DNA of 48,591 nucleotides from a virus (taxonomy: Duplodnaviria > Caudoviricetes): the IMG/VR virus record IMGVR_UViG_3300016667_000489, positions 1-48,591 of that record; one strand, given 5' to 3'. The position numbers and the translations under genes were made by a program. Below are positions 1-48,591 of this stretch, piece by piece (position 1 is the first letter of the stretch; the number at the start of each line of letters is the position of its first letter). Under the pieces are notes generated by a model. It was not told the origin of the DNA. It searched no databases and was given only the letters and a program-made list of their open reading frames with translations.

Positions 1-918
1 TGGCTCAAACAACAACAAGCACATTGGCTTTCTTCTGAAGTAACTCTTAATCAGGATCTTCTTGATTGGAATATGAATCTTACTCCTTCAGAGAAGTCTA
101 TTATTGGTGGCATTCTAAAGGGCTTCACACAGACTGAAATCTTCGTTAATGATTATTGGTCCAACAAGGTAGGTCGTTGGTTCCAGCATCCAGAAGTTGT
201 TATGGCTGCTACAACAATGGCTTCCTTTGAAACTATTCACACACAAGCCTATTCTCTACTTGATGAAACTCTTGGATTTGCTGATTATGAAGCATTCCTT
301 GCAGAACCAACCATTAAAGCCAAGATTGATCGTCTTGTAGAAACCGGCAACATTGATACAACTGATATGACGGTAGAGAAAAAGATGACAATGGCAAAGT
401 CTCTTGCTGTATTCTCTGCATTTACAGAAGGCGTTTCCCTTTTCTCTTCATTTGCTGTCCTTTTACATTTCTCTCGTTATAATAAAATGAAAGGCATGAG
501 TCAGATCGTCACTTGGAGTATTAAGGATGAAACGCTACATTCGGAATTTGGTTGTTATTTGTTTAGAACATTTATTGAAGAAAATCCGGAAATCTGGACC
601 GACGAATTCAAGAAAGAAATCTACCAAGCAGCAAGAGATACTGTGGCTTTAGAAGATAACTTTATTGATAAGGTATTTGAGCATGGAGACATTGAAGGTC
701 TTACCAAGGAAGATTTAAAGGATTTCATCAGACACCGCACAAACATGCAACTTGGTAAACTCGGTTTAAAACAGAATTGGAAGAATGTAGACAAGGAAGC
801 ATTGAAGCGTATGGAATGGTTTGATGCTATCGGTGCTGGAGTTAGACTTGATGATTTCTTTAGCGTTAAGCCAACTGACTATAGCCGTGGAGTTGTAAAT
901 TTTGATGATATGTTTTGA
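1..918 (+). CDS. nrdB: Ribonucleotide reductase class I beta subunit (5'-truncated by window edge)
   Basis: Frame is open from base 1 (WLKQQQAHWLSSEV...). Ferritin-like motifs ETIHTQAY, FTEGVSLFSSF, WSIKDETLH and C-terminal DFF...PTDY are present. Confidence 0.96.
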   Translation, partial: WLKQQQAHWLSSEVTLNQDLLDWNMNLTPSEKSIIGGILKGFTQTEIFVNDYWSNKVGRWFQHPEVVMAATTMASFETIHTQAYSLLDETLGFADYEAFLAEPTIKAKIDRLVETGNIDTTDMTVEKKMTMAKSLAVFSAFTEGVSLFSSFAVLLHFSRYNKMKGMSQIVTWSIKDETLHSEFGCYLFRTFIEENPEIWTDEFKKEIYQAARDTVALEDNFIDKVFEHGDIEGLTKEDLKDFIRHRTNMQLGKLGLKQNWKNVDKEALKRMEWFDAIGAGVRLDDFFSVKPTDYSRGVVNFDDMF

Positions 919-1459
919 TCCACAAGTTTTAATAGGCAAGAAATTTAAACGCTTTACTGTGTTAGAATATCTTGGTAAAAACGAACATAAAAGACACTTA
1001 TATAAGTGTTTATGTGAATGTGGTAAAGAAAAAGCTGTAACAAAAGATAATTTGTTTAATAAAACAGGAAGCTGCGGTTGTTTAAAACGTGATTTAATCA
1101 TTGAAAACAAGGGAGTAACAATAGAAGAACGTTGTGTTAAAGGATTGCATAGTCGGTATGTCGCTCATGCGAAAAATAAAAATGTTCCATTTGATTTGAC
1201 ACGTGAAGACATAAAGCATTTAATATTTTCAAATTGTTTTTATTGCAACTCTCCACCAAAAGGAAAATTTCTTCAAAAAAGAAAATATGAAGAAAGAACT
1301 ATATGTTACAATGGAATTGATGAAGCTAATATTGGTCAAGGATACACAAAAGGAAATGCTTTAAGTTGTTGTTGGACTTGCAATGATTTAAAAAGTAATA
1401 GAAATAAAGAAGATTTTTTAGCTTTGATCAAAGCAATATATGTAAACTGTATAAGGTAA
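902..1459 (+). CDS. Free-standing HNH-type homing endonuclease-like protein
   Basis: N-terminal GKKF..FTV...CLCECG...SCGC module and C-terminal CFYC...YNGID...GY...N..SCC..CN..K, typical of phage HNH/AP2-associated proteins. AT-rich, between nrdB and nrdA. Confidence 0.75.
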   Translation: MMICFDPQVLIGKKFKRFTVLEYLGKNEHKRHLYKCLCECGKEKAVTKDNLFNKTGSCGCLKRDLIIENKGVTIEERCVKGLHSRYVAHAKNKNVPFDLTREDIKHLIFSNCFYCNSPPKGKFLQKRKYEERTICYNGIDEANIGQGYTKGNALSCCWTCNDLKSNRNKEDFLALIKAIYVNCIR

Positions 1460-1462
1460 AAT

Positions 1463-3175
1463 ATGAAAAAAACATTAGAACAATTAAAAGCAGAAGGGGA
1501 AGCCCCAGACTGGCTAACGAGCGATGCACTTCAAATGTTAAATGGTGGTTATCTTTGGAATGATGAAACTCCAAAGGCTATGTATCGTCGTGTAGCAACA
1601 AATGTAGCCAAGTCACTTAATAAGCCAGAACTTGAAACAAAGTTCTTTGATATTATGTGGAAAAACTGGTTATGTCCTTCTACTCCAGTTCTATGCAATG
1701 CAGGAACAGATAGAGGTCTTCCTATCTCCTGTTTCTCTTCATATATGGCTGATGACACCTATGAGATCCTTGAAACCCTACAGGAAGTAGCAATGCTATC
1801 CAAGTATGGTGGTGGAACAGCTATTCACGTTAATGATGTTCGTGCTAAAGGCACTCCAATCTCAAAGGGTGGACATTCTGATGGTGTAGTTCCATTCCTT
1901 AAAATGGCAGATAGCGTTATTCTTGGCATATCACAGGGTTCTACCCGTAGAGGTGCCTGTGCTGCTTACATTGATATTGAACATGGTGATTTTGACGAGT
2001 TCCTACAGTCTCGTAGACCTACTGGAGATACCAATCGTCAATGCCTTAATCTTCATCACGGTGTTTGTGTCTCTAATGCGTTTATAGACAAGGTTAAGTC
2101 TGGAGATGCAGAAGCTCGTAGACGCTGGAAAGAGCTTGTTAAAAGCCGTGTAGAGACAGGAGAGCCTTACGTTTTCTTTACAGACAATGCTAATGATCAA
2201 GCACCAGAAGTATTGAAGAATACCGGTATTAAACTTAAAGGTTCAAATCTTTGCTCCGAAATCTTCCTTCCTACAGATAAGGAACATACATTTGTTTGCT
2301 GCCTTTCTTCCCTTAATCTTTCAAGATGGGATGAATGGAAAGATACAGATACAGTTCAACTCTCTGTATGGTTCCTTGATGGTATAATGGAAGAGTTTAT
2401 CCAGAAAGCCTCAAAGCTTCGTGGATTTGAAAGAGCAATGAGATTTGCAGTTAAATCCCGTGCCCTCGGTCTTGGTGTTCTCGGTCTACATTCATACTTC
2501 CAAAAGAATATGATTGCATTTGATAGCCTACAAGCTTATCTTCAGAATAAGATTATCTTCAAGAAGATTAGAGAAGAAGCAGAGTTGGCAACAACAGCTC
2601 TTGCGGCTGAATATGGAGAGCCAGAATGGTGTAAGGGTCACAACAGAAGAAATGCTACCCTTATGGCTATAGCACCAACTGTATCTAACTCCCTTATTGC
2701 TTCTAACGTATCTCAAGGTATTGAGCCATGGATTGCTAATGCATTTGCTCAAAAGAGTGCAAAGGGAACATTCGTAAGAAGAAATCCAGAGCTCGAGAAG
2801 CTTCTTAAGAGCATTGGACAGGATACCGATGAAGTTTGGGGTTCAATCCTTAAGAACGATGGTTCAGTTCAGCATTTGGAATGTTTAACAGCGGAACAAA
2901 AAGAAGTATTCCTTACAGCAAGAGAGTTAAATCAGTTTGCTATTGTTAAGTTGGCGGCTGAAAGACAGAAGTTCATTGATCAAGGACAAAGCATCAATAT
3001 CTTCTTCCCAGCCAATAGCGATCCAAAGTATATTAATCAGGTTCACTTGGAAGCTGCCACAAGCGGATTAAAGAGCCTTTATTATCTTCGTTCTACATCA
3101 GTTCTTAAAGCTGAACAGAACAGCAATGCAGTATACAAGAGAGAACTAACAGAATGCACATGGTGCGAGGGCTGA
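1463..3175 (+). CDS. nrdA: Ribonucleotide reductase class I alpha subunit (short, no ATP cone)
   Basis: Motifs STPVLCN, RGLPISCF, SKYGGG, QGSTRRG, SNLCSEI, VCCLSSLN, IAPTVSNS, SLYYLRS and C-terminal CTWCEG. Confidence 0.97.
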   Translation: MKKTLEQLKAEGEAPDWLTSDALQMLNGGYLWNDETPKAMYRRVATNVAKSLNKPELETKFFDIMWKNWLCPSTPVLCNAGTDRGLPISCFSSYMADDTYEILETLQEVAMLSKYGGGTAIHVNDVRAKGTPISKGGHSDGVVPFLKMADSVILGISQGSTRRGACAAYIDIEHGDFDEFLQSRRPTGDTNRQCLNLHHGVCVSNAFIDKVKSGDAEARRRWKELVKSRVETGEPYVFFTDNANDQAPEVLKNTGIKLKGSNLCSEIFLPTDKEHTFVCCLSSLNLSRWDEWKDTDTVQLSVWFLDGIMEEFIQKASKLRGFERAMRFAVKSRALGLGVLGLHSYFQKNMIAFDSLQAYLQNKIIFKKIREEAELATTALAAEYGEPEWCKGHNRRNATLMAIAPTVSNSLIASNVSQGIEPWIANAFAQKSAKGTFVRRNPELEKLLKSIGQDTDEVWGSILKNDGSVQHLECLTAEQKEVFLTARELNQFAIVKLAAERQKFIDQGQSINIFFPANSDPKYINQVHLEAATSGLKSLYYLRSTSVLKAEQNSNAVYKRELTECTWCEG

Positions 3176-3179
3176 TTAT

Positions 3180-3866
3180 ATGACAATAAGAGTATTAGAT
3201 TTAAGAGCCGAACAAAAGAATCCATTTCCTCCAAAAAAAGGAGCAGATGGTAAAACTGTTAACACATCAAAAACCCTTAAAGGTAAAACAGTTTGTCGTG
3301 ATCCAAAAACAATAACGGGCATAACCATCCATCAAACTGCCTGTGTATTTGGTCCAGCTAATGATAGAGAAAAAGCTTATAGACGTGCATTAGGTATTCC
3401 TGCTCATGCAGTAGCATACAGAGATGGGGTATATGTAATCACAGCACCATTAGATTGGTATCTTTATCATGGAAATGATCTTAACTCATTCAGTCTTGGA
3501 TTAGAGTGCGAAGGTCATTATCCAGGTTTATTGGACGACCCCAAGACGCCTATTAGAGAAGATGTTAAATCAACTTGGGGCGGTGATCCAACTCCATTGG
3601 ATGATAAGGCTATAGAGACATTTAGAGCCGCCCTTAAGTGGTTAGTAGAGAATGGCAGAGCCGCTGGTATGCCAATAGAATATATCTGGGCACACAGACA
3701 ATCAAATGGTCAGAAACCATCAGATCCTGGGATGGGTATTTGGCAGAAGGTTGTAGTAGAGTATGGTGTTCCAGTATTAGGATTAAAGACTCAAACAGAT
3801 AAGTGTTGGAAAGATGGTAAGAAGATCCCAACAAACTGGGATCCATCCGGCGTAGGAAAGTATTGA
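3180..3866 (+). CDS. N-acetylmuramoyl-L-alanine amidase (Amidase_2), putative endolysin
   Basis: Zn-amidase motifs ITIHQTA, YHGN..N..SLGLECEG, WAHRQ...K.SDPG. Confidence 0.85.
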   Translation: MTIRVLDLRAEQKNPFPPKKGADGKTVNTSKTLKGKTVCRDPKTITGITIHQTACVFGPANDREKAYRRALGIPAHAVAYRDGVYVITAPLDWYLYHGNDLNSFSLGLECEGHYPGLLDDPKTPIREDVKSTWGGDPTPLDDKAIETFRAALKWLVENGRAAGMPIEYIWAHRQSNGQKPSDPGMGIWQKVVVEYGVPVLGLKTQTDKCWKDGKKIPTNWDPSGVGKY

Positions 3867-3887
3867 AGAGATCAATATTTAAAAGAT

Positions 3888-4772
3888 ATGCATGAAGATT
3901 TAAAAAAGCTTTTAGAATATCTTTTAGAAGAAGAGTTGGAAGAACAAGTAGCGATTAGCACAGGTGGTGGAGCTTTGTCTTCAACTGGTGCAATTGCCGG
4001 TGGCAGTGCAGCTTCAGCATTGAACCCTGCTGATTTTCATCCTCCTCCTAAAAGTAAGTTGGAAGAAGTCAATACTGTATCTGGATACTTTGGATTTTCA
4101 AATTCGGAAGGAGTTACCTCTATTCCAGAAGAAGATCAAGATTTTGAACGCCCAATAAAAAAAGCAAAACGTTTTAAGTTTCGTAAAAGTGAGAGAGGTT
4201 ATAATCCAACCGCAGATACAATGTGGAACTATGGAGATAAACCAACCGGTGATTTGCCTACAGAAAAAGTGAAATACATTGCTTTAGAAGAACAATCAGT
4301 TCCAGCAATGAAGAAAGCGGATAGAGTAAGAATATTTCAAGATAAAGGTCATCCAATGAAACAGGAATCATTAACTGTTTTCATTGATTTCCTAAAGTTC
4401 TGTAATAGCATATTAAAGATGGAAAATATGCCAGACATATATCTTCACACAATAAAGAAAAAGGATATGACAACTGGCATGTATAATCGTGGCGAGCACA
4501 TGATTCACGTCTTGGTTGGCAAACGCCTTTTAGTAGATGTTTTAAGAACCATTGCCCATGAACTTACCCATGCTCGTCAGGAAGAGGCGGGATTACTTGA
4601 TAAGCATTTAGCAAATGTTGATCCTATGAATGAGATGGGAGACATAGACACAGTTTACGAGAATGAAGCTTATACTCTTGCTGGAAACATCGTAAAGATA
4701 TTCTGCCGCAAATATAAGCGGATTCCAAAAGACGAGTTATATCAGCTTAATGAAAATAAGAAAATCATGTGA
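3888..4772 (+). CDS. Putative virion protein with C-terminal HExxH zinc-metallopeptidase-like domain
   Basis: LRTIAHELTHARQ followed by ENEAY. N-terminal LKKLLEYLLEEE leader. Confidence 0.6.
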   Translation: MHEDLKKLLEYLLEEELEEQVAISTGGGALSSTGAIAGGSAASALNPADFHPPPKSKLEEVNTVSGYFGFSNSEGVTSIPEEDQDFERPIKKAKRFKFRKSERGYNPTADTMWNYGDKPTGDLPTEKVKYIALEEQSVPAMKKADRVRIFQDKGHPMKQESLTVFIDFLKFCNSILKMENMPDIYLHTIKKKDMTTGMYNRGEHMIHVLVGKRLLVDVLRTIAHELTHARQEEAGLLDKHLANVDPMNEMGDIDTVYENEAYTLAGNIVKIFCRKYKRIPKDELYQLNENKKIM

Positions 4773-4818
4773 TGAAGATCACACATGACACCTATATTTA
4801 TATATATGGGGGTATGTT

Positions 4819-5610
4819 ATGAGAAAGGTGTTATGGGGTTTAGTTTTAGGAGTGGCGCTATTATTTAGTTGCCATAGTAGTGTTCCTGTCCAAAGAGACA
4901 GAGGAAGTCCACCGCTGGAGAATGCTGTAAGAGCAACGGTCGCCTTCATAGAAAATAGAACAGAAACTGCCGCTGATCAAACCGCACAGGTATATTGCAG
5001 CGGCTTTTTTGTTTCTGAAAACACAATCGTAAGTGCATTACATTGTTTCCAAGAAATGCGCTTAATACGTTTAGGAGAAACCGTAATGCAAATGCCAACA
5101 AGACCAAATCCAACCGGTGTTGTTGTTCAATTTGTAAGACACGGCGATATTAGTATGCTAAATCAACGTTTCATTAATGACGAACTTAATGAAGCAACGG
5201 TTGCATACATAGATCAAGAAAATGATTTGGCTATATTAGAACTTCGGGAAGGCACAAGAAATTCTGATTATAGTCTAATCCTACAAGTAGGATCACCAGA
5301 TATAGCACAACATGTTTTCCTTGTTGGGCATCCTCTTGAACTTATATGGTCTGTAGTAGATGGTATAATTTCAAGAAACATTGTTGAAAATAGACAGCTT
5401 TACAGAATACAAGCTTCTATTCCTCTCATTGGTGGATTTTCTGGGGGACCATTATTATTACCAAATGGAAGAGTTATTGGTGTAGCAAGTGCTTATATTG
5501 GCAATATGCATCACTTGTCTTTGTTTATTCCTGCTCGAGCCATTACAAACGGCTTGTTTAAGTATGAAATGAATAGATACCATGCTCCAGCACGTAGTTC
5601 ACATCAATAG
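4819..5610 (+). CDS. Trypsin-like serine protease, predicted lipoprotein
   Basis: Signal peptide ending LLFSC. Catalytic triad motifs SALHC, DLAIL, GFSGGPL. Confidence 0.88.
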   Translation: MRKVLWGLVLGVALLFSCHSSVPVQRDRGSPPLENAVRATVAFIENRTETAADQTAQVYCSGFFVSENTIVSALHCFQEMRLIRLGETVMQMPTRPNPTGVVVQFVRHGDISMLNQRFINDELNEATVAYIDQENDLAILELREGTRNSDYSLILQVGSPDIAQHVFLVGHPLELIWSVVDGIISRNIVENRQLYRIQASIPLIGGFSGGPLLLPNGRVIGVASAYIGNMHHLSLFIPARAITNGLFKYEMNRYHAPARSSHQ

Positions 5611-5630
5611 TATACTATAATATTAAATGA

Positions 5631-5639
5631 TGCTATAAT
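5631..5639 (+). promoter_or_regulatory. Extended -10 promoter (TGcTATAAT), leaderless
   Basis: TG-n-TATAAT ends 6 nt before ATG 5646. The -35 is weak. Confidence 0.6.
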
Positions 5640-5645
5640 CTATGC

Positions 5646-5984
5646 ATGTTTGAACGATTTAAAAGTATATTCTCTCGCAAAAAAGAAAAAGAGAAAACAG
5701 TATTAGATATTGTTCAAGATGCTCCGATTGGAATAACGTTAAAAGTTAAGTTTAAAGATCCGAGAAAATTAGGATTGATAGACCCATCTGGCGGATTAAC
5801 ACGAAGATATGACAATGAGGATTTAGACAAAAGAATCCTCATTGGCACTTTATTAATCAAAAAAAATATTAATGGTATGCTTTTTTTAGAGATTGGTTGT
5901 TTTAAAATGAGAAATGGAATGAGAGTTGAAAGAACATACACTCTTATGGTAGAAGAGATAGAACACATAGAGGAAATTAAATGA
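5646..5984 (+). CDS. Hypothetical protein
   Basis: ORF with upstream promoter and ATGA coupling to the next gene. Confidence 0.7.
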   Translation: MFERFKSIFSRKKEKEKTVLDIVQDAPIGITLKVKFKDPRKLGLIDPSGGLTRRYDNEDLDKRILIGTLLIKKNINGMLFLEIGCFKMRNGMRVERTYTLMVEEIEHIEEIK

Positions 5985-6232
5985 AATCACTTCATATCCA
6001 TACTCAACAAGATGAAGAAGCACGTATAACTGGAACAAGAGAAGCCCTGGAAGCTCTACAAAAAGCCCTTAATCAACTTATTTCTTCTGGCAAATCAGAG
6101 AAACAAGCTTCGGTTGAAGTTCAATATAATAACGGTCGTTCATATCAGCTATCAATCCAAATGAAACCAAATCTTGAGGATGAACATATACCTTGTGACT
6201 CATGCAAGAGATGGGATGGAGAAAGCGTATGA
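5981..6232 (+). CDS. Hypothetical protein
   Basis: GAGG SD and ATGA overlaps at both ends. Confidence 0.7.
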   Translation: MKSLHIHTQQDEEARITGTREALEALQKALNQLISSGKSEKQASVEVQYNNGRSYQLSIQMKPNLEDEHIPCDSCKRWDGESV

Positions 6233-6900
6233 AAGAAGAATATCAGAATAAAGTAGAACTTCTTGGGCATTATGGTGGCGACCTGGCTCATGCTCAATCA
6301 GCTTGGACCAGCACGGTTCGTGATATTGATGAAGCCAAGATGAATAGAATGCCAGCTCTACTAAAGATGCTTGCCGAGAATCATCACGAAACTCCATTTG
6401 AGAAGTCAAGCCTTCATTTCCTTGTAACAACGGAGGTTGCTTCGCATATTCATATTATTAAGCATCGTATTGGTGTATCTGTAAATGGTGAGAGTGCCCG
6501 TTATAAGGAACTTAAAGACGACAAGTATTATGTTCCACAGGATTGGGACGATGAAGAAGTAAAGCTTTATGTAGAACACATGGAAGGCAGTCTTAAGAGC
6601 TACCATGAATGTTTAAATCGTCTTGTAGCCAAGGGCGTATCCCGTAAGCGTGCAAAAGAGAGTGCTCGTCTATATTTGCCATATGGTAATCAATTGACGG
6701 CTGACGTAATGTTTAACTTCCGTTCTTTTGCTCATTTCCTTGGATTGAGATATTCTGCTCATGCCCAGGTAGAAATAAGAGATATTGCCAGACAGATGCT
6801 TGAACAGGTAGTTGCTATTGAAGGAAATCCATTCCAACATACACTTAAGGCGTTTAAGTTAGTAGATGAAAGTGGAAAGATTAGAGAACCTTTTGAATGA
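6229..6900 (+). CDS. thyX: FAD-dependent thymidylate synthase
   Basis: Motifs HETPFE, KHR...SARY, ESARLYLP, NFRSFAHFLGLR...HAQVEIR. Start placed at the ATGA overlap at 6229. Confidence 0.95.
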   Translation: MKEEYQNKVELLGHYGGDLAHAQSAWTSTVRDIDEAKMNRMPALLKMLAENHHETPFEKSSLHFLVTTEVASHIHIIKHRIGVSVNGESARYKELKDDKYYVPQDWDDEEVKLYVEHMEGSLKSYHECLNRLVAKGVSRKRAKESARLYLPYGNQLTADVMFNFRSFAHFLGLRYSAHAQVEIRDIARQMLEQVVAIEGNPFQHTLKAFKLVDESGKIREPFE

Positions 6901-6918
6901 GCCTAATATTTAACGGAT

Positions 6919-7350
6919 ATGGCATTCAATTATAGAACCGGTCAAAATAACGTAGCAGAGTATCAAGCAAGTGGTTTACCGTATGTAACTCAATCGGTAG
7001 CTACTGCTGGGTCCGTATCAAATGTTCAATTTCCATTTGTAACAAATGAAGTTACAGTAAAAAATAATACTGCTGGCATTTTAAAAGTTGCATTCACAGC
7101 AAATGGTTTAGCAGGTTCTAACTTTTTTACGTTGCCTGTAAGTGGTTCATATGAAGCCCGGCTTCGTATTACCGATCTTTATTTGTCTGCTCAAGCAGGA
7201 TCTGTAACATATGAAGTTGTAGCCGGATTAACAACTATTCCAAGACAAGATTTCTATATTCTTACTGGAGCTCTTAATGTATTCAGCGGTTCAGAACAGC
7301 AGATCCTTGATTATGGACTCAAGGGTCTTGGTTATTCTGGTATCGGATGA
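6919..7350 (+). CDS. Hypothetical beta-rich protein, probably virion structural
   Basis: G/S/T/V-rich. Preceded by an ATATTTAA motif and followed by a terminator. Confidence 0.55.
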   Translation: MAFNYRTGQNNVAEYQASGLPYVTQSVATAGSVSNVQFPFVTNEVTVKNNTAGILKVAFTANGLAGSNFFTLPVSGSYEARLRITDLYLSAQAGSVTYEVVAGLTTIPRQDFYILTGALNVFSGSEQQILDYGLKGLGYSGIG

Positions 7351-7386
7351 CACAAAACGTATCTTCTAACATATTACATTTATAAG

Positions 7387-7420
7387 AAGACAGGATTAAC
7401 CTCCTGTCTTTTTTTGTTTT
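7387..7420 (+). terminator. Intrinsic terminator
   Basis: AAGACAGGA/TCCTGTCTT stem followed by a T tract. Confidence 0.85.
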
Positions 7421-7478
7421 GCGAATATAAAAAGATATTACGATATGTTAAGCTCCTTTTTAATCAATAGAGGATAAA

Positions 7479-8168
7479 ATGGGAAAATATACAGAATTAG
7501 CCGAAAAAATCGGTAAGTTGGTTGATGAAAAAAATGCGGCGTATGGTTCATCTTTTGACCAAGCCGGAGATTTTTTAAAGTTGCTATATCCAGACGGAAT
7601 ACCGGTAGATTCATATACGGATATGCTATGTGTAGTTCGTATTTTTGATAAGCTTAAGCGTATTGCAACACGTAAGGATGCTTTTGGAGAAAGTCCTTAT
7701 GGAGATATTGTAGGATATGGATTGCTTGGCTTGTATAAGGACGGCGGCTCACAAAAGGTAGAAAATGCAGAGCCAGTTGCACCAACACCAGAAGTCAAAC
7801 AAGAACCGGTTGCACCAAAGCCTCCAGAACCAAAACCTGCACCTGTAGCTGCTCCTGCGCCTACACCTCCTCCTGCACCTGCTCCATCAGTCCCACCAGC
7901 CGTAAATGCTACAGCATCAGTTCAAAAGGTTATAGAACACGTTGGAGTTAAGAAGGAAATTGCCCCAGCAGCAACGACTCCATTGGTAAACAATGAAAAA
8001 AAAGAAGAGGCCGCCCCAGTAAAAAAGCCTAATTGTGCGCTCTGTGGGTTGGAGGTTGAGGGCACAATTCCAGAAGAAGAACTAAAGGCTGGCAAGACCA
8101 TTGTACACAACGATTGTTATAGCAAATATTTGAGAGAACAAAAGGCAAAGGAAAAGGCAAAGACCTGA
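7479..8168 (+). CDS. Nucleotide-modification-associated (DUF1599/Nmad1-like) domain + Pro-rich linker + Zn finger
   Basis: KNAAYGSSF...RIFDKLKRI...ES..GDIVGYG, then a PAP-rich linker and CALC...HNDC. Confidence 0.65.
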   Translation: MGKYTELAEKIGKLVDEKNAAYGSSFDQAGDFLKLLYPDGIPVDSYTDMLCVVRIFDKLKRIATRKDAFGESPYGDIVGYGLLGLYKDGGSQKVENAEPVAPTPEVKQEPVAPKPPEPKPAPVAAPAPTPPPAPAPSVPPAVNATASVQKVIEHVGVKKEIAPAATTPLVNNEKKEEAAPVKKPNCALCGLEVEGTIPEEELKAGKTIVHNDCYSKYLREQKAKEKAKT

Positions 8169-8169
8169 T

Positions 8170-8541
8170 ATGGAATCCTTCTTAATATTTGCAAGCTATT
8201 TCATAGTTTTTAGTCTTGGTTATATCTTAAGCAAGATGGATAATCCTACGCCTATCAACGTACATATCCAAAATCCAATAGCTCAAAATATTAATCCAGA
8301 ACCAGCATCAGAAAAACCAGTTAGTTTTATATCAAGAGTATCATCGGAAAATTCTACTAAAGGTTCTTTTGGTGGATTGCGTAAGATTGAGATTGATGAT
8401 AGGAAGTTTATAACAGAAGTTAAAACTGATAGTCTTGAGAAGAAATTTGATGATCTTGGTAAGACGACAGTAGCTAAAGACGAAGGTTTAAGTGCTAATG
8501 TTTCTAAACTGGCATCATTGAAAAAGTCTAAAGAGGACTGA
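8170..8541 (+). CDS. Single-pass membrane protein upstream of actin-like gene
   Basis: N-terminal hydrophobic helix FLIFASYFIVFSLGYIL. Confidence 0.65.
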   Translation: MESFLIFASYFIVFSLGYILSKMDNPTPINVHIQNPIAQNINPEPASEKPVSFISRVSSENSTKGSFGGLRKIEIDDRKFITEVKTDSLEKKFDDLGKTTVAKDEGLSANVSKLASLKKSKED

Positions 8542-8612
8542 TGGGGTTTAAAATTATAACAACTCAAGAGTTAGAACAAATGCAAGCAAAGAAAGCTAAA
8601 AGGAGTAAAAAG

Positions 8613-9626
8613 ATGACAAAGTTAGGTAGAGGTTTAGATGTTGGCACATCATTCGTTGTGTTAGCATCTGAACAAGAAGAAGGAACAGTTCAATATAAAG
8701 ATTTTCGTGATGCATTCTATCATATCAAGCCTTCAACACCAATCGCTGCAAAGATGATTGAAAAAGGTTTAGACGGTAAAACGTTTGTAAAAGATACAGA
8801 TGGAACCTTTATCCTTCTCGGCAAGGATGCTATTGAAAAGGCTGTAGAACGTAATGATAGCGCAAAACGTCCTATGTTCCGTGGCGTTGTTTCTTCAAAG
8901 GAAAAGGATGCACGTAAGGTTCTATCATATATTCTTAAGGAAGTAGCAGGAACTCCAGCAGAACAGGGAGAAAAACTTGTATTCTGTATTCCTGCCCAGC
9001 CTATCGATCAAGAAGATGAAGAGTTTGACGTTGGATATCACGAAGACGTTGTAAAGAAGATTCTATCCGATGTTGGTTATGCTCCAAGGGCTATCAATGA
9101 GGCAGAGGCTCTTTGCTATTCAGAACTTGAGAATGATGATTATACCGGCGTTGCTCTATCATGGGGCGCTGGCATGGTTAACGTCTGCGTAATGCTTAAC
9201 GGCGAGCCAGTATTGACCTTCTCTACTACCAAGAGTGGTGACTGGATTGATCGTATGGCTGCGGTTGCTACTGGTCAGACAGATAGCATTGTCCAGGCTG
9301 AGAAGGAAGAGGGTGACTTTACCATCGGTCAACCACATGATAATCAAATCCTTGCCGCTGTAGCTGCTTACTATGAGCGTCTTATTGATTATACTACCAA
9401 GCAACTTGCTGCTGCTCTTGCAGATCACAAGGATCTTCCAAAGTTCAAGGATCCTCTTCCTGTAGTAGTAGGCGGAGGAACTACCCAAGCCAAGGGATTC
9501 GTTTCTACATTTGCTAGAAAGCTTGAAGCTAATGGTTTCCCTGTTGCCGTCAAGGAAGTAAGACACGCCAAGGATCCGCTTCACGCTGTTGCCCGTGGTT
9601 GTTTAATCGCTGCTCAAATACTCTGA
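8613..9626 (+). CDS. Actin-like ATPase (MreB/MamK/FtsA superfamily)
   Basis: Phosphate-1 GLDVGTS, connect-1 INEAEA, phosphate-2 SWGAGM, adenosine VVGGGT, connect-2 PLHAVARG. An AGGAG SD supports start 8613 (ORF open from 8541). Confidence 0.9.
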   Translation: MTKLGRGLDVGTSFVVLASEQEEGTVQYKDFRDAFYHIKPSTPIAAKMIEKGLDGKTFVKDTDGTFILLGKDAIEKAVERNDSAKRPMFRGVVSSKEKDARKVLSYILKEVAGTPAEQGEKLVFCIPAQPIDQEDEEFDVGYHEDVVKKILSDVGYAPRAINEAEALCYSELENDDYTGVALSWGAGMVNVCVMLNGEPVLTFSTTKSGDWIDRMAAVATGQTDSIVQAEKEEGDFTIGQPHDNQILAAVAAYYERLIDYTTKQLAAALADHKDLPKFKDPLPVVVGGGTTQAKGFVSTFARKLEANGFPVAVKEVRHAKDPLHAVARGCLIAAQIL

Positions 9627-9656
9627 TAATATAATATACGGTTAATATTTAACCGT

Positions 9657-10055
9657 ATGCTTACCGAAACAGAACATTTAGTTTATTTCTACAAAGCCAA
9701 GGTCAATAGAGTTATTGATGGAGATACCGTTGATATTCTAATTGATCTTGGTTTTGGTCTTTATAAAGACGTTCATGCTCGTTTTTGGGGTATCAATGCT
9801 CCGGAAATCTCCCATCCAAAGGATGAAGAAGAGTTATTAAGAGGTCTTGCAACTAAAGCCCGTGTAGAAGAATGGTTTAAACTAAATGCTCCGGATGGTT
9901 ATGTTATCATTCGTAGTCATAATGGCAAAGAATTAAAACAAGAGAAATATGGTAGATGGTTGATTGAAATATATCCATTGGGATATACAAAGGAAACAGT
10001 ATCTTTAAATGACACACTTGTTAAAGAAAATCTTGCCGTCGAATATATGCGATAA
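9657..10055 (+). CDS. Thermonuclease (SNase-like) family nuclease
   Basis: Motifs RVIDGDTV, RFWGINAPE, EKYGRWL. Confidence 0.9.
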   Translation: MLTETEHLVYFYKAKVNRVIDGDTVDILIDLGFGLYKDVHARFWGINAPEISHPKDEEELLRGLATKARVEEWFKLNAPDGYVIIRSHNGKELKQEKYGRWLIEIYPLGYTKETVSLNDTLVKENLAVEYMR

Positions 10056-10065
10056 AGGTAATCTT

Positions 10066-10149
10066 ATGTTAGATGAACATGATCCAATGCCAGGGATAAT
10101 CCTTGTTGTTTGTGTTTTTCTGTTATACGTTTTGGGCTACATTCCCTAA
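10066..10149 (+). CDS. 27-aa single-TM peptide (not in ORF track)
   Basis: MLDEHDPMPGIILVVCVFLLYVLGYIP*, with AAGGT upstream. Fills the gap between two genes. Confidence 0.4.
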   Translation: MLDEHDPMPGIILVVCVFLLYVLGYIP

Positions 10150-10171
10150 ACTCTTCCTAAAAGGAATGGTT

Positions 10172-10480
10172 ATGTCAGAAGAAACAGTAGCAACAGAAAC
10201 AAATAGAACACTTTACAAGGTAGATGATAATGTTATTGCAATGGTAAGAGAATTAGTCCAACTTTCTCTTCTTACTGGAACAAACATTGTAGATCATCTT
10301 CGTTCACTCGTAGTAGAAGTCCATCCAGAGGACAAGAGATACGTTACCCTCTGTCCAGAATATGTTGAGAGCTATAACCGTATGGTTGAAGGTCTTAATA
10401 AACAGGCTGAACAGCAGATGCAAGATAATGAGCAAAAGCTTGCAGATACAGAACCTACCCCTCCAGCACTTCTTGATTGA
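10172..10480 (+). CDS. Hypothetical protein
   Basis: An AAGGA SD supports ATG 10172. Followed by a terminator. Confidence 0.7.
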   Translation: MSEETVATETNRTLYKVDDNVIAMVRELVQLSLLTGTNIVDHLRSLVVEVHPEDKRYVTLCPEYVESYNRMVEGLNKQAEQQMQDNEQKLADTEPTPPALLD

Positions 10481-10508
10481 TTATTAGTCCCTTCTTCCTC
10501 CAAAGATT

Positions 10509-10543
10509 AAACCCCGGAAAGCCCCAGATTTCCGGGGTTTTTT
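10509..10543 (+). terminator. Intrinsic terminator
   Basis: AAACCCCGGAAA/TTTCCGGGGTTT stem followed by a T tract. Confidence 0.88.
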
Positions 10544-10548
10544 ATTAC

Positions 10549-10577
10549 TTGAAATTCTCTGAATGGTGTGTTATATT
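10549..10577 (+). promoter_or_regulatory. Sigma70-type promoter, leaderless
   Basis: TTGAAA-17-TATATT with TG extension. ATG at 10585 is 7 nt downstream. Confidence 0.8.
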
Positions 10578-10584
10578 TATTAAT

Positions 10585-10728
10585 ATGAAGAATTACACGA
10601 TCATCTATTCGTTCAATGGTTCGGTTGTTTGGGAGTCGCAGCGTGCAACGTCTGTCGCAGATGCACGCCAGAAGTTCCGTGCCCGAAACAAGAATTTTCT
10701 CACGGTCCTTGACATTTTTGAGGACTGA
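10585..10728 (+). CDS. Small hypothetical early protein
   Basis: MKNYTIIYSFNG... lies directly after the promoter. Confidence 0.65.
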   Translation: MKNYTIIYSFNGSVVWESQRATSVADARQKFRARNKNFLTVLDIFED

Positions 10729-10768
10729 TTTATCTTAACCGTATCTTAAGATATAAGGAGAATTGAAC

Positions 10769-10969
10769 ATGGTTGGTGATCTCGAAAAGCTTTTGAACAA
10801 GGGTGAGAAGCTTCGTATGAACGTTCTTGGCAAGCCTTATGAGGTTGAGGTGGTTGCCGTTGACGTTTCGGAATATGAGCGGCGTTATCTAATTGCTTTC
10901 TCGGATAAGCCCGGTGATAGCAAGTGGATCAATAATACGATTGTGCGTCAGTTTAAGTTCACAAATTGA
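10769..10969 (+). CDS. Hypothetical protein
   Basis: AAGGAG SD 8 nt before ATG 10769. Confidence 0.7.
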   Translation: MVGDLEKLLNKGEKLRMNVLGKPYEVEVVAVDVSEYERRYLIAFSDKPGDSKWINNTIVRQFKFTN

Positions 10970-11000
10970 CTAGTTAACAGTAAGAAAGAATAGGTATATT

Positions 11001-11231
11001 ATGCGTCTAACATGGGCAGGTAAGCTTCTAGCAGCATCAGTTGCCGCACGTCTTGGTGCAGCAGGATTGCGTCATATTGCTAACAATTATATGGACGATG
11101 ATTCTGGTGATGGTGGTCCGGTTACGCTTTCAGCAGATCAGATTAATGCAGCGCAGCATTTTGCTAACGCTACCGGCATTTCTCTTCGTGAGGCTGTTCT
11201 CCGTCTTTATAATCTAAATCTTATTGACTGA
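11001..11231 (+). CDS. Hypothetical protein
   Basis: ORF in a co-oriented small-gene array. Confidence 0.6.
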   Translation: MRLTWAGKLLAASVAARLGAAGLRHIANNYMDDDSGDGGPVTLSADQINAAQHFANATGISLREAVLRLYNLNLID

Positions 11232-11234
11232 TTA

Positions 11235-11555
11235 ATGTATCACGATCCCGGCTGGCATACTCTGGTTTGTAAGTGGAACCCTACTTCGGGTAAGCTTTAT
11301 CGGAATTATTACACGCCGGGATTTATTTTTAGTGATAAGCCAGCCTATCCAAGCTTTCGCCGTAACTATGCAGAATATGAGCGTATCCCGCATGGCGATA
11401 TTTTTATGTTTGTTGGTGGTCCCGGTGGTCGCCAGAGGTGTCCCGATCATTTCGTAGCTTATAAGGTATTGTGGGGTGAACGCCTGGGGTGGTTAATCTA
11501 TCCGGAGCAGTATCAGGTTCACGATTATCATCCCGTTGACCCGATTCGCCTATAA
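11235..11555 (+). CDS. Hypothetical protein (possible SH3/KOW-like small barrel)
   Basis: GDIFMFVG...YKVLWGERLGWL pattern shared with other small ORFs here. Confidence 0.55.
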   Translation: MYHDPGWHTLVCKWNPTSGKLYRNYYTPGFIFSDKPAYPSFRRNYAEYERIPHGDIFMFVGGPGGRQRCPDHFVAYKVLWGERLGWLIYPEQYQVHDYHPVDPIRL

Positions 11556-11585
11556 AAATAAGGGTTTTATTTTTCTTTTTATTAC

Positions 11586-11614
11586 TTGAAAATATCCTCT
11601 ACCCCTGCTATTCT
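11586..11614 (+). promoter_or_regulatory. Sigma70-type promoter
   Basis: TTATTAC-TTGAAA-17-TATTCT with TG extension. Confidence 0.8.
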
Positions 11615-11649
11615 GTATACAGATAGAGAGAGAAGGAAAGAGAGAGGTT

Positions 11650-11922
11650 ATGTCGGTCAAGATTGTTGCTGCCCCCCGTCGTGTTCGTGGCGTCCGTGTT
11701 GAGCGTGCGTGCGAGTATTGCGCTGCGGTGTTCTCGTATGTCCCTTCGGACGTGCGTGAGGGTTGGTCGCAGGGTGATGGACGTGGGTATGGTGTCTGCC
11801 GGTATCGCATGGTTCGCTGCCCCTGCTGCCGTAGGTTTAATGACCTTCGTAGCGCCGAGGAGCGTCGCCGGGATGCGCTCGCAGAGCTTGCAGAGCAGGT
11901 CTACGATAACGAGCGTTATTGA
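11650..11922 (+). CDS. Zinc-ribbon hypothetical early protein
   Basis: CEYC...CPCC, GAGG SD, GC-rich. Confidence 0.7.
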   Translation: MSVKIVAAPRRVRGVRVERACEYCAAVFSYVPSDVREGWSQGDGRGYGVCRYRMVRCPCCRRFNDLRSAEERRRDALAELAEQVYDNERY

Positions 11923-11967
11923 TTAAGCTATAAACTTCCTAATCCAAAGCTAAAGGAAAGAAAAGAA

Positions 11968-12258
11968 ATGAACTTCGCTGCTCGTCCGGTTGATATTTTC
12001 GGAATGTCCCTTGCACTCCACGTTGACAATGTGAATATGGATCATGTGCTTTCCACGTTCGCTTCTGGGCGCATGGAAGGCTGGGGCGATACCGATAGCG
12101 GTTATTCCGCTATGGAGGTCGGTTTCGTTTGCGAGGAAACGGGTGAGACGTTTTACGTTTATGCTCGGTGGGGCATGGTCCGTATCGGTGCTCATAATCC
12201 GGATAGTGCTGGTGTTCGTGAGCTTGCTTCTTTCCTTGTGAATAGCCTTTCCAACTGA
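11968..12258 (+). CDS. Hypothetical early protein
   Basis: ORF with AAGGA upstream and GC-rich codon usage. Confidence 0.7.
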   Translation: MNFAARPVDIFGMSLALHVDNVNMDHVLSTFASGRMEGWGDTDSGYSAMEVGFVCEETGETFYVYARWGMVRIGAHNPDSAGVRELASFLVNSLSN

Positions 12259-12266
12259 TAAGGAGA

Positions 12267-12476
12267 ATGATGATGCATTGCCAGAAGTGTTCCGGTGAGG
12301 GTCGTGTGATGGTTCAGGACGAGGGCATCCATTGGCATTGGGAAGCGTGCCCCGAGTGCAACGGTTTTGAGGATATGGCGTCGGCGGTCGAAGCCGCCGA
12401 CCGTCATGTGTCGCCGTGGACGTTTGCGGTTGATGCAGAGCTCAATGATGGTCTGCACGATGATTTCCCCTGGTGA
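12267..12476 (+). CDS. Small zinc-finger protein
   Basis: CQKCSGEG...CPECNG, AAGGAG SD. Confidence 0.7.
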   Translation: MMMHCQKCSGEGRVMVQDEGIHWHWEACPECNGFEDMASAVEAADRHVSPWTFAVDAELNDGLHDDFPW

Positions 12477-12784
12477 GTAAAATGATGTATAACCTTTATA
12501 TTGATGATCTCCGCAATCCTCCTGCTGATAGGGATTGGGTTGTGTGCCGGTCCTCGCAGGAGGCTCTTGATCTGATTATGGAGATTGGGATGCCGTCTTT
12601 TATTTCGTTTGATCATGATCTCGGTGAGGAGGATACCACCATGATCTTCCTTCGTCGGCTGGTGAACGAGGTTTGGGATGGGCAGACTGTTATTCCAGAT
12701 TATCAGATCCATTCTGCTAATCCTGTTGGTGTTGAGAATATTCGCAGTTTCATGCAAAGTTGGAAGCGGAGTCTTTCGCTGTGA
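12473..12784 (+). CDS. Cyclic-phosphate-processing receiver-like domain protein
   Basis: LYIDDLR.PP...ISFDHDLG...IHSANPVG signature. Confidence 0.8.
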   Translation: MSKMMYNLYIDDLRNPPADRDWVVCRSSQEALDLIMEIGMPSFISFDHDLGEEDTTMIFLRRLVNEVWDGQTVIPDYQIHSANPVGVENIRSFMQSWKRSLSL

Positions 12785-13014
12785 ACTTTAAGCCCGGTGA
12801 TTTGATTCGCATTAAGCGACGACTTGCTTTTGTCCGTTGCGTTAATATTGTATCGGCAGACTGGTTTGACTTTAATGCGGATCAGGTCGGGCTTTATCTT
12901 AAGTGGGCGGCTTCAAAGCATAGTGGAGCCGTTCAGCAAGCACTAATCCTTGTCGGTGAAACAAAGTGCTACGTTGATGAAGCGGATATTGAAGTTGTCC
13001 CTTCAAACGATTAA
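12781..13014 (+). CDS. Hypothetical SH3/KOW-like protein
   Basis: GTGA overlap start. FKPGDLIRI...VGLYL...LILVGE. Confidence 0.6.
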   Translation: MNFKPGDLIRIKRRLAFVRCVNIVSADWFDFNADQVGLYLKWAASKHSGAVQQALILVGETKCYVDEADIEVVPSND

Positions 13015-13017
13015 TAG

Positions 13018-13046
13018 TTTATAATCCATCCTTTTCCTGATAAGGT
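13018..13046 (+). promoter_or_regulatory. Sigma70-type promoter, leaderless
   Basis: gTTTATA-17-TAAGGT with TG extension, 6 nt before ATG 13053. Confidence 0.6.
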
Positions 13047-13052
13047 ATAGAT

Positions 13053-13982
13053 ATGAGCCTCGGACTTTGCTGTCAGTATATTGAACCCGTCAAGAAGCGC
13101 ACGGGTAATGTCGTCTATAAGAATATTATTGAGGAAAAGACCTTGCAGTTAGGTGCCTTCAAGGCTGGCAAGTATACTCTATCTCGTATTCGTTCTACCT
13201 ATCATCATAACGTTGATCAGCATATCAAGCTTATGCCAAAGCTTGTTAAGCTTAATATCCGTTCATTCCGCCTTACGTCTGGATTGTTCCCTCTTTGGGA
13301 TATGAATAGTCAGATGATTAAGGACGATGCTATTCTTGTTGGCAAGCTTGCAAAACTGGGCAAGTTGTTTACAGATAATGGGATCCGAGTCACTACTCAC
13401 CCTGGACAGTTTACAGTTATTTCCAGCGACAATCCAAATGTTGTTAAGAACAGTATCGCAGAGCTTGAATATCATGCATGGGTATTTGATGCTATGGGTC
13501 TGCCCCTTTCAAGCTATTCAGCTATTAACATTCATGGCGGTAAAGCAAATCGTTCAAGTGCTATTGTAAGCGTATATAAGTCTCTCCCTGATAACGTCCG
13601 TTCACGTCTTACCCTTGAGAATGACGAGAAGTGTTATAACGTTCAGCAGCTACTTGATGTGCATGATCGTTGCGGTGTTCCGGTAGTGTTTGATAGCCAC
13701 CATTTTACTTTCAATACCGCTAATATGTCCTTTGCCCAGGCTTTTGATGATACTCGTGCAACCTGGGGGAATGTCAAGCCCTTGCAGCATATTAGCAATA
13801 CCGAGCCTGGGTTTGAGAATGCGGCATTTAATCAGAAGCGTGCCCATTCGCAGTATATCCATCGTATCCCTGATATGCAGCTCGAGGCTATGCAAGCAGA
13901 TACTATTGACGTTGACGTAGAAGCCAAGCATAAGAACCTTGCGCTTTTGGATATGCGAAGTAAGTTCAATATTTTGATTTGA
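13053..13982 (+). CDS. uvsE: UV DNA damage endonuclease (UVDE)
   Basis: Motifs LGLCC, FRLTS, THPGQF, NIHGG, LTLENDE, FDSHH, HIS, EAKHK. Confidence 0.93.
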   Translation: MSLGLCCQYIEPVKKRTGNVVYKNIIEEKTLQLGAFKAGKYTLSRIRSTYHHNVDQHIKLMPKLVKLNIRSFRLTSGLFPLWDMNSQMIKDDAILVGKLAKLGKLFTDNGIRVTTHPGQFTVISSDNPNVVKNSIAELEYHAWVFDAMGLPLSSYSAINIHGGKANRSSAIVSVYKSLPDNVRSRLTLENDEKCYNVQQLLDVHDRCGVPVVFDSHHFTFNTANMSFAQAFDDTRATWGNVKPLQHISNTEPGFENAAFNQKRAHSQYIHRIPDMQLEAMQADTIDVDVEAKHKNLALLDMRSKFNILI

Positions 13983-13988
13983 GGAATT

Positions 13989-14525
13989 ATGTTAACCATT
14001 GAAGTTTTAAAAGAGCAAACAAAAATAAAAAAGCAACAAAAGTTAGAAAATCCCGATGTTTATGAGCATTGGGATGAGTTTATTTTGTTATGTTATAATA
14101 CTCGTACACCACAATCGTATGGGGCATTAATAGAAAAAAGAATTATAAAATCAAATGGATTTCGCAAACTTAAATCAGAGTTGAATATTGGGGATGCGGA
14201 AGAAAATGGGTTATATAAAGAGATTAAAATATCGATATCAGCAGATGATGAACAACCAACTTTTAATATTGTACAAATACGTCCTCATGCTAACATATCG
14301 TCCTATTTAATTTGGTTTATTGAAATTGATCAAGAATGTAATATATTGAATCATACCTTTGAAGTGCCAAAAGAAGATATGATGAAGATTCCAGGTGTCG
14401 GCGGGGCTCATGGAACAAAAGAGTCAAATATAAATCAAAAAAACATTGAATATCGTGTTACCGTCAAAAAAAATAGTGCAGCTTGGAATTTCTTACAATC
14501 ATACACAAGAAAGATGAAATACTAA
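13989..14525 (+). CDS. Putative PD-(D/E)XK restriction-endonuclease-like protein
   Basis: IE...GD...EIKIS spacing. Coupled (TAATG) to a DNA methyltransferase. AT-rich. Confidence 0.5.
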   Translation: MLTIEVLKEQTKIKKQQKLENPDVYEHWDEFILLCYNTRTPQSYGALIEKRIIKSNGFRKLKSELNIGDAEENGLYKEIKISISADDEQPTFNIVQIRPHANISSYLIWFIEIDQECNILNHTFEVPKEDMMKIPGVGGAHGTKESNINQKNIEYRVTVKKNSAAWNFLQSYTRKMKY

Positions 14526-15244
14526 TGAACGTTACATTATATAATGCAGATTGCCTTGAACAGATGAAGAATATTCCAGATTCTTCAATTGATATGGTAT
14601 TTTGTGATTTACCATATGGCACCACTCAAAACTCATGGGATACAGTTGTTCCTTTAGATAAATTATGGCTTGAATACAATAGAACAGTTAAAGAAAATGG
14701 CGCTATTGTATTAACATCATCACAACCATTTACTTCCATATTAATAGCAAGCAACATTAAATATTTCAAGTTTGAATGGATATGGAAAAAAACTATAGGT
14801 AGCGGACAAATGAATATTAAGAGACAACCTCTTAAAATTCATGAAAGTGTTTTAGTATTTTATCGCAAGCCCCCAACATATAATGAACAGAAAACTGTTG
14901 GTAAACCATATTCTATAACAAGAAAAGAATCTTCATTAAAAGAAACAAGTTATGGTAAGCAAAAAACTCATGACAAAAATAATGATGGGTTTAGACACGC
15001 TCAATCTATAATTGAAATTCCAAATCCAAGAATAAGGGGCGGACACCCAACAGAAAAACCTGTTTCACTTTGTGAATATTTTATTAAAACATATTCTAAT
15101 GAAAGTGATGTTGTGCTTGATAATTGCATGGGTAGTGGCTCAACAGGTCAAGCTTGCATAAATTTGAATAGAAATTTTATCGGCATAGAAAAAGAACTTA
15201 CTTATTATGAAATGGCTAAAAAAAGATTAAATTATAATACTTGA
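14525..15244 (+). CDS. N6A/N4C DNA methyltransferase (beta-class order)
   Basis: DLPYG precedes HPTEKP and VLDNCMGSGST...IGIE. Confidence 0.93.
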   Translation: MNVTLYNADCLEQMKNIPDSSIDMVFCDLPYGTTQNSWDTVVPLDKLWLEYNRTVKENGAIVLTSSQPFTSILIASNIKYFKFEWIWKKTIGSGQMNIKRQPLKIHESVLVFYRKPPTYNEQKTVGKPYSITRKESSLKETSYGKQKTHDKNNDGFRHAQSIIEIPNPRIRGGHPTEKPVSLCEYFIKTYSNESDVVLDNCMGSGSTGQACINLNRNFIGIEKELTYYEMAKKRLNYNT

Positions 15245-15268
15245 TAATATCAAGTATTATGATATAAT
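15241..15268 (+). promoter_or_regulatory. Sigma70-type promoter, leaderless
   Basis: TTGATA-16-TATAAT with TG extension, 6 nt before ATG 15275. Confidence 0.75.
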
Positions 15269-15274
15269 GATAAT

Positions 15275-16036
15275 ATGGTTAAGCGAACGATTGTTGTGGG
15301 CGATGTGCATGGGTGTCTGGACGAGTTTCGGGCGCTTATGAATCGTGTTGATTATCGGCATGGCATTGATCGTCTAATCGTTGCTGGTGATCTAGTGGAT
15401 CGTGGTCCCGATAGCGCCGGGGTTGTGCGTTATGCAATGGAACTTGGTGCAGAGGCAGTCCAGGGCAACCATGATGCAAAGCTTCTTCGTCGGCGTAAGC
15501 ATATGCTAAAGGCTGGTATTAATCCGAATTACCGGAACCCGATGTATCCCGATCCGGATCAGGAGAATACTATTAATCAGCTTGGTGATATTGAGATTGC
15601 ATGGCTTGAAGGTCTGCCTTTCTATATTGATCTACCGGAGTATAATGCGGTAGTTGTCCATGCTGGATTTGCTCCCGGTGTTCCGCTTCATAGGCAGAAT
15701 AAGGAGACTATGACAATGGTGCGGTTTATTAGTCCGGATACGCATCGTATGATGGCTCTTGAAATGCCTGGTTTCCGCCAGCCCGCTGGTTCTGTCTTTT
15801 GGGCTGAAATGTGGGATGATACCCGTGACGTTGTTTTCGGACATAACGTTGTGGGTCGTGAAGGCATATATATGTGGAAGGGCAAGAATGGTGCTGGCTG
15901 CTATGGTATTGATACGGGTTGTGTGTTTGGTGGTCGTCTAACGGCTATGATTCTTAATGGACCGAACGATAAGGATCGTGAGGTTGTGCAGGTAAATGCT
16001 GCATACGAATATTCTCGTTATGGTGCTGGGAAGTAA
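15275..16036 (+). CDS. Calcineurin-like metallophosphoesterase (PPP/ApaH/PrpE-like)
   Basis: Motifs GDVHG, GDLVDRG, GNHD, HAG, FGH, IDTGCVFGG. Confidence 0.92.
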   Translation: MVKRTIVVGDVHGCLDEFRALMNRVDYRHGIDRLIVAGDLVDRGPDSAGVVRYAMELGAEAVQGNHDAKLLRRRKHMLKAGINPNYRNPMYPDPDQENTINQLGDIEIAWLEGLPFYIDLPEYNAVVVHAGFAPGVPLHRQNKETMTMVRFISPDTHRMMALEMPGFRQPAGSVFWAEMWDDTRDVVFGHNVVGREGIYMWKGKNGAGCYGIDTGCVFGGRLTAMILNGPNDKDREVVQVNAAYEYSRYGAGK

Positions 16037-16059
16037 TAGCTAAACAAAACAACTAAAAC

Positions 16060-16087
16060 AAAAAAGCGGCTTAACGCCGCTTTTTTT
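16060..16087. terminator. Bidirectional intrinsic terminator
   Basis: A6-GCGGC-loop-GCCGC-T7 between convergent genes. Confidence 0.88.
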
Positions 16088-16382
16088 ATTTAACTTCTGC
16101 AAAATATTTTATTCGTTCATCATTCATTTGCCTTATGATGAAGTTGAGCATTCCTGGCATATTATCAGCTTCGGTCATAATCCAAAATGTTCTGAAGAAG
16201 TCCGGTTCTTCTTTTATATTATGATATTCTTGAAAAGCCATTGAGGCTACAACCATAGAACGATATATTATTTCTCTAGCTTCATTTGTAGGAATGGTGT
16301 CTAAATCTGGTATCTTCCACCAGATTTTTACTTTTTTCTTTCTGGCACGTTTAAGACCGGAGTGAGAAGATTTAGAACTCAT
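16086..16382 (-). CDS. Hypothetical protein
   Basis: Coupled to the MT-A70 gene. Basic N-terminus. Confidence 0.65.
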   Translation of the reverse strand: MSSKSSHSGLKRARKKKVKIWWKIPDLDTIPTNEAREIIYRSMVVASMAFQEYHNIKEEPDFFRTFWIMTEADNMPGMLNFIIRQMNDERIKYFAEVK

Positions 16383-16999
16383 ATAATATTGTTTAATGTA
16401 TCTCTAACGTCTTCACCATTACAAACAGCATTACCAATTGCATCCCATCCTGGGACTTGTTTACGAGCAAAGACTTCTATCATATCATAGCCGGAACCAA
16501 AAGCACTTTCAATCAATTGGCGAAACACTTCTGGTTTTGTTGAATGTCCTTCTCTTGGAGCTAATACAACTTGTGGAAGCTTTGAGTTTAATAGCTTTAC
16601 AGGGCGACCAGTTTTCTTGGTAGTGGCTACCAATAACAATTCTGTAGTAGGCTTGCTATAGGTTGGAGGAATGCCTTGTGCATTGATTATACCGCCGTCC
16701 TTGCGTGTCTTTACCCAGATATGACCTACGCCTCGGTAGTGCAGTCCCCATGATTTTATAGCCTCTATAGCGGCATTAAGACGTGGTGTAGTAGCCCATA
16801 CAAACACGTAAGCATCCTTCTTAAGAATTTTCTTAAGGGGTAAGTTGTTAACGTCAGTATCAGTCATTAGCTGATAATATTTTCCTGCTGCGGCATCTTT
16901 GTTTGGATCGCCAAAATGTGCCCAAGGAGGATCAATTAGGAGAATATCGTAACGCTTACCTTTAAGGGGATGGGGAGGAGGAATGATTAAATTTGTCAT
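16379..16999 (-). CDS. MT-A70 family adenine methyltransferase
   Basis: Motifs DPPW, FVWAT, WVK, HSTKP, IEVFAR, GWDAIGN. Confidence 0.92.
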   Translation of the reverse strand: MTNLIIPPPHPLKGKRYDILLIDPPWAHFGDPNKDAAAGKYYQLMTDTDVNNLPLKKILKKDAYVFVWATTPRLNAAIEAIKSWGLHYRGVGHIWVKTRKDGGIINAQGIPPTYSKPTTELLLVATTKKTGRPVKLLNSKLPQVVLAPREGHSTKPEVFRQLIESAFGSGYDMIEVFARKQVPGWDAIGNAVCNGEDVRDTLNNII

Positions 17000-17490
17000 C
17001 GTCTATATGTCTTTAAAGCTAAAAGATTAGAAGTCGGATCAAGCAGACACTTTGGTTGAGCTGTGTTTTGTTTCCAAATAACTGGCTTAATAGTTCCTGC
17101 CGTATACCATTCCAAATGCAACATTGCTTGGTTTACTATGGCACACTTTATAAGAGCTATTTTAGAGCCGGGCTCAATTAATTGTCCAATTTGGATATCT
17201 TTTAAAACTTCCACTTCGCCATAAAGAACAACGCCGGAATTACCTTCAATCAATATTGCATCAGTTGCTAATAAGTTTGAATAAGGAGTTCCTGGTCCGG
17301 TGAATTGAATAATATCAATAACTGTTCCACGTTCTACAGAATGAACTGAAGTATGTTCTGGAACATATAAGTCTACTCCAGTATGAACGTTGTGATTTTT
17401 TGAATATCCAAAGCCTGCTGGATGGTATTTACCTATGGGTAAGCTCCAACAAACTGCTGGCAATGGATCTTTCCAAGATGATGTAGTCAT
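16996..17490 (-). CDS. M23/LytM-family protein with degenerate HxH motif
   Basis: HTGVD is present, but YGEV and MLHLE replace the usual YxHL and HLH. Confidence 0.8.
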   Translation of the reverse strand: MTTSSWKDPLPAVCWSLPIGKYHPAGFGYSKNHNVHTGVDLYVPEHTSVHSVERGTVIDIIQFTGPGTPYSNLLATDAILIEGNSGVVLYGEVEVLKDIQIGQLIEPGSKIALIKCAIVNQAMLHLEWYTAGTIKPVIWKQNTAQPKCLLDPTSNLLALKTYRR

Positions 17491-17536
17491 TTACAATTAT
17501 TATTAACTATTTATTAGTATCTTAACAGGAGTAAGT

Positions 17537-17932
17537 ATGGCTATTAAAAACGTTTTAGGTTCTCAAGGTGTAGTAAGTTCAAATGTTGCAAATGGCGCTC
17601 ACATGGTTATAAGTGTAAGTGATTTGCAAGATCCAGTATACAGCGACACTGATCTAGTAGTTGGTCCGGTAATGCATCGTGTAGATGATGCAACAGCTTC
17701 CGGAAATGCATTAAGATTAACTGCTGAACACGTAGTAAAAGGAAATGTTATATACATAGCTTCTCCGCTAAACAATAACGTTCTTATAGAAGCTCCACCC
17801 GGCGGATCTTTTTATGGTTCAGTTGTAGGATTTGGTGTTGGCTCTTATAATTTATTACTTGGTGAAAATATGATGTTAATCTGTTTTGATGATACTGCCG
17901 ATGGTAGTAAATGGTCTGTTGGTATATTTTGA
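17537..17932 (+). CDS. Putative virion protein, paralogue 1
   Basis: Aligns end to end with 17990-18367 (VGPV..RVD, L.A.HVV.GN, PP.GGS). GGAG SD. Confidence 0.65.
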   Translation: MAIKNVLGSQGVVSSNVANGAHMVISVSDLQDPVYSDTDLVVGPVMHRVDDATASGNALRLTAEHVVKGNVIYIASPLNNNVLIEAPPGGSFYGSVVGFGVGSYNLLLGENMMLICFDDTADGSKWSVGIF

Positions 17933-17989
17933 TGAATAATATTATTTAGGATAATATTTATAGCTACCACAGGAAGAAGGTGAATTAAT

Positions 17990-18367
17990 ATGAGCATCAG
18001 AAATACAGTAACATCAGTAGGAATTGTAAGTACTTTAGCAGCTACAGAAGCTCAACTAGTTATGAGCGTAAGTGAAGCTGTAACAACTGCAACAGTTGGC
18101 GGTGTAGAATTGCCAGTAGGTCCAGTTGTATTGCGTGTTGACAGCGCCAACGATGCTCACATCGTTAAGCTATCAGCAGATCATGTAGTTCTAGGAAATA
18201 CATTGGTCGTTGCAAACGTTGATTCAGCACAAGACTTTGTATTACAACCACCATCCGGAGGTTCAATCCTTGGTGGAAATGTAACCGTAGGAAATGGCGA
18301 AGCGGCGATGGTTGTTTGCGTAGATGCAACAGCAGGCGCTTCAGTCTGGGCAAAAATCAAAGGCTGA
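17990..18367 (+). CDS. Putative virion protein, paralogue 2
   Basis: See paralogue 1. ATATTTAT upstream. Confidence 0.65.
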   Translation: MSIRNTVTSVGIVSTLAATEAQLVMSVSEAVTTATVGGVELPVGPVVLRVDSANDAHIVKLSADHVVLGNTLVVANVDSAQDFVLQPPSGGSILGGNVTVGNGEAAMVVCVDATAGASVWAKIKG

Positions 18368-18392
18368 TATTATACCCTGTGGTATAAACACA

Positions 18393-18428
18393 AAAGGGAA
18401 GGTCTTACGACCTTCCCTTTATTTTTTT
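18393..18428. terminator. Bidirectional terminator
   Basis: AAAGGGAAGGTC/GACCTTCCCTTT perfect stem between convergent genes. Confidence 0.88.
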
Positions 18429-18442
18429 AACTATTTCTTAAA

Positions 18443-19093
18443 TCAGCGGATTGGCTTACCGTTAGGCAAACGGAATTCTGTCTCAATCTTAAACTCTGCA
18501 TGGAAGCTAGGAATACCGACGTGATTTACGATATTGTGCTTCATAGCCTCGTCAGCATCAATGAACCAATCGGCGTGCTTCTTCTGGTGAACTAACTCAA
18601 GGAAATAATCCTCCTTGTGTCCACAGTTCTTTGCCATCATCTTGAAGATACGCTCATTCAAACGATCAGTCTCTACAGCGTTAGCCTTTACTTCTTCGTT
18701 CTTACCCCAATTCATGCTGGATACTTCGTGAATCATTACGGTAGCCGATGGAGCACAGAAACGATAGCCTTCGGCGCCACAGGTAAGAAGAACAGCGCCA
18801 CATGACATAGCCTTACCTTCTACGATGGTTGCAACCTTTACCTTGCAGGCATTAATCATATCAACCATAGCAAGGAGAGAATATACCTCACCACCATAGC
18901 TATCAATGATAATTGGTAGGATTTCCTGCTTTGCCTTTACGCAATGATCTTCTGCGGCTTCCAATTCTTCACAGAACTTATTTGCTGTTTGCTCTGTAAA
19001 GGCGCCAGAGAACTTGATATAGATCGGCATATAACACGCAGATTCAATATCCTTAACTCTTACTCTTTCATCTACGTTAACTGTATATCTCAT
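18443..19093 (-). CDS. clpP: ClpP-like serine protease
   Basis: Motifs IDSYGGEV, GKAMSCG (Ser), VMIHE (His), DWFIDADEA (Asp). Confidence 0.9.
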   Translation of the reverse strand: MRYTVNVDERVRVKDIESACYMPIYIKFSGAFTEQTANKFCEELEAAEDHCVKAKQEILPIIIDSYGGEVYSLLAMVDMINACKVKVATIVEGKAMSCGAVLLTCGAEGYRFCAPSATVMIHEVSSMNWGKNEEVKANAVETDRLNERIFKMMAKNCGHKEDYFLELVHQKKHADWFIDADEAMKHNIVNHVGIPSFHAEFKIETEFRLPNGKPIR

Positions 19094-19674
19094 TTTGTTG
19101 TTCCTTTTACTAGTTGTGTCATACTTTGCAATACTTTAAGGGTTAAATCAGCATCATAACTGGCTTCGTGTCTTTTGCTTTCGTCCACCTCAATCATCAT
19201 GGCGGAAGCCATTTCTGAAAGGCTATAAGTGTTAAGCTTTGGAACTATTCCAGTAAGAGCAAGAAACTTACCGATGGATGCGGTATCGATATGACGACGA
19301 TCAAAATAACGATCCCAATCTTCAATCAGATGGGTTTTTACAAACTTTACATCAAATCGGACATTATGACCAACTGGTGTAAGCTTTTGGTTTAGTGACC
19401 ATCCACAAATATAGTTCTTAAATCGTGTCTTAACCTCCGATATAGGCTTTGCTATCCTATCATGCTCTACAATGTCAATACGGTTCATTTCAAGACCTTG
19501 AGCATTTAAATGGTAAACACCATCATCGGGCTTAATCTTTAAATCAATCGTATCCAATATATTCAGATTTTCATCAAGAATATGCCCGTATAGAGTCAAA
19601 AGACTCATTTCTTTTCGGACACCGCCCGTTTCCGTATCAAATAGGAAATATTTAGGATTGTCTATTGTTGCCAT
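19090..19674 (-). CDS. DEDDh 3'-5' exonuclease (DnaQ/epsilon-like)
   Basis: Motifs FDTETGG, GHNVRFD, HEASYD. Start moved to 19674 on promoter position. Confidence 0.88.
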   Translation of the reverse strand: MATIDNPKYFLFDTETGGVRKEMSLLTLYGHILDENLNILDTIDLKIKPDDGVYHLNAQGLEMNRIDIVEHDRIAKPISEVKTRFKNYICGWSLNQKLTPVGHNVRFDVKFVKTHLIEDWDRYFDRRHIDTASIGKFLALTGIVPKLNTYSLSEMASAMMIEVDESKRHEASYDADLTLKVLQSMTQLVKGTTK

Positions 19675-19680
19675 ATATCC

Positions 19681-19709
19681 ATCATACATGACAGGATTAA
19701 GAATATAAA
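19681..19709 (-). promoter_or_regulatory. Sigma70-type promoter, leaderless
   Basis: TTTATA-17-TATGAT, 6 nt before ATG 19674. Confidence 0.6.
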
Positions 19710-19768
19710 GACCATTTCTCTTTTTGTGGAACGCTACCAATTAAGAGAGAGATAATTAAAGATATACC

Positions 19769-21052
19769 ATGACCAAAAAAACTAATCTACAGAAACTTCT
19801 AGAGTATACCGGACCTAACTTTTATGGTAATCCATCCTTTGGTGGAACCGGTAACTATGGTCGAGGCGGTTACAAACAACTAGCTCATTTGGGTCTTAAT
19901 CCAGCTACACAAGAAATAGTAGACCAAGAACAAGAAGAGTTACAACAAAACGTTGAAGATCAGGAATGGATTAATAACAAATATCGTAGAGGTATGGGAT
20001 TTAATTCTGATGAAGATCCTGTTCCACATTGGAATGGTAGAAATGGCGCTGTAGAAACTGTAGCAGAAAGTGCTCCATACGATAACTCTGTTTCTCGTAT
20101 GAGAGATTTACCAGGGTTCCCTGCTCCTAACACTTTGGTTGAACCAAAACAATTTACGCCACTTAATGCTGGTGCAGAATATGAAAATCAAATTGATGGA
20201 CGCAAGGTAGAGTATCTTGGACCAACACTTAATGGCGTTCCTATGGATGATATGACAGGAAACTCTACTGCATTGGCATTAGAGCTATCAGAAGAACAAG
20301 AAGAACCAATTGGCAAGCGTATTAAGAAGGTTCAAAAAGCAAATCCGGATTTGGAAATGAGTAAGCTTATTGGACCAGATCCAGACATTGATGATGAAGT
20401 AGAGCATGAACAAGATGCGGCAGACATAATTCTTTATGATTTAATAAAGGAACTTACAGAAGAATATATTAATGAAATTCTTGGTGCTCCAAAAGCTACA
20501 ATGCCAGATCGTTTAGGTTGGAATAACACAAGAACAAATTCATTAGCAGCATGGAGAAATCATATTAATCCAGATGAACCTCCAACAGAAACATGGCGCC
20601 CACAATTTGGAGAAAATGCAGAGCAAAATCCGCCAATTATATATGAACCTCCACAAAGAAGTCCATTAGGCTCAAGCGCAGCTATTGGATGGCCAAAACA
20701 ATTTGTTCCAGCAGACTATGAAGCAACTCATGGACAAGATGAAGGTTTTGGTGAGGATTTATTAGGCGCAAGAAGATTGAGACAATCTCCTACAGATGAT
20801 GATCGTGTTGGGGTTAACGCAAGTATAAGAGAGGCACATATGGAAGAACTTAAAGCTTTATTAGAATATCTTTTGAATGAAGGAATTGATGAAGGCGAGA
20901 ATGCTCCAACTAATCCAAGCCTATGGAGTCAAGCCAAGTCACAAGCCAAGAAAAAGTTTAAAGTATATCCAAGTGCATACGCTAATGCATGGGCATCTAA
21001 ATGGTATAAGAGTAAAGGTGGCGGCTGGCGTAAGAAGGGAAAGAAAAAATGA
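19769..21052 (+). CDS. Acidic putative virion protein with basic C-terminal DUF5872-like module
   Basis: Multiple L-x-E helices. C-terminus PTNPSLWSQAK...YPSAYA..W.SKWYKSKGGGW. Confidence 0.6.
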   Translation: MTKKTNLQKLLEYTGPNFYGNPSFGGTGNYGRGGYKQLAHLGLNPATQEIVDQEQEELQQNVEDQEWINNKYRRGMGFNSDEDPVPHWNGRNGAVETVAESAPYDNSVSRMRDLPGFPAPNTLVEPKQFTPLNAGAEYENQIDGRKVEYLGPTLNGVPMDDMTGNSTALALELSEEQEEPIGKRIKKVQKANPDLEMSKLIGPDPDIDDEVEHEQDAADIILYDLIKELTEEYINEILGAPKATMPDRLGWNNTRTNSLAAWRNHINPDEPPTETWRPQFGENAEQNPPIIYEPPQRSPLGSSAAIGWPKQFVPADYEATHGQDEGFGEDLLGARRLRQSPTDDDRVGVNASIREAHMEELKALLEYLLNEGIDEGENAPTNPSLWSQAKSQAKKKFKVYPSAYANAWASKWYKSKGGGWRKKGKKK

Positions 21053-22299
21053 ACGAAGACCTTCGCAAATGGTTTAAAGAAAAGTGGGTAGATATCAGCC
21101 GCAAGAAAAAAGGCGGTGGTCATCCCCCATGTGGCGCATCTGCTGACAAAGGCGTAAGAGCAAAGGATAGCTCTAAAAAATATCCAAAATGTGTCCCAGC
21201 AAATAAGGCTAAAAATATGAGCAAAAAACAAAAGAAAAGCGCAGTAACAAGAAAGCGTCGTGCTCCAAACGAGCCAGGTAGTCCTGATTTTGTTAAAACT
21301 GACGTTAAAAAGGAAAGCTGGGAAAGCTGGAAGCCAAAAACTAAAGAAATATATGCCAAAGGTCTTCCAAGTAATAATGCACCAGAAAACCCAGAGCCTA
21401 TGGGCGGTGCAGTTGCTTTTGAGAAAAGCCGTGAAAAAGTTTTGGCTGATTTAAAAGAAATGATCAATCAGCTTGTTAAAGAAGTATTAGCTGAACAAAC
21501 AAAACCTGCCCGACCCGTTGCATTACGGGCATCTTCTTTCAATGATCCAGAGCAATCAAAAGAACAAAATATTGCAAATATCGATGACGCAATATCCCTT
21601 CTCAATAGAAATGAAAAAGAACTTACACCAGAACAAAAGCGAGATTTAGAAAGCTTTGTTATCAAATATGCTTATGAAACAATTGGCACCAAAAAAAGTC
21701 CAATGTATAGAGAAGAAGATTTGAACAGACTATCGGATGCTTCCGGTTATCCAAATTTTACAAAAATAATAAATGACAAAGTTCCAAATATGTCAGAAAA
21801 AGGCGGACAAATATATAGTGCTTTAGAATTGTATGACGGTAAAAGGGCAATAGCAGGTCGTCAACAACCAGCTCTTTCTGTCGGTGTTAAAGGTGCAACT
21901 TCACCAAAACAACAAAGCATAGACGTAACGAAAACAGTTGAAGTTCTTAAATCTAAAGAAGTTCAAGATGCCATTAAGGGATATATAGAAAAACTACAAG
22001 CTGCTGGCATTTCAAGTCCAGAAATCTCAAAGAGAATTGAAGACTTGGGAGGAATGATTGATCCAGATTATCCAACATCATTTGCAGCGTCCCAAATTCG
22101 TGGATTGGACCCTCGTTATCTTGGACCACCACAAATATCTCCAGAAGAAAAAACAGTATTCCAAAAAGTTAAAGGTTTCTTTGGATTGAACGAAGAGGAA
22201 ACAAAACAATTGATGGAACGCTATAATATCAAATCACAAGAGGATTTTAATATTCTTGTAGAAGCAGTAACTACTATAGTTCTTAAGGAAGGTAAGTGA
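21049..22299 (+). CDS. Putative virion protein with basic N-terminal DUF5872-like module
   Basis: LRKWFKEKWVDI...PCG...YPKCVP...RKR. Internal LKEMINQLVKEVLAEQ. ATGA-coupled. Confidence 0.6.
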   Translation: MNEDLRKWFKEKWVDISRKKKGGGHPPCGASADKGVRAKDSSKKYPKCVPANKAKNMSKKQKKSAVTRKRRAPNEPGSPDFVKTDVKKESWESWKPKTKEIYAKGLPSNNAPENPEPMGGAVAFEKSREKVLADLKEMINQLVKEVLAEQTKPARPVALRASSFNDPEQSKEQNIANIDDAISLLNRNEKELTPEQKRDLESFVIKYAYETIGTKKSPMYREEDLNRLSDASGYPNFTKIINDKVPNMSEKGGQIYSALELYDGKRAIAGRQQPALSVGVKGATSPKQQSIDVTKTVEVLKSKEVQDAIKGYIEKLQAAGISSPEISKRIEDLGGMIDPDYPTSFAASQIRGLDPRYLGPPQISPEEKTVFQKVKGFFGLNEEETKQLMERYNIKSQEDFNILVEAVTTIVLKEGK

Positions 22300-22300
22300 T

Positions 22301-22792
22301 ATGGATGATTGGGAAGCAAAATATTGGGCAAATAGAGCTGCACAAATTCAACAACAACCTCAACGCCCACAATTTCAACAGCCAACACGTCCTCAAATGC
22401 CAGAAGTAGACGTGGCTGGTATGCTCATGCAAAGAGCTATGATGCAACAACCAACGTCTGGTGGTTCTGTATATCTCCGTGAAGGTGCAAACTATTATCG
22501 TCAAATTCAGAACCCAGATGGATGGGGAACCACTACTACACTCATTCGTAGTATGGGTCCATTAAGCGGCGTAGCTAATAAAGAATTTGCTATAATGGGA
22601 GAGATGCGAGCCTACTGTGTGGACGACCTACCATCAATTGATTTATCTAAAATCAACGAGCAGCCACAGAGAATGAAAGATTTGGTTCGTGTTCGTGCTC
22701 CATTCGCAGGAGACTTATTAGTTGAACGTTCTGCTATCGTAAATGGTGGAAATAGCACTTCCTATGGTGGTAAATCATTGTTAAAAGGTTGA
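22301..22792 (+). CDS. Hypothetical protein, Q/P-rich N-terminus
   Basis: Co-oriented ORF. Confidence 0.7.
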   Translation: MDDWEAKYWANRAAQIQQQPQRPQFQQPTRPQMPEVDVAGMLMQRAMMQQPTSGGSVYLREGANYYRQIQNPDGWGTTTTLIRSMGPLSGVANKEFAIMGEMRAYCVDDLPSIDLSKINEQPQRMKDLVRVRAPFAGDLLVERSAIVNGGNSTSYGGKSLLKG

Positions 22793-22800
22793 GGTGAAGT

Positions 22801-23697
22801 ATGGTTAAAAGGGCGCTTGTATTAAGTGGTGGTGGTTCAAGAGGTGCTTATCAAGTTGGTGCAATACAAGCGTTATTAGAAGCTGGAAGAACTTGGAATA
22901 CTGTTCATGGTATATCTGTCGGTGCTCTTAATGCTTCTTGGATTGCAATGCACTCCCCAATGGAACAACCTCATTCTATAAACGGACTATTAGATATCTG
23001 GAACAACATAAACACCTCGGATGATATATACACACGTTGGAATCCTGTTAAGCCTATAAACTATCTCTATTCAATGTGGAAGGGTTCTCTACACAGCGGA
23101 CAACCTTTAAAGAACCTTGTTGATAAGTTTCTTGATGCTGGGAAGATAGTTTCAAGCGGCGTTAAACTTACTGTAGGTTGCGTAAACCTCAATAACTCTG
23201 AATACACTGTAATAGACGGAGAAAATCCAGCTATTAAAGAGTTTATCCTTGCATCCAGCCACTTGCCATTAGTCTTTGAACCTATTGATCTATATGGAGA
23301 GAAATGGGTAGATGGTGGTATCCGACACCAGATTCCAATCTATGAAGCCCTTAAAGAACGTCCAGATGAAATAGACGTTGTTCTTACTTCCCCTATAGCT
23401 ATTAGAGATCGTGTCCTACCAGCTACTAACCTCACAAGCGCCCCCAGAGTCGCTTTACGGGCTTCTGAAATAATGAGCGACCAAGTTTACCTTATGGACT
23501 GCTACACGGTTTTAAGAGCCGCCAAGACGCTGGAAAACGTAAAGATTAACGTATTCATTCCAAGCGTATCCCCAAATCAAAATAGCATGGACTTTGATAA
23601 AGAAAAAATCCAAGCCGGTATAAAGCTTGGATACGATGAAACCATTATGAAGTTAATACAAAAGGGTGATTTTGATGATGGCGGTTTTGATTTTTAA
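22801..23697 (+). CDS. Patatin-like phospholipase
   Basis: Motifs LSGGGSRG, GISVG nucleophile and DGG. GAGG SD. Confidence 0.92.
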   Translation: MVKRALVLSGGGSRGAYQVGAIQALLEAGRTWNTVHGISVGALNASWIAMHSPMEQPHSINGLLDIWNNINTSDDIYTRWNPVKPINYLYSMWKGSLHSGQPLKNLVDKFLDAGKIVSSGVKLTVGCVNLNNSEYTVIDGENPAIKEFILASSHLPLVFEPIDLYGEKWVDGGIRHQIPIYEALKERPDEIDVVLTSPIAIRDRVLPATNLTSAPRVALRASEIMSDQVYLMDCYTVLRAAKTLENVKINVFIPSVSPNQNSMDFDKEKIQAGIKLGYDETIMKLIQKGDFDDGGFDF

Positions 23698-23701
23698 AAA
23701 G

Positions 23702-23726
23702 AAAAAACCCCGGCAGAGCCGGGGTT
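23702..23726 (-). terminator. Intrinsic terminator
   Basis: AACCCCGGC/GCCGGGGTT stem with a T tract on the minus strand. Confidence 0.8.
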
Positions 23727-23751
23727 GAGTCCGTTTAGATTTTAGCGACTA

Positions 23752-24831
23752 TCACATACGCCAACCACCACGGAAATAGGCAGCACGACCCAGGTTAGGA
23801 TACCGACGCCCAACCGACCGGGTATTGTAAGTGCCTTCCGGAGTAGCCTCGCCGGTATCAACCTTTCGGATCTCACCAAAGATACCCGAGGTGCGGGCAA
23901 TCTCGATAACACGATCAAGGTTAGCGATGGTGAACGACCACGACTTCGTGGCAGGATTGTAGTTGCGCTGATTAGCGGGGATGGTCTTAAGCTGCGCCAT
24001 GAAACCAGTCATGTTCGCATTACGAACCCACGGGAAGGTTGCAACGAAATCCTGCGAACGGGTGGAAATCCCGAAAACATGGACTGGAGCGGTCGAAGCC
24101 GCAGCAGCGGTAGCAACAGCCTGATTATTCTGAACCCAGGTAGCAGCCTCGGTAGCAAGCGCAGCGATATCGCCCTCATACATCGGCCAGTAGCGGCGAA
24201 CATTCTCAAGGAAGCGTGCAGCCTGGACAGCCGGGACAGAGTAGGGAGCACGATCCCCACGATACTTCGGCGTAAGCACACCGGGGATCTGGCGCATCGC
24301 AGCCCAACCCGACTTATTACCAAGCCCGCTCATGTAGACCCGACCATTCTCAAACCAAACACGGCTGGGCGAGGTAGAAGCCTCACCGGAGAGGACAGCC
24401 GCAAGACCGACGTAGCCACAGGCACGCACAACGTCAACAACGGTGGAGCGAACGATGGGGGTAGGATTCTCGTAGGAGCAGACGAGATCACAGGCACGGA
24501 CAACCTCACGGAGATCCGCCCCGGTGCGCTGCATAATGGTCATATCGTCGGTAAGGTTAGCAACCTTTTCAGCCGCCTTAAGGAGACGCTTAACCGCCGC
24601 CTTCCAAACGCTCACAACCTCCGGAGCGAGCATTTCCTCACGGACGCTCATGGCACGGACAGTCGCAAGCCCAAAGTTAGCAACAATGGTCTTAGCGTAA
24701 AGGTGAGTATCCTTCTTACGGCAGACGGGACCGACACCGCACTCACGGGAAGCGGGATCGGTGAGAGCATCGCCACAACGGCTGCAATAACGGCGGGTGT
24801 TGTCGGTGTGAAGGTGATTGCGATTCGTCAT
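23752..24831 (-). CDS. DUF6011-like Zn-finger protein with possible C-terminal HARP-like domain
   Basis: CSRCGDALTDPASRECGVGPVC and RNYNPATKSWSF. GC-rich. Confidence 0.7.
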   Translation of the reverse strand: MTNRNHLHTDNTRRYCSRCGDALTDPASRECGVGPVCRKKDTHLYAKTIVANFGLATVRAMSVREEMLAPEVVSVWKAAVKRLLKAAEKVANLTDDMTIMQRTGADLREVVRACDLVCSYENPTPIVRSTVVDVVRACGYVGLAAVLSGEASTSPSRVWFENGRVYMSGLGNKSGWAAMRQIPGVLTPKYRGDRAPYSVPAVQAARFLENVRRYWPMYEGDIAALATEAATWVQNNQAVATAAAASTAPVHVFGISTRSQDFVATFPWVRNANMTGFMAQLKTIPANQRNYNPATKSWSFTIANLDRVIEIARTSGIFGEIRKVDTGEATPEGTYNTRSVGRRYPNLGRAAYFRGGWRM

Positions 24832-24840
24832 TATGTTAAT

Positions 24841-24869
24841 AGAATAACAGATTAATAGAAAAAATTCAA
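24841..24869 (-). promoter_or_regulatory. Sigma70-type promoter
   Basis: TTATTAC-TTGAAT-17-TATTCT with TG extension, 9 nt before ATG 24831. Confidence 0.8.
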
Positions 24870-24874
24870 GTAAT

Positions 24875-24898
24875 AAAAAACCCCGGATTTACCGGGGT
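24875..24898 (-). terminator. Intrinsic terminator
   Basis: ACCCCGG/CCGGGGT stem with a T tract on the minus strand. Confidence 0.75.
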
Positions 24899-24902
24899 AT
24901 TT

Positions 24903-25211
24903 TCAACGCTTTCGGAGCGGACTAACCTTATGCTTTGCTTTCCAGAGATAGGGGGCACAAGCTGCCGGGACTACAAACTCAATTTCCGGCTTTTCTGCTA
25001 GAGCGAAGACCCATGCTTTATCTTCACCACGGGGACCACCTTCCACATCACGAAGATACTGAATAAAGGTGCCATTTTCAATTCGTGTTACACCGTGAGA
25101 GGAACCGACTACCGGCATACAAGGGAGATAACGGATACCGGGAATATCATGGACGTTAACCTGACGTTGCTCACGCCAGTAAAACTTCGGCAATTCAGTT
25201 TGTTCAGCCAT
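24903..25211 (-). CDS. Hypothetical protein
   Basis: Has its own promoter and terminator. Confidence 0.7.
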   Translation of the reverse strand: MAEQTELPKFYWREQRQVNVHDIPGIRYLPCMPVVGSSHGVTRIENGTFIQYLRDVEGGPRGEDKAWVFALAEKPEIEFVVPAACAPYLWKAKHKVSPLRKR

Positions 25212-25217
25212 ATGATT

Positions 25218-25246
25218 AGTATACTCTATGATTTTGATATTTTCAA
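25218..25246 (-). promoter_or_regulatory. Sigma70-type promoter, leaderless
   Basis: TTGAAA-17-TATACT, 6 nt before ATG 25211. Confidence 0.8.
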
Positions 25247-25254
25247 GAGAATAA

Positions 25255-25740
25255 TCAAGCTACTGGTGCTGGTGCTGTTGGAGCGGGAGGAACTGCTGGT
25301 TGAGCGGCTGGTGTAGCTGGTGGCGCAGCAGAAGCTTCTGATGAAGGAGGAGCTTCCTGTTCGTTAACGTTGATAACAATCTTTCCGATTTCAACAAGAA
25401 ATTGTTCTATTTCAGATTTTTGTTGATCATTTTGTCTTTTAAAGAAAGATACAAGTTGTCCATATACTTCTGGATCTGTGAAAGAGCGACCACCACGAAT
25501 GACGTTAAGACGTTCAATCATATCATCAACAGTAAACTCTTTTGATTGTCCAGTTGGTGCAGCTTCTGGTGCTGGTGGAGCAGAAACATCGGCTGGTGGA
25601 GCAGCAGGAGCAGGCATTCCCATTGGAGCAGCGGCAGCATCTTGTTCAGAAAGGATTTGAACAACTGCTTCATTGATTAATCCGGATAGATATTTTTTAC
25701 GGCGTTCTTCTTGTAAAGCTTTACGAATTGATGATGTCAT
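25255..25740 (-). CDS. Hypothetical Ala/Pro-rich putative virion protein
   Basis: LINEAVVQILSEQ leader, GAGG SD. Confidence 0.65.
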   Translation of the reverse strand: MTSSIRKALQEERRKKYLSGLINEAVVQILSEQDAAAAPMGMPAPAAPPADVSAPPAPEAAPTGQSKEFTVDDMIERLNVIRGGRSFTDPEVYGQLVSFFKRQNDQQKSEIEQFLVEIGKIVINVNEQEAPPSSEASAAPPATPAAQPAVPPAPTAPAPVA

Positions 25741-25760
25741 ATATTTTCCTCAAAAAGTAA

Positions 25761-26366
25761 TTATTTGCTTCTTACTAAAAGCATCTTAATTGTAGAACGA
25801 TTGTTGTCAAAAGCGTATTTTAATTCATTTACTTTCCATATATGCTGCAAGTCAATCAAATTAATTTTCTTATTTTTGACAATGGCATAGAACTTGGTAA
25901 CAAATACATCATTCTTCGTAAGAACAAATTTTTTCCTTCTTCTTGTCACTCCTCTTTTTTGCAAAAGAATTCTTGCAGGTCCATTTTTAGAACGTTTCTG
26001 CTTATATACATTGTTTTGATAGAATGAGAAAAGCTGAATTAGTTTTCGGTCTTCTCCATGTATTTCAATCTCGGTAATATTACGATCTACCACAGTTTGA
26101 TTAAGACTGGTCAAATAAACATTTGTTGCAAATGCATTTTTTGTCAAGCGGCTTTCAAACTTTAAAACACATTTAACAATAGCTTCTTCTCTGCTTACGT
26201 TGTTTGTATTTACAATTGAATCTTCATTTAACAGTGCATCTAAATCTCGAATTGCTTCTAATCTTTTTAGATTGTTGTTTTCTAATGCAGCGGCTAAATC
26301 GTTTGAATCGGTTAAGCTTTCCGGATCCAACTCAACGTCTGATTCACTTGTAATAATTTTAGTCAT
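25761..26366 (-). CDS. Hypothetical protein
   Basis: Long co-oriented ORF. Confidence 0.65.
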   Translation of the reverse strand: MTKIITSESDVELDPESLTDSNDLAAALENNNLKRLEAIRDLDALLNEDSIVNTNNVSREEAIVKCVLKFESRLTKNAFATNVYLTSLNQTVVDRNITEIEIHGEDRKLIQLFSFYQNNVYKQKRSKNGPARILLQKRGVTRRRKKFVLTKNDVFVTKFYAIVKNKKINLIDLQHIWKVNELKYAFDNNRSTIKMLLVRSK

Positions 26367-26688
26367 TTATTTGTATTCCTGATAAGAAGCGATCTATCTT
26401 CAAACATATATCATAACATTGTTTGATATCATGTTTACCATTTTCGGATTGGATTTTGCATGACACTAAAGCAAAATCGCCGTCCTCTTCTTCTTCAAGA
26501 GTGACGACGATTCCATGATCATGTTTAAGTTGTAGAACGTCTATAGTGAGGTAGCTATATTCTTCTATTCTTATCTTTATGTTCTCTTTAAAGACAAAAA
26601 GGACCGAACCTACCGCACGGGTAGTCCAGCCCTCCGGAAAAGAACTATATAATGGGTGATTAAGTAATTCTGGATCTGGCATAATCAA
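26359..26688 (-). CDS. Hypothetical protein
   Basis: Co-oriented ORF with overlaps on both sides. Confidence 0.6.
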   Translation of the reverse strand: MIMPDPELLNHPLYSSFPEGWTTRAVGSVLFVFKENIKIRIEEYSYLTIDVLQLKHDHGIVVTLEEEEDGDFALVSCKIQSENGKHDIKQCYDICLKIDRFLSGIQIND

Positions 26689-27461
26689 TTCGCATTCTTC
26701 TTCGGACGACCACGCTTCTTGCTCGGGTAGAGGTGCTTGCTAATCATCGTCTGAAAACTCTTCATCCGGTTATCCTGCTTAAGAATATCGCCACGGAGAT
26801 AATCTGCAATATCCGTAGCATCCTGGCTCATAAGGAACTGGATCATCTTAAGCTCCCGGTTAGTCTTAATATCTTCCATTTCCAGCGGCGTAATCTGATA
26901 AGCCTTCTTGATCGCATCAAGGAAAGCGTTAACGCTATTGCAGGAAAGGAGAAGCGTAGCGTAGGCGTCTGCAACCTCTCGATGCGCCTGGGAGATACGC
27001 TCCATAGCAGCTTCCATACCATCACGGTTCTTGCCCGTCATAAGCTGCATCTTGGCGGTTCCAGAGGTTTCAAGCTTAAGTGCCATCATAGCAGTAATGC
27101 CATGAAGCTCATTGCCGATATTCTTAAGGGAAACATCGCCAGTATTATAGATCGCTTCCTTCTTACCCTTCACAGGCTTGGCAGCGACAGCATCAAAATC
27201 AATAGCCGCAAAATCGCTCTTAAGGGACTTCTTAATCGCCCAATCATCGCACACGTCAGCCGGGGAGAGCGGGAAGCCACTCCGAGGATCGGAAATATAA
27301 GCGAGCACGTTCTCTGCATTCACGCCCGGATTATACCATGCACGGTCCCGCTTCTCTGCGCTGAAATAATAGCTAACCAGCCACTCGGAAAGCTTTGCAC
27401 GATCACGAAGGCGGGCGAAAAGGGGATTGACGTTCTCGGGATTGATCTTCATGCTGTTCAT
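26685..27461 (-). CDS. Putative DNA-binding protein (degenerate sigma-region-4-like HTH, C-terminal AT-hook)
   Basis: SLKNIGNELHGITAMMALKLE and KRGRPKK. GGAGA SD, GC-rich. Confidence 0.55.
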   Translation of the reverse strand: MNSMKINPENVNPLFARLRDRAKLSEWLVSYYFSAEKRDRAWYNPGVNAENVLAYISDPRSGFPLSPADVCDDWAIKKSLKSDFAAIDFDAVAAKPVKGKKEAIYNTGDVSLKNIGNELHGITAMMALKLETSGTAKMQLMTGKNRDGMEAAMERISQAHREVADAYATLLLSCNSVNAFLDAIKKAYQITPLEMEDIKTNRELKMIQFLMSQDATDIADYLRGDILKQDNRMKSFQTMISKHLYPSKKRGRPKKNAN

Positions 27462-27493
27462 CGTTTCTCCAGGGTTAGCGGCAGTTATATGTT

Positions 27494-27522
27494 ATAATGC
27501 CATACCTGGGAACGAAAGTCAA
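27494..27522 (-). promoter_or_regulatory. Sigma70-type promoter
   Basis: TTGACT-17-CATTAT with TG extension. Confidence 0.7.
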
Positions 27523-27557
27523 GGGATTAAATTAAAATAACCTAACCCCTTGAAATA

Positions 27558-28448
27558 TCAGAAGAATTTACGAACAAGAGAAGGTCTACCGGCTGTTTCT
27601 TTTGCTCTAAGAGCATCTGTGAAGCGAGCAATGACTGGGAGATTAGAACCTTGAAGGTATAATCTGATAAGTTCTGCTGCTGCCTCTTCTTCTGCGCCTT
27701 CGCTTGCCATTGCTTGAAGGTTAACGAGAAGTTCAATATCTTTTTCTGTTGCTCTTGGCATTTTAAGAACGTCCATAACGAAATCTTCAACACCTACTTC
27801 ACCAAGACGTTCAACGAATTGTTTAGCTGCTGGAACTGCTAATGCTTTAAGGCTTTCTGTAGATTCCAGACCACCTCTTGATACAGCGGCTTTCTTGAAA
27901 CGTTCCATTGCTTTCTTTTCAAGTTCTGCTGCTCTTTGAACAGAGACGCCAAGTTCTTTAGCAATGTCTTCAAGGGATGCGCCCCCGGTCATGCCTTTTG
28001 TTTGATACTTTTTATCGGATTCTTCTTCGTCAGCCTCAACTTCTTCAACTTCTGCTGGAGTTTCTTCGCTACCAACAGCAGCTTTTGCTCCCTTCATGTT
28101 ATTGATCAGATCTTTGAGTTTATTTGGTGTCATAGCTGAATAACCAAGAATAGACTTACCATTGAATCCGTCAACATATAGCTTATCAAGGATTGCTTTA
28201 AGTTCTTCTTTTGAAGTGCGACCGGTAAGCTTTGATAGATAACGCTTTTGATCTGGAGAAATATCTCCTTCAGTTTTGCGTGCTAATAGCTTAAGAACGG
28301 CTTCTGCATTACGAAGATTTGTAGCAGAGATAAGAGAAGCAGCTTGATCACGGCGTTGTGGGCTTCTACCTTGTTGTGCTGCTACTTGTTCACTAACAGC
28401 TTCACGGATTAAGGTTTTAAGTTCATTCATTGAGATTTTCATAATCAT
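27558..28448 (-). CDS. Sigma70-region-4-like HTH protein with virion-type leader
   Basis: SLEDIAKELGVSVQRAAELEKKAM. N-terminal MKISMNELKTLIREAVSEQ. Confidence 0.7.
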   Translation of the reverse strand: MIMKISMNELKTLIREAVSEQVAAQQGRSPQRRDQAASLISATNLRNAEAVLKLLARKTEGDISPDQKRYLSKLTGRTSKEELKAILDKLYVDGFNGKSILGYSAMTPNKLKDLINNMKGAKAAVGSEETPAEVEEVEADEEESDKKYQTKGMTGGASLEDIAKELGVSVQRAAELEKKAMERFKKAAVSRGGLESTESLKALAVPAAKQFVERLGEVGVEDFVMDVLKMPRATEKDIELLVNLQAMASEGAEEEAAAELIRLYLQGSNLPVIARFTDALRAKETAGRPSLVRKFF

Positions 28449-28705
28449 TCTTCTGCTTTCTCTTCGCCTGCTGAATTAGCGGCTGCATTGTTTTTATCTG
28501 TCCATCTACGTGAGAAGTAAAGGGTTGCAATCGGTGTAAAGTAGCTCATTGCTTCAGAACCAGAGAATTCTCTGATTTGAATACCAAATGCTTCTTCTAC
28601 TATGGAAACGAGTAACCATAGAGTTACTACGGTAAATGCTATTACCATCATTGTGAATGAAGCAGACGGTCTGCCGTCAGATTGTTTTAAAAGAGGTACT
28701 TTCAT
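28445..28705 (-). CDS. Small two-TM protein, putative holin
   Basis: Two hydrophobic segments and a charged tail. Adjacent to spanin-like genes. Confidence 0.5.
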   Translation of the reverse strand: MKVPLLKQSDGRPSASFTMMVIAFTVVTLWLLVSIVEEAFGIQIREFSGSEAMSYFTPIATLYFSRRWTDKNNAAANSAGEEKAEE

Positions 28706-28722
28706 ATGTGTCCTTTTAAGTA

Positions 28723-29298
28723 TTAATTAGCGGCAATAAATCCCATAAGGAAACCACCAACAACTCCAATCAACAAACCACCAGCACCAACCAATACAGC
28801 TTCCCATGGAAACTCTGAACCACGATTAACAAATCTTTCGTTCTGTCTTAATAGTCTTGCAATTTCGGTATCTCTAGCCGCAATAACCATACGGAATCGG
28901 TTTCTATCGCTATTAATCTGTAGTCTTAATTCTTCTGTCTCACTATGTAAGCGCAATTGAAAACCGGTTCTCATACTTTCCATAGTGGCAGCTACACGAC
29001 TTTGATAAGCTTCTAATTCGGCTATAATATAAGCTGCTTGTTCATTTGAAAAGAATATACCTGGATATGGTGCTCTAAACTCTTGATTAAGAGTTAGTTC
29101 AACAGGAGCAGGAGTAGGAGTTGGATTAGGTTCTACTGCTGGCACTTCTACGGCTTCTACAGCCGCTAACTCTAATGGAGGCATATCAGGGAAGCCTTGA
29201 TCATCTACAGCCGTTGTGGAGCCTCCTGGGAGGTTTCCTGTAGTGCAACCAACCAATATGGAGACTAACAATATGGAAGATATAAGTTTTTTAATCAT
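28723..29298 (-). CDS. Lipoprotein with C-terminal TM, spanin-like
   Basis: Lipobox LVGC, Pro-rich linker, coiled coil, C-terminal AVLVGAGGLLIGVVGGFLMGFIA. Confidence 0.6.
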   Translation of the reverse strand: MIKKLISSILLVSILVGCTTGNLPGGSTTAVDDQGFPDMPPLELAAVEAVEVPAVEPNPTPTPAPVELTLNQEFRAPYPGIFFSNEQAAYIIAELEAYQSRVAATMESMRTGFQLRLHSETEELRLQINSDRNRFRMVIAARDTEIARLLRQNERFVNRGSEFPWEAVLVGAGGLLIGVVGGFLMGFIAAN

Positions 29299-29720
29299 GG
29301 TGTAGGACTCGCTGTTCTGCCAAAACCAAATGTAGAGTTATAGCTGTTAACAAGTTCTGAAGGATTATTTGCAAGTTCAGTTGTTCTTTCAATTCTTCTG
29401 CGACGTATCAGATCAATTTGTCGTTGAAGATCAGCACGAACTTGCTCTAACTGATTTTCATATTCAGCTCTTAAAGCTTCTCTTGCAGCTCTTTCATCAA
29501 CTACAGTTTTATTGAGACTATCAATGGTTTCATGGTTTTCGTTGATTGAATTTCTTTGATCTTCAAGCATTTGATTCATTTCAGAATTTCTTTGATTGAG
29601 TTCAGACATTCTTTGAAACCCAAAATAAAAAGCTAACGCCGCACCTAAAATAAGAAGCAACGTTAGCCAGTTATTTTCAAAAAACTTTTTAATACCGGTA
29701 TTTGTGTTTATGTCTTCCAT
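29295..29720 (-). CDS. i-spanin-like protein
   Basis: N-terminal TM followed by a long coiled coil. ATGA-coupled to the lipoprotein. Confidence 0.6.
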   Translation of the reverse strand: MEDINTNTGIKKFFENNWLTLLLILGAALAFYFGFQRMSELNQRNSEMNQMLEDQRNSINENHETIDSLNKTVVDERAAREALRAEYENQLEQVRADLQRQIDLIRRRRIERTTELANNPSELVNSYNSTFGFGRTASPTP

Positions 29721-29721
29721 A

Positions 29722-30078
29722 TCAGTTTAGATATTTCTTTGGACCTTCTGAGTCATCCTCGTCGTCATCATCATCTATTGGTGGTTTATCCATCATTGTT
29801 GCTTTTTGGACAGTTTCAAACACGTTTGCGATTTCTTCTATAGTTGTATGTATTTCCCTAATGGCATCAGATTGTCGGCGTATAACTTCCGATTGAATTT
29901 CTACTTTTTGTGCAAGGAATCCAATCACTTTTTCTAATGTTTTGATTTGATTTTGTAATGCTTGATTATCAAACTCCCTTAATCTTTTTGTTAACTCTTC
30001 AGAACTATCAGCTACAGTTATAATCTTTGTTTCAACAGCAGCTTCTTTAACGCCCAGTAATCTCTTTAACAATTTCAT
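29722..30078 (-). CDS. Coiled-coil hypothetical protein
   Basis: Heptad-rich with an acidic tail. Confidence 0.65.
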   Translation of the reverse strand: MKLLKRLLGVKEAAVETKIITVADSSEELTKRLREFDNQALQNQIKTLEKVIGFLAQKVEIQSEVIRRQSDAIREIHTTIEEIANVFETVQKATMMDKPPIDDDDDEDDSEGPKKYLN

Positions 30079-30085
30079 ATAGTCC

Positions 30086-30385
30086 TCACTTCTGAAGTTT
30101 TTTATTTTCTTCTTCTATCATACGATATAGAGTTTCTGCATCAACGTGTTCTTCTTTGCCCTCCAATATTCTTTGTTTTTTATACTGTGTTGCTTCATTT
30201 AGCAACTCAACTAATCTTTGATCGTTAATGGATATCTGTTGTATTAGATAACCCATGAATTGATGTGCTGTTAAACCGTGTCTGAATAGTTCCTTCTTTA
30301 AATGCAACATTTCTTCCTTGGTAAATCTTAACTCTAATAGTTCTTTAGGAAGAATCTTTTTTGGTCTACCGACAGGTTTAGTCAT
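30086..30385 (-). CDS. Putative DNA-binding protein (AT-hook + RHH-like)
   Basis: VGRPKK followed by LELRFTKEE helix-helix. Confidence 0.5.
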   Translation of the reverse strand: MTKPVGRPKKILPKELLELRFTKEEMLHLKKELFRHGLTAHQFMGYLIQQISINDQRLVELLNEATQYKKQRILEGKEEHVDAETLYRMIEEENKKLQK

Positions 30386-30388
30386 TGA

Positions 30389-31255
30389 TCAATCGCCGCC
30401 ACCTCCACCAAGTTGTCCACCTTCTCCGCCAGCGTTGAAGGAATATGGTGTTGGGAATTCGCCGCCTCCTGATTGTCCAGTATACTCCGTATTTGTAGGA
30501 TGTAATCCATAATTTCTTTCCATTATCTGGATAAACATTTTCGCAGTTCTTTCATCGTAATTGGTTCTGATATATTCTTCAACACGATTAAGGATAATGG
30601 AACGTGGATTTAGTAGAGCATCATAGTTGTTAATAAGGCGAGCGACACTACGAGTAAAATCATTAAGGTTAATCTTTGGTGTATTAACTACAGGCGGACC
30701 TTCTGGAGCTGTTCCGCCTCCACCACCACCTTCATCGCCACCTCCTGCATCACCTTCGTCTGGTGGTGGTTCGTCTGCTGGTGGTTCTTCTGCTGGCGCA
30801 TCTTGTTCGAACAATAATGCACTTAAATTGCGCAATTGTCGTTCCTCTAAAGAAGATGGAGTTGGTTGTTGTGCTAATGTCTCCGGAGGAGTAGCAGCGG
30901 CTGGATTAGCTCCAGGTCCAGGCATTCCGGTTTGTGGAATGCTCTCTCTTTCATAACGAACAATATAACGATCTATAACCTGATCTAAAGAAACGTTCTT
31001 CTGTGGAACAGGTGCAAAATCTGCCATTTGTTGAGGATATTGTGCTTGAACAACCTGTTCTTTCAATACTAAATCTTTATTGCGTGCAACATATAGAACG
31101 TTATTAATACGAACATATGAATGTTGCTTATCTATAAGACGGACGTGTTCATATAAAGTTCCAGCGGGAACACTTACAGGACGATTTGAACGGGTGGTAT
31201 AGCCAAGCTTACCGCTATGACGAACCATTAATGCATTAGTTTTTAATTTCTTCAT
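30389..31255 (-). CDS. Hypothetical putative virion protein with low-complexity linkers
   Basis: LKEQ, LEE, LFEQ sites with P/G/E linkers. Confidence 0.65.
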   Translation of the reverse strand: MKKLKTNALMVRHSGKLGYTTRSNRPVSVPAGTLYEHVRLIDKQHSYVRINNVLYVARNKDLVLKEQVVQAQYPQQMADFAPVPQKNVSLDQVIDRYIVRYERESIPQTGMPGPGANPAAATPPETLAQQPTPSSLEERQLRNLSALLFEQDAPAEEPPADEPPPDEGDAGGGDEGGGGGGTAPEGPPVVNTPKINLNDFTRSVARLINNYDALLNPRSIILNRVEEYIRTNYDERTAKMFIQIMERNYGLHPTNTEYTGQSGGGEFPTPYSFNAGGEGGQLGGGGGD

Positions 31256-31256
31256 A

Positions 31257-32258
31257 TCATCCTCTTGTTTGAACGCCAGGTGCTTGTGTAGCTGGTGCTG
31301 CTGGTGTAGATGGGGAAAGTGGTGCTGTTGCTTGATTGCCCAATCCAGTTGTTATTGGCTTTTGTGCTGGAGGTTGAACTTGTGTGATTGGAACTGTTTG
31401 TGCTTGTTCGGCAGCAGCAGAAAGCATTGCATCTGGTCTTGGATTTGTAAGCGGCTCAATCTTATAGATTAAATCTAGATTGCACTTCTCACATACAGCC
31501 ATACGTGCTTCAACAACGTCCCAATTCAATTCTTTCATCATCGCAAAAAGGTAAGCCTTTTTATCAATTCCATAATCTTTGAAATATGCATGTTCCCACA
31601 TATCCATAACGATTACTGGAACGCAACCAAGAGGAATGTCTTTATCGTGACTATCAACTGTTACGTTCATAAAAACGTTACGATAAGGTTCCCAAACTGT
31701 CATGCCCCAGCCATTACGGGAAGCCATGCAAGCTGCCATGAAATCTTCTTGCCATGCTTCAAAGGTTCCCCAATCACGAGATAATCTCATATATGGAAGG
31801 CTATCTACTCTGATTTCACTATCAACATCAGAAATATTTGCAAAATATAGCTCGTGAAGCTTTACACCATTAAAGTTATATGTTTCATCTACTTTAAGAG
31901 AACGATATGAACTTGCGGTGCTCTTAACATCACCCTTATCAGCAGCCACTAATCCTGTAGCAACTTTATTAAAGGCTTCTACATAACCCTTATAAAGCTT
32001 GTCATGAGCTGTTTTTGCAGCATCTGAAAGCTTCTCTGTCTTCATAAGATGGGACTTTGGAATAAGAGTAAAACCTTCCTTAAGAGTGTTAACAGCAGTC
32101 TTTGCTGCACCAGTAAGCATTTGAACTACAGAAGGTTTAGATGCCTCTGTAAGCTTTTTAGGTTTTTCTGGGGTTAGTCCTTTGGCTTCAAGGGTATCTT
32201 TAACCGCTCTCTTAATTTCACCGTCTAAAAGGGATTGCAAATCTTTTGTAAGTTTCAT
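31257..32258 (-). CDS. Fe/Mn superoxide dismutase-like protein with N- and C-terminal extensions
   Basis: Motifs AH..LYKGYV, NGVKLHELYF, GWG, DMWEHAY..DY. Confidence 0.88.
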   Translation of the reverse strand: MKLTKDLQSLLDGEIKRAVKDTLEAKGLTPEKPKKLTEASKPSVVQMLTGAAKTAVNTLKEGFTLIPKSHLMKTEKLSDAAKTAHDKLYKGYVEAFNKVATGLVAADKGDVKSTASSYRSLKVDETYNFNGVKLHELYFANISDVDSEIRVDSLPYMRLSRDWGTFEAWQEDFMAACMASRNGWGMTVWEPYRNVFMNVTVDSHDKDIPLGCVPVIVMDMWEHAYFKDYGIDKKAYLFAMMKELNWDVVEARMAVCEKCNLDLIYKIEPLTNPRPDAMLSAAAEQAQTVPITQVQPPAQKPITTGLGNQATAPLSPSTPAAPATQAPGVQTRG

Positions 32259-32296
32259 GTGAGATATACCTTCGTAATAATGTATTCTTAATTAGA

Positions 32297-32327
32297 TAAG
32301 GCTGGAAAGATTACCCTTCCAGCCTTA
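32297..32327 (-). terminator. Stem-loop, probable terminator
   Basis: TAAGGCTGGAA/TTCCAGCCTTA 11-bp stem after the dnaE unit. Confidence 0.65.
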
Positions 32328-32335
32328 ATTCTTTG

Positions 32336-32647
32336 TTATTCTTCTATTTTTGTTTCTATCGGAACGAAATATTTGCTCCACTTTTCATCTGCTATTGCTA
32401 CTGTATAATCCTGATAAAGACATATATGATATTCTAATGTTTTATTTTCGTTCCAATTGATTGACACAAATGGACTTGTTAATCTGGCTACCTCTAACTT
32501 AAGAACAACTCCGTTATAAGCAATCTTGCTTATCGTATCCATTCCCGCTGCTCTTACCCATTTTCCTTCGGGATTTTTTTCAACACGATGGATTAATACC
32601 CCTCTCGGGTTATCATGATTTTGATAAGCGCAACGGTATAACGTCAT
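32336..32647 (-). CDS. Hypothetical protein
   Basis: ATGA-coupled to dnaE. Confidence 0.65.
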   Translation of the reverse strand: MTLYRCAYQNHDNPRGVLIHRVEKNPEGKWVRAAGMDTISKIAYNGVVLKLEVARLTSPFVSINWNENKTLEYHICLYQDYTVAIADEKWSKYFVPIETKIEE

Positions 32648-35600
32648 TTGCTGATAATCTCCAACGTTCCAAAGAAGGTAGACAAACCAAAGTCACTCTT
32701 CTTGAACCTTCCAAGTATAAGACTATTTTCTGGAATAATCTTATCCTTACCAGCCTTAAAGTTCCAAACAAACACTTCCATATCTGTGCAGGATGCCCCG
32801 TAAATCTTCATTCTCATATAAGCCTTACCTGTCTTGGTTTTGGCTTCACGGGCGTTTTTAACAATGCACCAGACCCATTGCTCGTCGTCTTCCCAATCGT
32901 CAATAGAAGTAATACCGCTGGTTCGGAAATATTCTGCAATCTCGGGCGTAACAATAAGATCAATATCTACCGTTCCAGATAGAGCCCGACTAAACTCTAC
33001 CTTCTCCTTAAGATCCCAATCGGGTAGCTCCTGGGCTTCTGCAATAATACGAGCAAGATCCTCCTTATGGGTCTTCTTCTTCTTATTGACAGCCCGCTTC
33101 AAATCATCGCCCTTATCCACAAGAACATGGTGAAGCTGACGATAGTTCTTAAACATCTTACCCTCGCCTACCAATCCCATGCTCTCAAAGGCTTCAAGCT
33201 TGATTAGAGTAGCCAATGCACGCTTGTTAAACTTTGAATGACGCCATGTGTCATTAGGATTAAACAACAAATCTTCAAGGTTGTTATAGGGGCGGAACTC
33301 ATTAATCTCATTAAGAACCGTCATACCAACGTGCTTAAGAGAAGCGAAGGATGGAATAAGCTTACCATCACGGATCGTATATTCCTTTTCCGATAGATTT
33401 ACATCGGGCTTACCAATCGTAAATCCAAGAGCCTTGGCTTCCGATAGAGCAATAGCCTTTGGATCTTCCTTACCAGCCTGCTTGCCCTTCTCTGTGGCAC
33501 AGTAATCAATGTATGTGGTAATCCATTCCTCTGGATAGTAGGTCAGGAACCATGCACACTGATATGAAGTAATAGCGTAGGCAACAGCGTGGCTCTTATT
33601 GAATGAATAAGCTACGAACTTTTCCATTTCATCAAAGATGCTATAACTGATTTCCTTGGCGATATTGTTGGTAGCAAGGCAGCGGTTAGCAAAGTCTTCT
33701 CGCATTGCCTCACGTTCCTTTGCAGCCTTCTCCTTATTGGATAGATCCTTCTTGGTGAATGCCTTACGAACAGCATCCGTATCCTCAAGGGGAACACCAG
33801 CAAGCTTATGATAGATTAGCTGTAGCTGCTCTTGGAAGACGATTAGACCGGACGTATCTGCCAATACCTCTTCCAGTAGCGGGTGCTTATAGGCAATCTT
33901 TGAAGGGTTCTTACGGTTATTCAAATATAGCTTGTCAGCACCGATACCAAGAGGACCGGGACGGAAGATAGAAGTTGCGATAGCAATATCTGTGACATTC
34001 TTTGGCTTCATTTCTGCCATGAACTTCTGAACGTTCTGTTGAACGAACTGGAAGATACCAGCATAACGACTATCCCAATAAACGTTCTTAAATACCTTCA
34101 TATCATCAAGAGCATTAACGTCTGGATGAAGGTTATCATCAAACCACTTCTTAATCATATCAAAGGTAATATACTTACGGTTTGGCATGGTCTTACGGAG
34201 GATCTTACGGATGCACTCTTCAAACATACGAAGGGTTCCAAGACCGAGGATATCAAATTTTAGAAGCCCGAAATCCTCGAGGTGGCGTGCGTTAAGACCT
34301 TCTGGCCATGGCGTTTGAAGAACATCACCGCTCTTAATGATTGGCATGTTATCTCGGGGATTGCTGGTAATGATTACACCGCCAGCGTGCCGGGATACGT
34401 TTCGCATCTGCTTGAATAGAACACGAATGGTCTTTTCAAAGTCTGGATACTTCTCCATCAACTCACGGAATGAAGCAGAGTTATTCTCTGCCTCTTCATA
34501 TGTAAGAACCCAGCCAGCACGATCAAAGCCCGGTGTCTTCTTCGCTTCTGCAAGAGCCTCGCTCTCAATTTTACCGGTATACTTGTTGATTTCATCAAAG
34601 GGTAGACCGGCAAGACGAGCAACGTCCTTAATCAAACTGCGTAGCTGTAGCTGATTAAAGTTAGAAACCGAGATAACGTTCTCTGTTCCAAAGTAATCAC
34701 CAATAAGCTTAACAGCCTTTTCACGATCACCGAAATCGGAATCAATATCAGGGAAACCCTTCTTCTTACGAACAAGGAAGCGTTCAAATAGAAGCCCGAA
34801 GCGAATAGGATCTACCTGGGTAATACCCAGCGCATATGATAGAAGACTACCACCAGCAGAACCACGAGCATTACCAATCATCATCTGCTTTGAAGCAATA
34901 TCCATGATCTTGGCGTATGTGAGGAAATACTTGGCAAACTTAAGTTCCTTGATTACTCCGAGTTCGTAGACAAGGCGATCAATATATTCCCCATCCTTAT
35001 CACGCTTACGGTTCTTAAGCCCAATCTTTGCAAGACGCTTCAACTCTTCAAAAGCAAGAACGTCCTCGTCCGTGCCCTCTCCAAGCTTTTCAATGGCATC
35101 TTCAAGATGGGTCTTTGGAACAAGCTTCTCAATAACAGGAAGCTTAACGGAACGATCAAAATCAACCGTTCCAATCTGGTTATGAGCAATATCCCAGGTG
35201 CGTTCAATAGCACTACGGACTACATCATCATTATAACAATCATATCCAGCGGCATAACTCTTATAACTATCCCAAAGCTGCTGGGCATTCTTTGGATAAA
35301 GCTCACACTTAAGTTCTTCTACCTTCTGTGGAAGCTTGGATACATCAACACCATCCTTAGACTTTGAAGCCCAAGCCATAGCCTTGTATAGTTCACGCTC
35401 ACGCCAATGATCTGGATTAGAATAATGGCTATCGCAAGTAACTACAAGATTGGTGTTTGTGCGCTTTGCTGCTTCCATAATATGGAAGTTCTTTAGATGC
35501 TGGGCACCAAGACGATTAAACTGCATTTCAAGGTAATAGTTCTCTTCACCGAGAGCATCCTTAAATGCATAGATCATATCCTTTAGTTCACTCTGAATAA

Positions 35601-36327
35601 GCTCAAAGTTAACATCATTTGGACCCCACTTATTATAATCCGGCTCTGTCTGGTGAGAAGCAATGATATGCATATCTGCACCGGCTACGCAAGCGGATAG
35701 GGCGATGATATTGCCCTTTGCTTCCCGCTTAAGCATATCAAGATCAATGCGGGGATACTTGTAGAAACCGTCAATGTATGAGTTAGATACAATGCGGAAT
35801 AGGGTCTTTAGACCTGCCGTATTCTTTGGTAGCAGGACAAGATGATTACGGCGTTGAATAGGATCACGATACTTATTGGACTTACTATCGTCCTCGTTCT
35901 CTACAACCGTTCCACCTTCTTCATCTTCATCGGTCTTTACTACACCAGCCATTTCCTCGAGCTCTGCCTTTGCAGAAGCGAGTTCATCACCGATGCTATC
36001 TGGATTAGCGGCAAGACGCTTTGCTTCCTTTTCAGCAGCCTTGGCTTCATCCTGTGCGGTCTTAAGCTTACGCCAATCGGAAAGGGATGGAATGAAATAG
36101 GCTTCTACACCTGATAGAGCCTTAAAGGGAACGCCCTTGTCCTTTAGTTTCTTTGCATGGAGGTATTGATAGGAAAATCCGTTCATATTGCCGTGATCGG
36201 TGAGAGCGAGGGCATCTGCACCATTTTTAACGGCGTAATCAATATGGTCTTGAGGCATACCAATCCCATCCCCTACAGAGAAAGTTGAATGGGCGTGGAG
36301 GTTTACGAAGTGTTTAGGTGTAGTCAT
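32644..36327 (-). CDS. dnaE: DNA polymerase III alpha subunit
   Basis: PHP motifs HAHSTFS, TDHGN. Polymerase motifs RGSAGGSL, FERFL, PDIDSDF, SRHAGGV, KFDILGL, YSFNKSHA. Confidence 0.97.
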   Translation of the reverse strand: MTTPKHFVNLHAHSTFSVGDGIGMPQDHIDYAVKNGADALALTDHGNMNGFSYQYLHAKKLKDKGVPFKALSGVEAYFIPSLSDWRKLKTAQDEAKAAEKEAKRLAANPDSIGDELASAKAELEEMAGVVKTDEDEEGGTVVENEDDSKSNKYRDPIQRRNHLVLLPKNTAGLKTLFRIVSNSYIDGFYKYPRIDLDMLKREAKGNIIALSACVAGADMHIIASHQTEPDYNKWGPNDVNFELIQSELKDMIYAFKDALGEENYYLEMQFNRLGAQHLKNFHIMEAAKRTNTNLVVTCDSHYSNPDHWRERELYKAMAWASKSKDGVDVSKLPQKVEELKCELYPKNAQQLWDSYKSYAAGYDCYNDDVVRSAIERTWDIAHNQIGTVDFDRSVKLPVIEKLVPKTHLEDAIEKLGEGTDEDVLAFEELKRLAKIGLKNRKRDKDGEYIDRLVYELGVIKELKFAKYFLTYAKIMDIASKQMMIGNARGSAGGSLLSYALGITQVDPIRFGLLFERFLVRKKKGFPDIDSDFGDREKAVKLIGDYFGTENVISVSNFNQLQLRSLIKDVARLAGLPFDEINKYTGKIESEALAEAKKTPGFDRAGWVLTYEEAENNSASFRELMEKYPDFEKTIRVLFKQMRNVSRHAGGVIITSNPRDNMPIIKSGDVLQTPWPEGLNARHLEDFGLLKFDILGLGTLRMFEECIRKILRKTMPNRKYITFDMIKKWFDDNLHPDVNALDDMKVFKNVYWDSRYAGIFQFVQQNVQKFMAEMKPKNVTDIAIATSIFRPGPLGIGADKLYLNNRKNPSKIAYKHPLLEEVLADTSGLIVFQEQLQLIYHKLAGVPLEDTDAVRKAFTKKDLSNKEKAAKEREAMREDFANRCLATNNIAKEISYSIFDEMEKFVAYSFNKSHAVAYAITSYQCAWFLTYYPEEWITTYIDYCATEKGKQAGKEDPKAIALSEAKALGFTIGKPDVNLSEKEYTIRDGKLIPSFASLKHVGMTVLNEINEFRPYNNLEDLLFNPNDTWRHSKFNKRALATLIKLEAFESMGLVGEGKMFKNYRQLHHVLVDKGDDLKRAVNKKKKTHKEDLARIIAEAQELPDWDLKEKVEFSRALSGTVDIDLIVTPEIAEYFRTSGITSIDDWEDDEQWVWCIVKNAREAKTKTGKAYMRMKIYGASCTDMEVFVWNFKAGKDKIIPENSLILGRFKKSDFGLSTFFGTLEIISK

Positions 36328-36333
36328 GCAACC

Positions 36334-36362
36334 ATCTTAACACAAATATTTTATAATGTAAA
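36334..36362 (-). promoter_or_regulatory. Sigma70-type promoter for dnaE, leaderless
   Basis: gTTTACA-17-TAAGAT with TG extension, 6 nt before ATG 36327. Confidence 0.75.
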
Positions 36363-36378
36363 CCCGATTGAATAAAAG

Positions 36379-36407
36379 AAAAAAGCCGCCTGTTTTCAAG
36401 CGGCTTT
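36379..36407 (-). terminator. Intrinsic terminator
   Basis: AAAGCCGC/GCGGCTTT stem followed by a T tract. Confidence 0.75.
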
Positions 36408-36429
36408 ATTATCTTTTTAATGTTTGAAA

Positions 36430-36729
36430 TCAAACTCCGACTTCTGCGCCTTGTTCATTAACTGGACCATCGCCTGGAACCCAACCACCATCATATTCAA
36501 GTGGCCAATATTGTCCAGGGATTTCCATATCACGGACCAAAACGAATTCCGATGATAAAGCAATGTATTTACGTCTGCGATAACCAAGTTCCTTCATAGT
36601 ATCTGCAAGACCTTCTGGATCTCTAACAGATACTTGGCGAGATGCGTGGCGTCCTTCTGGAATACCAGCAGACATTTCTTCTACTTGTTCTCTAATAAGT
36701 TGTTTAAGTTGCTTTACTGTGATTTTCAT
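36430..36729 (-). CDS. Putative virion protein with leader motif
   Basis: MKITVKQLKQLIREQVEE, AGGAG SD. Confidence 0.7.
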   Translation of the reverse strand: MKITVKQLKQLIREQVEEMSAGIPEGRHASRQVSVRDPEGLADTMKELGYRRRKYIALSSEFVLVRDMEIPGQYWPLEYDGGWVPGDGPVNEQGAEVGV

Positions 36730-36750
36730 AATAATCTCCTATATACCACA

Positions 36751-37470
36751 TTAAATAGTATTAATGAAGCCTTTTATCCGTTCTTTGACTTCTGGAATAG
36801 ATTGATCCATATTTGTGGCATCAACATAAAAGAAGTTATCTCCAAATAACTGACGATATGGCTGTTCATTTGAATGAACCGATTGCCAGTTTTTTTCTAT
36901 TGTTCTATCTCTTAAACTTCTACCACCAGCTTCACCACGAGCACGATTACGTTCTAGAGCCGTTTCTATGTCTACATGAACAAACAACATAGCAACTTCA
37001 TATCCAGATGCTTCAAACGTTTTCTTTAAGTTTCTAATCGTATTATAATCGGCAGCAGTTCCATCTACTACGAAGTTCTTACCCTCCGCTGCTAATGCCT
37101 TCTGACGGTCTTTTGCTGCTTTTAATGCCATTGTAAAAGCTTTGCCATTACGTTGAGCAATCGATCTTAATCTCTCATATTCCGGCTTTAACTCTTCTAT
37201 TTTAGCAGTATCTCCAGCTTCAAGAGCAGCCTTCATTTTATTATTGATATCAAAGAATTCCAACTCAAACTTACCGATATTGAACGGCAATTTTTCTGCT
37301 TTAAGAGCTGCTTCATATGCTTCATCTGGATCTACAATTTCAAATCCTGTAATACCAAGACGACTACGTATTGTGCTCTTACCAGAACCAGGAGCACCAG
37401 CCATAAAGATAACTTTAGGTTTTAAGGCGCTTTCTACTAATAATCGGATATATTCTTTAAGAAGTTTCAT
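36751..37470 (-). CDS. Zeta-toxin/AAA_33-like P-loop kinase with leader motif
   Basis: Motifs GAPGSGKS, VDPD, VVDGT, ALERNRAR. Confidence 0.85.
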   Translation of the reverse strand: MKLLKEYIRLLVESALKPKVIFMAGAPGSGKSTIRSRLGITGFEIVDPDEAYEAALKAEKLPFNIGKFELEFFDINNKMKAALEAGDTAKIEELKPEYERLRSIAQRNGKAFTMALKAAKDRQKALAAEGKNFVVDGTAADYNTIRNLKKTFEASGYEVAMLFVHVDIETALERNRARGEAGGRSLRDRTIEKNWQSVHSNEQPYRQLFGDNFFYVDATNMDQSIPEVKERIKGFINTI

Positions 37471-37478
37471 GAGATTAA

Positions 37479-37796
37479 TTAATATCTCATTTTGGCATAT
37501 TCTTCATCAAAGTCAACATATAGAAGATTATCACGCTCCCAATCCTCGTTCAATACAACATGAAGATTTGTAGCGCCGTTGTGATCTGAAATAAATAACA
37601 AATCAAACTGATATGACCATTCCTTAACTTGTGGCTCTAATTTGTATCTTTCAACTATAACCCTCTTAAGAGCATCCTCTGCTCTATAACGATTAGCTAC
37701 AGAGTTATAATCTGCCAATGGCAAAAGTTTATAGATATCTTCAGTTAATAATCTACAAGCTTTAAGTGATGTTTTTTTATACGCTCGGGTCTTCAT
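37479..37796 (-). CDS. Hypothetical protein
   Basis: GGAG SD. Confidence 0.65.
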   Translation of the reverse strand: MKTRAYKKTSLKACRLLTEDIYKLLPLADYNSVANRYRAEDALKRVIVERYKLEPQVKEWSYQFDLLFISDHNGATNLHVVLNEDWERDNLLYVDFDEEYAKMRY

Positions 37797-37810
37797 AAAT
37801 CTCCAAAAAG

Positions 37811-37835
37811 AAAAAGCCGGGATTTCTCCCAGCTT
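37811..37835 (-). terminator. Intrinsic terminator
   Basis: AAGCTGGGA-GAAA-TCCCGGCTT followed by a T tract (minus strand). Confidence 0.75.
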
Positions 37836-37863
37836 CTATTCTAACTCAACTTTTATTATTTGC

Positions 37864-38268
37864 TTAAATCACACTATGACGTGTAGTGGCAGCAACCTCA
37901 ACCTTAAAAATCTCACCAAAGCTCTTATCCCCGGCTCCATGCTGACCAAAATCGTAGTATAGAACGCCCTCGGGGGCAATAAACTCAAGAAACATCTTAC
38001 CGGTCCAATAATCCCAGAAGGCACCTACATAGAGGCAGTTATCCTCTGCATGGAAGTCCTTAAACTCGGTTTCGGTGCTCTCACGGTCTGCTGGGATGGG
38101 ATCCTTTTCAATACGGGTTCTACCCTGGACAGGACGGGTTACATGAACAACCGTTCCCTTAGTGATTCCATACTTTGCCTTAAGTTCAAAGGCGATATCA
38201 AGCTTCTGCTTCTGAATCATAGCGGAAGTGACCTTTGCCTTGCTCTTGCCTTCAGTAATTGTTTCCAT
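37864..38268 (-). CDS. Hypothetical protein (SH3-like pattern)
   Basis: Own promoter. KGTVVHV...CLYVG...LEFI. Confidence 0.7.
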   Translation of the reverse strand: METITEGKSKAKVTSAMIQKQKLDIAFELKAKYGITKGTVVHVTRPVQGRTRIEKDPIPADRESTETEFKDFHAEDNCLYVGAFWDYWTGKMFLEFIAPEGVLYYDFGQHGAGDKSFGEIFKVEVAATTRHSVI

Positions 38269-38274
38269 ATCTTT

Positions 38275-38303
38275 ATATTATCAGACCGGTCTATAGATTT
38301 AAA
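38275..38303 (-). promoter_or_regulatory. Sigma70-type promoter, leaderless
   Basis: gTTTAAA-17-TAATAT with TG extension, 6 nt before ATG 38268. Confidence 0.72.
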
Positions 38304-38307
38304 CTTA

Positions 38308-38652
38308 TTATAATGCCATTAAGTAATAATTTGGTTCCCACATATCATAATGATCATCATAGAAGATATAGATTTTTTTATCATTATGTAAGAAGACGGC
38401 GGCTAAAAACTTTTTGTAATATTCATTGTTTTCGTAATAATCGGTATGATTATAGAGCTCCCAATGAGTAACCATTAATGATTCATCACCAATATAGAGA
38501 AGAGTGGCACCTTTTTCAAGAAAAGAGATATTGTCAAAGATATACCAACGAAGGTCTTCATCTGTTCTGTTGGTTGGGATTAGAGTTGCCGCAACCAAAC
38601 CAGGAGATATAACGGTTAATAAAGTTCCTGATTTTGGTCCACGGGTAATCAT
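38308..38652 (-). CDS. Hypothetical protein (SH3-like pattern)
   Basis: KSGTLLTV...GATLLYIG...FLHNDK. Confidence 0.6.
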   Translation of the reverse strand: MITRGPKSGTLLTVISPGLVAATLIPTNRTDEDLRWYIFDNISFLEKGATLLYIGDESLMVTHWELYNHTDYYENNEYYKKFLAAVFLHNDKKIYIFYDDHYDMWEPNYYLMAL

Positions 38653-38918
38653 TTAACAACTCTTACTTCATTCAAATCACAGAATATGTAAAATATTTGT
38701 TCTTTCCACAAGATTTTAAGACTATAACACAAATCTGTGTCATAACCTTTTACTTCTAGGCAGAGGAATATCTCTCCAATAGGGATTTTTCTGGAAAAGA
38801 ACTTATCTTCGTGGTATATACGTTTGCTGACGGAAAGAAAGTCAGCGGAAACAGAAATGGCAAATAATCCTTCTGGTTTAGTTGTCGCTAATAACTGTCC
38901 CGCTTTTATGTCTACCAC
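38649..38918 (-). CDS. Hypothetical protein (SH3-like pattern)
   Basis: IKAGQLL...GEIFLCLE...KILWKEQ. Confidence 0.6.
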   Translation of the reverse strand: MVDIKAGQLLATTKPEGLFAISVSADFLSVSKRIYHEDKFFSRKIPIGEIFLCLEVKGYDTDLCYSLKILWKEQIFYIFCDLNEVRVVK

Positions 38919-38948
38919 ATCTAACCACCCATAACTTAAATATGGGTA

Positions 38949-39281
38949 TTAGCGACGCTTTTTCTTTTTAAGAGCTACGCCAATTGGAACACTATTGGTA
39001 ACAGGGGTTATGTTATATGCTTTTTCGTCTGGAACAGAAGTATCTTGTTCTCCAAAAACTTCTTCTTCTAATGGCAAATCAAGTAAACGTTCTTCTTTAG
39101 GAACCCGATATGTTACTTCTTGGTAAGAAATCTTTGTTTCTTCTGCTTCAGGTGTACTAATTTCTGAATTTGTGGGTGAATCTTCTACGACAGATTGTGG
39201 AAGTGCTACGGGTGCTGCTGGTACCTGTTGAGTATATCTTTTTCTTTCGTATCTAGCTTTTCCTCTTTTTAGAAATGGCAT
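38949..39281 (-). CDS. Hypothetical protein, likely disordered, basic ends
   Basis: Follows the sigma module. Ends KKKKRR. Confidence 0.6.
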   Translation of the reverse strand: MPFLKRGKARYERKRYTQQVPAAPVALPQSVVEDSPTNSEISTPEAEETKISYQEVTYRVPKEERLLDLPLEEEVFGEQDTSVPDEKAYNITPVTNSVPIGVALKKKKRR

Positions 39282-39283
39282 AA

Positions 39284-39550
39284 TTAATCCTTTTTTAATT
39301 CGCTGTATGCACGGTGAAGAACATCAGCCAATGCATTGTGAATCTCTTGAGAATTCATCATTTCCTCAATCTTTTCACGATCCGGCTTAACCTCTGTTTG
39401 CTTAACTATATTTGTAAGAAGCTTTTGCAACGCTGACATAAGCTGATTTCTGGCGGTTGCATGGTTCATCTTGTAACCAGCATTTGTCATAATGGCGGCT
39501 ATCTTACGAAAGTCTATGCCCTCGTCTAATGTGATATATTCTTTTTTCAT
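39284..39550 (-). CDS. HTH protein resembling the missing sigma region 4.2
   Basis: DFRKIAAIM...MNHATARNQLMSALQKL. ATGA-coupled to the sigma gene, with an AAGGAG SD. Confidence 0.7.
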   Translation of the reverse strand: MKKEYITLDEGIDFRKIAAIMTNAGYKMNHATARNQLMSALQKLLTNIVKQTEVKPDREKIEEMMNSQEIHNALADVLHRAYSELKKD

Positions 39551-40272
39551 GGGATCTCCTTTATAACATCAAAACGTAGGAGAAGGATATATCTCTCCTT
39601 TTCAGACAAACTCTTAAGCGCATTCTTTACAAGACTAACCAATTCTAAATTGCCATATCGGGTTTCAATATTTTCATCTGAAACTAATAGGTCTTTAAGA
39701 GTATTGGTATTCTCACCGCCGCCAGACTTGATCTGTTCATCCATAGAACAAACATTCTTTGAACGATTTGCCATTGTAATGGATTGCAACATCTTTGCAC
39801 TACAACCATCTTCTTCTTTTTCCTTGGCATCGGCATTTGCAATGTAGTCCTGCAAAACTATATTCTCTTCTCGTAGCTTCTTCTGGATCTTATTGTTAGC
39901 GGTTCTAACATGAGAAGGAACGTGAATGATAGGCTCTACATTTAGAAGATAGTTGTTAATCGCTTGTCGGATCCACCATGTTGCATAAGTGGAGAATCGA
40001 TAACCAAGATCAGGCTTGTATCCCTCAATAGCAGATAGAAGACCTATGATGCCTTCCTGCATCATATCTTCCTTCAAGAGCATATATTCTTTCTTGTTAT
40101 TATAATACTTGTTGATTATGTAAGTAACAAGAGCCTGATTTTGTTTTACGATTTGATTACGAGTTTTAAGGCTTTTAGTAGAGACGTAATCAAAATAGAT
40201 TTGGTCAATCTTACTTGGTGCTTTCTCTAATACTGGCTCCTCTTCCATCAGATCCATTTTTATTGCTTCCAT
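39547..40272 (-). CDS. Sigma70-family RNA polymerase sigma factor ending after region 4.1
   Basis: DMMQEGIIGL, RFSTYATWWIRQAI, IHVP.H, SMDEQI, LSEKERYILLLRF, then a stop. Confidence 0.92.
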   Translation of the reverse strand: MEAIKMDLMEEEPVLEKAPSKIDQIYFDYVSTKSLKTRNQIVKQNQALVTYIINKYYNNKKEYMLLKEDMMQEGIIGLLSAIEGYKPDLGYRFSTYATWWIRQAINNYLLNVEPIIHVPSHVRTANNKIQKKLREENIVLQDYIANADAKEKEEDGCSAKMLQSITMANRSKNVCSMDEQIKSGGGENTNTLKDLLVSDENIETRYGNLELVSLVKNALKSLSEKERYILLLRFDVIKEIP

Positions 40273-40738
40273 CTTCTTTTATTTCTTTCTTGATCTTTCG
40301 GTCAACTGCCCACATAAGGTAGGTGGTAACGCAGCGTGACTTTACTTGTTCAAATCTACGCCGGTTCACATAAAGTTTCAACCGTTTAGACAACTTAAAT
40401 CCTGTTTTCCATGCGTCAAGCTCCTCTTCAACTCTTTTTACTTTATGAGTTATGCTTGCGCTTCCGAAGCTTTCAAAAACAGCATTATAACGTTCATCAT
40501 ACATACGATTGTTCTGGCATAGCATCATATGCCCAATCTCATGTAGCAATACATAGAACGTTAGTTCGGTTGTCCGGTCTTTCTTTATGACCAACTTGTT
40601 TTTATGAACAATAGCAGAATCTGCGTTAGGGTCTTTGCGAGAAACGTATTCTACTTCCCAGCCCTTACTGGCGCAATATTCTTCCAATACATGAATCTGA
40701 GACTTCCAGAGCCCACGAGATAGATTAATCTTACCCAT
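40211..40738 (-). CDS. HExxH metallopeptidase (ImmA/IrrE-like)
   Basis: LLHEIGH...EELDAW, GAGG SD. Confidence 0.7.
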   Translation of the reverse strand: MGKINLSRGLWKSQIHVLEEYCASKGWEVEYVSRKDPNADSAIVHKNKLVIKKDRTTELTFYVLLHEIGHMMLCQNNRMYDERYNAVFESFGSASITHKVKRVEEELDAWKTGFKLSKRLKLYVNRRRFEQVKSRCVTTYLMWAVDRKIKKEIKEDGSNKNGSDGRGASIRESTK

Positions 40739-40795
40739 TGGAACACCTCACAACCCAGTTTATCATGCCAAGAAAACTTAATAAACTACAGATAA

Positions 40796-41050
40796 TTAGT
40801 CGTTACCAACAAATATCATTAATCTAACGCCATTAAAATATTCCGGTAAAGCTTCTCGGGCGTTTTCGTCTCTGGTAAATACGTGAAGTGCCCAATCGAC
40901 ATATTCACGCTTCTCTGAATGACGTGGCTTACCATATTCATTATATTCAGCAGGACCGGCAGCAACAGATAATCCCCATATTCCATGCTTGCCATGATAT
41001 TCATCGATAAAGGGTTGTAAGACTGCTTGCACTTGTTCTTTTGTATTCAT
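40796..41050 (-). CDS. Hypothetical protein
   Basis: GGAGG SD before ATG 41050. Confidence 0.7.
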   Translation of the reverse strand: MNTKEQVQAVLQPFIDEYHGKHGIWGLSVAAGPAEYNEYGKPRHSEKREYVDWALHVFTRDENAREALPEYFNGVRLMIFVGND

Positions 41051-41065
41051 TTTTCCTCCAAATGA

Positions 41066-41097
41066 CAAAAGACGATCCCAGGATTGGAACCGTCTTT
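41066..41097 (-). terminator. Stem-loop ending the tRNA unit
   Basis: AAAGACG...CGTCTTT stem downstream of tRNA-Leu. Confidence 0.55.
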
Positions 41098-41102
41098 CAT
41101 TA

Positions 41103-41184
41103 TAGGATCACCCGGACTTGAACCGGGACGCCTTTTGGGCAGCAGATTTTAAGTCTGCGGTGTCTGCCTTTCCACCATGATCCC
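41103..41184 (-). tRNA. trnL: tRNA-Leu (UAA)
   Basis: GGGATCA/TGATCCT acceptor, GCAGA-CT TAA AA-TCTGC, long variable arm, GTTCAAG T-loop. No encoded CCA. Confidence 0.93.
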
Positions 41185-41234
41185 TCACATACCTTAATCT
41201 ATCTCACTATCATTAACTTGTAAACTGCTTTTTA

Positions 41235-41316
41235 TACCAAAGGTGGGACTCGAACCCACATGAGGAAACTCGGCGGAGTTTGAAGCCGCTGCGTATACCA
41301 ATTCCGCCACTTTGGC
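41235..41316 (-). tRNA. trnL: tRNA-Leu (CAA)
   Basis: GCCAAAG/CTTTGGT acceptor, GCGGC-TT CAA AC-TCCGC (31:39 mismatch), long variable arm, GTTCGAG. Confidence 0.88.
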
Positions 41317-41323
41317 AAAGTTA

Positions 41324-41590
41324 TCAATCAATAGCCGGGGGAAGCTTTTCAATCTTTGAAAGATAAAAATCAACATCAGCAGGAGACAAATGACCCAAAA
41401 CATCATGGGTAATCCCGCTATCATAGCACAACTCAAAATCTTCAAGGTCTGAACCAGTAAACTTAACAACCGCCATTTCGGTTCCGTATGAGAATGAATG
41501 ACATACCACACTTGCACCATAACCGTTATCAAATCGGTAAATGGTTTGAATGCCACCATTCTTTGGAATACTAATCTTTTGCGTTGCCAT
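41324..41590 (-). CDS. Phage hypothetical protein between tRNAs
   Basis: MATQK...YRFDNGYGASVV...SYG...EMAV...ITHDVLGHL. Confidence 0.75.
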   Translation of the reverse strand: MATQKISIPKNGGIQTIYRFDNGYGASVVCHSFSYGTEMAVVKFTGSDLEDFELCYDSGITHDVLGHLSPADVDFYLSKIEKLPPAID

Positions 41591-41613
41591 TTTTCTTTCT
41601 CTTAAAAATGTTA

Positions 41614-41686
41614 TCCGATACCTGGGAGTTGAACCCAGCACGCAGACTTTATAAGAATCCGCAGCCCAACCGGGGACTCGTATCGG
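41614..41686 (-). tRNA. trnI: Atypical tRNA-Ile (UAU)
   Basis: CCGATAC/GTATCGG acceptor + A73, anticodon loop CT TAT AA, CTGGG-TTCAACT-CCCAG T-arm. Non-canonical D-arm. Confidence 0.78.
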
Positions 41687-41705
41687 GTTGGTTGGCTATA
41701 TCCTC

Positions 41706-41734
41706 AATATAGCACGGTAAGTCTTGTGTGTAAA
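41706..41734 (-). promoter_or_regulatory. Sigma70-type promoter for the tRNA unit
   Basis: gTTTACA-17-TATATT with TG extension. Confidence 0.78.
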
Positions 41735-41741
41735 CTATTTA

Positions 41742-42002
41742 TCAAACTTTCCAGCCGTCTGTTTTTAATAAGGATTTAATTTCATCGGCGCTTAAATCAC
41801 CGGAAGTATCCTTATCAGACTTATCCATATCTCTTACCATATTTCGGTAATAAGATACATCAGCGGTTACTACTAAAGTTTTCAATAACACATTTGGATC
41901 TAATGATACACAAGATGCTACAACAATAGTAGCTAAATCAGGATCTAAACCTTTAAGAATTCTACGGACATATTCTGCATTTAGGTTATCAGATTTGCTC
42001 AT
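41742..42002 (-). CDS. Hypothetical protein
   Basis: MSKSDNL... The C-terminal DKDTSGDLSADE resembles an EF-hand loop. Confidence 0.55.
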   Translation of the reverse strand: MSKSDNLNAEYVRRILKGLDPDLATIVVASCVSLDPNVLLKTLVVTADVSYYRNMVRDMDKSDKDTSGDLSADEIKSLLKTDGWKV

Positions 42003-42029
42003 ATCATTAAATAGCAATGATATGTGAAA

Positions 42030-42240
42030 TTAAGCTCGCAGCCGACCCAACAATTCATCCGTCCAAGATTACTGTCAGATCGGCTACTTCCCTTTAAACA
42101 AATTCACCAACATCAACAAGGGCTTCCCCAAAAATCCAATTACGGGGCTCAACGTTGGCTATTAGCCCTTTAAACTCCAAGAGTATTCACAATCGAAGGG
42201 CTAAAAGGGGACAATTGAGAATAGGACATTCTCAAGGAGA
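42030..42240 (-). ncRNA. Candidate structured ncRNA
   Basis: No ORF in the track. Several stems, with G-U pairs favouring the minus strand and a duplicated hairpin module. Confidence 0.4.
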
Positions 42241-42243
42241 CTA

Positions 42244-42639
42244 TCAGGTCAACGAACTCAAATTCGGCACAACCTGATCAACATCGGCTTCAATAGCAAC
42301 ACCTTCATTAACAAGCCAATCCTGGGCAATTTTACGAACAATACGAGGCGTGCCCTCTGCTTCCGCAATATCTCGCATTACTGACCGGAGCACCAAACGC
42401 TCACCCTCGGGCTTGACCTTTACAGGCTTTGTAAGCATTCTGCCACTTGCGATGGTGCGACCAATATCCTTACGGAACTGATCTGCATCTGGACGGCATA
42501 GAGCATAACCATAGTGGATCTTATTACCATTACGCCCCCATCGACGAGCGATGGTTAGAACACGATCTGCATTATCCGCATCACGAACATATGCAAACTT
42601 AACAATACGATTAAGGGGCTTTTCAAAATTCTCTGACAT
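42244..42639 (-). CDS. Hypothetical protein
   Basis: GYALCRP..DQFRKDIGRTIA.GR, a pattern common in small phage proteins. Confidence 0.72.
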   Translation of the reverse strand: MSENFEKPLNRIVKFAYVRDADNADRVLTIARRWGRNGNKIHYGYALCRPDADQFRKDIGRTIASGRMLTKPVKVKPEGERLVLRSVMRDIAEAEGTPRIVRKIAQDWLVNEGVAIEADVDQVVPNLSSLT

Positions 42640-42689
42640 TTTCTATCTATCTCACTATTTATGGTTAGAGTTGTTTACCTGATATCTTC

Positions 42690-42718
42690 ATACTATCATC
42701 CCTTAAAAAAAAGATAAA
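42690..42718 (-). promoter_or_regulatory. Sigma70-type promoter
   Basis: gTTTATC-17-TAGTAT with TG extension. Confidence 0.6.
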
Positions 42719-42771
42719 CCCGATTCAATAATGGATCGGGTTGTCTTGTTTCTGGAAGAATAATAAAAACG

Positions 42772-42798
42772 AAAAACCCCCGGTTTTCACCAGGGGCT
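42772..42798 (-). terminator. Intrinsic terminator after the AAA gene
   Basis: CCCCTGG/CCGGGGG stem with a T tract on the minus strand. A second stem-loop lies at 42717-42742. Confidence 0.7.
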
Positions 42799-42874
42799 AA
42801 TCGCTTTGTTAGCTTTCCCGCTTTTACTGCTATTAGCTACTCACACTCCGAACAGGGCGGGAGAGCTAAAGCTT

Positions 42875-44143
42875 TCAGCGGCGAGCGCCACGCTTACGGG
42901 GCGCAGGGGCAGCAGCCGGGGGCACATTCGCACCAGCCGTAGCCGTTGCAGCCTTCGCAGTCTTCGCCGGAACCTTGAGATCCGACGTATCCTGACCCGT
43001 GGTGCGGCGCACCATAAGCTGCTCAACGTGCGGGTGAACCTTCGTGAGATTCTTGATATTCTTCTGGAGAGTCATCCACATGGCCATCATGGGCTCCGGA
43101 GGAGCATCGTGCATGAAGCGGGCAAGTTCAAGAGCCTGATCCGCATTGAGGTCATGCTTCTTGAGCCAATCACCCATCTTGCTCACAAGCTCGACATACA
43201 TTTCATTCGACAGACGACCAAGCTTGCGCTTTGCAGCCTCCCAATCCTCGAGCATTTCCTCGCACGACACCTGACGATCACGCTCGGCGCAGAACTTCTT
43301 GAACGAACCGGCAACCTCGATACCGCAGAAAGCACCCGTGAGGACGTAGAACATATGATCCTCCGGATTCTCATACAGACCCAGGCGGGTAAGCTCACCA
43401 TCAAGCTTCATCCACGAACGACGGTCAGGATACTTCTTGTTAGGCTCGAAAGCACCATCATGCTCGATAAACCGCTGATTCTGGCGGAGGAAATCGACAA
43501 GGGCACTATCGCACCGAGTCGAAGCGTAATCAAGGAACTCTTCCTTGGTAGGATCAAGGTGAACCGTAGCGGCTCGGCTGATCTCGGCAGGATCCGACTG
43601 ATTAACCGTGTAAGCATCACCGATATTCTCGGCAATAACGATGATCGTCTCGGGGTGGAGGCGATGCCCGTAGAAAGCCTTGCTATCCGCAAGCTGGAAG
43701 ACAGCCTGCTTAACACCCTCAAGCGCACGGTTACGCTCGTCAAGGAAGAGAACGACCGGGAACTCACAAGCCTGGATTAGCCAATCGCAGGGACGGAAGG
43801 TGGTGCTGTTACCCTCAAGGATAGGCAGACCGATGATATCACCCTCAGTCATTTGCGAAAGACGACGCTCAATGATCGGCATACCGAGATCATAGCGCCA
43901 CTCGCTCACCTTGTTAGAGGCACGACCATGCGAAAGGACACCTGCACCAAGAACCTCGACGGCACGGCGGCAGTTAGCGGCATCACGGTAGAAATCCGAG
44001 AAACGAAGCGCAGCGGACTGATAGACACCCTCCGACTTACCCTTGGCGTGTCCACCACGGACACAAACCGTGATATCGGGCGAAACGGAAGCGACCATGC
44101 GCTGAAACGACTTCATGCTGACGGGGAGAGCGAGATTCGACAT
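42875..44143 (-). CDS. MoxR-like AAA+ ATPase
   Basis: Walker A GGHAKGKS, RLSQMTEGDIIGLP, Walker B VVLFLDE, sensor-2-like RRSW. Confidence 0.88.
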   Translation of the reverse strand: MSNLALPVSMKSFQRMVASVSPDITVCVRGGHAKGKSEGVYQSAALRFSDFYRDAANCRRAVEVLGAGVLSHGRASNKVSEWRYDLGMPIIERRLSQMTEGDIIGLPILEGNSTTFRPCDWLIQACEFPVVLFLDERNRALEGVKQAVFQLADSKAFYGHRLHPETIIVIAENIGDAYTVNQSDPAEISRAATVHLDPTKEEFLDYASTRCDSALVDFLRQNQRFIEHDGAFEPNKKYPDRRSWMKLDGELTRLGLYENPEDHMFYVLTGAFCGIEVAGSFKKFCAERDRQVSCEEMLEDWEAAKRKLGRLSNEMYVELVSKMGDWLKKHDLNADQALELARFMHDAPPEPMMAMWMTLQKNIKNLTKVHPHVEQLMVRRTTGQDTSDLKVPAKTAKAATATAGANVPPAAAPAPRKRGARR

Positions 44144-44198
44144 AACTTACTTATTCCTGTTCTGTGTTTGTTGGTTAGCTTGAGTAGCTTATGTATTA

Positions 44199-44227
44199 AG
44201 AATATCACCAGGTTCCCGATATTTCAA
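44199..44227 (-). promoter_or_regulatory. Sigma70-type promoter
   Basis: TTGAAA-17-TATTCT with TG extension. Confidence 0.8.
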
Positions 44228-44353
44228 CCAATTATTAAGTCTTTGAAATCATTGAACTTTTTACCCCTGCTATTATAACTCCCACAATTATAAATATAGG
44301 AGGTATCTCACTTACTCTAATTGGTAGGGTTCCACACTTACAGAATTCCTCGT

Positions 44354-44410
44354 GTATACGCACGTGATCAATTAAGAGGAACAGGCGCACGTATACGCAC
44401 GTAATTACGT
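44354..44410. repeat. Direct repeat GTATACGCACGT x2 plus palindrome
   Basis: Copies at 44354-44365 and 44391-44402. ACGTAATTACGT palindrome at 44399-44410. Confidence 0.8.
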
Positions 44411-44460
44411 ATATGGGCATTATGTAAGAATTCCCCTTGAAATTTGGGATGATTAAATGG

Positions 44461-44489
44461 TTTAAATATTCCGATTTTCCTGATATTAT
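44461..44489 (+). promoter_or_regulatory. Sigma70-type promoter, leaderless
   Basis: gTTTAAA-17-TATTAT with TG extension, 6 nt before ATG 44496. Confidence 0.75.
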
Positions 44490-44495
44490 GGATAT

Positions 44496-45863
44496 ATGAT
44501 GAATAAGCAAAATGTTCTCCGTGCCGGTGGTCTTAACGACGACAAGCCTGTCAAGCGTGATGGTGCTTCTGATCCTGATAATCAGCTTCGTCGCCCTGAC
44601 GAGTTTGATTTTGATTTCCTTGAACTCTATATGCAGGATCCTTTCCTTGGTGGTGTCTCGCTGGACATTACGAAGGATGCCGATCCTAACTGCCCTACCG
44701 CATACATTGGTGTCCGTAAGAATGGTGGACGCCATGACGTGATCATGGGCTACTCTCCCAAGTTTATGCGAGAGCTTACCCGTGAGGAGCGTAAGGGCGT
44801 TATCTGCCACGAGATTTACCACATGGTTTTCTCGCATATCTTCCATCGTGCGGTGGCGCAGGGTGCAGATCAGATGCTCTGGAATTGGGCTACTGACCTT
44901 GCGATTAACTCCATTATCGGTGCAAACAAGCTTCCCAAGCTTTGCCTTATCCCTGGTGTTCGTCCTCTTGAGAAGCAGGAAGATGGTAGCATGAAGCCCG
45001 CCAGCAATCCTTATGCGGATTTCATTGCCAACGCCGAGCCTCTACAGGCTTCGGATTACTACTTTGACGAGCTTAAGAAGATCCGTGACGAGCAGGGTGA
45101 CGGTGAGAGTGATATCCAGGCTGTCTTTGATAGCATGGGCACGATGGATGATCACGATAGCTGGGGTGACATTGACCCCGAGACTGCCGAGGAACTTCGT
45201 GATAAGATGAAGGATCTTATTGATCGTGCAGCCAAGCGTGCGGATCGTAGCAATCAATGGGGTTCGGTTCCTGCTCACATTCAGGAAATGATCCGCAAGA
45301 TGCTTTCCAATGAGGTTGACTGGCGTAGCATCATTCGCAACTTCATCGGTCGTGCCCGTAGCACGGATCGTCATAGCACGATCAAGCGCATCAATAAGAA
45401 GATGCCTTACGTTCACCCTGGCGTTAAGCGTCCGCTTATTGCTAACTTCGCTTGTTTCATGGATCAGTCGGGTTCTATGGCAGACGAGGATATTGCTATG
45501 CTCTTTGGTGAGCTTGGCAATCTCGCTAATCTCACGCAGCTTGACGTGTTCCACTTTGACACGGAGATTGACGAGGCTTCGCATAAGGTTTGGAAGAAGG
45601 GCGATAACACGCCGCAGATGCTCCGGACCCGTTGTGGTGGCACCGACTTTGACGCTGTTGCCAAGTTTGTTAATAACCCGAAGAATCGTGGTCGTTGGTC
45701 GGGCATCATCATTCTCACAGACGGTTATGCTCCGAGCATGAGTGCGGTTAACGGTGCCAAGGTGCTCTGGGTTGTGACGCCGAGTGGCACGATGGAGCAC
45801 GTTCGTCCTGGCGACCTTGCCTGTAAGATGAACGCTGATAGCGGTAAGTTCAAGGCTTACTGA
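44496..45863 (+). CDS. Metallopeptidase-vWA protein (DUF2201-like)
   Basis: CHEIYH, WNWATDLAINS, MIDAS DQSGS, GGTDF, ILTDGY. Confidence 0.9.
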   Translation: MMNKQNVLRAGGLNDDKPVKRDGASDPDNQLRRPDEFDFDFLELYMQDPFLGGVSLDITKDADPNCPTAYIGVRKNGGRHDVIMGYSPKFMRELTREERKGVICHEIYHMVFSHIFHRAVAQGADQMLWNWATDLAINSIIGANKLPKLCLIPGVRPLEKQEDGSMKPASNPYADFIANAEPLQASDYYFDELKKIRDEQGDGESDIQAVFDSMGTMDDHDSWGDIDPETAEELRDKMKDLIDRAAKRADRSNQWGSVPAHIQEMIRKMLSNEVDWRSIIRNFIGRARSTDRHSTIKRINKKMPYVHPGVKRPLIANFACFMDQSGSMADEDIAMLFGELGNLANLTQLDVFHFDTEIDEASHKVWKKGDNTPQMLRTRCGGTDFDAVAKFVNNPKNRGRWSGIIILTDGYAPSMSAVNGAKVLWVVTPSGTMEHVRPGDLACKMNADSGKFKAY

Positions 45864-45882
45864 TTAATCCAGAATAGCAGAG

Positions 45883-45910
45883 AAGCCCGGTTTAATCGCC
45901 GGGCTTTTTT
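45883..45910 (+). terminator. Intrinsic terminator
   Basis: AAGCCCGG/CCGGGCTT stem followed by a T tract. Confidence 0.85.
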
Positions 45911-45946
45911 GTTTATCTTTTTTGAGGATTATGTTAGGATTAATGT

Positions 45947-46294
45947 ATGAGTTTACGGATAAGAAACAATGCTGCACAAGCCCGATACAGAGATCGTAAT
46001 AAGCTTTTTGCAGATTTTAGAAGTGGCGATTTAATCAGAATAGCATTAAACACGGAATATTCGTCTGTTTGTAAACTTCGTCCCATTACAAAGAATGATA
46101 AGAATAAGTTTACTTATCGTGATAAATTTGATTACAAATGGACTAAAACCAGTAATCTTTACACGATTTTTAATGATGGGCAAATAGGATTATATGTTGG
46201 TAGATATGATGGTGCTGCTGTATTGCTGATTAATGAAGGTTTGTATAGTTGTGCGGTGGCTTGTATAAAGAAGGTAGAAGGAAACAATGGTTGA
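45947..46294 (+). CDS. Hypothetical SH3/KOW-like protein
   Basis: FRSGDLIRI...GQIGLYVG...VLLINE. TG-n-TAGGAT lies 6 nt upstream. Confidence 0.65.
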   Translation: MSLRIRNNAAQARYRDRNKLFADFRSGDLIRIALNTEYSSVCKLRPITKNDKNKFTYRDKFDYKWTKTSNLYTIFNDGQIGLYVGRYDGAAVLLINEGLYSCAVACIKKVEGNNG

Positions 46295-46571
46295 GAGTTT
46301 TATTAATATTGTTGTCACAATCCTATCCCAGATTTTCGTTGGAATGGTTCTGGGATTTTGTTGGAATAATGGTATGACGGAGTTAGGTGCTCCAGTAGTA
46401 AGTGCAAAGGCAGCTATATCGGTGTGGTTTGGATTTCTTACCATGTATATCACGCTAACATATATTTGGGTTAATATGTTTAAGAATGTGCGGGGATATA
46501 TAACAGTTACTATGGATCCGGATAAGCCAGTAAAATTTGTTCAAGCCGATAATGATGAAGTTTCGGAGTGA
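46287..46571 (+). CDS. Small membrane protein
   Basis: Two hydrophobic helices, AAGGA SD. Confidence 0.65.
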   Translation: MVESFINIVVTILSQIFVGMVLGFCWNNGMTELGAPVVSAKAAISVWFGFLTMYITLTYIWVNMFKNVRGYITVTMDPDKPVKFVQADNDEVSE

Positions 46572-46581
46572 ATAAAAGAGG

Positions 46582-46608
46582 AGGGAAGGTTAAATACCTT
46601 CCCTTTTT
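46582..46608 (+). terminator. Intrinsic terminator
   Basis: AGGGAAGGT/ACCTTCCCT stem followed by a T tract. Confidence 0.85.
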
Positions 46609-46651
46609 CATTTTGGGATATTAATTAGAAATATCAACCCGGTGGTCAGTA

Positions 46652-47449
46652 ATGGCAATAATCTATAGAGGACGAGTAGGCGGAAGCTATCAATATTGGA
46701 ATGAAGACCAAACGCCTCCATTTGGTGCCACCAATATTACTGTTGTTAACGTTCCAGCATTAACTGCCAGCCACGTTGACCGTTCTGTATATGCTCCTGA
46801 TGGTATTTCTGGTTCATTAACGCAGCTTACTGGCAGCACTTCATATCTTATTGCTGGTGCGAATATAACGATCAGTAGTGCCTCTAACGGTCCTATAACA
46901 ATATCTGCTACTGGTGGTGGGGGTGGAGACGCTTACTGGCAATCTGATGTTGCTCAAACTATTTTTACCACAGGATCAGTAGAGATAACTGGTTCTGTTG
47001 AATTGGGTGTTAATGGAGCTGGTAGAGGATTATTACGTGTAGGAACGTTAGATATATCTCCTATAACCGGTTCAACAACGGTAAATGGATCTTCGGCACC
47101 ATATACCGGCATATTAAATGGAAATATATTGAGCGCATCTGCTGGAACATATGGTGTTATTCGTCATGAACTTCATGTTCTTGGAGAAGGATATGTTGGA
47201 CCAGTTCACAACGTTTTTGCAGCTACGTATCTTGTTATGTCAGTTGTAGATCCAATATCATTGATTCAAAACGTTAGAGGGGTTACGGAGTTATCCAGAG
47301 AAATGTCTGGTAGTCATGCTGAAACATGGGATGTTAACGTTAATGAGAATGGTGATGTTACTGTAACTGGATCTAATACTGGTGCTACGATATATTGGTA
47401 TGGTCAAAGAGTTAAAGAAATGGGCTTATATCAACTCATTAGAACTTGA
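46652..47449 (+). CDS. Tail-fibre-like virion protein
   Basis: G/S/T-rich. Shares the GISGSLT.L...SYLIAG..ITI....G.I.IS module with the next gene. Confidence 0.65.
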   Translation: MAIIYRGRVGGSYQYWNEDQTPPFGATNITVVNVPALTASHVDRSVYAPDGISGSLTQLTGSTSYLIAGANITISSASNGPITISATGGGGGDAYWQSDVAQTIFTTGSVEITGSVELGVNGAGRGLLRVGTLDISPITGSTTVNGSSAPYTGILNGNILSASAGTYGVIRHELHVLGEGYVGPVHNVFAATYLVMSVVDPISLIQNVRGVTELSREMSGSHAETWDVNVNENGDVTVTGSNTGATIYWYGQRVKEMGLYQLIRT

Positions 47450-47557
47450 TTATCATATTATCAGTTCTACACGTCTTCTCCTAATATATTTATAATCGGG
47501 GCTCTTGTCATAAGTGGTTTATGATAGGGCAACTATTATAAACAGGAGATAAAATTT

Positions 47558-48591
47558 ATGGCTATAAACAAAAGATTTACCCAGCTAAATAATAGCGGGT
47601 CTAATCACAATTTACTGGATGCATATACTGGTAAAGTAACAGGTTCATTTGAAGTCACCGGAGCTGCATACTTTGCAGGTGGATTAAGTGGTTCATTAAC
47701 AAAGCTTGTAGACGGTTCTGATTACTTGCTTGCAGGACCATACATTACACTTGCAACAAACTCTCTCGGACAAATTGAAGTATCCGGAGCAGCACCAACA
47801 ACAGCAGTAAATTATTTTTATTCATTAACAAATGATGTTATTGAAGCATCTGGTTCATTATATGTTTCTGGAGCGATGAGAGCATTGTCTCTTTCTGCTT
47901 CTAATGGAGCAGAAATATCTGGAAGTGCAATATTTGCTGGGGCTGGCGGTGTTACAGTTGGCTCAGATACAGTATTCTTTGTATCTGGTGCTTTAGATGG
48001 TATAACAAATGCAACTGGAGTAGCAGCATTTGGTGGCGACGTTTACGTATCTGGTAATATGTTCGTAAGCGGATTTGGACCTGGAAATGCTCTTAACGTA
48101 TTAGGAAATGCATCTATTGATGGTAACTATATAAACTTCAATTTGTTGCCAACAGATCAAGCCATTTTCAATGGTCAAGTTTCTGCATCGTTTGGACTTC
48201 AAGTAGCAGAAATCACTTCTGCTACAGCAGTAACAATTCTTGCTCCGGTTACTGCTTCAGTAGGTTTGGAACTTTCTGGAGATTCCGTATTCCAAGCTGG
48301 TTCAACATTTACATTTAATGGTAATGGCGTATTTGCTGGTGGATTAACAGGTTCTCTTCAAGAAGTATCTGCTGGCGTTCCTTACTTGCTCGCTGGCGAT
48401 TATATTACAATCGCAACAAACTCTCTTGGTCAGATTGAAGTTTCTGCAAGTAATCTTCCAGGAACTGAAGTTTACTGGACTTCTGATGTTGCTAATAATA
48501 TCTATACAACCGGCTCTGTCGCTATTACTGCTTCCCTTGCAGTAACTGGCGCAGCATACTTCAGCCCAGCAGGAACAGGACGTGGATTGCT
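47558..48591 (+). CDS. Tail-fibre-like repeat protein (3'-truncated; absent from ORF track)
   Basis: AGGAG SD, ATG 47558 (MAINKRFTQ...), appears open to the window end. FAGGL(S/T)GSL...YLLAG.YIT.ATNSLGQIEVS repeats at ~47672 and ~48332, both in frame. Confidence 0.8.
   Translation, partial: MAINKRFTQLNNSGSNHNLLDAYTGKVTGSFEVTGAAYFAGGLSGSLTKLVDGSDYLLAGPYITLATNSLGQIEVSGAAPTTAVNYFYSLTNDVIEASGSLYVSGAMRALSLSASNGAEISGSAIFAGAGGVTVGSDTVFFVSGALDGITNATGVAAFGGDVYVSGNMFVSGFGPGNALNVLGNASIDGNYINFNLLPTDQAIFNGQVSASFGLQVAEITSATAVTILAPVTASVGLELSGDSVFQAGSTFTFNGNGVFAGGLTGSLQEVSAGVPYLLAGDYITIATNSLGQIEVSASNLPGTEVYWTSDVANNIYTTGSVAITASLAVTGAAYFSPAGTGRGL

Follow-up and report, generated by a model that had tools for sequence, protein, structure and literature searches.

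Two-subunit sigma factors are known from several systems, namely T4 gp55/gp33, SPO1 gp33/gp34, SigO-RsoA, and Tn916 Sig7-Sig8, as described in the available portions of the sources (bioRxiv 10.64898/2026.10.01.756105, PMC7826278, PMC10141391, and PMC2988020). In addition, Francisella MtvS1/MtvS2 has been proposed to be a split alternative sigma with a possible mix-and-match use (PMC13627669, available part), and RpoD-like and minimal sigma factors have been described for jumbo phages, the split form being unmentioned in the accessible text of that source (PMC7824862).

Here, we analyzed a sigma70-family gene and the small gene that follows it in a 48.6-kb virus record, the whole of which is referred to as the window, together with related contigs of up to 461 kb. 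T4 gp55/gp33 and SPO1 gp33/gp34 likewise are phage-coded two-part sigma factors that act on the host core polymerase, and T4 gp33, which does not read DNA, shows no similarity to sigma in its sequence (PMC2988020, available part). The split core of the window differs from T4 gp55 in that it is not a gp55 homologue (it matches PHROG 351, E 2e-43, and not PHROG 234), and in related records a gp55-like protein is encoded by a separate gene. SigO-RsoA of Bacillus subtilis and Tn916 Sig7-Sig8 are likewise sigma70-family factors encoded by two neighboring genes, one chain serving the -10 function and the other the -35 function. In the accounts available for these two systems, the sigma2 and sigma4 domains lie on separate chains, whereas the phage factor is cut inside domain 4, between regions 4.1 and 4.2. 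Unlike in both of them, the phage core is RpoD-like, the helix of its partner is rewritten and accompanied by two additional helices, and the two parts also occur re-fused. Compared with the RpoD-like (sigma70 group 1/2) single-chain phage sigma factors, region 2 is close, whereas region 4.2 is off the chain here in 110 of 110 cases.

A cut between regions 4.1 and 4.2 was not found in the listed entries and text passages of the openly accessible literature searched. The original prediction regarded the locus as a candidate for an undescribed system, which goes too far, since two-subunit sigma factors beyond T4 are already in print (SigO-RsoA and Sig7-Sig8, in the portions available). The cut site inside domain 4 would be new, and a two-subunit sigma as such is known.

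The sigma core and its partner gene

The two open reading frames, their ATGA overlap, and the Shine-Dalgarno sequence AAGGAG of the second gene were all found as originally described for a split sigma with a separate coupled gene (Table 1). The C-terminus of the sigma core reads ...LSEKERYILLLRFDVIKEIP, and the stop lies 7 residues past the F. Pfam Sigma70_r2 matched the window core with E 1.3e-14, and region 2 was present in 53 of 53 family members; it is RpoD-like, with FSTY in all 108 cores inspected and the Q437 equivalent in 105. Sigma70_r4 matched the window core at profile positions 1-17 of 50 only, with E 0.25. The core had been said to hold regions 2, 3, and 4.1. Region 2 and the region 4.1 stump stand, whereas region 3 was undetected by Pfam in the window protein; it was detected in 27 of the 53 aligned family members, and region 1.2 in 26 of them. 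For the 88-aa partner, no convincing family match was obtained with Pfam or PHROG.

Table 1. Features of the split sigma locus and of proteins with helix-turn-helix (HTH)-like stretches in the window
Feature	Position	Strand	Remarks
Sigma70-family core	39547..40272	-	241 aa; region 2, region 3-like stretch, and region 4.1 stump, without the region 4.2 HTH
Partner	39284..39550	-	88 aa; HTH plus two more helices; putative completing part of domain 4
Shine-Dalgarno sequence AAGGAG of the partner gene	39556..39561	-	In the terminal part of the sigma ORF; spacing to the ATG, 5 nt
ATGA stop/start overlap of sigma core and partner	39547..39550	-	Seen in the sequence; no gap in X3 record 18
HExxH metallopeptidase-like gene	40211..40738	-	PHROG 87, E 1.3e-4; overlaps the sigma start
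Candidate promoter of the peptidase-sigma-partner unit	40757..40786	-	GTTTA and TGA-TAAACT; the G of GTTTA lies 24 nt upstream of the -10 hexamer
296-aa protein with a region 4.2-like HTH	27558..28448	-	HTH at residues 156-185; Sigma70_r4 E 4.5e-4, below the cut-off
258-aa protein; weak HTH-like stretch, AT-hook at the C-terminus	26685..27461	-	AT_hook E 0.03

The junction reads ATC-CCA-TGA, and the -1 frame reads CCC and then ATG. The junction is also covered by a contig from a run of another study (X3 record 18, positions 39393-39684), which shows 2 substitutions and is free of gaps. As for read runs, X1 is a possible source sample, and X2 and X5 do not span the junction. The best matches to the window stretch came from freshwater and estuary metagenomes. 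As far as the sequence can tell, the ATGA junction presumably reflects ordinary translational coupling.

A profile search with the small protein yielded 65 viral loci, in 64 of which a sigma core without region 4.2 lies upstream on the same strand. The exception, L087, has a partner and no sigma within 5.1 kb upstream and 6 kb downstream. In a reciprocal search with the cores, the partner was present at 70 of the best 80 of 578 loci, and the remaining 10 carry their own 4.2 HTH. Among 146 distinct sigma factors, all 110 with a partner scored below 0 bits on a 4.2 profile, and 35 of the 36 without a partner scored 17-64 bits, the last one being cut by a contig end; the latter side of this comparison is partly circular, because 19 of the sigma factors without a partner were used to build the profile. 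The cores end 5-37 residues past the R[FY][GDN] of region 4.1 (55 distinct pairs). In each of the 8 records scanned, a single core and a single partner were present. No cultured phage with the partner, or with the Cys-rich third gene described below, was found, and a search of 185,579 species genomes gave 4 matches, all on contigs of metagenome-assembled genomes (MAGs).

The split is thus conserved in relatives, as 110 distinct pairs have the partner and cores without region 4.2. A quick tree of 98 rows has a branch (SH-aLRT 99) that separates the split cores from 16 full-length sigma factors, which fits a single origin of the split, given a root among the full-length sigma factors. That an assembly error or a recent pseudogene made the split has practically no likelihood: nothing beyond the look of a broken gene speaks for it, whereas the same junction is present in the contig of the other study and the 110 conserved pairs extend down to a core identity of about 21%, so that this explanation was ruled out. 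As separate observations, a second sigma70-like ORF in G023 (L213:1483-2172) also stops right after region 4.1, and a split-family core in a 436-aa frame (L441:1247-2557) has about 155 extra residues within region 2, possibly an intein or another insertion.

The original prediction also considered a frameshift switch, in which a programmed -1 frameshift at ATC-CCA-TGA yields a fused, full-length working sigma. Such a slip is possible in the window and in the close relative L043, and naturally fused forms exist. Nevertheless, this idea fails, because half of the pairs are separated by other DNA (56 of 110) and the frames vary among the 54 adjacent ones: 31 are in the -1 frame, 19 in the +1 frame, and 4 in frame with a stop, so that 23 of the 54 lie in frames other than -1. 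A synonymous P-site -1 slip is allowed in only 4 of 21 four-base overlaps, and a GIY-YIG endonuclease gene separates core and partner in the closest relative, whose core is 91% identical. We regard the frameshift as very improbable. GIY-YIG homing endonuclease genes were seen between core and partner at two loci (L044:5285-5977 and L050:5351-5977).

For the HExxH gene, which had been proposed as a possible regulator within the system, the distribution is narrow, at 16 of 110 loci, 15 of them among the 28 loci of the window's subclade. Its relatives are IrrE/M78-like; of the 4 that were scanned, 3 matched Peptidase_M78, with E 2.5e-5 at best. Judged by this distribution, the putative peptidase is accessory and restricted to the subclade rather than a core part of the system. 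Two further genes recur around the pair. A conserved gene with a helical N-terminus and a low-complexity tail directly follows the partner in 79 of 110 loci (e.g., L179:3831-4223 and L072:6267-6605) and is in one frame with the partner in L119; the gene that follows the partner in the window (38949-39281) does not cluster with it. A conserved gene of 90-110 aa lies just before the sigma gene in 60 of 110 loci (e.g., L089:4816-5145 and L106:4825-5091) and in 0 of 28 in the window's subclade, where the peptidase often replaces it.

Elsewhere in the window, Pfam matches revealed an actin-family protein (8541-9626, Volactin, E 1e-63), an Fe/Mn superoxide dismutase (31257-32258), and a zeta-toxin-like P-loop kinase (13053-13982). 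A divergent pair encodes what we take, from reading the sequence, to be a P-loop-like ATPase (42875-44143), for which Pfam gave no match at E 0.01, and a DUF2201 metallopeptidase-vWA protein (44496-45863); L087 has a similar pair after its partner gene. From reading the sequence, we also presume that the product of 18443-19093 is UV-endonuclease-like and that of 36751-37470 ClpP-like.

The partner and region 4.2

The original prediction identified the partner with the missing region 4.2. The sequence likeness on which this relied proved weak, whereas the position of the partner domain in fused relatives and the modeled fold agree with it. By hhalign, the partner matched region 4.2 with P 0.014 and a probability of 3% over 16 columns, which is not significant. 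Partners reached at most 5.6 bits on the 4.2 profile, Sigma70_r4_2 matched 1 of 68 partner-family members (E 0.02), and PDB sequence searches with the partner profiles returned chance rows only. A value of 0.88 to an ESM Atlas cluster with 19% Sigma70_r4 is a lead only. Modeled alone by AlphaFold2, the partner reached a pLDDT of 84.5, and a fold search with this model gave a best Z of 4.0 and 2 sigma region 4 rows.

A search of longer proteins detected a 451-aa sigma in which the partner domain is fused after region 4.1. This first fusion family comprises 11 related proteins, with linkers of 50-60 aa in the three that were measured, and sits inside the window's subclade on a long branch of the quick tree. 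Another fusion, P0059 (one record, a MAG contig), has an 18-aa linker. It scores about 120 bits against the split cores and about 70 bits against the first fusion family, of which it is apparently independent.

The region 4.1 stump and partner domain of the fusion P0055 were modeled by AlphaFold2 without sigma4 sequences in the alignment (pLDDT 84.6). In a VIA fold search with this model, 24 of the top 50 rows were sigma chains aligned over region 4, including 2h27 (Z 5.9, rmsd 2.2, 69/69 residues) and 2o8x (Z 5.7, rmsd 1.4, 61/61 residues). The top three rows were LuxR/NarL-like and other non-sigma regulators with Z 6.8-7.2, and every Z was below 8; Foldseek gave no match at E<=0.001 with either the partner model or the fusion model. 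These results suggest that the partner and region 4.1 form a sigma4-like fold, as predicted from a model of a fused relative and not of the window pair itself.

For the window pair, complex prediction gave 0.51, compared with 0.00 for the best control, which supports docking weakly; the runs had at least 57% of contacts in common, with a partner pLDDT of at least 66. Among reference pairs, 116 of 157 solved and 2 of 215 mismatched ones attained the mark applied, with only 18 solved pairs and both mismatches reaching it at <=0.60, and the halves of a split gene tend to pass through likeness to solved structures. Docking of the partner on the core, like the sigma4 fold, is a prediction of the models. 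The conservation of the pair, the mutual exclusion of partner and own region 4.2, the fusions, and the fold of the fusion model together bear out the proposal of a two-piece sigma, whose second part likely completes domain 4.

The predicted recognition helix carries a near-invariant M-N-H-[AS]-[TS]-[AV]-R-N in 107 partners. With the hhalign register extended by two residues, the place of RpoD R584 is occupied by H in 106 of the 107, that of E585 by A or S in 106, and that of R588 by R in all 107. RpoD R584 and E585 read positions -31 and -33, and RpoD E458 reads the TG motif (PMC2613000, available part). As the R584 and E585 places are taken by H and A/S, the partner would read -31 and -33 loosely. 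At the position of the split cores that matches E458, glutamate is absent from the six commonest residues.

Promoter classes and candidate readers

RNA polymerase beta and beta-prime were not found in 5 of 5 records, 2 of which have terminal repeats (controls 14/14), and a bacterial DnaN-type sliding clamp was not found in 5 of 5 records either. Upstream of the called genes of the window and 8 relatives, two motif classes were distinguished. Class II, (A/C)TANTTA, was enriched in 9 of 9 genomes (in the window, 14 of 67 genes against 1.1 expected; in G011, 28 against 1.6), and its reverse motif was rarer than the forward one in all nine, yet above expectation. No fixed upstream box accompanied class II in any single genome of the nine. 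TAAA is overrepresented 20 nt ahead of class II sites (32 of 345, compared with 10.6), which may represent tandem -10 boxes. The sites peak 11 nt before the ATG, and those of class I, TGn-TAnnnT, peak at 12 nt. In the window, class II sites, as candidate late promoters (e.g., of the genes at 6919, 3888, 36729, and 37470), often lie 11-12 nt before the ATG, which would imply many leaderless mRNAs. An N-terminal tag resembling MKI(T/S)xxxLKxLI(R/K)E is common to many window proteins (27558, 36729, 37470, 3888, and others), occurs in 10 of 346 class II and 2 of 277 class I genes, and is possibly a head-packaging signal.

Class II resembles the T4 late box. T4 late promoters have no -35 element (PMC2988020, available part). 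The core had originally been proposed as a possible reader of -10-only late promoters, which is not supported, since a separate gp55-like gene was found in 8 of 8 related records by its own profile (it was not found in the window fragment). The gene matched phrog_234 in 3 of 5 records (controls 0/14), and a PHROG scan of 145 of the 175 mid-sized G002 ORFs at E<=1e-4 left it undetected. Judged from these matches, the gp55-like protein would be a better reader of the class II -10-only late promoters than the split sigma. Given this separate gp55-like protein, the split RpoD-like factor would be an additional sigma, and the late role is probably not its own. This candidate late sigma has 240-310 aa (L330:453-1178 in G002, with relatives in G001, G003, G004, G005, G007, G010, and G011), and the phages bearing it use a DnaE-type polymerase, as seen in the window, and appear to lack a DnaN clamp.

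TGn extended -10 sites are common in these genomes, and the -35 box of class I varies among them: G001 and G002 mostly have TTGAC, the window and G007 share GTTTA, G005 has TTTAG, G010 and G011 have GTGAA, and G004 has TGCAAA, with nothing clear in G003. Six other GTTTA sites of the window share the spacing of the candidate promoter in Table 1. A non-TTG T[G/T]nA at -23/-22 from the -10 box was enriched (P<=5e-4) in 8 of 9 genomes, and TTG was found at these offsets in 0 of 30 sites in G010 and 0 of 41 in G011. The GTGnA at -35 of the pre-late promoters in G010 and G011 (L362-L396) points to an unusual host sigma or a phage-coded reader. A further promoter class, sought in 578 upstream regions, yielded only more TAnnnT sites. 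T[G/T]nA is only a candidate target, because it was derived from the same genomes, varies under the same helix, overlaps the host consensus, and may be read by a host sigma.

Besides the partner, other proteins may read the -35 box. A Cys-rich third gene of 84-113 aa with a canonical 4.2 is present in 11 of 34 large records (11 of 46 overall), and passes the Pfam Sigma70_r4 cut-off (E 5e-10 and 1e-8); viral contigs hold 233 relatives of it. Its product at L188-L198 (e.g., L190:1477-1731 and L197:1318-1605) has four invariant N-terminal cysteines and an invariant T-R-M in 4.2, and at the inspected loci it is divergent from a gene that we take, from reading the sequence, to be phoH-like. A search of 11 large records from the window's subclade, the complete G002 included, did not detect the third gene, except that a G007 relative of the 258-aa window protein weakly matches its profile (E 0.001). 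The 296-aa window protein, which has relatives in G010 and G011, scored 16.7 bits on the 4.2 profile; the 258-aa protein has relatives in G001, G002, and G007. These phages, as judged from their sequences, have more than one candidate -35 reader, as other subclades carry the third gene with its far more canonical 4.2.

Proposed mechanism and significance of the split sigma

We lean, with modest confidence, toward the reading that the two genes encode one two-subunit pre-late sigma for the host polymerase, with a rebuilt domain 4 and relaxed -35 reading. The core would serve to bind the RNA polymerase of the host and to open the -10 box; the partner is predicted to pack on the region 4.1 stump, rebuilding domain 4. 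We infer that the rebuilt domain would hold the beta flap within the resulting holoenzyme and read a relaxed -35 box at pre-late promoters. The targets would be TGn-TAnnnT with T[G/T]nA at -35, the assignment of targets being the weakest step. Speaking against this reading are the weak sequence likeness of the partner to 4.2, the non-sigma regulators that head the fold search, the canonical 4.2 of the third gene, a -35 box that varies under one and the same helix, and the position matching E458, where glutamate is not among the six commonest residues.

The partner may instead be a structural or regulatory piece of domain 4 that resembles T4 gp33 and reads no DNA, T[G/T]nA then belonging to the host sigma. 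The replaced R584/E585 base-reading pair, and an invariant helix alongside -35 variants that change from genome to genome, would agree with this, as would the precedent of gp33, which binds the flap and reads no sequence (PMC2988020, available part). However, the residues at the start of the predicted recognition helix are near-invariant, the -35 box in G010 and G011 is sharply defined and non-TTG, and the records lack a detectable bacterial sliding clamp in 5 of 5 cases, and we therefore hold this explanation to be rather unlikely. Alternatively, the -35 reader could be another gene, either the Cys-rich 4.2 protein or one of the 258- and 296-aa HTH proteins, with the partner acting as a competing cap or inhibitor on the stump. 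Both the Cys-rich gene, with its match above the Sigma70_r4 cut-off, its occurrence in 11 of 46 records, and its many viral-contig relatives, and the score of the 296-aa protein, which exceeds that of any partner, lend it weight. It is nevertheless unlikely, given the apparent lack of the Cys-rich gene from the large records of the window's subclade, bar the weak match in G007, and given that no protein but the partner is linked to the core in all 110 of 110 cases and that the fusions found, in searches aimed at the partner, contain the partner.

Equally doubtful is an exchange of readers, in which an open socket at region 4.1 lets the same RpoD-like core take either the NHATARN partner or a distant 4.2 protein, possible candidates for the latter being the Cys-rich protein and the 258- and 296-aa proteins of the window. 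An independent, co-transcribed DNA-binding regulator, with the core working alone on extended -10 promoters, appears quite improbable; the weak sequence likeness of the small protein to 4.2, its best fold matches to LuxR/NarL-like proteins, and the common TGn sites would suit it, whereas the strict mutual exclusion with an own 4.2, the fusions in the 4.2 position, and an HTH fold that appears only with the stump present argue against it.

If the two-subunit reading is true, two chains can assemble domain 4 of a sigma in trans, and this arrangement has been retained across a large lineage of uncultured aquatic jumbo phages, with re-fusion at least once and probably twice. It would offer a natural test of the flap-binding versus the -35-reading contacts of domain 4 and possibly a two-input transcription tool. 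If the readers are swappable, the promoter class would be changed by exchanging a 10-kDa plug and not the whole sigma. The candidate promoter classes, together with the gp55-like sigma, provide a testable sketch of the transcription program of these phages.
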